The position numbers were made by a program, and so were the translations under genes. 55,260 nucleotides of DNA. Source: Fidelibacterota bacterium (GTDB taxonomy: Bacteria > Fidelibacterota > Marinisomatia > Marinisomatales > JABMOV01). This document shows, piece after piece, positions 1 to 55,260 of the stretch. A model generated the notes under the pieces. That model was not told where the DNA came from. It saw only the letters and a list, made by a program, of their open reading frames with translations, and did not search any database. Location of the stretch: positions 1-55,260 of the forward strand of contig JBHHUC010000009.1 in the NCBI GenBank assembly GCA_046861395.1, in the 5' to 3' direction. Numbering within the stretch: the first letter of the stretch is position 1; every line of letters starts with the position of its first letter.

Positions 1-2
1 GT

Positions 3-1394
3 CGCCTTCAGAAAGATTTCCAGGAAGGACAAACCACCATGGGCGGAATGATTACCGCCACCAACCGTAACCTGGAAGCGGATCATTTAAAATGGCTCCA
101 CCGGGATGCCTACGCGATCGGTTTCGATGCGAACCACCGCTTCTATAATAACCAGTTCCTGATAATGGCGTCTTTTTCAGCAACCCAAGTCGCCGGACAC
201 CCCGACGCAATGAGGGAAACCCAGTCATCTAGTATCCACTATTTTCAGCGTCCCGACGCAACCCATCTTACGCTGGATACCACGAGGACAATGCTACGTG
301 GGTATGCCCATACTTTTTTACTGACCAAAATTCAGGGTGACTGGCGCGGTGGAGTGGGGGAATGGACTTTCTCACCCGGATTTGAAGCCAATGATCTGGG
401 GTATCACCGGGATGTGGACAGCAAAATACGCTTTTTGTGGATTAATTACAGGGAGAATGATCCCGGCCAGGTTGTTCGTCGATACAATATAAATCACAAC
501 ATCTGGTATGGCGAAACATTTGATCACGAGCGTCTGGCTCTGGGTGGCAACCTGAACGGAAACATGACCCTGATGAATTACTGGCGTTTGGGTGGTGGTT
601 TGAATATCGAGGGCCCGGCGTATCATCGTACGGCGCTGTGGGGGGGACCAAAAGTCATGAATGACCCCAGTGTTAACGGCTGGTTTTTTATCGGCAGTGA
701 CAACCGGGACGAAATCAATATTGCGGTGAATGGCTGGAAGGGGAGGAATCGAAACGGCAGTTACTGGCATGGACTATTTTCGGATATCGAATGGCAGGCA
801 ACGGACTACCTGTCCCTGGTATTGTCGGGTTCGGTAAACCAGTCCTTTGATACTTGGTCATCCTGGTACGATTATTCAGCTTCCATCGATCAGGAAACGG
901 GAGAGAAGACCTACATCTTGGCCGATATGATTCAAAATACTTTGCAAACCACTCTACGCGTCGATTATACCATTACCGCCAATCTGACACTGCAGTTTTA
1001 TGGACAACCGTTTGTGACGGCTGGACGATATGACGGATTTAAGGCATTGGTGGATCCTGAAGCGACGGAATTTTCCGACCGTTACTTATCCTTTAATGAG
1101 GCACAACTCCGATTCAATGAGACATCGAATGTCTGGGAAATTGATTCCGATCTGAATACAGTTCCGAATTATATTATCGATAATTACGATTTCAACTATA
1201 AAGCATTCAATTCCAATCTGGTCTTACGCTGGGAATTCAAACCTGGATCATTGTTCTACTTGGTATGGTCCCGAGGCATGACAGACTACATATCGGACGG
1301 ATCGTATTATGGTTTACGTGATCTACAGCGGATATTTCGCCGCCCGACCAATGATGTATTATTGGTTAAATATAATTATTTGTTCAACCTGTAA
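3..1394 (+). CDS. DUF5916-domain outer-membrane protein, 5' partial
   Basis: Frame is open from the window edge (RLQKDFQEGQTTMGG...). Shares motifs with 21874..24510 (HYFQRPDA, SPGFEANDLGY, LQFYGQPFVTAG, NLVLRWEFKPGSLFYLVW) and has an aromatic beta-barrel-type C-terminus. Confidence 0.7.
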   Translation, partial: RLQKDFQEGQTTMGGMITATNRNLEADHLKWLHRDAYAIGFDANHRFYNNQFLIMASFSATQVAGHPDAMRETQSSSIHYFQRPDATHLTLDTTRTMLRGYAHTFLLTKIQGDWRGGVGEWTFSPGFEANDLGYHRDVDSKIRFLWINYRENDPGQVVRRYNINHNIWYGETFDHERLALGGNLNGNMTLMNYWRLGGGLNIEGPAYHRTALWGGPKVMNDPSVNGWFFIGSDNRDEINIAVNGWKGRNRNGSYWHGLFSDIEWQATDYLSLVLSGSVNQSFDTWSSWYDYSASIDQETGEKTYILADMIQNTLQTTLRVDYTITANLTLQFYGQPFVTAGRYDGFKALVDPEATEFSDRYLSFNEAQLRFNETSNVWEIDSDLNTVPNYIIDNYDFNYKAFNSNLVLRWEFKPGSLFYLVWSRGMTDYISDGSYYGLRDLQRIFRRPTNDVLLVKYNYLFNL

Positions 1395-1400
1395 AGCCGG

Positions 1401-2249
1401 TCATTTTCCCTTTCGCAAGGCCCGGAGCCCCTTCCAGGCAACTTTGGGAATAATATCCAGGCCGTTAAACTGACCGGCGCCCTTTAACCATTCACCTCCG
1501 TCGATGGTTATGACTTCGCCATTGATATAGCCGGCTTCCTCACTCATGAGATAGACGACCAGATTGGCCAGCTCGTGGTGTTCGCCAAACCGTTTGAGGG
1601 GAATACGATTCTTCATGGCCCGCTCGATCCCCAGTCCCGGCGGTACCAGACGTTTCCACGCGCCCTCAGTGGGGAAGGGACCGGGGGCAATGGCATTGCT
1701 GCGAATACCGTACTTGGCCCATTCCACAGCCAGGGAACGCGTCAGGGCCAGGACACCGGCCTTGGCGGCCGCGGAAGGGACAACATAGCCGCTGCCCGTC
1801 CAGGCATAAGTCGTTATGATATTCAGAATGGAACCTCGATTTTGTTTTCGCATCACCGCGCCGATGCTTTGGGTCGTATTAAATGTTCCGTTCAGTACAA
1901 TATCAACGATCACTTTAAATCCGCCGGGCGTGAGATTTTCGGTTGGGGAAATAAAATTCCCGGCGGCATTATTGATGAGTCCGTCGATCTGACCGAATTC
2001 CTTAACGACGGCGTTGGTCATGGTTTCCACCATGGCCGGTTTGCGCACATCGCAGGCCACGGGGAATACGGGATGACCAGTGGCTGATGAAATTTCAGTT
2101 GCAGTTTTTTCCAGGGTATCCATTTTCCGGCTGGTAATGGCGATGGAGGCCCCCAATTCGGATAAGCGCCGAGCCATGGATTTGCCCAAACCAGTTCCCC
2201 CGCCGGTAATGACCATGGTCTGGCCTTGCATTAAGTCTTCTTTAAACAT
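1401..2249 (-). CDS. 2,4-dienoyl-CoA reductase-like SDR oxidoreductase
   Basis: TGGGTGLG NAD(P)-binding motif, NNAAGNF, SAAAKAG, IAPGP, IPLKRFG and ITIDGG, typical of the DECR-type SDR subfamily. Confidence 0.85.
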   Translation of the reverse strand: MFKEDLMQGQTMVITGGGTGLGKSMARRLSELGASIAITSRKMDTLEKTATEISSATGHPVFPVACDVRKPAMVETMTNAVVKEFGQIDGLINNAAGNFISPTENLTPGGFKVIVDIVLNGTFNTTQSIGAVMRKQNRGSILNIITTYAWTGSGYVVPSAAAKAGVLALTRSLAVEWAKYGIRSNAIAPGPFPTEGAWKRLVPPGLGIERAMKNRIPLKRFGEHHELANLVVYLMSEEAGYINGEVITIDGGEWLKGAGQFNGLDIIPKVAWKGLRALRKGK

Positions 2250-2277
2250 AGCAGCCTCAGGTTTTTCAGAAAATTAC

Positions 2278-2295
2278 AACCGGGAATTCCCGGTT
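2278..2295. promoter_or_regulatory. Perfect 18-bp palindrome, candidate operator between divergent genes
   Basis: AACCGGGAATTCCCGGTT in the gap of about 100 bp between the SDR and the MetH activation-domain gene. Confidence 0.4.
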
Positions 2296-2347
2296 CCCTG
2301 ATGAAATCATCTCAATTGTCAGGAATTCTGTGTATTTTACGTGGCTT

Positions 2348-3043
2348 ATGGAACCATTGATTCAGGAAGAAATACCGTCCTCCTATTTACCGGAGTCAGC
2401 CTGTCTGAAAAAGGAAATCCTGGGGCCGGATCCTATACCGGAGGCTGGGATGGAGGAAGCCTGGACCCGGGCTTATGATCAATTCCGGTCCCTGTCTTGT
2501 CCGCGGATAATTTACCGCGCCCTGTCGCAAGATGAGTTCACCTCCGCTTTTTTAACACCTATCGCCGATCCCGAAGCAACCCCGCTATTCGACATTCTGT
2601 CCCGGGTGCAGGAATTATTTCTGTTCTGTGGAACGGTGGGAAAGGAACCGGGGGAAAGTGCCGATCGTTGGTTTCAGGAGGGGGATTTTTTAAGTGGTTA
2701 TTTGCTGGATCGCCTCGCGGCATTTGGAGCCGAACAACTCAGTCGCTATTTGGAAAGAAAATTACAGCAAAAGTATATGACGGTATTTCTGGCCTATAGT
2801 CCGGGGTATTGTGGCTGGCCGGTCGAACATCAGGAACAGTTATTTGGCATGCTGCATCCGGAAAAAATCGGCGTTCATCTTTCCGAATCCTTTGTAATGC
2901 ATCCTATGAAATCCGTTTCCGGCGCTCTGGTGGGAGGAAGCTCCCGAACCCATATTTTCCCTTTGCATTATGTTTGCTGCCAGACATGCACTACCCGAAC
3001 CTGCCTTGACCGGATGCGGGAGATCAGGATGCGCAATGAATAA
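2348..3043 (+). CDS. Stand-alone B12-dependent methionine synthase activation (reactivation) domain protein
   Basis: FCGTVG, YSPGYCGWP, IGVHLSESFVMHPMKSVSG motifs and a C-terminal CxxCxxxxC. Start chosen at ATG 2348; GTG 2330 is an alternative. Confidence 0.8.
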   Translation: MEPLIQEEIPSSYLPESACLKKEILGPDPIPEAGMEEAWTRAYDQFRSLSCPRIIYRALSQDEFTSAFLTPIADPEATPLFDILSRVQELFLFCGTVGKEPGESADRWFQEGDFLSGYLLDRLAAFGAEQLSRYLERKLQQKYMTVFLAYSPGYCGWPVEHQEQLFGMLHPEKIGVHLSESFVMHPMKSVSGALVGGSSRTHIFPLHYVCCQTCTTRTCLDRMREIRMRNE

Positions 3044-3923
3044 ATTCCTCACGTCACTGGTAGAAAAACAGGTCATCGTGGCGGATGGGGCCTGGGGGAC
3101 CATGCTGCAGTCAGACGGCCTGGTAGCTGGGAGCTGTCCGGAAATGGTGGCCCTTGACCAACCGGAGATGCTGCTGGATATTGCCCGTCGTTATGTTGCC
3201 GCCGGCGCGGAAATGATTGAAACCAATACTTTCGGTGCCTCCCCGCTGAAACTCGCCAATTACGGTAGGGAGGCGGATACGGAAAAAATCAATCAGGCCG
3301 CAGCTTCTCTCCTGAAAAAGAATCTGCCGGAGACTGTTCTGGTGTCCGGTTCCTGTGGACCAACGGGAAAACTACTCCAACCTTATGGCACACTGGATCC
3401 CGACGATGCATTCCAGGGCTTTCTACGCCAGGTTACCGGATTGGCAGCTGGTGGTGTGGATTTGATTTGCGTCGAAACCATGATGGATTTAACAGAGGCG
3501 GTATTGGCGGTACAGGCCGGCCGGCAATGCGATATGACCGTGATCGCAACGATGACATTTACTTCCGGCCCCAACGGTTACCACACCATGATGGGACAAT
3601 CGGTCGAGGAATGTATATCTGTCCTGACGAAGGAAGGTGTGGCTGCCGTAGGAACCAACTGCGGTTTTGGCATAAAGGATATGGTGAAGCTGGTCGATGA
3701 AATTTCTGCCGTCAGTACGATCCCGGTGATGATTCAGGCTAATGCTGGAACACCGAAAATGCGTCAGGGAGAAATCCACTTTCCCGAATCTCCGGAGGAG
3801 TATGGGGCGTACATTCCTACATTACTGGAGAGAAAAGTGCGAATTATCGGTGGCTGTTGCGGAACAACACCGGAATATATTGCCCGGATCCGGCAGGAAG
3901 TGGATCGTTTTTTAATGGGATAA
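3036..3923 (+). CDS. Homocysteine S-methyltransferase domain protein (MetH N-terminal domain, stand-alone)
   Basis: DGAWGTML, IETNTFGA, GPTG, VETM, Zn ligands GTNCG and GGCCGT, QANAG. ATG 3036 overlaps the upstream stop. Confidence 0.9.
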   Translation: MNKFLTSLVEKQVIVADGAWGTMLQSDGLVAGSCPEMVALDQPEMLLDIARRYVAAGAEMIETNTFGASPLKLANYGREADTEKINQAAASLLKKNLPETVLVSGSCGPTGKLLQPYGTLDPDDAFQGFLRQVTGLAAGGVDLICVETMMDLTEAVLAVQAGRQCDMTVIATMTFTSGPNGYHTMMGQSVEECISVLTKEGVAAVGTNCGFGIKDMVKLVDEISAVSTIPVMIQANAGTPKMRQGEIHFPESPEEYGAYIPTLLERKVRIIGGCCGTTPEYIARIRQEVDRFLMG

Positions 3924-4541
3924 GCAGGACCGGACGAAATCCACGCCATCCTGCGCCGTATCAGCCCAGAAATCAGCTCCGATGTCATTGGCATAGTCCC
4001 GAGAAGTAGGCGCTCCGCCGATGAGGACCGGCAAACGAATGTCATGTTCCCGCAGCAGGGAGACGGTTTTTCCCATGTTGAGCATGGTCGTGGTCAGTAG
4101 AGCGGACAAACCCAGAAAATCGGGATTTTCCTTTTCCACCGCCGTGAGAAACTGGTCCGGCTTCACATCTGTTCCCAGATCGATGACCTGAAATCCAGCT
4201 CCTTTGAATAAAATCCCGGCCAGAGTCTTCCCAATATCATGCAAATCGCCAGCCACTGTTCCCAAAATAATTTTACCGCAGGCCTGAAATCCGGCGGCCG
4301 CAAGATGAGGCTCCAGCAGGGCGATACCCTGATTCATGGCACGGGCCGCCAGGAGAACATTGGGAATGAAATATTCGCCCCGTTTAAATTTTTCGCCGAC
4401 CACATCCATTCCGGGGATGAGTCCCTGGTTCAGAATATATTCGGGGGACAGTCCGACCTCCAGTGCCTCCCGGACCAGGCGGAGTACCATATCCTGGTCG
4501 CCTCGATCAATATTTTCGGCAATCGTTTCAAGTGTCGGCAT
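3912..4541 (-). CDS. Corrinoid (cobalamin-binding) protein, MtbC/MttC-like, with cap and B12 domains
   Basis: GLIPGMDVVGEKF cap domain, B12 motif GDLHDIGK, LSALLTTTM, IGGAP. Confidence 0.92.
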   Translation of the reverse strand: MPTLETIAENIDRGDQDMVLRLVREALEVGLSPEYILNQGLIPGMDVVGEKFKRGEYFIPNVLLAARAMNQGIALLEPHLAAAGFQACGKIILGTVAGDLHDIGKTLAGILFKGAGFQVIDLGTDVKPDQFLTAVEKENPDFLGLSALLTTTMLNMGKTVSLLREHDIRLPVLIGGAPTSRDYANDIGADFWADTAQDGVDFVRSCLSH

Positions 4542-4614
4542 AATCTAAATTACGACAGGCACGAATTCTGTCACCATGAGAGTTTTACCATGATTAATTT
4601 CCCCTTCCCAATCG

Positions 4615-5634
4615 ATGCACACATTCATGCGACCGGATAAAACACAATTGATTAAAACATTGTGGGGCGAAAAGGGCGAATATGTTCCCCTAATGGAGCT
4701 GGGAATCCATCCCTCTGTGAAGGACGCCATCTTGGGCCGGCCCGTACGGTCTTTGGAAGACGATGTTGCCTTTTGGGCCACGGCCGGTTACGACTTTATC
4801 AAATTACAGCCGGAAGCCGATTTTCATGTTCCCGGCTACATCAGCGATGAAAGTATTACGGCTTCCCTGACCTGGGCTCCGGAAACCCGGGGCATCATCC
4901 ACGATTGGGCCGATTTTGAAGCATTTCCCTTTCTCAAACCGAATGAAATCAACTATGGAAAATTTGATCGGGTGAGGTCATTGCTGCCGGAAGGAATGGG
5001 AATTATCGGACAATATGGCGATATTTTCACCATGAGCTGGGAATTGATGGGATTCGAAACCTTTTCCCTGGCCTTGTTTGAAAACCCGGATCTGGTGGCG
5101 GCGGTGGTAGATCGGATCGGAAGCACCGTATTGTCCATGTTTGAAACCATGGTCGATTATGAGGATGTTATCGCGCTCTGGTACAGTGATGATATTGCCT
5201 ACAGTACGGGATTGATGATATCTCCGGTGGATCTGGAAAAGTATTTTTTCCCCTGGTTGGAAAAAATCGGGACTCTGGCCAAAGCCCGGAACAAGCCTTT
5301 CATCTATCATTCCGACGGTGTGTTGTGGGACGTCCTTCCCGAGCTCCGGGAATGTGGCATCAATGCCCTTCATCCCATCGAACCACGGGCCATGGATATT
5401 ATAGAAGTTCGGGAAAAGGTGGGGAGAACATTATGTCTGGTAGGCAATATCGATGTGGGCGAAATCCTATCCCGCGGGACTCCCGAAGATGTGTGCCGGG
5501 CGGTTCGGAGAACCATCGAAAGCGTGGGGCAGGAAGGAGCCTATTGTTGCGGGTCCAGTAACAGTATCCCTGATTATGTGTGCTTGGAAAATTACCGCGC
5601 CATGATTGACGCCGTGCGATCCCATTCCCTATGA
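4615..5634 (+). CDS. Uroporphyrinogen decarboxylase/MtaA-CmuA family methyltransferase
   Basis: MGFETFSLAL, SDDIAY, LMISP, YHSDG, LHPIEP, LVGNID, GTPEDV, ENYRAM; adjacent to the corrinoid gene. Confidence 0.8.
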   Translation: MHTFMRPDKTQLIKTLWGEKGEYVPLMELGIHPSVKDAILGRPVRSLEDDVAFWATAGYDFIKLQPEADFHVPGYISDESITASLTWAPETRGIIHDWADFEAFPFLKPNEINYGKFDRVRSLLPEGMGIIGQYGDIFTMSWELMGFETFSLALFENPDLVAAVVDRIGSTVLSMFETMVDYEDVIALWYSDDIAYSTGLMISPVDLEKYFFPWLEKIGTLAKARNKPFIYHSDGVLWDVLPELRECGINALHPIEPRAMDIIEVREKVGRTLCLVGNIDVGEILSRGTPEDVCRAVRRTIESVGQEGAYCCGSSNSIPDYVCLENYRAMIDAVRSHSL

Positions 5635-5653
5635 ATAAGCACCGCTCGAAGGC

Positions 5654-5682
5654 TTGAACTGTCCTGAGCCAGCGGTTAAATT
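5654..5682 (+). promoter_or_regulatory. Putative sigma70-type promoter for the phoH operon
   Basis: TTGAAC-17 nt-TAAATT in the intergenic gap. Confidence 0.5.
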
Positions 5683-5723
5683 CATACCGAATGAGAGTGT
5701 ATCAATTAAGAAAACGTTGACGT

Positions 5724-7055
5724 GTGACCCCACCCAATAAACCAAAACTCTTTGTCCTGGACACTAATGTCATTCTGCATGATTCATCCTGTCTGAATCA
5801 GTTTGAAGAAAACAATATTGCCCTACCTATTGCCGTTCTGGAGGAACTTGACCACTTCAAACGGGGCAATGAAATGATCAATTTTCATGCCCGGGAATTT
5901 CTGCGTCAGCTGGACCGGGTCACCGGTGATATCATATCGGACGACGGCGTTTCCATCGGTGAGGGAAAAGGAAATGTCAGGGTGATTGTCCATGGCGAAC
6001 TGGAAGAAGCCATCCAGCGAATTTTCCAGAAAGACACACCGGATCATCGCATTCTTTCCTGTGCCCTTTATTTATCAGAAACACGATCGGAAGACGTGAT
6101 TCTTGTTTCCAAGGATACGAATTTGCGAATGAAAGCCAAGGCGGTGGGAATTCAAGCTCAGGATTACACCACCGACAAGGTGGAAAGCATTGAAAAAATC
6201 TATCGCGGCATCCGCTGGTTGGAGGATGTTGACAACGCCCTGATCGATGCCCTGTATACCGAACCTTATTCCGTTTCAGTAGCCAAATTCTCTCAGATTG
6301 AAAACCCCATCCCCAATGAGAATTATATTGTAAAAAACGGTCAGAAATCCGCGCTGTGCACCTATAGGCACCAGGAACAGGTGTTAGCGCGAGTGGATAA
6401 GACCCAGGCTTACGGCATCCTGCCGCGCAATGCCGAACAATCCTTTGCCTTGTCGGCGTTAACCAATCCCGATATTTCGCTGGTGACTCTTTCCGGGAAA
6501 GCGGGAACGGGAAAAACATTGCTGGCTCTGGCCGGGGCCCTGGAAACCCGTTCCAAGTATCGTCAGGTTTTTCTGGCCCGGCCCATCATTCCTCTAAGTA
6601 ATCGCGATCTGGGCTATTTACCGGGGGATATTCATTCCAAGATCGACCCTTACATGCAGCCTCTCTTCGACAACCTCAGTGTAATCAAACATCAATTTCA
6701 CGAGGATGATGACCGATTTCAGCGCATTAACGACATGGTGGAATCAGAAAAACTGATTATTACACCTTTGGCCTACATTCGCGGACGCAGCTTCCAGAAA
6801 GTCTATTTTATCGTCGATGAAGCACAGAACCTCACACCGCATGAAATCAAGACCATTATCACGCGGGCCGGTGAAGGTACAAAAATCGTATTTACCGGCG
6901 ATATCGAACAGATCGATCAGCCCTACCTGGACAGCCTGTCCAACGGTTTGAGTTATTTGATCAACCGGATGGTGGGACAACCGGTGTATGCCCATATAAC
7001 GCTACAAAAGGGTGAGCGGTCGGCTCTGGCCGAATTAGCCAGTGATTTACTGTAA
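5724..7055 (+). CDS. PIN-PhoH (PhoH2/YlaK-type) protein
   Basis: PIN motifs [24 protein letters not shown]; Walker [42 protein letters not shown] start. Confidence 0.92.
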
Positions 7056-7508
7056 ATGGGACTTTATATGGTAGACGAAATAACAGATACAAATCAGACG
7101 CCGGAAGAAACACCTGTCCTGAACATTCCTATCCACGATAGTCATTTACTCCGGCTGGAACGCCTGGCCCGCTGGAGCTGGATTCTGGGAAGTATTACCA
7201 TTGTCATGGGTTTATTGAACCTACTGACGCTTTTTACTTTCGAAGGAAACATCCTCTGGCTGATTCCTGTCATGCTCTTCAGTCTGTTTTTTATTTATCT
7301 CGGGACGCGACTGACTGCGGCAACAGCCTTTCTACGCCAAAGTTTTCAGACCAGGGACAGCCGTGATTTTCTGACAGCAATGGATGAATTCTATAAATAT
7401 TTCTTCCTGGTGGCACTACTCTACATAGTGGCATTTGTTTTTGTCATTGTCGGAATGGTCATTGTTGCTGCCTTGGGAAATGCCGTAAACGAATTTGCCG
7501 TCCTGTAA
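7056..7508 (+). CDS. Membrane protein, DUF5362-like
   Basis: Three hydrophobic segments and an 'LARWSWILG...EFYKYF' pattern. Starts immediately after the phoH stop. Confidence 0.55.
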   Translation: MGLYMVDEITDTNQTPEETPVLNIPIHDSHLLRLERLARWSWILGSITIVMGLLNLLTLFTFEGNILWLIPVMLFSLFFIYLGTRLTAATAFLRQSFQTRDSRDFLTAMDEFYKYFFLVALLYIVAFVFVIVGMVIVAALGNAVNEFAVL

Positions 7509-7529
7509 TTGCCGTAAGGATTCGCTTCC

Positions 7530-10500
7530 TTGATTCGTCAACTGCTGCAAATCAAATCGGGGGAAGGAAAATCAGTACTACTGCTGTTTCTGCTATCCTT
7601 TTTTCTGGTGTCAGCCAGTATATCCGGGAAAACAGCCCGCGACACGTTCTTTCTGAATCAGTTTGATATTTCCTACCTGCCGTTGATGTTTGTCCTGGCC
7701 GCCATCGGGGTTGGCATTTTTGTCCCCCTTTATTCCCGCTTATTGCAGCGCCGCGGTCCGTATAAAACATTGTTGATTACCGGACTGGTTGCCATCGTTC
7801 CCCTTATTCCCATCCAGGTGGTGATGGAACGATGGATGATTCCCGTCCTCTATGTCTGGATTGAAGTTGTGGCGACTATCCTGGCCTTTCAGATCTGGAC
7901 TATTGCCGGAGACTTGTTTGACTCCCGCCAGGCCAAACGGTTATTCAGTATTTTCGCTGCCGGCGGTTCCATTTCCTTCATCGCCATCGGGCTATGGCTG
8001 CAACCGTTTATTTTACAGTTCGGCTCACGTTTTATTCTCCTCGTAACCATGGCCTTCATCGCTGGAGCCATCGGGTTGTCGCTATGGATTAACCGCCTAC
8101 CGCATCCGGCCGCCAGAAAAAAGAGAGCCAGTGAATCCCGTAAGAAGGATGAACCGTTATTCACGCCATATTTAAAACATATTGCCTTCATGACTATCAC
8201 CATGGGGATAGCTGCTACCATCGTGGATTATCAATTCAAATTTATGGCCGGGACCACGTACCAGGATGCCGACCAACTGGCCGTATTTTTCGGGAAATTC
8301 TATGCCGTAAGCGGATTGGCGTCCCTGATGATTCAGTTATTCATCACCGGTCGCTTATTGTCCACCGTTGGTGTCTTGGCCGGACTCATGATCCTGCCCG
8401 TGTCATTGCTGGGTGGCTTTGGCCTGTTCATTTTCAATCCCGTACTGCTGTCAGCCTTCATCGGAAAATTCGCTGAACAGACATTTACTTTTACGATTCA
8501 TCAACCGACGGTCCAGCTTTTGTGGTTACCCGTGAGAAAATGGCGGAAACAATTCGGTAAACCGCTGATAGATGGAACGTTGCGAACCACCGTGGATGGA
8601 CTGACCGGATTCATTACCTTTTTCCTTGTCAAACTGATTTCCCTGGCGGCCCTGAGTATTTTTGCGATACTGGCGGTAATAGGTTGGATGTACAGTGCAG
8701 TGCGCATCCGGCGGGGATATATCCACACCCTGAATGAAGCGCTTTCAGCCCGGCGTTTGAATTTCGAGGATCTCCAATTGGACTCCCTGAACCATGCCAT
8801 GGTGGAAACCATCGATAAAACACTGAAAAAGGGAACGGTCTTTGAACAATTATTTATTCTGGAGCTCATCCAGAGTTTCCCGCCCGATGCCTGGAAAGAA
8901 ACACTGGAAGAACTCCTGGTATCGGGTACCCGTCAAGTTCGTCGGGAAGTCCTGAAATACGCCGCCGACTTGTTCAATGACCAGGTTATCATGGATCTGG
9001 TAAGGGAACCCTTTGTGGATGCCATTCCGCTGGCGGGGCAACGAAAAATTCAGGAATCTATCCCAGATCTGAACAGTCTCCTCGATTATAGTGACGACCG
9101 GATTCGGGCCGCGGCGGCCGGGGCCATTCTGCAGATTGGCCAAGGACCGGAAGAGAAGGCTCAGGCCATCCTACGGGAATTTCTGGATAGTGACGATCCC
9201 AACCGAATTTGTCTGGGTATAGAATTCAGCTATGACCATGAAAGCCTGCCGGTAAAGAGCCGCATCCCTGAATATTTGTCGCATGATGATCTACGGGTTC
9301 GGAAGGCCGGCATTCAATTTGCCGAACGATACCCTGCCACTGAATTTCTGGCGTCGATCATTGAAAACCTGGGATTACCCGGCGCAGCCAAGACGGCCGG
9401 GAAAGCATTGCGCAGTTACCAGCGGGATGACATTCTGGATGTGATTCAATCCCTGGTGAATACACCGCCATTGACGGATAATCTGAAACGGGGCATTATT
9501 GCTGCCCTGAGAACTATTCCCGGTGAACGCAGTCAGCAAATACTGTTATCCTTTTTTGATGCTCTGATATTGCCAATCTATAACCTGGCTGTGGACGCTC
9601 TCCTGGATATCGGTCGTAAAGACCGAATCACTAGGAAGACGAACCGGGCCGTTAAATCGTCGATTCGCTTTCTGGCCCGGCGGGTGTATTCCCATTATCA
9701 GGTCCTCTACCTGATCAAAGATTATCCAGAGGCTACATTACTGAAAGATTATCTCCGGAATGAAATTCAAATGGCCATTCCGATCCTAGTTAAACTGGGA
9801 GCGATCGATGACCTGTCCGTGCCCGTCAATCAATGCATAAAATCACTGCAATCGGGGGACCCGGAACAATTTTCCTACGGACTTGAATTGCTGGAAACAA
9901 TTTTCTCTAGGGAAGAACGGGACCTCGTTACCCCCCTGATTGATCGATTATCCATGTACGAACGAGTTCAGGCCGGGCGGAAACTTTTTTCCAACTTACC
10001 CACCCGTCTCGATACGGTACTGGAAGATTTTCTTTATAGTAAAAATGATTGGCTGGTGGTCATTTCCTTGGCCTTTGCACTGACGCAGCACACTACCACA
10101 TTACAAAAGATCGATTGGACAGGCATCAGGCTGACGCCGCTCATGGCCGAAATCCTTTCCCGCCTGGAAAAAGAAAATGCACCATGGATTGGTACATTAA
10201 CGGAATCTCTGAGTAAATTTGATATTCCTGAGACCATGTATACCACACTTGAAAAAACCATCTTTCTGAAATCGGTATCCCTGTTTAAGAAGATACCGGC
10301 TGAAATTATTTCGCGCATCGCCATGATTGCCGAAGAAGTTTCCGTTCTCCAGGGCGATGTGATCTTCAAGGAAGGGGATGATGGTGATGCCATGTATGTG
10401 ATCGTAGAAGGAAAGATTTCCATTCAGAAGGGCCGCAAACAAATTGCATCACTGGGGAAATGGGATTGTATGGGAGAAATGGCGCTGCTGGAAGATGAGC

Positions 10501-10649
10501 CGCGTTCGGCTGACGCCGCAGCTGAGGAAGACAGTATTTTATTACGAATATCTCAGGAGAGCTTTTCCGAATTACTTAATCAGAATCCGGGTATTATGTT
10601 CAGTTTATTGCGTCTGCTTTCCGGACGCCTACGAAAAGCCATCCAGTAA
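7530..10649 (+). CDS. Npt1/Npt2 (TLC, ADP/ATP carrier) transporter fused to HEAT repeats and a cNMP-binding domain
   Basis: N-terminal multi-TM region with KTARDTFFL, FDSRQAKRLF and IVDYQFK; central HEAT-like repeats; C-terminal IFKEGDDGDAMYVIVEG...GEMALL..PRSA. TTG start. Confidence 0.85.
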   Translation: MIRQLLQIKSGEGKSVLLLFLLSFFLVSASISGKTARDTFFLNQFDISYLPLMFVLAAIGVGIFVPLYSRLLQRRGPYKTLLITGLVAIVPLIPIQVVMERWMIPVLYVWIEVVATILAFQIWTIAGDLFDSRQAKRLFSIFAAGGSISFIAIGLWLQPFILQFGSRFILLVTMAFIAGAIGLSLWINRLPHPAARKKRASESRKKDEPLFTPYLKHIAFMTITMGIAATIVDYQFKFMAGTTYQDADQLAVFFGKFYAVSGLASLMIQLFITGRLLSTVGVLAGLMILPVSLLGGFGLFIFNPVLLSAFIGKFAEQTFTFTIHQPTVQLLWLPVRKWRKQFGKPLIDGTLRTTVDGLTGFITFFLVKLISLAALSIFAILAVIGWMYSAVRIRRGYIHTLNEALSARRLNFEDLQLDSLNHAMVETIDKTLKKGTVFEQLFILELIQSFPPDAWKETLEELLVSGTRQVRREVLKYAADLFNDQVIMDLVREPFVDAIPLAGQRKIQESIPDLNSLLDYSDDRIRAAAAGAILQIGQGPEEKAQAILREFLDSDDPNRICLGIEFSYDHESLPVKSRIPEYLSHDDLRVRKAGIQFAERYPATEFLASIIENLGLPGAAKTAGKALRSYQRDDILDVIQSLVNTPPLTDNLKRGIIAALRTIPGERSQQILLSFFDALILPIYNLAVDALLDIGRKDRITRKTNRAVKSSIRFLARRVYSHYQVLYLIKDYPEATLLKDYLRNEIQMAIPILVKLGAIDDLSVPVNQCIKSLQSGDPEQFSYGLELLETIFSREERDLVTPLIDRLSMYERVQAGRKLFSNLPTRLDTVLEDFLYSKNDWLVVISLAFALTQHTTTLQKIDWTGIRLTPLMAEILSRLEKENAPWIGTLTESLSKFDIPETMYTTLEKTIFLKSVSLFKKIPAEIISRIAMIAEEVSVLQGDVIFKEGDDGDAMYVIVEGKISIQKGRKQIASLGKWDCMGEMALLEDEPRSADAAAEEDSILLRISQESFSELLNQNPGIMFSLLRLLSGRLRKAIQ

Positions 10650-10943
10650 TTACTGTTTGTCCAGGATATTCCGCACGGTTTCATTGACCGCATCATCCTG
10701 GAGAGTTTCCACCTTTTCCGTCAGTTTTCCGGTTGCTTTACCAAGATCCTTCTGGATGGTTTCCATTGATACTTCTTTACCCTGCCACATCATGTAGCCA
10801 ATGTAAATGACCAGTATGGCAAGAACAACCAGCACCATTTTGAACATTTTCTTTATGAAACTGAATAACACCATAATTGCCAGGATTCCGGCAATGCCCA
10901 TATAAATAGGGTTGGATTGCAGCAATGTTAAAAGATTATCCAT
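10650..10943 (-). CDS. Small hypothetical membrane protein
   Basis: 97 aa with two TM segments and a helical tail; 1 nt downstream of the gene at 10945..11889. Confidence 0.7.
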   Translation of the reverse strand: MDNLLTLLQSNPIYMGIAGILAIMVLFSFIKKMFKMVLVVLAILVIYIGYMMWQGKEVSMETIQKDLGKATGKLTEKVETLQDDAVNETVRNILDKQ

Positions 10944-10944
10944 C

Positions 10945-11889
10945 TTACCTTCTTTGTAGCCGCAATTTGCGACGATTAATTATACCGGTTTGTGTTTCAA
11001 ATTCTTCTATCAGACGCATCACAAAAGGATCGTCGGGTAAATCTAAGGTCATGGGTTCCAGCCGGGCAATGAAATTTACGGTTTTACTTCCAGATAAAAC
11101 GGTCCCGGAAAGAATTCCGACATAATAGCCTTCTTTGCCGGCCTGAACAATGGTTGTGCGTCCAACCTGAATGGTACTATCGATTCGAGATTGACTGTGA
11201 GCCCCGATTATTATATCAATATCCAGGTTTTTCTGCGCCAGTTTCCGGTCCTGGTCCAAACCTTGATGGGAAAGGACAATGACAAAATCACATTGTTCCC
11301 GCATTTCCGGAATAATCTGACCCAGGACCTTGGCAGGAGGCAGAAGAGTGATACGGTTTTTAAGTGTTTCGGGATAGTATTTCAGGGCTGAAGAACCGAT
11401 GATGCCCGTAATGCCGATTCGGGTTGATCCGACTGTTATTATTTTATAAGACCGTTTTCCGGGCAGTTCGGGTGCGGCCAGGTTGGCGACGACGATGTCA
11501 GCCTTCAAATCAGAAAGCCAGGATAATCCCTGTTGTGCGGTTCGGGTAATTTCCTGATCTCCGGGTAGAATTGCATCGTAGCCGATTTGGGCATAGGCCG
11601 CAGTTACCAGGGAATCCTTCAGCAGCAGGCGATCGGTCACGCCCCAGAAATCACCGGCATCCAATACCAGGGTCTGGGGGTGCTTCTGGCGAAATTCCCG
11701 AATGAATACCGATCGTTTTTCCAGTGACCCCAGAGGATGATCGGGACAATAACAATTTTCCAGGGCACCGTTGGTGTTGTTGGTATATAGGATATGCAAT
11801 GTGTCCTGTGCCGATACCCGGGTGAGGAAACAATAAATCAGTAAAACCAAAATATGGTGGCAGTATCGAATCATACCCTGTAGTTTCAT
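10945..11889 (-). CDS. Secreted 5'-nucleotidase/UshA-like metallophosphoesterase N-terminal domain protein with CxC motif
   Basis: Signal peptide; ILYTNNTNG..ENCYC...LG, LDAGD, VLSHQG, IIGAHS, IVQAG. Start uncertain. Confidence 0.7.
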   Translation of the reverse strand: MKLQGMIRYCHHILVLLIYCFLTRVSAQDTLHILYTNNTNGALENCYCPDHPLGSLEKRSVFIREFRQKHPQTLVLDAGDFWGVTDRLLLKDSLVTAAYAQIGYDAILPGDQEITRTAQQGLSWLSDLKADIVVANLAAPELPGKRSYKIITVGSTRIGITGIIGSSALKYYPETLKNRITLLPPAKVLGQIIPEMREQCDFVIVLSHQGLDQDRKLAQKNLDIDIIIGAHSQSRIDSTIQVGRTTIVQAGKEGYYVGILSGTVLSGSKTVNFIARLEPMTLDLPDDPFVMRLIEEFETQTGIINRRKLRLQRR

Positions 11890-11926
11890 GGTCCTGGAAA
11901 TTGATCAACGATTGTACAATATTACC

Positions 11927-12577
11927 ATGAAAAATTGGAAACGTGTAATGATTTTCGCATGGTTTGGGATGAGACTTCTTTCCGCGCAAATATCCTATCC
12001 AGCCGATTCCCTGCTGATTGACAAGGAAGTGTCATGGCCCAGGAAGCTGACATTGCTTCCCATTGCCGGCTGGCAACGCATATCTTATAATACCGAATTC
12101 CTGAACTGCCAGTTCTATCCATCCTGCAGTAATTATGGGGCCCTGGCCATTCGTGATTTCGGTCTCCTGCCCGGAATATTTGTCGCAAGCGACCGGATTG
12201 TGCGGTGTAATCCCGGTGCCTATCATTATCACCGGCTTGCCGGCGGCGTGATAAATGAAGCCGGCTTTCTGATTGATCCGGTCCGACCATCGGCGGGCAA
12301 ATCCAGCCAGCGACCGCTTAAGGCTGCCCTGTTATCGGCGATTCTGCCCGGGGTGGGACGAATCTATGCGGGACGCTGGTACGAAGGATTACTAAGCGGA
12401 TGCCTGACTATTGGTACTGGCCGCGCGGCCTACCTGATGTATAAATATAATCATCACGTTCGGGCGGCGGTTTACAGCCTATTATTTCTGGCGTATTACG
12501 GCGGCGAAATCTATGGTGCCTGGCGGACTGCAAAATATTATGTTCCAGACGGAAATGACAGGAGGAAGGGCGGCTGA
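11927..12577 (+). CDS. Membrane protein insertion efficiency factor YidD domain fused to a C-terminal membrane domain
   Basis: CQFYPSCSNY...RIVRCNP YidD signature followed by AALLSAILPGVGRIYAG (TM2/DUF5683-like). A TACAAT box lies 6 nt before ATG 11927. Confidence 0.7.
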   Translation: MKNWKRVMIFAWFGMRLLSAQISYPADSLLIDKEVSWPRKLTLLPIAGWQRISYNTEFLNCQFYPSCSNYGALAIRDFGLLPGIFVASDRIVRCNPGAYHYHRLAGGVINEAGFLIDPVRPSAGKSSQRPLKAALLSAILPGVGRIYAGRWYEGLLSGCLTIGTGRAAYLMYKYNHHVRAAVYSLLFLAYYGGEIYGAWRTAKYYVPDGNDRRKGG

Positions 12578-12681
12578 ACCCTAGCCCTATATTCCCGCCA
12601 AAACGGACGCAAGGATGGATCAGATCGCTTTTATCAGTAAAAAAAAAATTGTAGTTTTCGCCGCTTTTTCAGACCCCGAAT

Positions 12682-12754
12682 GCCACCGTAGCTCAGCTGG
12701 TAGAGCAGCTCATTCGTAATGAGCGGGTCGGAGGTTCGAGTCCTCTCGGTGGCT
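12682..12754 (+). tRNA. tRNA-Thr (anticodon CGT), CCA not encoded
   Basis: Acceptor stem GCCACCG/CGGTGGC, D arm GCTC/GAGC, anticodon arm GCTCA-TTCGTAA-TGAGC, T arm GGAGG-TTCGAGT-CCTCT. Confidence 0.97.
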
Positions 12755-12756
12755 CT

Positions 12757-15094
<2,338 letters not shown>

Positions 15095-15214
15095 CGCCCG
15101 ATGATTCCGGAGCATGATTTTGGAGTCCCGGAACGGTGGTGATTGAGAAAACAATCACCAGGGACGTGGCCCGGGAAGTGGAGATGATCCGTCATTGATC
15201 TTATCAGTTTAAGA

Positions 15215-15244
15215 AATTTAGGCCGACTTGCCCGGCGGGTTCAA
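15215..15244 (-). promoter_or_regulatory. Putative sigma70-type promoter for kdsB-pyrG
   Basis: Minus strand TTGAAC-18 nt-TAAATT. Confidence 0.45.
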
Positions 15245-15285
15245 GCGGGATATGATTGGGAAAAGAAATATTCCCAGCGATGAAA

Positions 15286-16545
15286 TTATTCGAACCGCAG
15301 CGATTCAATGGGATCAAGTTTTGAGGCCCGCCAGGCTGGATAACTGCCGAATCCAATCCCGATAATAGAGCAAATCAGGAGACCAGCGAGGGCCCAGTCG
15401 ATGGGAATAACCGCTGGAATATGAAAAATCATGGATACGGCATTGCCGCCCAGAATTCCCAGGAGGACACCAGTGATGCCGCCGAATTCACTGAGGAAAA
15501 CAGCTTCCGACAGAAATTGGAAAAGAATATCCTGTCGTGTGGCACCGATGGCTTTGCGAATCCCGATTTCCTTGATCCGTTCCGTTACGGAAACCAGCAT
15601 GATATTCATAATTCCTATCCCAGCCACCAGTAGCGCGATGATGCTGATGGCAAAGGCAAACAGTTTTACCCCCTGGGTAAAACCGCCGAAGGTTTCCAGC
15701 AATTCGGCATTGGATGTGACTTCGAAATCGTTTTCAGCTCCCGGCTCCACTTTGCGGATGACACGCAACAGTCCAATCACTTCGTCTCGAGTTTTATCAT
15801 ACAGCTCTGCCGATGGGGCCTCCACTGTAATATCCAATGAAGTCCAGCGGCTGCCATACCGGTTCAGATAGGTGGTAATGGGGATGAGGAGATAATTGTC
15901 CTGGCTCTCACCGAACATTTCTCCCTTACGTTCGGCGACTCCGACTACCGTATAGCGAATGCCATCAATGGTGATATTTTTCCCCAGGGGATCTTCAAAG
16001 GGAAATAACTGATCCACAGCATCCATTCCCAGGACGACAACACGGCGGGAGAAATCCACATCTTGCTGTGTAAGGTTCCGACCTTCCCCGAGAAACGTAT
16101 TATAAAGACGAAGGGTCCACTCATCCGCGCCGGCGACATAAAGGTTGGGTTTGGCCGTCTTATCCTTATATTTGATGGACCGTCCCCCCGTGCCCGTAGA
16201 AGCGCTCACCAGAGCCGGGAGCTTGGCCCGCCGTTTGAGTTCTTCGAACTGACGGTAGGTAAAATTCTTGCGATTCCGGTATTTATTCCGGGTATGGCCT
16301 CCGATCCGAATCGCGGGGTATTTCTGAATGTTGAAGGTATTGGTGCCGAATACATTCAGCCCGCTGTTAATGGATGATTCCAGCGTACTGATGGCTGTCA
16401 TGCTTCCAATGACAGAAAAAACACCGATGGTAATCCCCAGCAGAGTGAGGCTGCTGCGCAGTTTATTATCCCGGATCGCTTCCAATGCCATGCGGAAGCT
16501 CTCCTTCAATGTATTTTTCAGATGGCTTCGTTTCGTCTTACTCAT
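15286..16545 (-). CDS. ABC transporter permease, MacB/FtsX family
   Basis: [53 protein letters not shown] 16545 overlaps the upstream stop. Confidence 0.9.
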   Translation of the reverse strand: MSKTKRSHLKNTLKESFRMALEAIRDNKLRSSLTLLGITIGVFSVIGSMTAISTLESSINSGLNVFGTNTFNIQKYPAIRIGGHTRNKYRNRKNFTYRQFEELKRRAKLPALVSASTGTGGRSIKYKDKTAKPNLYVAGADEWTLRLYNTFLGEGRNLTQQDVDFSRRVVVLGMDAVDQLFPFEDPLGKNITIDGIRYTVVGVAERKGEMFGESQDNYLLIPITTYLNRYGSRWTSLDITVEAPSAELYDKTRDEVIGLLRVIRKVEPGAENDFEVTSNAELLETFGGFTQGVKLFAFAISIIALLVAGIGIMNIMLVSVTERIKEIGIRKAIGATRQDILFQFLSEAVFLSEFGGITGVLLGILGGNAVSMIFHIPAVIPIDWALAGLLICSIIGIGFGSYPAWRASKLDPIESLRFE

Positions 16546-17755
16546 AACGCAGTGCTTCGATGGGATCCAGGCGGGCGGCTTTAAAGGAAGGGGCAATTCC
16601 CGAAATAATTCCTACGATTAAGGATAATACCAGGGAGAGAATGGCCAGCCAGACCGGCATAGCGGAAGGAAAAACATATTTGTCGATTAATGCGCTGCCA
16701 ACCCAGGCCAGTGCCAAACCAAACAATCCCCCCACCAAACAGATAAACACGGCCTCAATCAGGAACTGTCCCAGAATCATGTTGCGGGTGGCACCGATGG
16801 CTTTCCGGACACCGATTTCCCGGGTTCGCTCTTTTACGGAAACAAACATGATGTTCATGATACCGATTCCACCCACAACGAGAGACAGGACGGTGATAAA
16901 AATTCCAGTTCCGCCAATGGCCAGTTTGATTCCGTTGTAGGTATCCCGGAAGGCTTCCTGTTCATTGATGGCAAAATTATTTTTCTCACCCGGTCGCAGT
17001 CCCCGCAACCGGCGCATCAGTCCCGTCAGTTCTTCCTTGGCTTCCCGAATGTGGTCCGCATCCACTTTCACATTCAGCTGAACCCAGCCCCGCCGGGAAA
17101 ATAGTCGTAAATAGGTTCCGACCGGAATGGTCACACGATTGTCCATGCTGAATAATCCCAGGAATTTTCCCTGCTTCTCCACAACACCAATTACGCGGAA
17201 CTTATACGGTCCAATTTTCAGATATTGACCAATGGGATCGAGATTTTTGAATAAATTTTCGGCTATGTCATAACCGATGACGACAACACGGGAGCCGGAA
17301 CGGTCATCGCCCGGAGTAATAAATCTTCCCTCAACCACGTTGGTCGAAGATGTCAGCATATAATCCGCCGTGGTCCCCTGCAGGGCAACGCCAGTGAGAC
17401 TTTCGTCACCGTAGGCCACATCCACTCCCCGCTGCAAAGTGGGGGATACGGCCTGGACGTAAGGGGAATATTGATTAATCTTTTCCACGTAACTCAACCG
17501 GATATCGGGTCGGTTACGGACCTCCCACCAACTATCATTCGAAAACCATTGATGCTTGGATATGAATAATACGTCACGACCCAAAAAGGACATACTTTTT
17601 TCAAAGGATTGGTCCAGACCGGAGATCAGCGTTCCCATCAGGGTCACGGCCAGAATACCGATCACAATGCCCAGGGTCGTGAGGAGAGCCCGCATTTTAT
17701 TGGCAAAGACAGCCGTGAGGGCGATAATCATATTTTCCGAGAAAAGTTTAATCAT
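16538..17755 (-). CDS. ABC transporter permease, MacB/FtsX family (second copy)
   Basis: [53 protein letters not shown] 17755 overlaps the ATPase stop. Confidence 0.9.
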
Positions 17756-18461
17756 TGGCGCCTGATGAGTCCAGTTTACTCCGGTCCACGTTGATTTTTC
17801 CATCCAGGATGGTAATAATCCGGTCGGCATGTTCGGCGATATACGATTCATGGGTAACAAGAATGATAGTATTACCGGCCTCATGCAGGGCGTCAAATAA
17901 TTTCATGATATCTTCCCCGCTTTTTGAGTCCAGATTCCCGGTCGGTTCATCGGCTAGAATTATATCCGGTTTTGTTACCAGGGCTCGGGCAATGGCCACC
18001 CGCTGTCGCTGACCGCCTGATAATTCATTCGGTTTATGTTTGATCCGGTCACCCAGACCGACGTTCTCCAGAGCCTTTCGTGCCAGTGCCAGTCGTTCCT
18101 GTCGGATAACATTGGCATAGATGAGTGGTAATTCCACATTCTTAAGGGCAGAGAGCTTAGGCAGCAGATTAAAGGTCTGGAAAACGAAACCGATCCGGCG
18201 GTTCCGGATTGCCGCCAGCTGATTATCATCCATGGCATGGACCGGATCCCCGCCGAAGGTGTATAATCCGGCAGTGGGGGAATCGAGACAGCCGATAATA
18301 TTCATCAGGGTCGATTTTCCAGACCCGGAAGGCCCCATGATGGAAACATATTCGTTCTGATGAATGTCCAGATCGATACCGGCCAGGGCAAATACTTTTT
18401 CTTCGCCTACCTCATACATGCGTTCGATACCCCGAAGGGAAATTAGGCTCTGCTGTGTCAT
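17748..18461 (-). CDS. ABC transporter ATP-binding protein (MacB/LolD type)
   Basis: [31 protein letters not shown]. Confidence 0.95.
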
Positions 18462-19774
18462 TGGCTATCCTGGTCCCGGTCCGATGATCCCGTGGTGATT
18501 TCCATGTTCTGTTGTAAATCTCGACTGATGGCCCGGTAACCACCGGTAATGATTTCATCGCCTTCCCTGAGACCGGACAGGACTTCATAATGAGTTTCGC
18601 TTGAAATTCCGATTTTTACGGGACGGATCAGGGCAAACCGGGTTCCTTTTTTTGTCCCTTTGGGATTTCCTCCATAAGCCGTGTCCGATACGACAAAAAC
18701 TACCTCCATCATCTCTGTTTTCTTCAATTTGTCCGAATCACCCTTCATATCCTGGCCGCGATTTGATTTCCGGCGACGGTGTTTTTTCCCTTTTTCCAGT
18801 TTTTCTGTTTCAGCGCCCTTCTTACGCACGGTCAGGGCCTGGATCGGAATGGCCAAAACATCATGGCGGACGTCGGTAATAATGTTGGCCGTGGCGCTCA
18901 TTCCCGGTCGGATTCCGGCCGGGACATCCAGCATGCGTATACGGACTTCGAAATTAGTTACCTGTTCCTGGGTCCCGAAACCGGTGGTCTGGGCAATGTG
19001 GGCGATTTCGCTGACGACACTATAGAAAACGGTGTCCTGAAAAGCATCGATTTCAATTTCCGATGTATCGCCCACCACCACCGATATCACGTCATTTTCA
19101 TTGACCTCAACCACGGCTTCCATATTGGATAAATCAGCCGTGACCATCAGGACATCGGCCTGGAAAACCGATCCCAATGCCATTTCACCCACTTCCTTGT
19201 AAATCTTGGTGACGGTACCGGACTGGGGTGCCAGGATCTGTGTTTTGTCCAGTTCATCCCGGCGTTGCTCCAGGGCGGCCTGGGCTTGTTCCAGGCGGCT
19301 TTCCGCCAGTTCGAATTCCGCCACGATGGCCTCCAGCTCCTGATCGGAAACCAGCCCCTGATCATACAATTGCTGTATGCGATTCCGCTGAGCCTGGATC
19401 TTCCGCAAGGTAGCCTCTGCCGATTTCACCGAGGATTGGGCCTGGAGAAAGGAAGCCCGGATCTGTTTCTCATCGAGTGAAATAAGGTGTTGTCCCTTTT
19501 CCACGTAATCACCTTCTTCCACCGTGATTTCCGTAATCCAGGCTGAAATGGTAGCACTGATCTTCACTTCCACTTCCGGTTGAATCGTCCCGCTGGCGTT
19601 GACTTTATGTATGATGGTCTGCCGCTTGACTTTTTCCGTTTCCACTCGCAGGGCATTGGAATCGGAATTGAGCAGGGTAAGGGCAACCAGACTGCCAAGG
19701 ACGATGATCAGCACCAGTGCCGCGATCCATTTCTTTTTTGATGATATTTTTTGTTTAGCCAAGACTGACCTCAT
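18458..19774 (-). CDS. Efflux periplasmic adaptor (MacA/HlyD family)
   Basis: N-terminal TM anchor, ASGTIQP, VEEGDYV, coiled coil, [22 protein letters not shown]. Confidence 0.9.
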
Positions 19775-19783
19775 GTGGTAGGG

Positions 19784-21040
19784 TTAAAGTGTTCCTAACA
19801 ATGTTTTCAATGCCACTTCCTGCAGGAGAGCATCGTACCGTGTATTGATCAGGGTGGTGCGGGCCTGGGTTACCGATACCTGCGCATCCAGGACTTCCAG
19901 TATGATGGCTGCGCCCAGCCGGTATCGTTCATTCGCCAGTTTTAAATCTTCTTCGGCCGCCATCAGAATATCCTCCAGAATGGGCAGGATATCCTGATAA
20001 TTATTCAGATCATTGATGATCGTTTTCAGCTGCACCGTCAGGTCATCCTCCAGATTGGTATACAGATTTTGTGTGATCATCCAGCGGTATTTTGCCTGCT
20101 GCGTTTGCGAAGACAATGCATAGCCGGTAAACAGGGGATATGACAGGGACAGGCCGAAGGACCAATCCCAGTTCTTGTTGTAATCCTGCAATAAGCCGCC
20201 GGCTTTATCAGCCCTGGTCGTATAGCCGCCACGCGCCGAAAGGGAAGGGAGTCGAGCCCCACCGGCCACTTTATAATTGAGGGCGCTGGTTGTGACCAGA
20301 ATCTTCTGGCGGAGAAGGCTGGGATTGTGCTGTTTCATTTCATTCAAGGCGGACGGAAAATCCGGTACATTGACAGGATGACCGGGCAGGTCGGCAATCG
20401 TGAAATCCTCCAGGGACTGTACAATGCCCATGGCATTGGCCAGGCGGCGTTTGGCATTATCCACGGCTATTTGTTTTGACAGAAAGGCCGCCCTGGCCTG
20501 GCCATACTTCACTTCGGCTTTCAGGGCATCGGTTTTCTTGACAGCTCCCAGGTCAAATTGTAGATTGGCCAGATCCAGTTGTTCCCGGGCCAGATCCAGA
20601 TCCTCCTGAGCCGACTGCAGGAGATGCCGGGCTTTCAGCGCTTGATAATAGGCACTGTACACATCTGATTTGACTTTGAGGACGGTTTCCGTATGGGCAA
20701 TTTCGGCGGCGGCAACATTGAATTTATCAATACGGGCCTGACGCCAGGTATTCCCGCCGTCATAGAGCGTGGAAGACAGCGCCAGACCGGCTGACCAGGT
20801 CGTCTGTCCGGCTGTGATACCAGCCACCGTTGTTTCACCGTCATTCAGGCCCGAACTCAGCGTGGCACGGGGCAGCAAGGAACTGAAGGACGCTTTTCTG
20901 CCGGCCACTGCGGATTGAACATCCAATTCGGCCGACTGTACCGTTACCTTATTTTTCAGGGCAATGTCGACACATTGCTCCAGGGTATAGGTCTGGGCCA
21001 GGACAAGATTGAAAAGAAGGATGAACAGGACGTTTTTCAT
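19784..21040 (-). CDS. TolC family outer-membrane channel
   Basis: Signal peptide, TLEQCVDIAL, two OEP repeats, ERYRLG...LEVLDAQ. Confidence 0.88.
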   Translation of the reverse strand: MKNVLFILLFNLVLAQTYTLEQCVDIALKNKVTVQSAELDVQSAVAGRKASFSSLLPRATLSSGLNDGETTVAGITAGQTTWSAGLALSSTLYDGGNTWRQARIDKFNVAAAEIAHTETVLKVKSDVYSAYYQALKARHLLQSAQEDLDLAREQLDLANLQFDLGAVKKTDALKAEVKYGQARAAFLSKQIAVDNAKRRLANAMGIVQSLEDFTIADLPGHPVNVPDFPSALNEMKQHNPSLLRQKILVTTSALNYKVAGGARLPSLSARGGYTTRADKAGGLLQDYNKNWDWSFGLSLSYPLFTGYALSSQTQQAKYRWMITQNLYTNLEDDLTVQLKTIINDLNNYQDILPILEDILMAAEEDLKLANERYRLGAAIILEVLDAQVSVTQARTTLINTRYDALLQEVALKTLLGTL

Positions 21041-21747
21041 CAGACAAACAATGCTCCCAGTCCGGCGGTGAAGGCATTTTGCAGAATCCAGTAGATAAAC
21101 AAAGCTACAATGAACCCGCCCGGTTTTTTCTGATATAAATACCCTGCTCCCAGACCCAGCAGGACGATGCGCCAGGCGGCGAAGAAATCCATGCCGTTCA
21201 TGAAATAATAAAGAAAAGAACCCGGTTCACCCAAACCCAGAATTCCCAGTCCGGTGTGAATGTCAATGGACCACTGATTCAGCATGAGGGGTATTTTTAC
21301 CAGTAATTCCAGAATGCAGACCATATAGACCAGGGCCGTCATGTTGAGGATGGTTGCGAATTTTTCCCTCCCGCCGAAAATGAAATTTCCAATCATCATC
21401 ACGATGAAAGCCATGAACAAAACACGGATGGGATAGCTGATCGCATTGGTGAGCCACATGATGCCAATTGCGGCCGGGGAGGGATTCTCAAAGCGATCTT
21501 CCATATCCAAAATTAACTGCTCTTTCTGGTCTTCCGGAATCCGGCTTGAATTTTCAATCCGTTCGACGGTCTGTTCATATTGTACTTCGGCATACAGGTC
21601 TTTCAGGACCGCCAGATTGATCAATCCAAGAAAAATGAGAATGCCTAGAAATATGCTGCGTGTCTGGGCCGAATCTTTTTCCCGGAGAATGGGAAATGCT
21701 TCCGATGGCGCTAAAAAAATATTAACAATGGCTGTCAATATTGACAT
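21040..21747 (-). CDS. Yip1 family membrane protein (YknW-like)
   Basis: IFLAPSEAF N-terminal motif, about 5 TM segments, GGAGG RBS; first gene of the exporter operon. Confidence 0.75.
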   Translation of the reverse strand: MSILTAIVNIFLAPSEAFPILREKDSAQTRSIFLGILIFLGLINLAVLKDLYAEVQYEQTVERIENSSRIPEDQKEQLILDMEDRFENPSPAAIGIMWLTNAISYPIRVLFMAFIVMMIGNFIFGGREKFATILNMTALVYMVCILELLVKIPLMLNQWSIDIHTGLGILGLGEPGSFLYYFMNGMDFFAAWRIVLLGLGAGYLYQKKPGGFIVALFIYWILQNAFTAGLGALFV

Positions 21748-21873
21748 ATATCCTCCAACATGAGTGAAAAAAATCGAAGTGTGGGCAACGGGAGTTTCAT
21801 TTCACATTGATTTCACGTGCCCGCTATTGGTGAAATCCATTATATTGTTTTGGGGTGTTTCTGATGGTAGTCT

Positions 21874-24510
21874 TCAGACATCAAACCAATACGTGACTTT
21901 GATTGCAATGAGATTGCTGGCTGTCAGTGACAGGAGATTATTGAGGCCGGAATTAAGATCGAGTTTGCCCTGGGTATTCCATTCACTTGCATTGCGGGTC
22001 CAGACGAAATACAGTGTGGAGCCGGGCCGGAATTCCCAGCGCAAGACGGCGTTGGCGATGAAGGATGAATAACGGAAGCGCGGATCCAGATCATGGTCCC
22101 CGCCGGATCCGATATAATATTCATATGTTTCATCATTGAATTTTATACGCTGTCCGGTGGAATCGTAATGAGTGAATTCATAGGACCGGGGCCGGGCAAA
22201 TTCCTTGTAATCGGTATAATACCCGCTGCTGACAAAGGGTTGGATGTAGGCCTGCAGGGACAATCGCGGTGTAAAGGTATAGTTCAGGCGGATACTGGCG
22301 GAAAAGGTTTCATTATCCAGCTGTGCCACGATATAGCGCTTGCCATACATCTCGACGCGGGAAGAGTCATCGATGGTCATGATGTATTGATCCAGAGTGC
22401 GGTTGAAGCGATAACCGGGTTCGACTTTCATGGAAAAGCGGGTTCCGATTTTAAGATTCGCCCATAGGTTGAATCCATAGGAATAGGCCCCGTAACTGGT
22501 TCCTCCGCCTCGGACGCTGGTGCCGTACACCAGGTTTTTTCTGAAATCCGAACTCACGGAGAGATTTCCGAAATACCCGGCTGGTGAAACAACGGAAGGT
22601 CCGCCGCGCAACTGGGAATCATTGATGGTCCGGGGGCCGATACCGGAAAAGAGATGGAAGTTCCAGTAATTCAGCAGCTGGGTTCCGCCGAAGAAAAAGT
22701 ACATTTCATTGATCTTTTCACCAACAAAATTATGATTGGTGGAATGAGCCAGATTGATGTAGGCACTGCGGAGGACTTTGCCGGGATCGCGCCAGGCGTA
22801 CCCAATGACCTGATGGGCATTGATGCGGTCGGTGCGGAACGTCAGCCCCATATCATTGGAATCAAAGAAAGGATCGATAAAACCGAAGCCCAGATTGAAA
22901 ATGACGTCGCCTTTTTCCTTGTTCAGCAGGAAACGTCCCGCCCAGCCTGACATGGTGGTCAGGGTTGTATCCACGGCCACATGATCCGCATCCGGTTTCT
23001 GAAAATAATGCTGTGATGATTGCTGCAGGTTTTCCAGGTAGGTCGTTGTGCCGGAAACCCGGGTATGTCCCAGCCAGCCGGACGCCGCCCAACCGCGATC
23101 TTGGCCAAAAAAGGTCCAGACATCCACACCCAGGCCGTAGGATTGTTCGGCAAGGATGTCCTGTAAATAATCGGCCTTGAAAGAGCGATTCAGGCCGGTG
23201 GCGATGATGCCCAGTCCCTGATCGCCTTTATTGTATTCCTTTAGGCTGCGGATCAGGCTGTAGGTGGTCAGGGGCTCGATTTCATCGCGACGATGTTCCC
23301 CCGATTCATTGATTTTCGCGAATTCCCGATCCGTAACGGCAAACAGACCGCCAACGGAAATATCATTCCCTATTTTTCCGCTTAATTTGGTCGCACCCAG
23401 GATGGTCGAATTGGTAGGCGCCTTAACCCAGCCGCTGGTATTGGCCCATCCATGAGGCGGTTGGCCAATGCGCCGGCTGTAGAAGAAGTCCGGCTCGGAA
23501 AAATTGAAGCCATACTGATTCCGGGGTCCACCGGAGCCGAAATTGAATATGGATGATCCTTCCACGAAAAAGGGTCTCTTTTCACTGTAATAGGTTTCAA
23601 AATCGGAGAGGTTCAGGGTGGCAGGGTCGGATTCCACCTGGCCGAAGTCCGGATTAAAGGTGGCATCGATGGTCAGGTTACTGCCCAGACCGATCTTGAT
23701 GTCTCCGCCCAGGCGCCGGTAAATATCCTTTCCATGATAAAAGGGATTGTCATTCTGGGCCGGCAGATGATCGTAGCCGGACGTGATATAGGGAATGAAT
23801 TCCAGGCGTCGGGGAGGATTAATGTTGGCGATTCCCTCCAGGTAGGCAAATTTTGATACAATACCGTACTCGTCCCGAGGTGACCAGGTAATGAGAGCAT
23901 GTTCGCTTTTCCGCTGGATCCGGCGCCCCAGGCCGATACCCCAGACATATTCCTTTTGCTTATTGAAGCGCAACTGGGAAAAGGGAATCCGCATTTCCAC
24001 CGTCCACCCCTGATCATCGATCCGGGTATGGGCGTCCCAAATTCCGTCCCAATTGTCGTCAAAACGGCTGTCGTTTGAAATGGTCCCGTCCTTGACGGCA
24101 CCGGAAGGGTTGACGACAAAGAAATAACCGGACCGGTTATCGTTATAGGCATCGATGGCGACCTGGAATTCATCCGAATTCTGGAAATTATCCCGTCGGC
24201 CCAACAGGCCGACAATGGAATCGGGCTGCGAATCCCAGCAACGGGCCCCCACATACAGGGCATCGTCATCGTACCCGATCCAGACTTCGGTCTTTTCTGT
24301 GGCCGGTGAACCGTTATCCGGATCAATCTGAATAAAATTTGTAATGGCGGGTTGTTGGTAAATGGCTTCATTCAGCTGTGCGTCAACTCGCAGGGGATGA
24401 TCCAGGCGATGGGCTGTGAATGACCGAAAGCGAAAATCCTCCGGGTTTATCGATTCGGACTGGGCCCGGACCATGACCAGAGCCAGCAGAATAAATGTAA
24501 CGTATTTCAA
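21874..24510 (-). CDS. CBM9-like plus DUF5916 outer-membrane protein
   Basis: Signal peptide, VWIGYDDDALYV, WTVEMRIPFSQLRF, DATFNPDFGQVE, EKRPFFVEG, FYSRRIG; ends TYWFDV. TTG start. Confidence 0.8.
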   Translation of the reverse strand: MKYVTFILLALVMVRAQSESINPEDFRFRSFTAHRLDHPLRVDAQLNEAIYQQPAITNFIQIDPDNGSPATEKTEVWIGYDDDALYVGARCWDSQPDSIVGLLGRRDNFQNSDEFQVAIDAYNDNRSGYFFVVNPSGAVKDGTISNDSRFDDNWDGIWDAHTRIDDQGWTVEMRIPFSQLRFNKQKEYVWGIGLGRRIQRKSEHALITWSPRDEYGIVSKFAYLEGIANINPPRRLEFIPYITSGYDHLPAQNDNPFYHGKDIYRRLGGDIKIGLGSNLTIDATFNPDFGQVESDPATLNLSDFETYYSEKRPFFVEGSSIFNFGSGGPRNQYGFNFSEPDFFYSRRIGQPPHGWANTSGWVKAPTNSTILGATKLSGKIGNDISVGGLFAVTDREFAKINESGEHRRDEIEPLTTYSLIRSLKEYNKGDQGLGIIATGLNRSFKADYLQDILAEQSYGLGVDVWTFFGQDRGWAASGWLGHTRVSGTTTYLENLQQSSQHYFQKPDADHVAVDTTLTTMSGWAGRFLLNKEKGDVIFNLGFGFIDPFFDSNDMGLTFRTDRINAHQVIGYAWRDPGKVLRSAYINLAHSTNHNFVGEKINEMYFFFGGTQLLNYWNFHLFSGIGPRTINDSQLRGGPSVVSPAGYFGNLSVSSDFRKNLVYGTSVRGGGTSYGAYSYGFNLWANLKIGTRFSMKVEPGYRFNRTLDQYIMTIDDSSRVEMYGKRYIVAQLDNETFSASIRLNYTFTPRLSLQAYIQPFVSSGYYTDYKEFARPRSYEFTHYDSTGQRIKFNDETYEYYIGSGGDHDLDPRFRYSSFIANAVLRWEFRPGSTLYFVWTRNASEWNTQGKLDLNSGLNNLLSLTASNLIAIKVTYWFDV

Positions 24511-24521
24511 TGGTTCTCCAA

Positions 24522-24794
24522 TTATGATATGATTGATTCCAAAAACCGTGTCAGGAAAGCACCCAGCAATGAATAAAGCAGGACGGTGATTACAATGGCA
24601 ATCGCCATGAAAGGCAGGGGCGTTATACGGAATTCCTGAGCGTAGGGATTATCTTTTTGCATTCGTTGATAGATGTGTTTGGCGGATGTCACCAGCCACC
24701 AGGTAATGCCGCAGGCCAGAGCGAATAATCCCAGGATCACAACATGATCCAGGAATGTCAATGAATTGAGCCATTGTCCGGCCGTCATGACCAT
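24522..24794 (-). CDS. Small hypothetical membrane protein
   Basis: 90 aa, two TM segments, in operon context with the ROK and DUF5916 genes. Confidence 0.6.
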   Translation of the reverse strand: MVMTAGQWLNSLTFLDHVVILGLFALACGITWWLVTSAKHIYQRMQKDNPYAQEFRITPLPFMAIAIVITVLLYSLLGAFLTRFLESIIS

Positions 24795-25666
24795 TCTCCC
24801 AGCCAGGCGGCACCGATAACGCCGGCGGAATCACCCAGATGATTTCGCCGGACAGGGGTAACGGGATGATCGGAAAATACATATTGATGCACAGCAGTGA
24901 CACCCTCCGTGTACAGGAAGGATACATTGGAAACGCCACCGCCCAGGATGACCACTTCAGGATCTAATATATTGATTACGTTTGCCAATCCAATTCCAAA
25001 CCAGGTGAGAAAATCATTTTTCCATTGTTGATAATACGGATGATCCGCTGCCCGGCATATTGCGGGCAGGGACAGGGCCTGACCCGTTAATTCCACCCAA
25101 TGTTTCTCCAGGGCCGGCCCGCTGATGTAGGTCTCAACGCACCCCCGCTGGCCACAATAACATCGGCGACCTGCCAGGTGAATCTTATGATGCCCCCATT
25201 CTCCGGCAATACGGTCCGATCCCGTCCAGATTTTTTCTTGCATGACGATTCCACCGCCTACTCCGGTTCCCATGATAACGCCAAAAACGGTTTGATAGCC
25301 TTTTCCTGCACCCCGAATAGACTCCGCTAGGGCAAAACAGTTGGCATCATTATCTAAAAAAATCGCTTGTTCCAGAATTTGTTCCAAATCCTGTTGTAAT
25401 GTTCGACCATTCAGGCAGCGGGTATTCGAATTCTTCATACATCCGGTGCGGGAAGAAATAGTCCCGGGCGTGCAGATTCCAATCGTACAGGGACCGTCGG
25501 CACGGCTGCGTAAAGTATTAACACATTGACCGATGGCAGCAAGAATGGCATCATAACCATCCGCTTGTGGCGTGGTAAATCGTACGCGATGTATTTCCTC
25601 ACCGTTGGGCGCGATGATAATCCCTTCTGTTTTGGTACCGCCTAAATCAATCCCAATTCGGTGCAT
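24785..25666 (-). CDS. ROK family sugar kinase (Mak/fructokinase-like)
   Basis: GIDLGGTK, NDANCFALAE, GTGVGGG, GEWGH, CYCGQRGCVE, GDSAGVIGAA. Confidence 0.9.
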   Translation of the reverse strand: MHRIGIDLGGTKTEGIIIAPNGEEIHRVRFTTPQADGYDAILAAIGQCVNTLRSRADGPCTIGICTPGTISSRTGCMKNSNTRCLNGRTLQQDLEQILEQAIFLDNDANCFALAESIRGAGKGYQTVFGVIMGTGVGGGIVMQEKIWTGSDRIAGEWGHHKIHLAGRRCYCGQRGCVETYISGPALEKHWVELTGQALSLPAICRAADHPYYQQWKNDFLTWFGIGLANVINILDPEVVILGGGVSNVSFLYTEGVTAVHQYVFSDHPVTPVRRNHLGDSAGVIGAAWLGEWS

Positions 25667-26318
25667 AATGCTTTTGTATCAATACTTTAAATTCAGAGAG
25701 AATCATGGCCGTCGCCCCCCATACTTTGGCTGATTCGAACTGAAAAAACGGAACGGCCAGGGGGAATCTGTTGATCTTCATATCTTCGTGCCGGACGGTT
25801 ATGTCATCCAGCAACTGTGCCAGTGGGACGGAAAATACGTCTTCCACTTCCTCCGGGGACGGTGTAATCATCGGTTCAAAATCCATCCACCCAACGAAGG
25901 GATGAATATTGTATCCTGATACCTTGACCTGCAGGGGAGATAATTGCCCCAGAATCGTGATATGATCCGGAGGAACGCCAATTTCTTCCCATGTTTCCCG
26001 CAAGGCTGTTGCTTTCAGATCTTCACCTTCATTTTGCACGCCACCGGGGAGTGAAATTTGTCCCTTGTGCTGATCCACGGTCTGGCTCCGACGGGTCAGG
26101 ATGAAACGAATCTGATCTTCTGTGGGGTAAAGAAGGATCAGAGTTGCGGCCGGTGTTCTCCTGGAATTGAATACCGTTTCCGGGACCGGGATTTTCGGCC
26201 GGGCAATCATGCGTCGTTGCGCCGCCTTTCCTGGCAGTTCACCGCTCAGCAGGTCCCGGACAAGTTGTTGAAAATTTTCCATCATTTTCATCATAAAAGT
26301 TATCGCTTTTTTTCTCAT
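25647..26318 (-). CDS. CoA pyrophosphatase (Nudix, NudL/PCD1 type)
   Basis: LTRRS...HKGQISLPGG, Nudix box TALRETWEEIG, VWGATA. True start may be one of the ATGs at 26294-26282. Confidence 0.88.
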   Translation of the reverse strand: MRKKAITFMMKMMENFQQLVRDLLSGELPGKAAQRRMIARPKIPVPETVFNSRRTPAATLILLYPTEDQIRFILTRRSQTVDQHKGQISLPGGVQNEGEDLKATALRETWEEIGVPPDHITILGQLSPLQVKVSGYNIHPFVGWMDFEPMITPSPEEVEDVFSVPLAQLLDDITVRHEDMKINRFPLAVPFFQFESAKVWGATAMILSEFKVLIQKHYAPNWD

Positions 26319-26342
26319 TCTGCCCGATGTTTACGGCCTGAT

Positions 26343-27002
26343 ATGAAAGTAAAACACATTATTTGGGACTGGAACGGCACTCTGCTGGATGATCTCTGGC
26401 TGAGTATTGAGGCCATAAATTGTGTTCTCCGCCGCTATGATCTTCCGGAAATAAGCAGGGAGAAATATCTGGAGATATTCACGTTTCCCGTAATTGACTA
26501 TTACCGGCAGCTGGGTTTTGATTTTGACCGGCATCCATTCGAACAAGTGGGAACCGAATTCATTGCCGAGTACACCAGACGGCAATTGGAACCGGCGCTA
26601 CACTCTGATGCCCGTTCTACGCTGGCCCGTTTTGCCTGGGAGGGAGGCCTGGGCCAGTCGCTGTTAACGGCGGCGACGCAGGAGATGGCCGAAACATTAG
26701 TGGACTATCATGAGTTGGGACCCTGGTTTGATCGGGTGGTGGGGCAGGATAACCATTATGCCTACGGGAAGGAAAAAGCCGGAGCAGCCTTGCTCAATGA
26801 GCTGGGATTAAGGCATGATGAAGTCATGTTTATTGGTGATACGGTTCATGACCTGGATGTTGCCAGGGCCATGGATGTATCCTGTCTACTGGTATCGCGG
26901 GGGCACACCAGTCATGAACGGCTGGTGGCCACAAAGGCTCCTGTTTTTTATTCCCTTTCCCAATGTGCTGATTATATTTTCCACCATGCCCAAAATGAAT
27001 AA
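26343..27002 (+). CDS. HAD family hydrolase (phosphoglycolate phosphatase-like)
   Basis: IIWDWNGTLLDD motif I and FIGDTVHD motif IV. The longer ORF from 26058 is antisense overlap with the Nudix gene. Confidence 0.85.
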   Translation: MKVKHIIWDWNGTLLDDLWLSIEAINCVLRRYDLPEISREKYLEIFTFPVIDYYRQLGFDFDRHPFEQVGTEFIAEYTRRQLEPALHSDARSTLARFAWEGGLGQSLLTAATQEMAETLVDYHELGPWFDRVVGQDNHYAYGKEKAGAALLNELGLRHDEVMFIGDTVHDLDVARAMDVSCLLVSRGHTSHERLVATKAPVFYSLSQCADYIFHHAQNE

Positions 27003-27294
27003 TCCATCCCGAAAACCCGATGCGCAGGCCATGATTGCGGAATACCGCCGACAGATTGACCAGATTGATGAATCATTGCTGGACCTGTTGATTACCCGGA
27101 TGGATGTGGCGGTCAAGGTTGGTGAGGTAAAGGCCCGGACCGGTATGGCCGTGGCCGATTCGGACCGGGAAAAAGCCATTCTGGATCGGTTGATCGCTCT
27201 GACCAACAATCCATTGTCCCGGAAACATATCAAGCGGATATTTCAGGAAATATTTCGGGCGGCGAAAGATGTTCAGCGCAAAATCGGAGGTTGA
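26995..27294 (+). CDS. Monofunctional chorismate mutase (type II, CM_2)
   Basis: YRRQIDQIDESLLDLL..R...A.KVGEVK......D.DRE. Start at 26995 or 26986, overlapping the HAD stop. Confidence 0.88.
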   Translation: MNNPSRKPDAQAMIAEYRRQIDQIDESLLDLLITRMDVAVKVGEVKARTGMAVADSDREKAILDRLIALTNNPLSRKHIKRIFQEIFRAAKDVQRKIGG

Positions 27295-27319
27295 ACCGAC
27301 ATGATCTCCGTGGTAACTT
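27291..27319 (+). promoter_or_regulatory. Putative sigma70-type promoter of the aromatic operon
   Basis: TTGAAC (27291-27296), 17 nt ending in TGG, then TAACTT (27314-27319). The leader ATG follows after a 7-nt gap. Confidence 0.6.
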
Positions 27320-27326
27320 CGCAACG

Positions 27327-27380
27327 ATGATTCGCGCTTACACCTTTTATTATTTTAAACGTACTTGGGGCTATTCCTGA
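27327..27380 (+). CDS. Aromatic amino acid attenuator leader peptide MIRAYTFYYFKRTWGYS
   Basis: Translated directly from the sequence. 7 of 17 codons are Tyr/Phe/Trp, including an FYYF run; lies upstream of a terminator and of pheA-tyrA-aroF. Confidence 0.88.
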   Translation: MIRAYTFYYFKRTWGYS

Positions 27381-27408
27381 GACGCGGTGTAAGACTGTAT
27401 TCTCAACT

Positions 27409-27434
27409 GGCCCCGGAATTGGGGCTTTTTTTTT
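27409..27434 (+). terminator. Intrinsic terminator (attenuator) before pheA
   Basis: GGCCCC-GGAATT-GGGGCT hairpin with a T9 tract at 27426-27434, 25 nt before the pheA ATG. Confidence 0.9.
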
Positions 27435-27459
27435 ACGGTAAAGAGAGGAGTTTAGATTC

Positions 27460-28032
27460 ATGGTCACAATTGGTATTCAAGGCGCCCAGGGCAGTTTCTC
27501 GGAAGAATCGGCACGAATATTTGCCCAGCACCATGGCATAGAAGATTTTAAGCTGGCCTATTTAATAACATCGGAAAATGTATTACGGGCTGTGGAAGAA
27601 GGCCAGGCGAAATACGGAATCTTTGCCATGGAAAATGCCCAGGGCGGTGTGGTGATTGAAAGCGTTACTGCTCTGGCCGAGCATCGCTGTACCATCGTGG
27701 AAATGTTTCATGTTGCCGTCCGGCAATGCTTACTGGCCCGTCGGGGAGTTCACCTGGGCGATATTACCGAAATTCATTCTCACCAACAGGCCCTGCGCCA
27801 ATGTCGTGATTACCTGGCGGAGCATTTCTGGACCAGGCCCCTCATCGAAGCCGATGATACGGCGGAATCAGCCCGGCGACTGAAGGAGGGAAAACTGCCT
27901 TCCCAGGCAGCCGTCATTGCGCCCCGACACTGCGCAGAATTATACGGTCTGGTCGTTCTGGAAGAGGATATTCATGATCTGAAAAATAATCTCACACTGT
28001 TTTTGGGAGTGAAACAATATGTTACAGAATAA
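27460..28032 (+). CDS. pheA: Prephenate dehydratase, catalytic domain only (no ACT domain)
   Basis: IQGAQGSFSEE, AMENAQGG, IHSHQQALRQC, DTAESA, IHDLKNNLTLF; GAGAGGAG RBS. Confidence 0.85.
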   Translation: MVTIGIQGAQGSFSEESARIFAQHHGIEDFKLAYLITSENVLRAVEEGQAKYGIFAMENAQGGVVIESVTALAEHRCTIVEMFHVAVRQCLLARRGVHLGDITEIHSHQQALRQCRDYLAEHFWTRPLIEADDTAESARRLKEGKLPSQAAVIAPRHCAELYGLVVLEEDIHDLKNNLTLFLGVKQYVTE

Positions 28033-28759
28033 AACTTCCACGGTAGGAATCATCGGACTGGGGCGTTTCGGAAAAGTCCTGGCGGATATATTATCGGATG
28101 ATTTTTCAATTCTGGCCTATGATCCCAATGTTTCTGATGAAATCTACGGTGTAACCTGGGCTTCCCTGGAAGATGTGTGCCGACAAGAAGCGGTATTCAT
28201 TGCCGTTCCCATCCGCCGGTTCAAGGAAGTCATCCGTGAAATAACGCCCTATGTGAGACCCGGGACGACGGTATTGGATGTATGTTCAGTAAAGGTTTAT
28301 CCCGTCACCGTCATGAAGGAACATCTGTCTGCCGATGTGGGAATTATCGGGACTCATCCCCTATTCGGACCAGACTCCATTCATCATCCCACGGGCCATA
28401 CCATGGTCATGACCAATGTCCGTGCGGCCCGCAAATCATTTCAGTTCTGGTGGAATTATTTTGCCGGGAAATCTATTACAGTACTGGAATTATCCCCGGA
28501 GGTCCATGATCGCCAAGCAGCCCGGACTCAGGGGATCACGCATTTCATCGGACGCGTAATCCGGGAAGCGGGTATAGAAGCAACAAACATGGATACACTG
28601 GGATTCAAGGATTTAATGGATGTTGTTGATCAGACCTGTAATGATAGCTGGGAATTATTTATGGACTTGCAGAATTACAATCCTTATACTCTCACGGTGA
28701 TTGATAATCTGGAAAAGTCGATCGCCAGTGTCCGCCAAAAAATAATTCAACGGGATTAA
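28019..28759 (+). CDS. tyrA: Prephenate/arogenate dehydrogenase
   Basis: GIIGLGRFG, DVCSVK, GTHPLFGP, HDRQAA.TQG.TH. Confidence 0.88.
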   Translation: MLQNKTSTVGIIGLGRFGKVLADILSDDFSILAYDPNVSDEIYGVTWASLEDVCRQEAVFIAVPIRRFKEVIREITPYVRPGTTVLDVCSVKVYPVTVMKEHLSADVGIIGTHPLFGPDSIHHPTGHTMVMTNVRAARKSFQFWWNYFAGKSITVLELSPEVHDRQAARTQGITHFIGRVIREAGIEATNMDTLGFKDLMDVVDQTCNDSWELFMDLQNYNPYTLTVIDNLEKSIASVRQKIIQRD

Positions 28760-28760
28760 C

Positions 28761-29780
28761 ATGTTGGTAATCATGAATACAGACGCTACGTCGGACCAGA
28801 TTAACCGGGTTCGGGAGCGTATTAAAGAAATGGGCTATACGGCCCACGATGTGGATTGGCATACACAACACGCCATCGGTGTTACCGGAAATAACGGATC
28901 GGAGGACCGTGTGTATCTGGAAGGGCTGCCCGGTGTAATGCAGGTCGTTCCTCTTTCACGACCCTATAAGCTGGCCAGTCGGGAAGTCCATCCTGAAAAT
29001 TCCGTATATCAGATTGGCTCAGCCACCTTCGGCGACGGAAATGTAACCATGATTGCTGGACCCTGCGCCGTGGAGAGCGAAGAACAGACCTTGCGCATTG
29101 CCGAAACCATTGCCAAAATGGGAAATCAGATGCTACGCGGCGGCGCGTATAAACCAAGAACATCACCCTATTCTTTTCAGGGCCTGGGTGAACGGGGATT
29201 GGAAATCCTGGCCAAGGCCCGGGATGCAACCGGATTGCCCTTTGTGACGGAGGTTGTCGATCAGACTACGGCACCCATCGTGGCCCAATATGCGGATATG
29301 CTCCAGATCGGAACCCGCAATATGCAGAATTTTATTCTTCTCAAGGAAGTTGGTAAACTGGGGAAACCGGTTCTGCTGAAACGGGGAATGAGTGCGACCC
29401 TGGAAGAGACATTGATGTCGGCGGAATATCTTATGGCCCATGGCAGCCGGGAAGTTGTCATTTGTGAGCGGGGCGTTCGCACCTTCAGCAGTCATGCGCG
29501 GAATACGCTGGATATTTCTATCATCCCGGCTCTGAAACATGTGAGTCATTTACCCATCATTGTTGACCCTTCCCATTCCAGCGGTCGGCGCTATAGTGTG
29601 ATTCCACACTCTCTGGCCGGAATCGGAGCCGGGGCCGACGGCCTTTTGGTGGATGTGCACGATCGTCCCGAAGAAGCCCTCTGTGACGGTCCCCAGGCCC
29701 TGTTGCCGGAGGAATTCAATCAATTGATGACGATTGCAAAAGGAATCTGTTCCGCTATGGGTAAATCCATCGGTCGCTAG
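28761..29780 (+). CDS. aroF: DAHP synthase, type I-beta with N-terminal regulatory domain
   Basis: IAGPCAVES, RGGAYKPRTSPYSFQG, IGTRNMQN, LLKRG, CERG, VDPSH, ALCDGPQ; about 70-aa N-terminal extension. Confidence 0.95.
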   Translation: MLVIMNTDATSDQINRVRERIKEMGYTAHDVDWHTQHAIGVTGNNGSEDRVYLEGLPGVMQVVPLSRPYKLASREVHPENSVYQIGSATFGDGNVTMIAGPCAVESEEQTLRIAETIAKMGNQMLRGGAYKPRTSPYSFQGLGERGLEILAKARDATGLPFVTEVVDQTTAPIVAQYADMLQIGTRNMQNFILLKEVGKLGKPVLLKRGMSATLEETLMSAEYLMAHGSREVVICERGVRTFSSHARNTLDISIIPALKHVSHLPIIVDPSHSSGRRYSVIPHSLAGIGAGADGLLVDVHDRPEEALCDGPQALLPEEFNQLMTIAKGICSAMGKSIGR

Positions 29781-29781
29781 G

Positions 29782-31029
29782 ATGGCGCTGCGGGGAGACC
29801 TGACTTTTCCCGGGGACAAATCACTGTCCCATCGGGCCTTGATGCTGGCCGCCCTCGCTCATGGCGACTCAACCATATCCAATCTGTCCGCCGGGGCCGA
29901 TGTCCGATCGACCAGACGTTGTCTGGAAGCCTGTGGTGTAGAAATCCGAACCGCCGGAAAAACAGTGCAAGTGCAGGGCGGAACCCTGACCACTCCTTCC
30001 CATCCGCTGGACTGCGGAAATTCCGGCACCACCGTACGTCTGCTGGCCGGTTTATTGGCCGGACAGGGGATAACAGCAACGTTTACCGGCGATGACTCCC
30101 TTTCCCGCCGGCCCATGCAGCGCATCATCACGCCCCTGGAGAAAATGGGTGTGACGTGCCACAGCAATTCCGGACACCTGCCGTTGACCATTGAACCCGG
30201 ACCCCTCCACGGCATCGATTATACCCTGCCCGTTGCCAGTGCCCAGGTAAAATCGTCCCTGCTTCTGGCTGCTCTGGGGGCGGAAGGAGCGACTACGGTC
30301 CGGGAACCGTACACTTCCCGGGATCATACGGAACGATTGCTGACATATTTTGGACTCCCGATCCAGCGGGAAGGTCTTACAATCCGTCTCCGGGGCGGGA
30401 CACATCGATGGCCTCCATTCGATTTTGCGATTCCCGGTGATCCTTCCACTGCTGCCTACTTCGCCGCCGCGGCCGCAATAATTCCGGACAGCTGTCTGAC
30501 TTTAAAAAACATTTCCCTGAATCCGACCCGGACCGGGTTTTTTTCGGCCCTGGAAACCATGGGTGGAAACCTCAGCTACGAGAAGGTAAATAAACGATTA
30601 GGCGAACCGGCTGGAGATCTTGAGGTGACTTCGGCCTCGCTCCGGGGATATTCCCCGAGACGGGAGGAGATTCCGGCTCTGATAGATGAAATTCCCATCC
30701 TGGCCGTATTGGCCACTCAGGCTGAAGGTGAGACCCGAATCACAGGAGCCAGTGAATTGCGGGTGAAAGAATGTGACCGTATCCATGCCGTCGTATTTAA
30801 TTTGAAGCAGATGGGGGCTGATATCCGGGAACAGGATGACGGATTCATCATAAACGGACCCACACTTCTACGCGGTGCTTCTATCCGAACCTTTCACGAT
30901 CATCGCATTGCCATGGCCTTTACAGTAGCCGGGCTAATCAGCGACGGACCTACCGTCCTGGATGATCCCGCTTGTGTGCAAATTTCCAGTCCCGAATTCT
31001 TTTCATTTTTAGAGAAGATTAAGCAATGA
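29782..31029 (+). CDS. aroA: 3-phosphoshikimate 1-carboxyvinyltransferase (EPSP synthase)
   Basis: PGDKSLSHR, CGNSGTT, SLSRRPM, ASAQVKS, SRDHTE, ELRVKECDR, DHRIAM. Confidence 0.96.
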   Translation: MALRGDLTFPGDKSLSHRALMLAALAHGDSTISNLSAGADVRSTRRCLEACGVEIRTAGKTVQVQGGTLTTPSHPLDCGNSGTTVRLLAGLLAGQGITATFTGDDSLSRRPMQRIITPLEKMGVTCHSNSGHLPLTIEPGPLHGIDYTLPVASAQVKSSLLLAALGAEGATTVREPYTSRDHTERLLTYFGLPIQREGLTIRLRGGTHRWPPFDFAIPGDPSTAAYFAAAAAIIPDSCLTLKNISLNPTRTGFFSALETMGGNLSYEKVNKRLGEPAGDLEVTSASLRGYSPRREEIPALIDEIPILAVLATQAEGETRITGASELRVKECDRIHAVVFNLKQMGADIREQDDGFIINGPTLLRGASIRTFHDHRIAMAFTVAGLISDGPTVLDDPACVQISSPEFFSFLEKIKQ

Positions 31030-31859
31030 AAAAATTTCTCGTTATCGGTAATCCCGTTCAACACAGTCTTAGTCCAATCCTCCACCGTCAGATATATAAT
31101 CAATTGGGTCTGGCTGCGACGTACGAAAAGCGCACCGTCAAATCGGATGAATTGCCGGCTATCATCGCAGAATTGCGTACCCACCGCCTGGACGGCATCA
31201 ATGTAACCATTCCTTATAAGGAGGAAGTCGTCCCATTGCTGGATCGCCTGTCACCGGAAGCAAACGCCATTGGGGCGGTGAACTGCATAACTCGCGAGGA
31301 AAATGACATCGTGGGATACAATACGGATTATTTTGCCTGTCGCCGCTTAATTGATGATCATGATCTGATACGGCCGGGGCGCCATGTGATTGTCCTGGGT
31401 GCCGGCGGTTCGGCCCGCAGCGTGGTGTATGCATTTCACCAGGCTGGGGCGGAAAAGGTGACAATTGTCAACCGTAATCCCGAACGAGCCCGGGACCTGG
31501 CGGATCATTTTGCCGGGGTGAACCGGGAAGCGGATTTTGACGTCGCTACATTGGCTGAAATCGATTCTTCTCATGCTCTCATCTGGGTGAATTGTACACC
31601 GGTGGGGATGGGACAACTGTCGGACCAGAGCCCGGTCCCGGAGCATCTGATTCAATCCCATCATATTGTCATGGATTTAATCTACCGGCCCTTGCGCACA
31701 ACCTTTGTAAAGCAGGCGGATCAACGCAATGCGGGCATTGTTTCGGGGCTGGATTTTCTCATTGAACAGGGACTCGAGTCGAATCGTATCTGGTTTGGCG
31801 CCGACCGGATCACGGCGGTGAATCGTCAGATAATCATCATGGATTTAATCGTACGCTGA
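31026..31859 (+). CDS. aroE: Shikimate dehydrogenase
   Basis: GNPVQHSLSP, NVTIPYK, GYNTD, GAGGSAR, NRN, NCTPVGM, DLIY. Confidence 0.95.
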   Translation: MKKFLVIGNPVQHSLSPILHRQIYNQLGLAATYEKRTVKSDELPAIIAELRTHRLDGINVTIPYKEEVVPLLDRLSPEANAIGAVNCITREENDIVGYNTDYFACRRLIDDHDLIRPGRHVIVLGAGGSARSVVYAFHQAGAEKVTIVNRNPERARDLADHFAGVNREADFDVATLAEIDSSHALIWVNCTPVGMGQLSDQSPVPEHLIQSHHIVMDLIYRPLRTTFVKQADQRNAGIVSGLDFLIEQGLESNRIWFGADRITAVNRQIIIMDLIVR

Positions 31860-31973
31860 CCGGCATTTATCCCACCACGGTGAGGGATTTCGTCTCGAAA
31901 AACATTCTTCTGTGAATAAGCCATTTGGTATTATTAATTTGCCGACAGCTTACACTGAAATGCATACCAGGTA

Positions 31974-33137
31974 ATGAATCTAAATAAACTCAAATTATTA
32001 ACGGCAGGCGAATCCCATGGCCCGGGATTATTGGGCATTCTGGAAGGTCTTCCGGCCGATATTCCGATCTCCGAAGATGACATTGCTCATCAGTTAAAAC
32101 GACGACAGGCCGGCTATGGACGCGGCGGACGGATGAAAATCGAAACGGATCGTGCCCGAATTTATTGTGGTGTTCGCTATGGCCGAACATTGGGTTCTCC
32201 CGTGGGATTGATTCTACCTAATAAGGATGCCGCAAACTGGACGGAGACTATGGCTGTGGCCGCTACAGCGCATGAAGCAGACCCCGTTACCCTGCCGCGA
32301 CCAGGACATGCGGACCTGGCCGGTATGGAAAAATATGGTTTTCGGGATATCAGGAATGTGATTGAACGATCATCGGCCCGGGAAACAGCGATGCGTGTGG
32401 CCTTGGGGACCCTGTGCCGCCGTCTGTTGGAAGAGATTGGAATCACCATTGGCAGTCGCGTGACACAGATTCATAAAGCTTGCGACAATACGCCGGTACC
32501 GCCGGATCTGTCACTGGTGGACCTGAATGAAAAGACGGATGCCAGCCCGGTGCGGGCCTTGAATGCCTCAGCCGGTGAGGCCATGGTTGCCGTGATACAA
32601 GCCGCCCAGCGCAGAGGGGATTCTGTGGGCGGTATCTTTGAAATCATGGCGCGAGGTCTGCCCTATGGTTTGGGAAGCCATGTGGATTGGGGCCGTAAAC
32701 TGCACGGGCGTATTGCTCAGGCCATCATGTCGATCAATGCCTTTAAGGGGATTGAATTCGGCACCGGGTTTGCTCAGGCCGGGCAATATGGCAGTGAAGT
32801 GCATGACAGTATTGGTTATGCCAATGAAAAGTACACCAGAGAAAGCAACCATGCCGGTGGAATTGAAGGGGGAATGAGCAATGCTCAACCGCTGGTTATC
32901 CGGGTGGTCATGAAGCCCATTCCAACGCTGAGCAAACCATTAGCGTCGGTGGATATTCAAACGAAAGAAGAAAAGCCGGCGTTCAAAGAAAGAACTGATT
33001 CCTGTGCCGTTCCGGCGGCTTCGGTTATCGGCGAACACATGTTGGGGATTGTGTTAGCTGATGCCGTACTGGAGAAATTCGGGGGTGATTCGTTGACACA
33101 GCTCCGGGCGCACATGGAGGCAACGGCAAAATACTAA
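31974..33137 (+). CDS. aroC: Chorismate synthase
   Basis: TAGESHG, RRQ.GYGRG.RM, PRPGHADL, ERSSARET, GGIEGGMSN, MKPIPTL, ERTD.CAVP. Confidence 0.97.
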   Translation: MNLNKLKLLTAGESHGPGLLGILEGLPADIPISEDDIAHQLKRRQAGYGRGGRMKIETDRARIYCGVRYGRTLGSPVGLILPNKDAANWTETMAVAATAHEADPVTLPRPGHADLAGMEKYGFRDIRNVIERSSARETAMRVALGTLCRRLLEEIGITIGSRVTQIHKACDNTPVPPDLSLVDLNEKTDASPVRALNASAGEAMVAVIQAAQRRGDSVGGIFEIMARGLPYGLGSHVDWGRKLHGRIAQAIMSINAFKGIEFGTGFAQAGQYGSEVHDSIGYANEKYTRESNHAGGIEGGMSNAQPLVIRVVMKPIPTLSKPLASVDIQTKEEKPAFKERTDSCAVPAASVIGEHMLGIVLADAVLEKFGGDSLTQLRAHMEATAKY

Positions 33138-33152
33138 CCAAAAGGAAGTCCA

Positions 33153-33674
33153 TTGAGTACACAACCGAAAAACATATTCCTGATTGGCATGATGGGAGCC
33201 TGGAAATCCACGGTGGGACGGAAACTGTCCCGTGCCACGGATTTTCGGTTTCGGGATATGGATAAGGAAATCGAGCGCGAAGCGGGCTTGATTGTGTCCC
33301 ATATTTTCGAAGTAATGTCAGAAAGAGAATTCAGGGAACTGGAGCGGCAGACCTTAAATCGTCTGATCCGAACCGAGCACCAGGTGATTGCGACGGGAGG
33401 AGGTGTGGTTCTGGATGATGGAAACCGTTTCATTCTTACCACGGAAGGGTATACCATTTATTTGAAAGCTCAGCCGGAAGTCCTGGATCGTCGCATTAAG
33501 AATGTTCAGAAACGCCCCATCCTGCAGCGCAGCCGAAATAAACTGGAAACACTCCGGCAAATTTATAAGGAACGGCATGCCTACTATGAAACTTCCTGTC
33601 ATTACGTCATTGAGACCGATGACATTTCACCGGAAGACATTGTCGATTTAATTAAAAAGAAACTTAATATTTAA
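33153..33674 (+). CDS. aroK: Shikimate kinase
   Basis: IFLIGMMGAWKSTVG, FRELE, IATGGG, KRPIL. TTG start with AAGGAAG RBS. Confidence 0.9.
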   Translation: MSTQPKNIFLIGMMGAWKSTVGRKLSRATDFRFRDMDKEIEREAGLIVSHIFEVMSEREFRELERQTLNRLIRTEHQVIATGGGVVLDDGNRFILTTEGYTIYLKAQPEVLDRRIKNVQKRPILQRSRNKLETLRQIYKERHAYYETSCHYVIETDDISPEDIVDLIKKKLNI

Positions 33675-34762
33675 TGCCTGAGATTCGCGTTGATTTGGGT
33701 CCCCGATCCTATTCCATCCGGGTGGCCAGAGGATTATCTCAACGATTGCCAGAATGCCTGGAAGAATTACAGGCTGGGCAATTGTGGGTCCTGATTACAC
33801 AGGAATCACTCTATCAGACTTACGGTGAACAGATTCATCAGCTATTGCATCAGGCCGGTATGCAAACGGCAGTGATTACGATTCCCGTAGGAGAAACGGC
33901 CAAAACGCTGAAGGAAGTGAATATCATCTATAACCAATTGATCACCATTGGCAGCGACCGGAGTACAACCTTACTGGCGCTGGGCGGCGGTGTGGTGGGT
34001 GATGTAACGGGTTTTGTGGCGGCCACCTTCATGCGGGGTATTTCCTATGTTCAGCTTCCTACGACCCTATTGGCCATGGTCGATTCCGCCATCGGAGGTA
34101 AAACGGGAGTCAATCTTCCCACTGGAAAAAACCTGATAGGTGCCGTTTATCAGCCCCGGCTGGTTATTCTGGATCCGGCCTTTCTTGCCACCTTACCGGC
34201 CAGGGAATATATTTCCGGTTTGGCTGAAATTCTGAAATATGGTCTGATTTTTGACAGTCGCTTTTTCCATTACCTGGAAGAAAACATGACAAACATTCTG
34301 GAACAGACCGATGAAGGGATTCAGGAAAAAATCATTTCCCGTTCCGCAGAATTGAAAACCAATATTGTAGAACAGGATGAGTTTGAAGGTGATTTACGCC
34401 GCCTGTTGAATTTCGGCCATACCATCGGCCATGCGCTGGAAACCAGCCTGGGTTATACTACCCTGCGCCACGGGGAAGCCGTCGCTTACGGTATGATGGC
34501 TGCCGGCGCCATTTCCTACCGGCGAAATCTTTTATCCAAGGCTGAATGGGATTTTCTGCAGTCAACGCTGCGCCGGCTACCGTTGCCGGCGATTACCATT
34601 CCACCGGCGGAAGATGTATTGACCATCATCAAGCGTGATAAAAAAGTTCGTTCCGGTGTGTTGCATTTTGTCCTGCTGAATGGTATCGGACAGGGCATTA
34701 TTGTGGATGATGTTACCGACGCGGAACTGACAGCGGTGCTGGAGACTCTGGAATCATTATGA
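33674..34762 (+). CDS. aroB: 3-dehydroquinate synthase
   Basis: GETAK, LGGGVVGD, PTTLLAMVDSAIGGKTG, LNFGHTIGHALE, HGEAV, DKK. Confidence 0.97.
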   Translation: MPEIRVDLGPRSYSIRVARGLSQRLPECLEELQAGQLWVLITQESLYQTYGEQIHQLLHQAGMQTAVITIPVGETAKTLKEVNIIYNQLITIGSDRSTTLLALGGGVVGDVTGFVAATFMRGISYVQLPTTLLAMVDSAIGGKTGVNLPTGKNLIGAVYQPRLVILDPAFLATLPAREYISGLAEILKYGLIFDSRFFHYLEENMTNILEQTDEGIQEKIISRSAELKTNIVEQDEFEGDLRRLLNFGHTIGHALETSLGYTTLRHGEAVAYGMMAAGAISYRRNLLSKAEWDFLQSTLRRLPLPAITIPPAEDVLTIIKRDKKVRSGVLHFVLLNGIGQGIIVDDVTDAELTAVLETLESL

Positions 34763-35196
34763 AGAATATTCTGGTAATCAACGGACCCAATCTCAATCTC
34801 CTGGGTGAACGAAATCCAGAAATATATGGCCATGAAACATTGTCTGATATTGAACAATACATCATAACACATCCGCTGGCCAGGGAAGTCAATATTCAGT
34901 GTTTCCAATCCAATTCAGAGGGTGACATCATCAATGTAATCCATGAAAGTCGGGGTTGGGCTGAAGGAATCATCATCAATCCAGCGGCTTACACGCATTA
35001 TTCCTATGCCATACGGGATGCCCTGGAAGCGGTCAGTATCCCGGTCGTGGAAGTGCATTTAAGTGATATTACCGCCCGCGAACCCTTTCGTGCCGGTTCG
35101 GTGATCGCACCCGTGTGTCTGGCCCAGGTCGCCGGCCATGGTAAGGAGAGTTATATCATGGGATTGAAACGGCTCCTGGCTTTTTCCAACGACTGA
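34759..35196 (+). CDS. aroQ: Type II 3-dehydroquinate dehydratase
   Basis: NGPNLNLLG.R.PEIYG, QSNSEG, INPAAYTHYS, EVHLS...REPFR. Confidence 0.96.
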   Translation: MKNILVINGPNLNLLGERNPEIYGHETLSDIEQYIITHPLAREVNIQCFQSNSEGDIINVIHESRGWAEGIIINPAAYTHYSYAIRDALEAVSIPVVEVHLSDITAREPFRAGSVIAPVCLAQVAGHGKESYIMGLKRLLAFSND

Positions 35197-35208
35197 AGAC
35201 TTAAAACC

Positions 35209-36744
35209 GTGGCACGGCTATCCTCATTCTCAATAATTCTATTACTGTTTACCTCATGTCTGCCGTGGCCGGACAAATATTCGGACCTGGCGGCCATCGT
35301 TCCAGAGCCACCGAAAAGGGAAATGCGGGCCGTCTGGCTGTCCCGTTTTGAGTATTGTCGCTATACATCGACCCATGACCAGGATTCCATTCGCGCTTAT
35401 ATTGCCGATGTCATTCGCAATGCAGCGGCCGCCAATTTCAATGTACTTTTCTTTCAAATTCGCGGGAATGGCGATGCCTATTACACTCCCGGACTCGAGC
35501 CCTGGGGAGAACTTCTTACGGGGAAGGCAGGGCAAGATCCGGGTTGGGATCCATTGCAATTTGCCTTGGATTCTGCCCGAGCCTATGGATTGGAACTTCA
35601 TGCCTGGCTGAATACATTTCCCGTCTGGAGGGGACCGAAACCGCCGCCCGATTCCATTGCGCCCTTCCCACCCTACCTGCGTCATCAGGATTGGCTGGTG
35701 TGTGACTCGGCCGGGGTTCCAATGCCTTTATCGGATCATTATGTTTCCTTTTCGCCCGGTATTCCCGCCGTGCATTCCTATCTGATAGAATTGGTATCCG
35801 ATATTACTTCCCGCTATGATCTGGACGGAATTCATTTCGATTATATCCGCTATCCGGAGAATGCTTCCGAGGCCGGGTATTCCCACGACTCCGTTAGCGT
35901 ATCCCTGTTTCAATCTAAAGTAGGTAATCCCCTGGAATTGGACTGGGCCGACTGGCAACGAAATCAGCTGACCACCTTCGTTGCCACCATGTATAATGCC
36001 ATTCAGGTCATGAACAATACGCTCAAGATGTCCGTTGCCACCATCGGTTCCTATCATCGTAATGGCTGGAATGCTTATAACGCCGTATATCAGGATCCCC
36101 GCCGCTGGACCGAATTGGGCAAAGTGGATTTTGTAGTGCCCATGATTTACTGGCCCCTGGATCATCCGTCATATGGTTTTTCCGAGCTGGCCGAGGAGTA
36201 TCGTTCGCTGGGAATGGTGGAGCGGTATCTGATTCCCGGAATCGGGAGTTATAAGTATCACCGGGATGATTCAGAATATTCCTGGCAGGAAGTGGAACGG
36301 GAAATTGATTTTCTTCGCTCACATCATTTTCCCGGATTGGCTTTTTTCGGTTCCAAAAGTCTGACCAATCACTGGACTTCTTTGCAGTACGGACGCTTTC
36401 GTCATCCGGCTCTGATCCCTGCCATGACATGGAAAGACAGCCTGGCTCCCGCTGCCCCTGTGCTGCAACTGGCCGTTCGCACACTTCAGGCGGTACGATT
36501 AGCCTGGCAGTCTTCACCCTCCCGGGATGTTGAACGGTACGCCATCTATCTGGGACCATCCCTGCCGGTGGATTCGTCCCGAGCGGGAAATATCCTTTTC
36601 CTGACGCCGGCTGCCGATACGGCCTGGCAGATTCCCCTGGCCGGCTATAAGGCGGGCTATGTCGCCGTTTCCGCGCTGGATGACGCCTGGAATGAAAGTT
36701 CGCTTTCCAATCCAGTTTTCATCGGTCGCTCCGACGTTCCCTGA
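35209..36744 (+). CDS. Glycoside hydrolase-like family 10 (DUF187/YddW) lipoprotein with FN3-like C-terminus
   Basis: Lipobox LFTSC, EMRAVW, FQIR..GDAYY, WDPL, LHAW.N, YDLDGIHFDY.RY, PMIY, VSALD..WNES. Confidence 0.85.
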   Translation: MARLSSFSIILLLFTSCLPWPDKYSDLAAIVPEPPKREMRAVWLSRFEYCRYTSTHDQDSIRAYIADVIRNAAAANFNVLFFQIRGNGDAYYTPGLEPWGELLTGKAGQDPGWDPLQFALDSARAYGLELHAWLNTFPVWRGPKPPPDSIAPFPPYLRHQDWLVCDSAGVPMPLSDHYVSFSPGIPAVHSYLIELVSDITSRYDLDGIHFDYIRYPENASEAGYSHDSVSVSLFQSKVGNPLELDWADWQRNQLTTFVATMYNAIQVMNNTLKMSVATIGSYHRNGWNAYNAVYQDPRRWTELGKVDFVVPMIYWPLDHPSYGFSELAEEYRSLGMVERYLIPGIGSYKYHRDDSEYSWQEVEREIDFLRSHHFPGLAFFGSKSLTNHWTSLQYGRFRHPALIPAMTWKDSLAPAAPVLQLAVRTLQAVRLAWQSSPSRDVERYAIYLGPSLPVDSSRAGNILFLTPAADTAWQIPLAGYKAGYVAVSALDDAWNESSLSNPVFIGRSDVP

Positions 36745-36904
36745 ATCATACGACTTCCTTTCTTTTTCGGATAAAAGTTGGGAAAACTATACTATTTTCG
36801 ATTTTTCTTTATAAATTTCATTCATCTATTACGGTCACGATGCTCAGTATAACATCCATAAAATAATAATACGGATTCATGTTCGTTTTTCGCATCAATC
36901 AGCC

Positions 36905-39688
36905 ATGAAACTTTTTTTCCCAGTTAGGGGGATTCGTACCTCCCGCGCCGTTATTTCTTATCTACAATGGCAACACAATGTTAATATTGGAATAATAATT
37001 TTTTTCTGGGTTTTTTTATGTAATACGTATTTAATCGCCGATGTGATTCGGGTTGCCATTGATCGGGAAAACATTCCGTATGAATATCTGGACCTAGACG
37101 GTCAAGTCAAAGGCTATATTCCAGATTTGCTGCGAAGCTTGGAAGAAGAAACGGGATTCCAATTTATCTTTTTCTCCATGACCGGGCCGGAAGCTGTGCG
37201 AAAAATGGAAGAAGGTAAGGTGGACCTGATCAGCCTGGTGGACACACAGGAACACCGCAGCCGATACCGTTTGTCTGATCCCCATAGTCTACTTTACCAG
37301 GCTCTATTCATTAACCGACGGCAAGTGGAAATTGTTGATACATTATCCATAAGTGCCCATTTAGTTGCATTTCAGGATAATAGTCTTCCGCTGGAAAGAA
37401 TGGCCCGGCGAACAGATTTTCAACGCACCCTTGTCGCGCGGAAAGAAGAGGGCTTTTATCGTCTGAATAATAATGAGGTCGGGGCCTTTATCACGGCGGA
37501 ACAGGCGGGACTGTATTTTATTCGCAATCATGATTTGAGGCAGGTGGTGTTGGCACAGGGAAAACTATGGCCCCGGCAGTATTGTTTTGCCACTCGTCCG
37601 GAAAGTCAGACTTTGATCGAAAATATAAATCAGGGACTTAAAAAACTGCGTTCCGACGGGAAATACGATGAATTATATGCGAAATGGATGATTGAACGGA
37701 ATCGCTGGGTAAAGATGCACACCCGTACGATTAGTTATACTTTTATCGGTCTGTTTGTCTTAACACTAGTATTCCTGGTTTTGACAATCATCTATCGCAA
37801 GGGCATACGCCAACGCCTCCGGGAATTGGCGGAATCCGAGCAATTGTTCCGTTCCCTGGCTGAAGAATCACCCAATATGGTTTTCATCAATTGCATGGGT
37901 CCGGTGGTTTATGTCAACCGGGCCTGCGTGGAAACCACCGGGTATACCAGGGAAGAACTCACCAACCAGGACTTTGACTTTATGCAATTGATTGCCCCGG
38001 AGGATCGCAATCTCATCCGGGACATGTTCGCCCGTCACCGGAAGGGGGAGGACGTCCCTCCGTACACCTATCACTTGTTACACCGGGATGGATCTCAGCG
38101 GACAGTCTTGGGCCATTATCGACGGATTCAATACTCCGGAAAGCCGGCAATCCTGGGCATTGGCACGGATATCTCAGATCTGGAGAAGGCGCAGAACCAA
38201 CTGAAGGTTTCGGAACGGCGCTACCGGGAACTGGTAGAAGAGTTGCATGAGGGTTTGTATGCCGTCGATGAAAACGGGGTATTCACCTACAGCAACCGAG
38301 CCCATGATGCCATCATGGGATTTCCGGAAGGATCGTCCATCGTCGGTCGAAAACTCCTGGATTTTGTCCCCCAGGAAAGCAGGGAAGAAATTGAGAAACA
38401 GTGGAATGAAATAGTGCAATCTGGCCAAATACCGGGAAAAATTGAACTCCCAATTCTCCGCCTGGACGGGTCCCGGGGAATTATCGAGGTTCGACCCCAT
38501 TTGATCACAAAGGATGGTAAAGTGCTGGGTGCCCGGGGAATGGTCCTGGATGTGACCGAAACACGTACGATCCGAGCGGCACTTACGGCAACTGAATTGC
38601 GGCTCGAATCAGCCCTGGCGGCCATCGAAGATCCTATTTTCATCTTTGATGAAGAAGGAAGGTTTACGCACTATTCGGTTTCACAATCAGATTATCTCTA
38701 TCGACCACCGGAGGAATTCCTCGGACAAAAACCTCGTGAAGTTCTGCCAGACGCCGTCGGAAAAGCATTTGATGAAGCATTTGAGAAAGTCAAACAGGGT
38801 AAATCAGAGCCCGTTGATTATGATTTGGAAATATCCGGCAGAAAACGCTGGTACTCCATGCTCCTTTCACCCATGATGAACGAAGGCCGGTTCACAGGCG
38901 CCGTAGGCATCGCCCGGGATATTACCCGTCACATCGAGTTGGAACAGGAACTGATGGAATACCGGGAACGACTGGAACAAAAAGTGGAAGAACGGACAGA
39001 GGAAATAAAATCCTTTTCCTATTCCGTATCCCACGATCTGAAGGCTCCCCTGCGGGCCATCACCGGTTATACCCATATGCTGGTGGAGGATTTCGGCGAT
39101 CGCCTCGGTGAAGAAGGCCACCGCATGGTTAACGTAATCGATGACAGTATCGGTCGTATGGCAGGCCTGTTGAATGGCCTCTTGGAACTTTCCCGTATCG
39201 GTCATGGCGAGTTTCACCTGATTCCCCTGGATATGAATAAAATGGTACAGGAAGTCATCACGGGTCTGGAAGAAAAGACCCGTGACCGGGAGATCATATG
39301 GATGATAAGCGCCTTGCCACAAGTGGAAGGGGATCCCCCCCTGATGCGCCAGGTCTGGATCAACCTGATTGGGAATGCAGTGAAGTTCACAGCCGGGAAA
39401 TCACCGGCCCGGATTGAAATCAGCGGCGTGCGGAAAGGACCAACGGTATCCTACACCATCAAGGACAATGGAGCCGGCTACAATCCAGATTATGCCGGGA
39501 AATTATTCGGTGTTTTCGAACGGCTTCATACCCGGGATGAATTTTCCGGCCTGGGCATTGGCCTGGCCCTGGTCAAACGTATATTGAATCGCCACCGTGG
39601 AACCATTGCGGCGGAAGGCGAGGAAGGAAAAGGGGCAGCGTTTACCTTTACACTACCAAGCGGAAATGAATCAAATCAAGTGGTGTAG
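36905..39688 (+). CDS. Sensor histidine kinase: periplasmic SBP family 3 domain, TM, 3 PAS domains, HisKA, HATPase
   Basis: PYEY...GY..DL and GKYDELYAKW (SBP_bac_3); SVSHDLKAPLR H-box; NLIGNAVKF, DNGAG, GLGIGL. Start uncertain. Confidence 0.9.
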   Translation: MKLFFPVRGIRTSRAVISYLQWQHNVNIGIIIFFWVFLCNTYLIADVIRVAIDRENIPYEYLDLDGQVKGYIPDLLRSLEEETGFQFIFFSMTGPEAVRKMEEGKVDLISLVDTQEHRSRYRLSDPHSLLYQALFINRRQVEIVDTLSISAHLVAFQDNSLPLERMARRTDFQRTLVARKEEGFYRLNNNEVGAFITAEQAGLYFIRNHDLRQVVLAQGKLWPRQYCFATRPESQTLIENINQGLKKLRSDGKYDELYAKWMIERNRWVKMHTRTISYTFIGLFVLTLVFLVLTIIYRKGIRQRLRELAESEQLFRSLAEESPNMVFINCMGPVVYVNRACVETTGYTREELTNQDFDFMQLIAPEDRNLIRDMFARHRKGEDVPPYTYHLLHRDGSQRTVLGHYRRIQYSGKPAILGIGTDISDLEKAQNQLKVSERRYRELVEELHEGLYAVDENGVFTYSNRAHDAIMGFPEGSSIVGRKLLDFVPQESREEIEKQWNEIVQSGQIPGKIELPILRLDGSRGIIEVRPHLITKDGKVLGARGMVLDVTETRTIRAALTATELRLESALAAIEDPIFIFDEEGRFTHYSVSQSDYLYRPPEEFLGQKPREVLPDAVGKAFDEAFEKVKQGKSEPVDYDLEISGRKRWYSMLLSPMMNEGRFTGAVGIARDITRHIELEQELMEYRERLEQKVEERTEEIKSFSYSVSHDLKAPLRAITGYTHMLVEDFGDRLGEEGHRMVNVIDDSIGRMAGLLNGLLELSRIGHGEFHLIPLDMNKMVQEVITGLEEKTRDREIIWMISALPQVEGDPPLMRQVWINLIGNAVKFTAGKSPARIEISGVRKGPTVSYTIKDNGAGYNPDYAGKLFGVFERLHTRDEFSGLGIGLALVKRILNRHRGTIAAEGEEGKGAAFTFTLPSGNESNQVV

Positions 39689-39741
39689 ATTTTTGAGGTT
39701 GATTATATTAACTTTTAGCTAAACACAGGAGGATTTATCGC

Positions 39742-42700
39742 TTGCGAATTCTTCTCATAGAAGATTCCCCTATCGACGTCGACTTCATCCGTTCTGAATT
39801 ACAAAACCTGGAGGATTCATTCACCCTTGAAGTCGTAGATACGAAACCGTCCCTCGTGAAAGCCCTCAAAGCGTTTAATCCCGAAATTGTTCTTTCCGAT
39901 TTTTATTTACCGACCCTGGATGCCTTCGAAAGCCTTAAAATTGTAAGGAGGCACGACCCCGATCTGCCCTTTATTGTCGTCACCGGTTCCATCAACGAAG
40001 AAACTGCCGCCGATTGCATCAAGGCCGGGGCCAACGACTATGTGACCAAGGAGCACCTGGCCCGTCTCATCCCCGCCATTCACAACGCCCTGGACGCCGC
40101 CCAAAGCCGACGCGAGCTTGCTGTCCGCGACCAAATTCTTCATGTGGTCAATGTAGCCACCAGCACCTTCCTGAAAAACCCACCCTGGACCAAATCCATT
40201 GATTCCATACTGGCCCAGTTGGGGAATGCCGCCGGTGTTGATCGCGCCTATCTATTTCAGAATTCCACCCTGGATGATAGCACTCTGGTATCATCCCAAC
40301 GCTTTGAATGGGTCTGTCCCACGGTCGAACCCCAGATTGATAATCCCGAGCTTCAGGACATTCCCTGGGAAGCGACGGGATTCGGACGCTGGTTGAAACG
40401 GTTGCAAGCCGGTCGGCCGGTTCACGGACCCATCCAGGACTTTCCAAAAACGGAGCAGCCCCTCCTGGAAGCACAGGCCATTCAATCCCTCTTGGTGGTG
40501 CCCATCATGGTGGAGGAAGAACTCTGGGGATTTATTGGTTTTGACGACTGTACAACGGCGCGGACCTGGGAGACTGCCATTATCGAAGCCTTGTACACCG
40601 CCGCCAATGCCATCGGATCAGCCATAACCAGGGAACAGACTGAAGAAGCCCTGACTGCCAGTCAAAAAAAATACGAAGATTTATACAATAATGCCCCGGA
40701 CCTCTATAGCACGATTGACACAGATGGGATCATCCGCAACATCAACCGCAGCGGGGCCGAAATGCTGGGATACAGGCGGGAAGAACTGATTGGTCAACCA
40801 CTCACAATGATTCTTGACCCGGAAACACAGGAGCGGTTTTATAAAGAATTTCCAACCATGGTCAGGAATAAAACGGAGGCCAACCTGATAGGCAAATACC
40901 GGCATAAATCGGGAACTGTAATCTGGTTTGATCTGCGCAACACCTGGGAGGTTAACGAGGATGGTAATGCCAGATTCAGTCATGGTATCGGACGGAACAT
41001 TACGGAAACCATCGAAAACCGGGAACAGGTCCGGAAACTGAGTCAGGCCGTGGAATATAGCCCGGTAGGCGTGGCCATCACGGATAACCGGGGAGGACAT
41101 ATTGAATACGTCAATAAGCAATTCGTACGGAATACAGGGTACAGTCTGGAGGATATTCAGGGTCAGACCATGACAAAACTCGATTCTGGCGTTCACGATG
41201 AACAATTTTATTTGGGTATGGTGGAAGCCATCCAATCAGGAGAAACCTGGCAGGGAGAAATGTGCATCCGGCAGAAATCAGGAAACCTGTGCTGGAACGA
41301 CTTACATATAGCTCCCTTATTTGATGAAGGCGGCAACATCACCCATTTTATTGCCGCGTTTACGGATATTTCGGAGCGGAAAAAAGAGGAAGAAGAACTT
41401 CGGGATTACCGCCAGAATCTGGAAAAAATGGTAAAGGACAGAACGGAGGAACTGGCCGGCGCCAATAAGGCTTTGGAAAATACCCTATCCACCATGGTTT
41501 CTGTCATGGAAAGCCCAAAGGATATTGTGATTTTCTCACTGGACCGGGCCTATTGTTACACCAGCTTCAATGAGAATCATAAGAATACTATACGCAAAAT
41601 CTGGGGGGTGGATATTGCCATCGGCATGAATATGCTGGACATCATCAAGGATTCGGCGGACCGGGAAAAGGCCAAACGAAATTTTGACCGCGCCCTGAAT
41701 GGGGACAAATTCACCGAAATAGAGGAATACGGCGAACCTCCTAACCGGTTTTATTATGAAGACCGGTACAATCCAATCATCGATGAACACGGAAACGTCA
41801 CCGGCCTGACGCTATTTCTCAGCGACATCACAGAGCGAATCAAAGCCCAGGAGGAATTGGCCAATTATCAGTCCCGCCTGGAAGACATGGTGGCGGAACG
41901 CACCGCCGCGCTGAAGGAAAGTGAAGAGCGATACCGGGGTCTGATTGAATCCGCCCCCCTGGCCATCGGGATACACCAGAATGGGAAATGGCAATCCCTG
42001 AATGCCTATGCTCTGCGCATGCTGGGCTATGAGGATCATCCTGGTGACATCATCGGCCATTCCATATTCAAGATTGTCCATCCGGATTTCAAGGAACAGA
42101 TCAAGAAACGGGTGGAACAAGAACTGAAGATGGGGCAGCCGGCCCCGCCGGTGGAAGAAAAACTGGTTCGTGCCGACGGGAGTGTGGTGGAAGCCCTGGT
42201 GACAGCCGTCCCCATTCAAATCAAGGGCAAAACAGCATTCATGGTTTCGGCTGTGGACCTGACACCGGTAAAAGAAACCCAGCGCGCCCTGGCGGAGTCG
42301 GAACACCGCTACCGGTCCATATTTGAAAATTCACAGGATGTAATAGGAATCAGTAATTTCAAGGGTCGCATGCTGGATATCAATCCGGCAGCGGAATCCA
42401 TCCTGGGGTACAGTACCGAAGAAATTTTAAACATGAACATTACGGATCTTTACAATGATCCATCTGACGGTCGCCGATTTTTCCAAATAATCCGGGAAAA
42501 AGGTCACGTGAATAATTTTCACACCCTGTTCCGCCGAAAAGATGGTGCAGTCATCGAAGCGTTGATGTCGGCGGCGGCCCAATATGATGCCAGCGGGCAA
42601 ATCGAAACGTTTCAGGGGGTAATCCGGGATGTTACCGCTTTCAATGAAGCCAACCGCCGCTGGGAAACACTCCGTCACCTGGTCCGTCAATTGGCCGAAC

Positions 42701-44310
42701 CGCTGGAACTAAAGGAAATCGGCCCCATCGTGGCTCGTCGGGCTTATGAGTTGTTTGAATATGATGCGTTCAATCTTGATATGGTGGACGACGAAAATCA
42801 GATGTTGGTGGGTCTCTATAATGAAGATATTCTACCCGGGTCGGATAAGCCGGTTCCCGTCCCGACCAATGATATTCCCCTTGGTTCCGTGAGGAAAAAG
42901 TCCATTCTCAAAGGGGAGATGAAATGTATGAACCGGCGCCGGTTGCCGAAAAACTCACCCATCAATGTCTTTGGCAGCAAGAGACTTTCGCGATCCCTGC
43001 TTTATGCGCCGATAAAAAGGGAAGAGAAGGTCATCGGTGCTCTGTCGGTGCAAAGTTATACCCTGAATAAATACAGTAAAGAGGATTTACCGTTACTGGA
43101 AACATTTGCCAATCATATCACCGGGGCTATCCGGCGTGCCCGTCAGCGAAAAATCCTTATGGATGCCCTGGAGAAAGCTCAGGAGGGTGAGCGGACCAAA
43201 TCCATGTTTCTGGCCAACATGAGTCATGAAATTCGCACACCGTTGAATTCCATTCTCGGTTTCACAGGGATCATAGAGGATAAATTTTCCCGCCAGGCCG
43301 AACCGGAGGAATTGGAATGGTTTGAATCGGTACGTGCCAGCGGTGAACGGCTAATGAATACGGTGCACAGTATTCTGGAAATTTCCCAGCTGGAAGCCGG
43401 AACGATGGCTATCAATAAAAAACGGATCAATCTGGTTGCGTGCATGAACCAGGTGGCCCGGGAACTCAAGTCCAGGGCCGACGAACGGAAACTCGATCTG
43501 ATCATTCATACACCGGTGGACAAGGCCGTGACGGTGGCCGATGAATACTGCATCACTCAGGCGATTTCCAACCTGGTGGAAAATGCGATAAAATATACCA
43601 ATCAAGGCCGGGTTGAATTATCCCTGCGGCGGGGAGAGGATAACTGGAAGGTTGTGATCAAGGATACGGGAATCGGGATTTCGAAGGACTATATGTCCCA
43701 CATGTATACCGCCTTTTCTCAAGCCAGTGAAGGGTTTACCAAGAAATATCAGGGGATTGGTCTGGGCCTGGCACTGACGAAAAAATATCTGGACCTGAAT
43801 GATGTTGAAATATCGGTTCGCAGTCGATTGAATGTTGGGACGACCTTTACGCTGACATTCCCGGTCAGTGATGTTGCCGGAGATAAGGCGGAAAAGCGCA
43901 AGACCGGGAAGAAAAAATTATCTCTGCCGCGGGGCATATCCCATGTTTTGGTCGTAGAAGACGATGAAATGTCCCGCCGTCTGGCAGATGTACTGTTGCG
44001 TAAGAAATTCAATTTATCCTATGCGGAATCGGTCTCGGAAGCCAAGCGGGTCCTGCAACGGAGCCCCATTGATCTTGTTTTACTCGATTTATCACTAAAA
44101 GGGGAGCAGGACGGATTGAAACTGGCGCTATGGATGCGCAAACAGAAAAAATGGGAAAAAACGCCCATCATAGTCGTATCGGCGCATGCCCTGGAGGAAG
44201 ATAAAGATAAAGCGTTAGCAGCCGGATGTAATGATTTTGTCACTAAGCCGATCATGTGGGATGAACTCCACGACACGCTGGCGAAATTCGGAAAGACATC
44301 AAATAAATAG
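39742..44310 (+). CDS. Cytoplasmic hybrid sensor kinase: REC-GAF-multi-PAS-GAF-HisKA-HATPase-REC
   Basis: N-terminal ILLIED...LSDF...GANDYVTK; about 5 PAS domains; FLANMSHEIRTPLN; DTGIG, GIGLGL; C-terminal VLVVEDD...LLDL...KP. TTG start with GGAGG RBS. Confidence 0.9.
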   Translation: MRILLIEDSPIDVDFIRSELQNLEDSFTLEVVDTKPSLVKALKAFNPEIVLSDFYLPTLDAFESLKIVRRHDPDLPFIVVTGSINEETAADCIKAGANDYVTKEHLARLIPAIHNALDAAQSRRELAVRDQILHVVNVATSTFLKNPPWTKSIDSILAQLGNAAGVDRAYLFQNSTLDDSTLVSSQRFEWVCPTVEPQIDNPELQDIPWEATGFGRWLKRLQAGRPVHGPIQDFPKTEQPLLEAQAIQSLLVVPIMVEEELWGFIGFDDCTTARTWETAIIEALYTAANAIGSAITREQTEEALTASQKKYEDLYNNAPDLYSTIDTDGIIRNINRSGAEMLGYRREELIGQPLTMILDPETQERFYKEFPTMVRNKTEANLIGKYRHKSGTVIWFDLRNTWEVNEDGNARFSHGIGRNITETIENREQVRKLSQAVEYSPVGVAITDNRGGHIEYVNKQFVRNTGYSLEDIQGQTMTKLDSGVHDEQFYLGMVEAIQSGETWQGEMCIRQKSGNLCWNDLHIAPLFDEGGNITHFIAAFTDISERKKEEEELRDYRQNLEKMVKDRTEELAGANKALENTLSTMVSVMESPKDIVIFSLDRAYCYTSFNENHKNTIRKIWGVDIAIGMNMLDIIKDSADREKAKRNFDRALNGDKFTEIEEYGEPPNRFYYEDRYNPIIDEHGNVTGLTLFLSDITERIKAQEELANYQSRLEDMVAERTAALKESEERYRGLIESAPLAIGIHQNGKWQSLNAYALRMLGYEDHPGDIIGHSIFKIVHPDFKEQIKKRVEQELKMGQPAPPVEEKLVRADGSVVEALVTAVPIQIKGKTAFMVSAVDLTPVKETQRALAESEHRYRSIFENSQDVIGISNFKGRMLDINPAAESILGYSTEEILNMNITDLYNDPSDGRRFFQIIREKGHVNNFHTLFRRKDGAVIEALMSAAAQYDASGQIETFQGVIRDVTAFNEANRRWETLRHLVRQLAEPLELKEIGPIVARRAYELFEYDAFNLDMVDDENQMLVGLYNEDILPGSDKPVPVPTNDIPLGSVRKKSILKGEMKCMNRRRLPKNSPINVFGSKRLSRSLLYAPIKREEKVIGALSVQSYTLNKYSKEDLPLLETFANHITGAIRRARQRKILMDALEKAQEGERTKSMFLANMSHEIRTPLNSILGFTGIIEDKFSRQAEPEELEWFESVRASGERLMNTVHSILEISQLEAGTMAINKKRINLVACMNQVARELKSRADERKLDLIIHTPVDKAVTVADEYCITQAISNLVENAIKYTNQGRVELSLRRGEDNWKVVIKDTGIGISKDYMSHMYTAFSQASEGFTKKYQGIGLGLALTKKYLDLNDVEISVRSRLNVGTTFTLTFPVSDVAGDKAEKRKTGKKKLSLPRGISHVLVVEDDEMSRRLADVLLRKKFNLSYAESVSEAKRVLQRSPIDLVLLDLSLKGEQDGLKLALWMRKQKKWEKTPIIVVSAHALEEDKDKALAAGCNDFVTKPIMWDELHDTLAKFGKTSNK

Positions 44311-44445
44311 AAAAGGAATATATTACCCGATCGTTTATAACGCATTCGGGCAGAACCCGACCTGAAACATCTTACCACCCGGCGGGACGGGTCCGGCCTC
44401 CTTCCCGACGATTCCCAACTGCTGAAAAGGATACTGGGACAGTCG

Positions 44446-45351
44446 TCAACCACCAACGGTGGCCGTCAAACCGTATTCGGCAAACATTTCCTGTAGGTCA
44501 TGCACGACATACTCATCCGGCGCCGCCAGGTCGTTCTGGTGAAACGGTTGTCCCATCTTCGCATATTTATTGCGGGCAATGTCATGGTAGGGCAACAGAT
44601 TCACGGGATATGGGTTGCCGGGTAAAGAGGCTATAAAGGCGGCAGTGGCCCGTATGTTGGCTTCGTCGCAGTTAAATCCGGCCACCAGAGGGATACGGAT
44701 AATGATCCCGGCACCGGTTTCAGCCAGTAATCGAAGATTGGCCAGGATACGATCATTGGTTTTTCCCGTCAGACGTTCATGCTCATTGGGGTCCATGTGT
44801 TTAATATCATAAAGCCACAGATCGGTATGGGGCGCTACGGCACGAATCACCTCTCCGGAAGCATGACCTGAGGTATCCACGGTGCGGTGCAGACCCCGTT
44901 TCCCGCAGGCTTCCAGCAGGGGCAGCAGGGTTTCATGGTGCAGGGGTTCACCTCCGGAAAAGGTGACACCACCGCCAGATGCGTCAATGAACACCTGTTC
45001 TTTTTCGATCATCGCCAGAATTTGATCGATATCGTACCGTTTCCCGCTCATTTCGATGGCCCGGGTGGGACAGACCGGGGCGCAATCCCCACAGAGGTTA
45101 CAGCGGTGGACATCGGTGACGATGCCATTGGGGGTCAGGGTAAGAGCGTCGCGGGGGCAGACGGAAACACATTCCCGGGCGCCAATACAGCGGGAAGCGG
45201 TGTACAGTTTCTGAGTGAAAAATGCTTTTCCTTCCGGGTTATGGCACCAGATACAGTCCAGCGGACAGCCCTTGAAGAAAAGTGTAACACGGATACCGGG
45301 TCCATCATGGATGGCGTAGCGTTTGATGTCGAAAATTAACCCGCCGGACAT
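44446..45351 (-). CDS. Glycyl-radical enzyme activating enzyme (radical SAM with ferredoxin insert)
   Basis: HDGPGIR, GCPLDCIWCHNPE, two extra 4Fe-4S Cys clusters, GGVTFSGGEP, LLPYH. Confidence 0.95.
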   Translation of the reverse strand: MSGGLIFDIKRYAIHDGPGIRVTLFFKGCPLDCIWCHNPEGKAFFTQKLYTASRCIGARECVSVCPRDALTLTPNGIVTDVHRCNLCGDCAPVCPTRAIEMSGKRYDIDQILAMIEKEQVFIDASGGGVTFSGGEPLHHETLLPLLEACGKRGLHRTVDTSGHASGEVIRAVAPHTDLWLYDIKHMDPNEHERLTGKTNDRILANLRLLAETGAGIIIRIPLVAGFNCDEANIRATAAFIASLPGNPYPVNLLPYHDIARNKYAKMGQPFHQNDLAAPDEYVVHDLQEMFAEYGLTATVGG

Positions 45352-45358
45352 GGGACGA

Positions 45359-47821
45359 TCAGAAGGATTCGTTTTCGGTTCGGGCGATAATTTCCTGCTG
45401 CAAGTCGATGTTCATGTCATTGAAATAATCACTGTAACCAGCCATACGCACCAGGAGGTCACGGTAATCTTCCGGGTGTTTCTGAGCGGCGCGAAGAGTG
45501 GCGGTGTCCACGATATTGAATTGCACATGGTGTCCTCCCAGGTCGAAATAAGCGCGGATGAGCTGGCGGAATTTCACCCGATCGGAATCCCGTTTCAGGA
45601 GATTGGGGAGAAAGCGAAGATTCAGCAGGGTGCCACCGGACAGGGTATGGTCCAGTTTTCCCAGAGATTTCAGGACCGCCCCGGGGCCCGAAGTATCGCA
45701 ACCATGGGAAGGTGATGTACCGTCTGAAATGGATTTTCCAGCCAGGCGACCGTTGGGGGTGGCGCCCAGGACTTTGCCGAAATAAATATGACAGGTTGTC
45801 GACAGCATGTTCAAATGCCAGTGACCACCCTTGCAATTGGGTTTGCCGTCGATGAGCGTAAACAGGTCCTGGTAGACACGCAGGGCAATTTCATCGGCGT
45901 AGGCATCGTCGTTTCCGAAAAAAGGTGTCCGGTTCAGGATGAGCCGGCGCAGGGCTTCCCGGTTAGTAAAATTGGTGTCACAGGCCTCCAGCAGTTCGGT
46001 CATGGGGAAGGTATGCTTTTCGAAAACGTGGTATTTCAAAACCGAAAGGGAGTCGGTGACGGTACCCAACCCGGTGCATTGGATATAGTTGGTGTTGTAG
46101 CGCGGACCCGCGTCATAATAATCACGGCCTTTTTCAATGCAATCGTCGATGACCACCGAAAGCAAGGGTGCCGGGACGTGACGGGCAAACAGGGCATCGA
46201 TGCGGTTGCTCATGTCCATTTTCAATCTGATAAAGTAGGCCAGCTGCTTATGAAAAGCGGCATACAGTTCTTCAAACGTGGTGAAGTCCGCCGGGTCCCC
46301 GGTTTCCAATCCCACTCGCTTTCCCGTTTGGCTATCCCGCCCGTTGTGGAGGGTGATATCGAGGCATTTGGGTACATTGAGATACCCCGTCAATAGGAAG
46401 GCTTCCTTCCCGAAGGCGCCCACTTCTATACACCCACTGCAACCGCCTTCGTAGGCATCCCGCAGGGATTTCCCCTGGCGCCGGAGTTCCTTGACATAGA
46501 TATCGGCATTGAATACGGACGGGTAACCGTGCCCCTGGCGGATGACCTTGATGGCGGCGTCCAGGAAGTCATCGGGAGTTTTCCTGCTGATATGGACGGA
46601 ATTTCCCGGCTGGAGGATGTGGAGTTCTTCGATGATATCCAACATGAGATAGGACAGATCATTGACGGCGTTTTCGCCTTGGGAATCCAGACCACCGATA
46701 TTGATATTGGTGAAATCATTGTAGGTCCCGCTTTCCCTGGCCGTGATTCCCACTTTGGGGGGCGCCGGCTGGTTGTTGACTTTAATCCAGAAACAGGATA
46801 ACAATTCCCGGGCCTGCTCCCGGGTCAGTGTACCGGAGGCTATTTGATCCCGGTAAAACGGGTACAGGTGTTGGTCGAAGTGCCCGGGGTTCATGGCATC
46901 CCATCCGTTCAATTCCGTGATGGTGCCAAGGTGGAGGAACCAGTACATCTGAATAGCTTCGTGAAAGGTCCGAGGCGCTTGTGCCGGAACCCGGCGGCAG
47001 ACCTGCGCAATGGTTTTTAGTTCTTTAGCCCGGACACGATCCTCACAGGTCTCCGCCATGGCATCGGCCAGGTCGGCATGACGCCGGGCCAGGAGGATAA
47101 GGGCATCACAGGCAATTGCCATGGCCTCCAGTTGATGGATCCGTGGTCGGGCTTTCGGATCGGACTCCAGTTCGGCCTTACGGCGCGTGATGTCCGCCTT
47201 GAAATCTTCCAGTCCCCGCTGGTAGATCTTCCCGTCCAGGGCCGTATGTCCCGGCGCCCTCTGTTCCATGAATTCCGTAAAAAGACCCGCTTCATAGGCG
47301 CGTTTCCAGGCCTCGGGTACCAGGTTAAAAATACGGTCCCGCATGGTCCGGCCCTGCCAATAGGGGATGACGTCCTTCTGATAACGACGGATGTCGTCGG
47401 GATCCACCAGGTACCGTTGCTTTTCGCGGGAATTCAGGACGCAGAAATCCTCTGCCGTATGGCAATTCAATTCGGGATAAGTGGGAACGGCTTTGGGAGC
47501 CGGACCTCGTTCGCCCACGATGAGTTCATCATCACCGATATAAATCGTTTTGCGCCGGCATAATTCCAGGAAAAACCGCGCCCGCAGGATCGGTACCGGA
47601 TACGTGGTTTCGTATTGTTGGTAGAATTCTGTTTCGATGAGGGCACGCTCAATGGAGATGGACGGTTTGGTTTCCACGCTCTGGCGACGTAACCGGCGAA
47701 TGCGATCGTTCATGCCAGGTTCGGTGATGACCGAAGAAAAATTTCCGGCGGAATTCGGTAACCGCTGAGGGTTCAGAGGTAAACCGGGATGGGGGCTGTT
47801 CTGGTGGGAAGAAACTGACAT
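45359..47821 (-). CDS. hypD: Glycyl radical enzyme, trans-4-hydroxy-L-proline dehydratase
   Basis: FTEFMEQRAPGH, NNQPAPPKVG.T..ES.TY.DF, SGCIE, LTGY, STTCH.YFG and glycyl motif RMAGYS match HypD as I recall it. Start may be ATG 47713. Confidence 0.88.
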   Translation of the reverse strand: MSVSSHQNSPHPGLPLNPQRLPNSAGNFSSVITEPGMNDRIRRLRRQSVETKPSISIERALIETEFYQQYETTYPVPILRARFFLELCRRKTIYIGDDELIVGERGPAPKAVPTYPELNCHTAEDFCVLNSREKQRYLVDPDDIRRYQKDVIPYWQGRTMRDRIFNLVPEAWKRAYEAGLFTEFMEQRAPGHTALDGKIYQRGLEDFKADITRRKAELESDPKARPRIHQLEAMAIACDALILLARRHADLADAMAETCEDRVRAKELKTIAQVCRRVPAQAPRTFHEAIQMYWFLHLGTITELNGWDAMNPGHFDQHLYPFYRDQIASGTLTREQARELLSCFWIKVNNQPAPPKVGITARESGTYNDFTNINIGGLDSQGENAVNDLSYLMLDIIEELHILQPGNSVHISRKTPDDFLDAAIKVIRQGHGYPSVFNADIYVKELRRQGKSLRDAYEGGCSGCIEVGAFGKEAFLLTGYLNVPKCLDITLHNGRDSQTGKRVGLETGDPADFTTFEELYAAFHKQLAYFIRLKMDMSNRIDALFARHVPAPLLSVVIDDCIEKGRDYYDAGPRYNTNYIQCTGLGTVTDSLSVLKYHVFEKHTFPMTELLEACDTNFTNREALRRLILNRTPFFGNDDAYADEIALRVYQDLFTLIDGKPNCKGGHWHLNMLSTTCHIYFGKVLGATPNGRLAGKSISDGTSPSHGCDTSGPGAVLKSLGKLDHTLSGGTLLNLRFLPNLLKRDSDRVKFRQLIRAYFDLGGHHVQFNIVDTATLRAAQKHPEDYRDLLVRMAGYSDYFNDMNIDLQQEIIARTENESF

Positions 47822-48130
47822 GTAATGAAATTACTGCCACCTCCCGTAGCCGAAAAAATGTTTTTGTCGCTGTCCATTTGTCCGATGGCTCACACTATAC
47901 AAGGGTTCAGCGTGGGAATTTAGCTCTTGGACTACACGATATTTATAGCCGCAACCCTGTTCCTGTCTTGGGCTGTGAATTTTGACGTCAATAGTGCGAT
48001 GTATGGGTCTTATTACAATCGTTTGGAACGATGCGAAAAGTCCTACGCGGGCCAATTGTTTCATTCCGGCACAGAATAAATCACTGTTAACTTTTCTCTT
48101 TTTAAACCATCTGAATAAACGGAGTTCAAT

Positions 48131-48667
48131 ATGTATTCCACCGAAATTTTAACCAAAGAGCATCAAACCATTCGGCAGATGCTGGGTCTATTAAATCTTA
48201 TCAGTGAGAAGCTGGACGTTGGCGAATCCCTGCCGGAGGACGATTTAAACCGGGCGGTAGATTTCATCCGCGAATTTGCCGATCGCTATCACCACGGGAA
48301 AGAAGAAGATTTACTTTTCCCGGCCCTGGAAGAAGCGGGATTGCCGCGGGACGGCGGACCCGTTGCCGTCATGTTAATGGAACATGTACAGGGGAGAGAA
48401 TTTGTCAAGGCCATGTCGGATGCGTTGGCTCAAAAGGATTATTCCTCTTTTACCGTCAATGCCCGGAATTATACGCGACTGCTGGATCAGCATATTTATA
48501 AGGAAGATAATATCCTCTATCCCATGGCCGACCGCATGCTTAGGCCGGAACAACAGACCCGATTGGAGCAGGACTATGCCGCCGTGGAAGAAAAGCTTAA
48601 CGGTCCGCAACGCTGGCAGGAAGCCCGGGATCTGATTCAAAGCCTGACGGACCGCTATGGTGGCTAG
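48131..48667 (+). CDS. Hemerythrin/HHE cation-binding domain protein
   Basis: EH, FADRYHHGKEEDLLFP, MLMEH..GR, HIYKEDNILYP; GGAG RBS. Confidence 0.88.
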   Translation: MYSTEILTKEHQTIRQMLGLLNLISEKLDVGESLPEDDLNRAVDFIREFADRYHHGKEEDLLFPALEEAGLPRDGGPVAVMLMEHVQGREFVKAMSDALAQKDYSSFTVNARNYTRLLDQHIYKEDNILYPMADRMLRPEQQTRLEQDYAAVEEKLNGPQRWQEARDLIQSLTDRYGG

Positions 48668-48841
48668 TCGTTTCGGATTCTGACCGTCGTATCCGTCCCC
48701 TGTCTGACGGCGGAACTGATGCTGTTATCCCACAACATTCCCGAATATTTTCTATCGGGTTTATCTTTAAAAATCATTACTGGGCCCGAAAATGTCCGCG
48801 TTCTTACAGAAGGAGATCGGAATTCTTCCTGAAATTTGGGT

Positions 48842-49957
48842 ATGATATACATGCTCTTAATTATCGCGGCCGGACTGCTGGCCTACAGCAACGGCGCAAA
48901 TGACAATTTCAAAGGTGTTGCCACCCTGTTCGGTAGCAAAACCACACCTTACCGACAGGCCCTGTCTTGGGCGACGGCCACCACTTTTCTGGGGTCTCTG
49001 GCCGCCATATTTCTGGCCCAGGCTCTGATAAAAAATTTTTCCGGCAAGGGATTGGTCCCGGAAGCTCTTGTTCATTCACCGGCCTTTGCCGTGGCTGTGG
49101 CTCTTGGTGCCGGACTGACGGTTTTACTGGCTACCCGGATCGGAATGCCCGTTTCCACTACGCATGGCCTGGTCGGTGCGCTGGCCGGAGTGGGAATCGT
49201 GGCCGCCGGATCACAGTTCAATTATATGCATCTCGGGAAAGTATTCCTGTTTCCGCTGCTGGTAAGTCCTCTGATGGCCGCCACTGTCAGTCTTCTGACC
49301 TATTCCGGATTCAAGGGAATGCGTAAAGCCACGGGCGTATCGAAAGAAACCTGTGTCTGTATCGGGAATAAATATGTTCCGGTTAGGGGCCTGGAGGGAT
49401 CTGCCACATTATCGGCCGCAATGCAACCGGAAATTAGGGTCTCCGATACAACGGAATGCGTGGAACGCTATCAGGGACGAATCCTGGGTATTGAATTTCA
49501 ATCCCTGCTGGATTATGCCCATTATTTGAGTGCCGGTGTGGTCAGCTTTGCCCGGGGATTGAACGATACACCGAAAATTGTGGGATTATTACTGCTGGTG
49601 CCTTTCATGAATCTGCGTATCGGCTTGCTGGCCATGGGAATCGCTATTGCCCTGGGCGGGATTCTTAATGCCAAAAAAGTCGCACAAACCATCAGCCAGG
49701 ATATCACGTCCATGGATCATGGACAGGGATTTTCGGCCAATATTGTGACGGGATTATTGGTGACGACAGCCAGCATTCACGGATTACCTGTTTCCACGAC
49801 GCATGTATCGGTAGGATCGATTTTCGGTATCGGAACCGCCGGGGGGAAAATGGATGTCCATGTGGTCCGGAATATTGTGCTTTCCTGGGTACTCACGTTG
49901 CCGGTGGCTGCTGTGCTGGGAATGATTTCCTATGCGCTGATTAATGTATTTATTTGA
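48842..49957 (+). CDS. PiT family inorganic phosphate/anion transporter
   Basis: NGANDN, GMPVSTTH, ARGLND, GLPVSTTH, SWVLTLP. Confidence 0.9.
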   Translation: MIYMLLIIAAGLLAYSNGANDNFKGVATLFGSKTTPYRQALSWATATTFLGSLAAIFLAQALIKNFSGKGLVPEALVHSPAFAVAVALGAGLTVLLATRIGMPVSTTHGLVGALAGVGIVAAGSQFNYMHLGKVFLFPLLVSPLMAATVSLLTYSGFKGMRKATGVSKETCVCIGNKYVPVRGLEGSATLSAAMQPEIRVSDTTECVERYQGRILGIEFQSLLDYAHYLSAGVVSFARGLNDTPKIVGLLLLVPFMNLRIGLLAMGIAIALGGILNAKKVAQTISQDITSMDHGQGFSANIVTGLLVTTASIHGLPVSTTHVSVGSIFGIGTAGGKMDVHVVRNIVLSWVLTLPVAAVLGMISYALINVFI

Positions 49958-50010
49958 TGCCCCGAATTGAGCCTTTTCATGATACCAGGAATTGTCGTTA
50001 TCGGATGGTT

Positions 50011-50385
50011 TTATTTTTTCTGCAGTAGAATACCCATTCCCCAGGTAATCGGTAACATCATAAGATAAGTAATGCCAATATCCTGAATATATTCTCCCAG
50101 ACTCATTTGCATTGGGCTGGGGGATAACATCACCAGCGCATCGATGAACCAGTTTACGCCCATGAAAAGTATCCCCAGCAGGAGACCTTCCCAGGCAAAG
50201 TCAGAAGATACTAGCTCAAAGTATTTGACACTGAAAAATACCGTCGCCAAAGAGATAACAACGGGCATAATTGCTTCAAATAAAGGACGGTTACTTTCGT
50301 GGAAGGGAAAAATTAGGAATGAAGCGATAAACGCCGTGAGCCAAATGAGGAATCCAAAAAGTATTCCTTTCTTTAGAGAGACCAT
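50011..50385 (-). CDS. Hypothetical 4-TM membrane protein
   Basis: GGAGGT RBS before ATG 50385 and four hydrophobic segments. Confidence 0.7.
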   Translation of the reverse strand: MVSLKKGILFGFLIWLTAFIASFLIFPFHESNRPLFEAIMPVVISLATVFFSVKYFELVSSDFAWEGLLLGILFMGVNWFIDALVMLSPSPMQMSLGEYIQDIGITYLMMLPITWGMGILLQKK

Positions 50386-50633
50386 ACAACCTCCCGGATT
50401 TATGTTGGTTGCATAAAATATACAAAATATTCTTATACCGGTATAAAAATTTCCATATTGCACAGTTGCAATTATAATATTCAAGTGAAATGGAGATTTC
50501 ATCCAATGGGCGGAAACATTGGTGGAGGCGTCAAAATAATCATTAATGGTTTGAATAAAATAAAAACTACATTCGGTTCAAGTGATCCCCAGGAATTAAT
50601 TTCAACCTTCCATCACACATAATCAGGGGTAGT

Positions 50634-52448
50634 ATGTCCATCATATTCATTTTTTCCATTTTACTGACACTTGGTTTCAGTCAGGATATTTCCATTGAAA
50701 AGATTCACACCGAATTTCTGGCATCTCGCGATACGAACCGCTTATTGTTCATTGCCCACCCGGATGATTCTTCGGAAATCAATCTGAACCAGTTTCGCTT
50801 CGGAGCCTGGGTCCGGGATACAACGGCCACCGTAACGGTTCAGGGACGTTCGGTAAAGATCTGGCCCAGTGGAGCAGTGGCCGACTGGATTGAATTGGAT
50901 GAAGGTTGGAATACCGTACCATTTGTCGTTCGCACATCGAATCAGAAGGAGGAAACAACCCTTCATCTATATCGCAGACCCGGACTGAAGCAACCAAACA
51001 CCACACCGGCCAAAATTCTTGATACCTTGATGATCCCCGCGGGAAATCAATTGCTGTTGGGAGAAAATTTGCTGACCGTGAGTTTCCGCGGCAGTCCCGA
51101 AGGAAGTGCCACCTGCTTTATCAAGGGTTTGACACCCCAACCGATGCCTTTGGCGGAAGTTTCACCCGGAAAATATTCGACCACGTTACGAGTGCCGGGA
51201 GGGAAAGCATTGACAAACCGCAAGATAAAATTCCGTCTGAAGGACAGCCGGGGTCATTCCGATAAGGCGGTTGCTCCGGGGAAAGTGACGATACTCCCGG
51301 GCCTTCAGCCGCGTGTCGTACGGACCAATGAAGATCATACGTTGGTATATTTTACTCCGGGTGGTGAAATTTTTCTGGATCTTCAAGCCGGTATTTCGTT
51401 AGAGCTGAAAGAGGAATACCAGGGCTGGTGCCGGGTGTTGGTCGATGAAAAACACAGTGCCTACGTGGAAAAATCATCCCTGGACTATCTACCGGCGGGA
51501 GAATCGTTGCCAAAATCCTTATTGTACGGCATGTCATCATCCGAAGATGAGAACTGGGTATATTTCTCCTTTCGCACATCCGGTCCCGTACCCTATGATA
51601 TCCTTCATCATCTGGCGCCGAACCGGGTGACAGTGCGTTTGTTCAGGGCTCATTTCCAGGATGAATGGTCAGTATATCCGGAATCGAATACGGTGATGGA
51701 ATACCTGGACTGGGTCCAGGAAACCGATGAGACCTTACGCCTGGATTTTGTCCTGCAGCACGAACAGTCCTGGGGCTATAAGACTTATTTTTCCGGAAAT
51801 CGTTTAGTGGTGGCGTTGCGTAAACCTCCCGTAATACAAGTGGATCGTCCTTTTGCCGGGTTACGGATTGCCCTGGATGCGGGTCATGGTGGCGAACACA
51901 AGGGAGCCATGGGAGCAACCGGATTACTGGAGAAAAATGTAAATCTGGTGTATACTTATTATGTGAAAGGTATCCTGGAGCAGGAAGGAGCCACGGTTAT
52001 TCTGACTCGTCCCGATGACCGGACCATGGGTTTGCGGGAACGGATGGACATCGCTGAAGCGGAAGAGGCCCAGCTTTTCCTGTGGCTGCATAATAATTCC
52101 ACCGGACTGTCCCGTCATCCGGAAGATCTTCGCGGGACGAGTACCTATTACACATCTTTGCAGGGATTATCATTCGCGCGGGCCATTTATCCTCATCTGA
52201 AAGCTTTGGGGCTGGAGGCGGAAGGTCTGGTACATCGTTCCTATTTCATGACTCGTCAGACGGCCATGCCGGTCATCCTGGTGGAGGGGGCGTTTCTGTC
52301 ACATCCGGAGGATGAGATGTTCTTGCTGCAGGATGAAAATCTGAAGCATCTGGCTCAGGCCGTGGTTAATGGGCTACGGGACAGGTTGGTGGCCCTTAGC
52401 CGGGAATCATTCCAGGAGCCGCATTCGGTCAGCCCCATGGACCGATAA
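50634..52448 (+). CDS. N-acetylmuramoyl-L-alanine amidase (Amidase_3) with N-terminal accessory domains
   Basis: Signal peptide; IALDAGHGG, EKNVNL, LTR, LHNNS, LVEGAF. Confidence 0.88.
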   Translation: MSIIFIFSILLTLGFSQDISIEKIHTEFLASRDTNRLLFIAHPDDSSEINLNQFRFGAWVRDTTATVTVQGRSVKIWPSGAVADWIELDEGWNTVPFVVRTSNQKEETTLHLYRRPGLKQPNTTPAKILDTLMIPAGNQLLLGENLLTVSFRGSPEGSATCFIKGLTPQPMPLAEVSPGKYSTTLRVPGGKALTNRKIKFRLKDSRGHSDKAVAPGKVTILPGLQPRVVRTNEDHTLVYFTPGGEIFLDLQAGISLELKEEYQGWCRVLVDEKHSAYVEKSSLDYLPAGESLPKSLLYGMSSSEDENWVYFSFRTSGPVPYDILHHLAPNRVTVRLFRAHFQDEWSVYPESNTVMEYLDWVQETDETLRLDFVLQHEQSWGYKTYFSGNRLVVALRKPPVIQVDRPFAGLRIALDAGHGGEHKGAMGATGLLEKNVNLVYTYYVKGILEQEGATVILTRPDDRTMGLRERMDIAEAEEAQLFLWLHNNSTGLSRHPEDLRGTSTYYTSLQGLSFARAIYPHLKALGLEAEGLVHRSYFMTRQTAMPVILVEGAFLSHPEDEMFLLQDENLKHLAQAVVNGLRDRLVALSRESFQEPHSVSPMDR

Positions 52449-52563
52449 TCCGGACTGGAACCTGGGAACCGAACGGTTTGTATCACGTTCTTTTCAACCG
52501 GAAAGAATTTGATTAAAATTCACCCCCAAATTTTAATGCAAAACAAAGGATTAGAGGTATAGC

Positions 52564-54432
52564 ATGGCAAAGCATCAATTTCAAACGGAAGTCAATCAAC
52601 TTCTGCATCTCATTATACACTCTCTGTACTCCCATAAAGAAATCTTTTTGCGTGAGCTGGTATCGAATGCTTCAGATGCTTTAGACAAGATGAAATATCT
52701 GACCTTGACGGATGATGCTTTCAAGTCCCGGAATTTCCAGCCACGGATCGATGTTTCCTTTTCCGAGAGCGATCCCAAACGGATAGAAATTTCCGATAAT
52801 GGTATTGGAATGAATAAAGAGGATCTCATTGAGAATCTCGGTACCATTGCCCGGTCCGGCACCAAATCATTTTTATCTCATCTTTCCGGGGATGCCCAGA
52901 AGGACTCAAATCTGATCGGTCAGTTTGGGGTCGGGTTTTATTCCACCTTCATGGTGGCGGAAAAAGTGGAAGTCGTTTCCCAAAAGGCCGGTGAGGAGGA
53001 GACCTGGCGCTGGACAAGCGACGGGAAGGGTGACTATGAAATCAAGAAGGATGTGCGAAAGGAGAACGGAACAACCGTCATTGTTCATTTGAATGAAAAT
53101 GGGGCGGAGTACGCCAGCCGCTGGCAAATCCAGGACATTATCAAGAAATATTCCAATCATATTGCTTTTCCCATCTTCCTGCATTTCATGGATGTGGAAT
53201 ATGACAAGGAAGGAAAAGAAAAAAGCAAGAAACCAAAGACGGAACAGATTAATGCCGCTTCGGCCTTTTGGAAACGATCCAAGAATGAATTGAAGAAAAA
53301 GGATTATGTGGAATTCTATAAATCCATTTCCAATGATTTTGAGGATCCCCTGCATTATATACATACCCAGGCGGAAGGGACCCTGGATTATACGACCCTG
53401 TTCTATATACCCAAGAAGGCACCCTTCGACCTCTATTATGCTGAATATAAACCAGGCGTGAAACTGTATGTGAAACGCGTCTTTATCACCGATGATGATA
53501 AAGATCTCCTTCCTTCCTGGCTACGGTTTGTGAAAGGGATCATTGATTCGGAAGATCTTCCTTTAAATGTGAGCCGGGAAATCCTGCAGCAGAACCGAAT
53601 CCTGGCCAAGATCAAGACCAATTCCGTTAAGAAAATCATCAGTGAACTGAAGGATATGGCCAAGGATGAGAAGAAATACACTTCCTTCTGGCAGGAATTC
53701 GGCCGACCCATCAAGGAAGGCGTTTATTCCGACCATGAAAACAAGGAGGCGTTGCTGGACCTGATGCGGTTTAAATCCACCAAGACAGAGGGTTTGACCG
53801 GGTTTGCGGATTACACGGAACGGATGGCCACGGACCAGAAGCACATCTATTATATCACCGGTGAAAATGAAGAAGCCCTGCGGAATTCGCCCCTGCTGGA
53901 ATTGTATCGCAACAAGGATCTGGAAGTACTGATCCTGGATGATGAAATCGATGATATCATCATGTCGGCAATCCCGAAGTATAAGGAATGGGATCTGAAA
54001 TCGGTTAATCGCAGTGACGCGGCCGAAGACCTGAAATCCGATGCTGATAAAAAACAGGAAAACAATCTGAAACCCGTTCTCAAGAAGATCAAGAAAGTGC
54101 TGGGGGATAAGGTCAAGGATGTGGTGGCTTCCACTCGCCTGTCGGATTCGCCCTCCTGCATCGTTGCCGATGCCAACGATCCCACGGCCCAGATCCAGGA
54201 AATGATGAAAGCCATGGGACAGGTGATGGGACCGGAAGCGAAACCCATTCTTGAAATCAATCCCAAACATCCGATTGTGAAAAGGCTTACCGGCATGCGA
54301 AAAAGCAAGGCTTTTGATGATACCTGCTGGCTTTTGTATGAACAGGCCCTTCTGATCGAAGGAGTGAAGCTGGATAATCCGGCCGATTTTGTCAAACGGG
54401 TAAACAGTGTCATGGAAAAAGCCCTGGCCTGA
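52564..54432 (+). CDS. htpG: Molecular chaperone HtpG (Hsp90)
   Basis: FQTEV..LL.LIIHSLYS.KEIFLREL.SNASDA, DNGIGM, GTIARSGT, IGQFGVGFYS, DLPLNVSRE.LQ, LEINP.HP. Confidence 0.98.
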   Translation: MAKHQFQTEVNQLLHLIIHSLYSHKEIFLRELVSNASDALDKMKYLTLTDDAFKSRNFQPRIDVSFSESDPKRIEISDNGIGMNKEDLIENLGTIARSGTKSFLSHLSGDAQKDSNLIGQFGVGFYSTFMVAEKVEVVSQKAGEEETWRWTSDGKGDYEIKKDVRKENGTTVIVHLNENGAEYASRWQIQDIIKKYSNHIAFPIFLHFMDVEYDKEGKEKSKKPKTEQINAASAFWKRSKNELKKKDYVEFYKSISNDFEDPLHYIHTQAEGTLDYTTLFYIPKKAPFDLYYAEYKPGVKLYVKRVFITDDDKDLLPSWLRFVKGIIDSEDLPLNVSREILQQNRILAKIKTNSVKKIISELKDMAKDEKKYTSFWQEFGRPIKEGVYSDHENKEALLDLMRFKSTKTEGLTGFADYTERMATDQKHIYYITGENEEALRNSPLLELYRNKDLEVLILDDEIDDIIMSAIPKYKEWDLKSVNRSDAAEDLKSDADKKQENNLKPVLKKIKKVLGDKVKDVVASTRLSDSPSCIVADANDPTAQIQEMMKAMGQVMGPEAKPILEINPKHPIVKRLTGMRKSKAFDDTCWLLYEQALLIEGVKLDNPADFVKRVNSVMEKALA

Positions 54433-54455
54433 GCCGGGATGGTGTAGAAACATCC

Positions 54456-54481
54456 AAAGCCTCTATCCGGAGGCTTTTTTT
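54456..54481 (+). terminator. Intrinsic terminator after htpG, probably bidirectional
   Basis: AAAGCCTC-TATCCG-GAGGC followed by T7, between convergent genes. Confidence 0.85.
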
Positions 54482-54876
54482 ATTGATTAAATCCCGGGTT
54501 GTCCGGTATTAGGCGCTTCCCCAGCGTTACACAATTACTGTCGATATACCCTAGGTGGGTATAAAAATTGAAAACCTCCTGATTGTCATTTCGAACCATG
54601 AGTTGAATTTTCGGGCAACCGACAGCCCTTAACCGTCGTTCAAATTCTTCCCTCAACTGTCGGGCAAATCCCCGACCACGGAATTCCGGCAGCACACCCA
54701 GGTAGTATACCCAACCCCGGTGTCCGTCATAACCTCCCATCCCGCAACCGCACAGGATTTTATTGACCTCCGCGACGATGAAAAGATCGGGCTGGACCTG
54801 TAATTTCCGTTGAATATCAAGATAAGGATCATTCCAGGGGCGCGTGAGTCCACACTGTTGCCACAGCGATATAATA
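54480..54876 (-). pseudogene. ypeA: YpeA-like GNAT acetyltransferase, 5' end cut off by an IS
   Basis: Frame reads IISLWQQCGLTRPWNDPYLDIQRKL...MGGYDGHRGWVYYLGV...GCPKIQL...LGKRL. About 12 N-terminal residues and the start are missing, and the frame meets TGA inside the IS end. Confidence 0.8.
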
Positions 54877-55024
54877 GGGCTCCCTCAAAAAACCGGTTTC
54901 AGGTATTTCATACCATATTGCGGATGAATTCGCAAGTTCAAATCCAATCCAGTTGTTAGCCGTTCATGAAGTTCAACGGCTGTATGAAACAATATCGGCC
55001 GGATTTGGACGGTTTTGGGGTGCA

Positions 55025-55258
55025 TCATGTTGAAAAATAAGAAAAAATATGGTCACGACATACTCCCGCCACATTCATTACAAAAATTACCATTGCAATC
55101 CATGGTTGCCGAAGCTTCAGCGTAGGTAACCAGCTTTCACTGGTTCTTATGGTCTTGGCCATAACGCGTTCTAATCCATACCGTCGTTTGCTTAACTCAA
55201 ACGCTCCTTCAATCCGGTTCCGTTTGACTGATTCCAACTTATGGTGTTTTTTCTCCTG
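55025..55258 (-). CDS. IS5-family transposase C-terminal part (5' partial, possibly degenerate)
   Basis: RNRIEGAF..SKRRYGL.RVMAK...TSESW...IAMVIFVMN; frame is open to the window edge. Confidence 0.8.
   Translation of the reverse strand, partial: QEKKHHKLESVKRNRIEGAFELSKRRYGLERVMAKTIRTSESWLPTLKLRQPWIAMVIFVMNVAGVCRDHIFSYFST
55103..55132. repeat. 30-nt palindromic (REP/RPE-like) element inside the transposase
   Basis: TGGTTGCC-GAAGCTTC-AGCGTA-GGTAACCA; adds LPTLKLRQPW in frame. Confidence 0.55.
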
Positions 55259-55260
55259 CG

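What the first reader, a model, noticed from the sequence alone, without database searches (positions are those of the whole stretch)
27327..27434. Unannotated multi-aromatic leader-peptide attenuator heading the Phe/Tyr/shikimate operon
Seen: a 17-codon ORF MIRAYTFYYFKRTWGYS (27327-27380) with 4 Tyr, 2 Phe and 1 Trp, then a GC hairpin plus T9 just before pheA. TTGGGGCT occurs twice, at 27365-27372 in the leader and at 27419-27426 as the terminator 3' arm. The leader copy (27365-27373) can therefore pair with the terminator 5' arm TGGCCCCGG (27408-27416) as an antiterminator. CTTACACC (27337-27344) pairs perfectly with GGTGTAAG (27386-27393), a protector helix that encloses the antiterminator arm. 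Established: this is the architecture of E. coli trpL/pheL attenuation. Inference: stalling at Y5 or F7-Y8-Y9-F10 blocks the protector and frees the antiterminator, so either Phe or Tyr limitation gives read-through into pheA-tyrA-aroF-aroA-aroE. I do not know of such a mixed Phe/Tyr leader described in this lineage, but could not search.
Basis: partly seen in the sequence, partly recalled or inferred. Interest (0 to 1): 0.9.

Follow-up and report, generated by a model that had tools for sequence, protein, structure and literature searches.

The report
Tyrosine/phenylalanine leader-peptide attenuator before pheA
A tiny upstream gene packed with tyrosine and phenylalanine codons, followed by a switchable stop signal, most likely lets this uncultured marine bacterium turn on its aromatic amino-acid genes when those amino acids run short; the mechanism is textbook, but this version is uncatalogued.

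Summary
There is a 17-codon ORF (27327-27380) with a Tyr/Phe cluster and a hairpin plus T9 (27409-27434). A copy of the terminator's 3' arm inside the ORF can pair with the 5' arm. The reading as a ribosome-mediated transcription attenuator is strongly supported by comparison.

The genome is a Marinimicrobia (SAR406) MAG. Across its order I found 31 distinct units of this layout directly before pheA. A further 28 sit before trpE in genomes where pheA follows trpA.

Leader content tracks operon content. All 28 trpE-heading leaders carry Trp codons in the cluster, and 23 carry two or more. Only 3 of 31 pheA-heading leaders carry one, and none carries two. Four genera hold both states.

The antiterminator pairing is conserved with compensatory changes and ends at the stop codon. 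The "protector" helix is real here but only partly conserved.

A promoter-like -10 ends about 7 nt before the leader ATG and there is no Shine-Dalgarno sequence, so the leader is probably translated from a leaderless mRNA.

No Rfam family reaches threshold, and I found no paper on it in this phylum. Mixed Phe/Tyr leaders (C. glutamicum aroR) and leaderless leaders are already in print, and this scan has noted sibling elements in Marinimicrobia on other DNA. It is a solid new member of a known kind, of moderate interest.

The parts
26986..27294 (+). Chorismate mutase gene (CM_2) just upstream. Its stop codon (27292-27294) lies inside the -35-like hexamer.
   Evidence: Pfam CM_2 at 2.9e-23; sequence.
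27291..27296 (+). -35-like hexamer TTGAAC.
   Evidence: Best promoter-like match upstream of the leader, with a 17-nt spacer to TAACTT. Inferred, no transcript data.
27314..27319 (+). -10-like hexamer TAACTT, ending 7 nt before the leader ATG. No Shine-Dalgarno sequence lies in between.
   Evidence: The same spacing of 5-8 nt is seen in 25 of 31 pheA-type and 21 of 28 trpE-type units, against 22.5% of shuffled upstream sequences.
27327..27380 (+). Leader ORF of 17 codons plus TGA.
   Evidence: An ORF of this kind is conserved in relatives.
27339..27356 (+). Regulatory Tyr/Phe codons Y5, F7, Y8, Y9, F10.
   Evidence: Footprint-constrained folds; an aromatic cluster is conserved in all related leaders.
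27337..27344 (+). 5' strand of the protector helix (CTTACACC), overlapping codons 4-6.
   Evidence: In the minimum-energy folds; duplex -12.7 kcal/mol, z -2.8.
27386..27393 (+). 3' strand of the protector helix (GGTGTAAG).
27365..27373 (+). Antiterminator 5' strand (region 2) in codons 13-16, ending just before the stop codon.
   Evidence: Duplex with 27408-27416 at -14.1 kcal/mol, z -3.4; it forms in the truncated RNA fold.
27408..27416 (+). Antiterminator 3' strand, which is also the terminator 5' arm.
27409..27434 (+). Intrinsic terminator: hairpin 27409-27426 and T9 27426-27434.
   Evidence: -11.2 kcal/mol. The stem is 95.5% paired over 59 units, and 3 of 6 pairs show changes on both sides.
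27460..35196 (+). Controlled operon: pheA (PDT without ACT domain, 27460-28032), tyrA (28019-28759), DAHP synthase (28761-29780), aroA (29734-31029), aroE (31026-31859), aroC (31974-33137), aroK (33153-33674), aroB (33674-34762), aroQ (34759-35196).
   Evidence: Pfam. No intergenic terminator-like site on the + strand within it. That it is one transcript is inferred.

Best explanation
This is a ribosome-mediated (leader-peptide) transcription attenuator that senses charged tRNA-Tyr and tRNA-Phe. Transcription starts at or within a base or two of the leader AUG (inferred), so a ribosome loads at once. With enough Tyr and Phe, the ribosome runs to the stop codon (27378-27380). There it covers region 2 (27365-27373), the terminator hairpin (27409-27426) forms, and RNA polymerase stops at the T9 tract before pheA. 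When Tyr-tRNA or Phe-tRNA is scarce, the ribosome stalls on Y5 or F7-Y8-Y9. This holds the protector's 5' strand and leaves region 2 free. Region 2 pairs with the terminator's 5' arm (27408-27416), the terminator cannot form, and transcription reads into pheA-tyrA-aroF-aroA-aroE-aroC-aroK-aroB-aroQ. Shown: the sequence elements, their conservation, the compensatory changes, and the link between leader codons and operon content. Inferred: stalling, termination, the transcription start, and the either-Phe-or-Tyr logic.
For: (1) Conservation. Of 85 pheA loci in the order, 29 were called by rule as carrying an aromatic short ORF plus terminator directly upstream. Two more (L059, L060) were found by eye, and 46 have pheA next to trpA. 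These gave 31 distinct units.
(2) Of 31 fetched regions upstream of the trp genes, 29 held trpE. 28 of those 29 held a unit of the same layout just before trpE.
(3) Codon content tracks operon content. In the peptide minus its last 6 residues, 28 of 28 trpE-heading leaders have at least 1 Trp and 23 have at least 2. For pheA-heading leaders the counts are 3 of 31 and 0 of 31. Both states occur within four genera (g11, g20, g36, g38; labels). In the alignment, TGG is replaced by TTG, CGG and other codons.
(4) Antiterminator. The duplex between the ORF's 3' end and the terminator's 5' arm has mean z -2.86, with 23 of 31 below -2. Region 2 ends within -3 to +5 nt of the stop codon. In an anchored, ungapped register over 58 units, the three G-C core pairs hold in 100%. 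The next three positions pair in 86, 78 and 79%, and the third shows TA 23, GC 15, AT 3. Shifted registers score lower at that position.
(5) Footprint folds. In RNA cut before the 3' arm, the terminator's 5' arm is paired 0.78 on average with a ribosome at the best aromatic codon and 0.38 with a ribosome at the stop codon. The stalled state is the highest of the three in 27 of 31 units. For the window.
(6) Terminator-like sites in this genome are enriched after long ORFs: 45 of 141 against 11% of random positions.
(7) A covariance model built from the 59 units finds only this site in the window's genome. It hits 66 of 151 genomes sampled across the phylum. The hits I checked precede trpE, chorismate mutase, DAHP synthase, PDH or a PDH-PDT fusion.
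Against: There is no transcript, ribosome or reporter evidence, and no RNA run was listed. At equilibrium the full-length RNA keeps the terminator in most relatives even with a stalled footprint: only 9 of 31 drop below 0.5. The switch must therefore be kinetic, as in classical attenuators. In the truncated free RNA the antiterminator forms without any ribosome (0.73 on average, 0.97 in the window). The protector's role is therefore not supported thermodynamically, and its conservation is modest (mean z -1.35, 13 of 31 below -2). There is no Shine-Dalgarno sequence before the leader ATG, so translation rests on the leaderless inference. Related sequences are not independent, so the counts overstate the support. 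In C. glutamicum aroR only Phe limitation had an effect, according to the review passage. Response to both amino acids is therefore not assured.
Confidence: 0.85

Rival explanations
1. The hairpin plus T9 is simply the intrinsic terminator of the upstream HAD-chorismate mutase transcription unit, and the aromatic ORF is a chance reading frame.
For: The element lies 115 nt after the chorismate mutase stop. No other terminator-like site lies between that gene and pheA on the + strand. It may well end upstream transcripts in addition to its regulatory role.
Against: The same ORF-plus-terminator unit occurs where no chorismate mutase gene lies upstream: only 7 of the 25 relatives' loci (L002-L026) gave a chorismate mutase hit. 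It also occurs at the head of trp operons. The ORF, its aromatic cluster and the position of its stop relative to region 2 are conserved. Trp codons follow trp genes.
Confidence: 0.03
2. The terminator is controlled by a ligand- or protein-binding RNA (a riboswitch, a T-box, or a TRAP- or PyrR-like protein), not by translation of the ORF.
For: There is no Shine-Dalgarno sequence before the ORF. Alternative RNA structures exist.
Against: No Rfam family matched at E up to 10 in 26500-28000 apart from two chance snoRNA hits. What is conserved across subfamilies is the reading frame and the aromatic codons, with synonymous TAT/TAC and TTT/TTC variation, not a nucleotide fold. The stop codon always abuts region 2.
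Confidence: 0.05
3. The ORF encodes a functional aromatic-rich micropeptide (acting in trans, as reported for peTrpL in Sinorhizobium), and the terminator is unrelated to its translation.
For: Leader peptides with trans functions are in print (abstract of PMC7298713 in the listing).
Against: The peptide sequence outside the aromatic cluster and the Gly encoded by the G-run is not conserved between subfamilies. Length varies from 14 to 29 residues. Residue choice follows operon content. A trans role on top of attenuation is not excluded.
Confidence: 0.03
4. Control is translational (occlusion of the pheA ribosome-binding site) rather than transcriptional.
For: pheA has its own purine-rich site (GAGAGGAG, 27443-27450) only 9 nt after the T run.
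Against: That site is unpaired in the minimum-energy fold of 27295-27445. A G+C hairpin directly followed by T9 is the signature of an intrinsic terminator. In relatives, the distance from terminator to the next start codon varies from 3 to 66 nt.
Confidence: 0.04

Closest known systems
E. coli pheL-pheA attenuator (Rfam Phe_leader RF01859) and trpL (Trp_leader RF00513)
   Same: A short ORF with a run of codons for the pathway's product. An antiterminator competes with an intrinsic terminator placed before the first biosynthetic gene. A third helix involves the regulatory codons.
   Different: There is no sequence or model membership: the window has no hit, and the best relatives score 39.6 bits (cut-off 55) and 35.5 bits (cut-off 41). 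The codon cluster is mixed Tyr+Phe (and +Trp in relatives). Region 2 lies inside the ORF next to the stop codon. There is no Shine-Dalgarno sequence, and the leader is probably leaderless. It controls the whole shikimate pathway plus the Phe and Tyr branches.
Corynebacterium glutamicum aroR leader upstream of aroF (Neshat et al. 2014, seen only as cited in passages of PMC11802643)
   Same: A leader peptide mixing Phe and Tyr codons (Phe-Tyr-Phe) that attenuates an operon containing DAHP synthase.
   Different: It belongs to a different phylum and is not known to be related. That review says only Phe limitation, not Tyr, changed transcription. Here Tyr codons outnumber Phe codons (means of 3.5 and 2.2 per leader).
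Leaderless leader peptides of Deinococcus deserti (PMC4007540, passages) and polycysteine leaderless short ORFs of mycobacteria (10.1101/834739, abstract in the listing)
   Same: The leader peptide's AUG is at or next to the transcript's 5' end, with no Shine-Dalgarno sequence.
   Different: Those have mapped transcription starts. Here the start is inferred only from a conserved -10-like hexamer 5-8 nt upstream.
Bacteroid-trp RNA motif of Bacteroidetes (recalled from memory, not read here)
   Same: As I recall, a Trp-codon leader ORF with a terminator before trp genes in another phylum of the FCB group.
   Different: It is not among the Rfam matches at E up to 10 (window) or E up to 1 (20 related loci).

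Membership tests
Ribosome-mediated (leader-peptide) transcription attenuators | Short ORF with clustered codons for the amino acid(s) made by the downstream operon | tested here: met
   Five Tyr/Phe codons lie within codons 5-10, before the PDT, PDH and shikimate-pathway genes. Trp codons appear where trp genes are downstream.
Ribosome-mediated (leader-peptide) transcription attenuators | Intrinsic terminator between the ORF and the first structural gene | tested here: met
   Hairpin 27409-27426 plus T9. It is conserved with compensatory changes.
Ribosome-mediated (leader-peptide) transcription attenuators | Antiterminator that uses the terminator's 5' arm and is exposed or hidden by ribosome position | tested here: met
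   Region 2 ends -3 to +5 nt from the stop codon in 31 of 31 units.
Ribosome-mediated (leader-peptide) transcription attenuators | Upstream (1:2-type) helix involving the regulatory codons | tested here: inconclusive
   An 8-bp perfect helix is present in the window. Only 13 of 31 relatives have z < -2, and it is not the equilibrium structure of the truncated free RNA.
Ribosome-mediated (leader-peptide) transcription attenuators | Signal for translation of the leader (Shine-Dalgarno sequence or 5'-terminal AUG) | tested here: inconclusive
   There is no Shine-Dalgarno sequence. A -10-like hexamer ends 7 nt before the ATG, and this spacing is conserved. One subfamily instead has a 20-nt leader with an AAGGAAAG-type site. 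No transcript start data exist.
Ribosome-mediated (leader-peptide) transcription attenuators | Read-through responds to charged-tRNA supply | not testable with these tools
   The organism is uncultured, and no RNA run was listed.
Rfam Phe_leader (RF01859) / Trp_leader (RF00513) | Score at or above the family's gathering cut-off | tested here: not met
   The window has no hit at E up to 10. The relatives' best scores are 39.6 against 55 and 35.5 against 41 bits.

The most novel reading that the evidence does not exclude
Marinimicrobia carry a phylum-wide, probably leaderless attenuator layout that is re-coded as operons change. The layout is promoter, AUG, codon cluster, G-run at the stop codon, and a C-run terminator. 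Trp codons are gained or lost as the trp genes join or leave the aromatic supraoperon, repeatedly and within genera. Some genomes place two such units in series, a Trp-rich one before trpE and a Tyr/Phe one before pheA or chorismate mutase. Units of the same layout carry Cys or Ile/Leu/Val leaders before a cysteine-synthase-like gene and before ilvD. In the window's organism the unit would stand in for the feedback control that its ACT-less prephenate dehydratase lacks.
Probability: 0.4. Interest if true: 0.6.

Novelty: new member of a known kind. Interest (0 to 1): 0.5.

Why it matters
It gives a concrete, testable regulatory element for an abundant, almost uncultured marine phylum. A nine-gene aromatic operon there appears to be run by one 17-codon sensor. 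The comparison across genomes is a natural experiment: the sensor's codons change with the genes it controls. That is unusually direct genomic evidence that such leaders read amino-acid supply. It also flags roughly 60 unannotated small ORFs, and an RNA family that the curated library lacks. The mechanism itself is classical, so the result extends known biology rather than changing it.

Tried and rejected
- **Rfam.** A scan of 26500-28000 at E up to 10 gave only two chance snoRNA matches. A scan of 20 related loci gave sub-threshold Phe_leader and Trp_leader hits only.
- **RNA evidence.** No RNA holder was listed for 26900-28100, so transcript ends could not be examined.
- **Earlier notes of this scan.** Lookups near the place and by sequence returned nothing.
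- **Full-length equilibrium folding.** With footprints it discriminated poorly in most relatives. I therefore also folded the RNA cut before the terminator's 3' arm.
- **Pair counting on the alignment.** I did not count antiterminator pairs on the MAFFT alignment A1. The G-runs of different subfamilies are aligned one base out of pairing register. I used an anchored, ungapped register instead.
- **More close relatives.** A metagenome search for more members of the window's own subfamily (FYFYYF type) found none. It returned 80 loci, 75 usable, and 16 had other leader subtypes. The specific protector helix therefore rests on four sequences.
- **A second aromatic candidate.** The FFFFW ORF on C130 lies inside a long membrane-protein ORF and was dropped.
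- **A leader before the genome's own trpE.** None was found. A TrpR/YerC-like gene ends directly before it.
- **Literature.** Searches for Marinimicrobia with attenuator returned 0 papers. In the Marinimicrobia / attenuation / leader peptide search, none of the 15 listed papers held the word Marinimicrobia.

Full report
**What is in the sequence**

- An ATG at 27327 opens a 17-codon frame, MIRAYTFYYFKRTWGYS, closed by TGA at 27378-27380.
- TTGGGGCT occurs at 27365-27372 and again at 27419-27426.
- TGGCCCCGG lies at 27408-27416, CTTACACC at 27337-27344 and GGTGTAAG at 27386-27393.
- A run of nine T spans 27426-27434, and pheA starts at 27460.

The terminator scan lists the hairpin at 27409-27426 with its T tail. 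The minimum-energy fold of 27327-27436 contains both the CUUACACC/GGUGUAAG helix and the terminator, with z = -3.15 against shuffles (the longer stretch is).

**Gene context**

Pfam identifies the neighbours on the + strand.
- Upstream: a HAD hydrolase gene and a chorismate mutase gene (26986-27294).
- Downstream: prephenate dehydratase (190 aa, PDT domain only, no ACT domain), prephenate dehydrogenase, DAHP synthase, EPSP synthase, shikimate dehydrogenase, chorismate synthase, shikimate kinase, DHQ synthase and type II DHQase, ending at 35196.

No intergenic terminator-like site interrupts the downstream run on the + strand.

**Lineage and chance**

Record titles of the closest public contigs name Candidatus Marinimicrobia / Neomarinimicrobiota, also known as SAR406, in the FCB group.

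I scanned the window's own 2.37-Mb genome for short ORFs ending within 95 nt upstream of a terminator-like site. There were 141 sites and 375 ORFs.
- This is the only ATG-started ORF with at least 5 aromatic residues in 8.
- Another candidate, on C130, lies inside a long membrane-protein ORF.
- Terminator-like sites are about threefold enriched just after long ORFs: 45 of 141 against 11% of random positions. Intrinsic terminators therefore seem to be in use here.

**Conservation before pheA**

A search with the PDT protein found the gene in 118 of 233 genomes of the order. I read the DNA upstream of 85 such loci.
- By rule, 29 carry an aromatic short ORF followed by a G+C hairpin and T run directly before pheA.
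- Two more (L059, L060) were missed by the rule but are seen.
- Two (L078, L101) have weaker leaders with three aromatic residues.
- In 46, pheA sits next to trpA. Two of these (L004, L007) have an unexplained spacer of about 170 nt.
- L089 and L092 have a leader followed by a fragment of trpE.
- L023, L024 and L118 follow aroQ.
- One locus (L116) is different.

After removing duplicates there are 31 distinct pheA-heading units. They fall into several subfamilies with little sequence in common beyond three features: the aromatic cluster (motifs such as FYFYYF, YYYF, YYYRYF, YYGSYFFF), a G-run near the end of the ORF, and the terminator. The window's own subfamily has four members, all from its family. 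A metagenome search added 16 more units of other subtypes and none of this one.

**The trp connection**

For 31 genomes where pheA follows trpA, I fetched the region where trpE should begin.
- 29 regions held trpE, and 28 of those had a unit of the same layout just upstream. The exception has trpE starting about 150 nt from the end of the fetched stretch.
- These leaders carry Trp codons inside the cluster (for example YYSWYWFF).

I counted the peptide without its last six residues, because those encode region 2.

| Leader type | At least 1 Trp | At least 2 Trp |
|---|---|---|
| trpE-heading (28) | 28 | 23 |
| pheA-heading (31) | 3 | 0 |

Related genomes are not independent. Even so, both states occur within each of four genera (g11, g20, g36, g38; labels). 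The alignment also shows TGG replaced by TTG, CGG and other codons in otherwise similar leaders.

Two genomes carry both kinds in series on one contig. A Trp-rich leader stands before trpE-G-D-C-F-B-A. A Tyr/Phe leader stands before pheA in G028 and before chorismate mutase in G082.

In the window's genome the trp operon lies elsewhere, and a TrpR/YerC-like gene ends directly before trpE. That fits a leader whose only Trp codon sits in region 2. This tracking of leader codons with operon content is the strongest argument that the ORF is read as a sensor.

**The RNA switch**

I scored the best duplex between the last 27 nt of the ORF plus stop and the terminator's 5' arm with 12 nt upstream.
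- The mean z is -2.86, and 23 of 31 units fall below -2.
- The window scores -14.1 kcal/mol with z = -3.4.
- The pairing ends between 3 nt past and 5 nt before the first base of the stop codon in all 31 units.
- In several subfamilies the pairing runs 12-14 bp, with different sequences on both strands.

I then anchored the last G of the G-run on the first C of the C-run and read the helix without gaps over 58 of 59 units.
- The three core pairs are G-C in 100% of units.
- The next three positions pair in 86, 78 and 79%.
- The third of these shows TA 23, GC 15 and AT 3, and shifted registers score lower there.

The terminator stem is 95.5% paired over the 59 units, with changes on both sides in 3 of 6 pairs.

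**Ribosome footprints**

For the window's full-length leader, the terminator probability depends on where the footprint sits.

| State | Terminator probability |
|---|---|
| Free RNA | 0.92 |
| A site at Y5, F7, Y8 or Y9 | 0.39-0.52 |
| A site at F10 | 0.89 |
| A site at W14, Y16 or the stop codon | 0.92 |

In most relatives the full-length equilibrium keeps the terminator: only 9 of 31 drop below 0.5. That is expected if the decision is kinetic.

I also folded the RNA cut just before the terminator's 3' arm.
- The 5' arm is paired 0.78 on average with the ribosome at the best aromatic codon.
- It is paired 0.38 with the ribosome at the stop codon.
- It is paired 0.73 in free RNA.
- The stalled state is the highest of the three in 27 of 31 units.

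The contrast between a stalled and a terminating ribosome is therefore supported. The untranslated state is not shown to terminate.

**The protector helix**

The 8-bp helix of the window is real, at -12.7 kcal/mol with z = -2.8. Over the 31 units, pairing between the aromatic codons and the stretch after the stop has mean z -1.35, and 13 fall below -2. Its position also differs within the window's own subfamily. I regard it as a likely but unproven part, perhaps a pause or insulation helix.

**Start of the transcript**

No purine-rich ribosome-binding site precedes the leader ATG, whereas pheA has GAGAGGAG. The best promoter-like pair upstream is TTGAAC, a 17-nt spacer, and TAACTT. Its -10 ends 7 nt before the ATG, and its -35 overlaps the chorismate mutase stop codon.

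The same spacing of 5-8 nt holds in 25 of 31 pheA-type and 21 of 28 trpE-type units, often with TAATAT or TATAAT. It holds in 22.5% of shuffled upstream sequences. One subfamily instead has a leader of about 20 nt with an AAGGAAAG-type site. 56 of the 59 leaders start with ATG.

I infer a leaderless or nearly leaderless leader mRNA, at about 55% confidence. Only mapping of 5' ends can settle it.

**Reach in the phylum**

A covariance model of the 59 units finds only this site in the window's genome (39.2 bits). It hits 66 of 151 genomes sampled across the phylum at E up to 0.01. Weak hits were not all checked. Among the 30 best loci, Pfam shows the following pairings.
- Trp-rich leaders precede trpE.
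- Tyr/Phe leaders precede chorismate mutase, DAHP synthase, PDH or a PDH-PDT fusion.
- One leader with five Cys codons in a row precedes a PALP-family enzyme.
- Two Ile/Leu/Val-rich leaders precede ilvD.

**Comparison with what is known**

The mechanism is that of E. coli trpL and pheL. Membership in the Rfam families fails: the window has no hit, and the best relatives stay below the cut-offs.

A mixed Phe-Tyr-Phe leader, aroR, before aroF is described for C. glutamicum. There only Phe limitation had an effect, according to passages of PMC11802643 citing Neshat et al. 2014, which I did not read. Leaderless leader peptides are described for Deinococcus deserti (passages of PMC4007540) and for mycobacteria (abstract of 10.1101/834739 in the listing).

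A 2010 survey said leader peptides had then been shown only in Proteobacteria and Actinobacteria, and it added Firmicutes (passages of PMC2965389). I found no paper linking Marinimicrobia with an attenuator: 0 papers, none of the 15 listed held the word Marinimicrobia, and searches gave nothing relevant. Supplements were not consulted.

This scan has already noted sibling elements on other DNA.
- A YYSWYWFF leader before trpE in Marinimicrobia.
- Two W-K-W trp leaders in Marinimicrobia.
- Many Tyr/Phe leaders in other lineages.

I met the first two kinds independently.

**Verdict**

This is very probably a working Tyr/Phe-sensing attenuator heading a nine-gene aromatic operon. It is a new, uncatalogued member of a classical kind. 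Two additions are worth noting: the probable leaderless start, and the tracking of leader codons with operon content across the order.

Noticed in passing
L178 (G260:C7:57459-57596, - strand): A unit of the same layout whose leader has five Cys codons in a row lies 19 nt before a PALP-family (cysteine-synthase-like) gene. It is a candidate cysteine attenuator in the same class.
   Followed up: partly
L182 (G314:C72:5722-5861, -) and L183 (G276:C67:11352-11495, -): Ile/Leu/Val-rich leaders with terminators lie before ilvD (dihydroxy-acid dehydratase). They are candidate branched-chain attenuators in other families of the phylum.
   Followed up: partly
L184 (G028:C1:35600-42800) and L185 (G082:C2:126300-133300): Two attenuator units lie in series in one supraoperon. 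A Trp-rich leader precedes trpEGDCFBA, and a Tyr/Phe leader precedes pheA (G028) or chorismate mutase (G082).
   Followed up: partly
L089, L092, L098, L104 (G200, G185, G151, G140): Between the leader's terminator and pheA lie the first codons of trpE. In L089, L098 and L104 these are joined to the tail of trpA, as if the interior of the trp operon had been deleted (or collapsed in assembly). L098 has also lost the Trp codons of its leader.
   Followed up: no
window genome, C80 (L120, - strand): The genome's own trpE (499 aa) is directly preceded by a gene for a TrpR/YerC-like helix-turn-helix protein and has no leader. The Trp branch is thus controlled differently from the Phe/Tyr branch here.
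   Followed up: partly
window 27460-28032: The prephenate dehydratase has the PDT domain only (190 aa) and lacks the ACT regulatory domain. The DAHP synthase (28761-29780) has an N-terminal ferredoxin-like domain.
   Followed up: no
window 31860-31973: A 115-nt gap lies between aroE and aroC inside the otherwise tightly packed operon. No terminator-like site was found there, and its meaning is unknown.
   Followed up: no
L004, L007 (G030, G016): In family f14 about 170 nt separate trpA from pheA. The spacer holds a weak hairpin plus T7 but no aromatic ORF, and it is unexplained.
   Followed up: no
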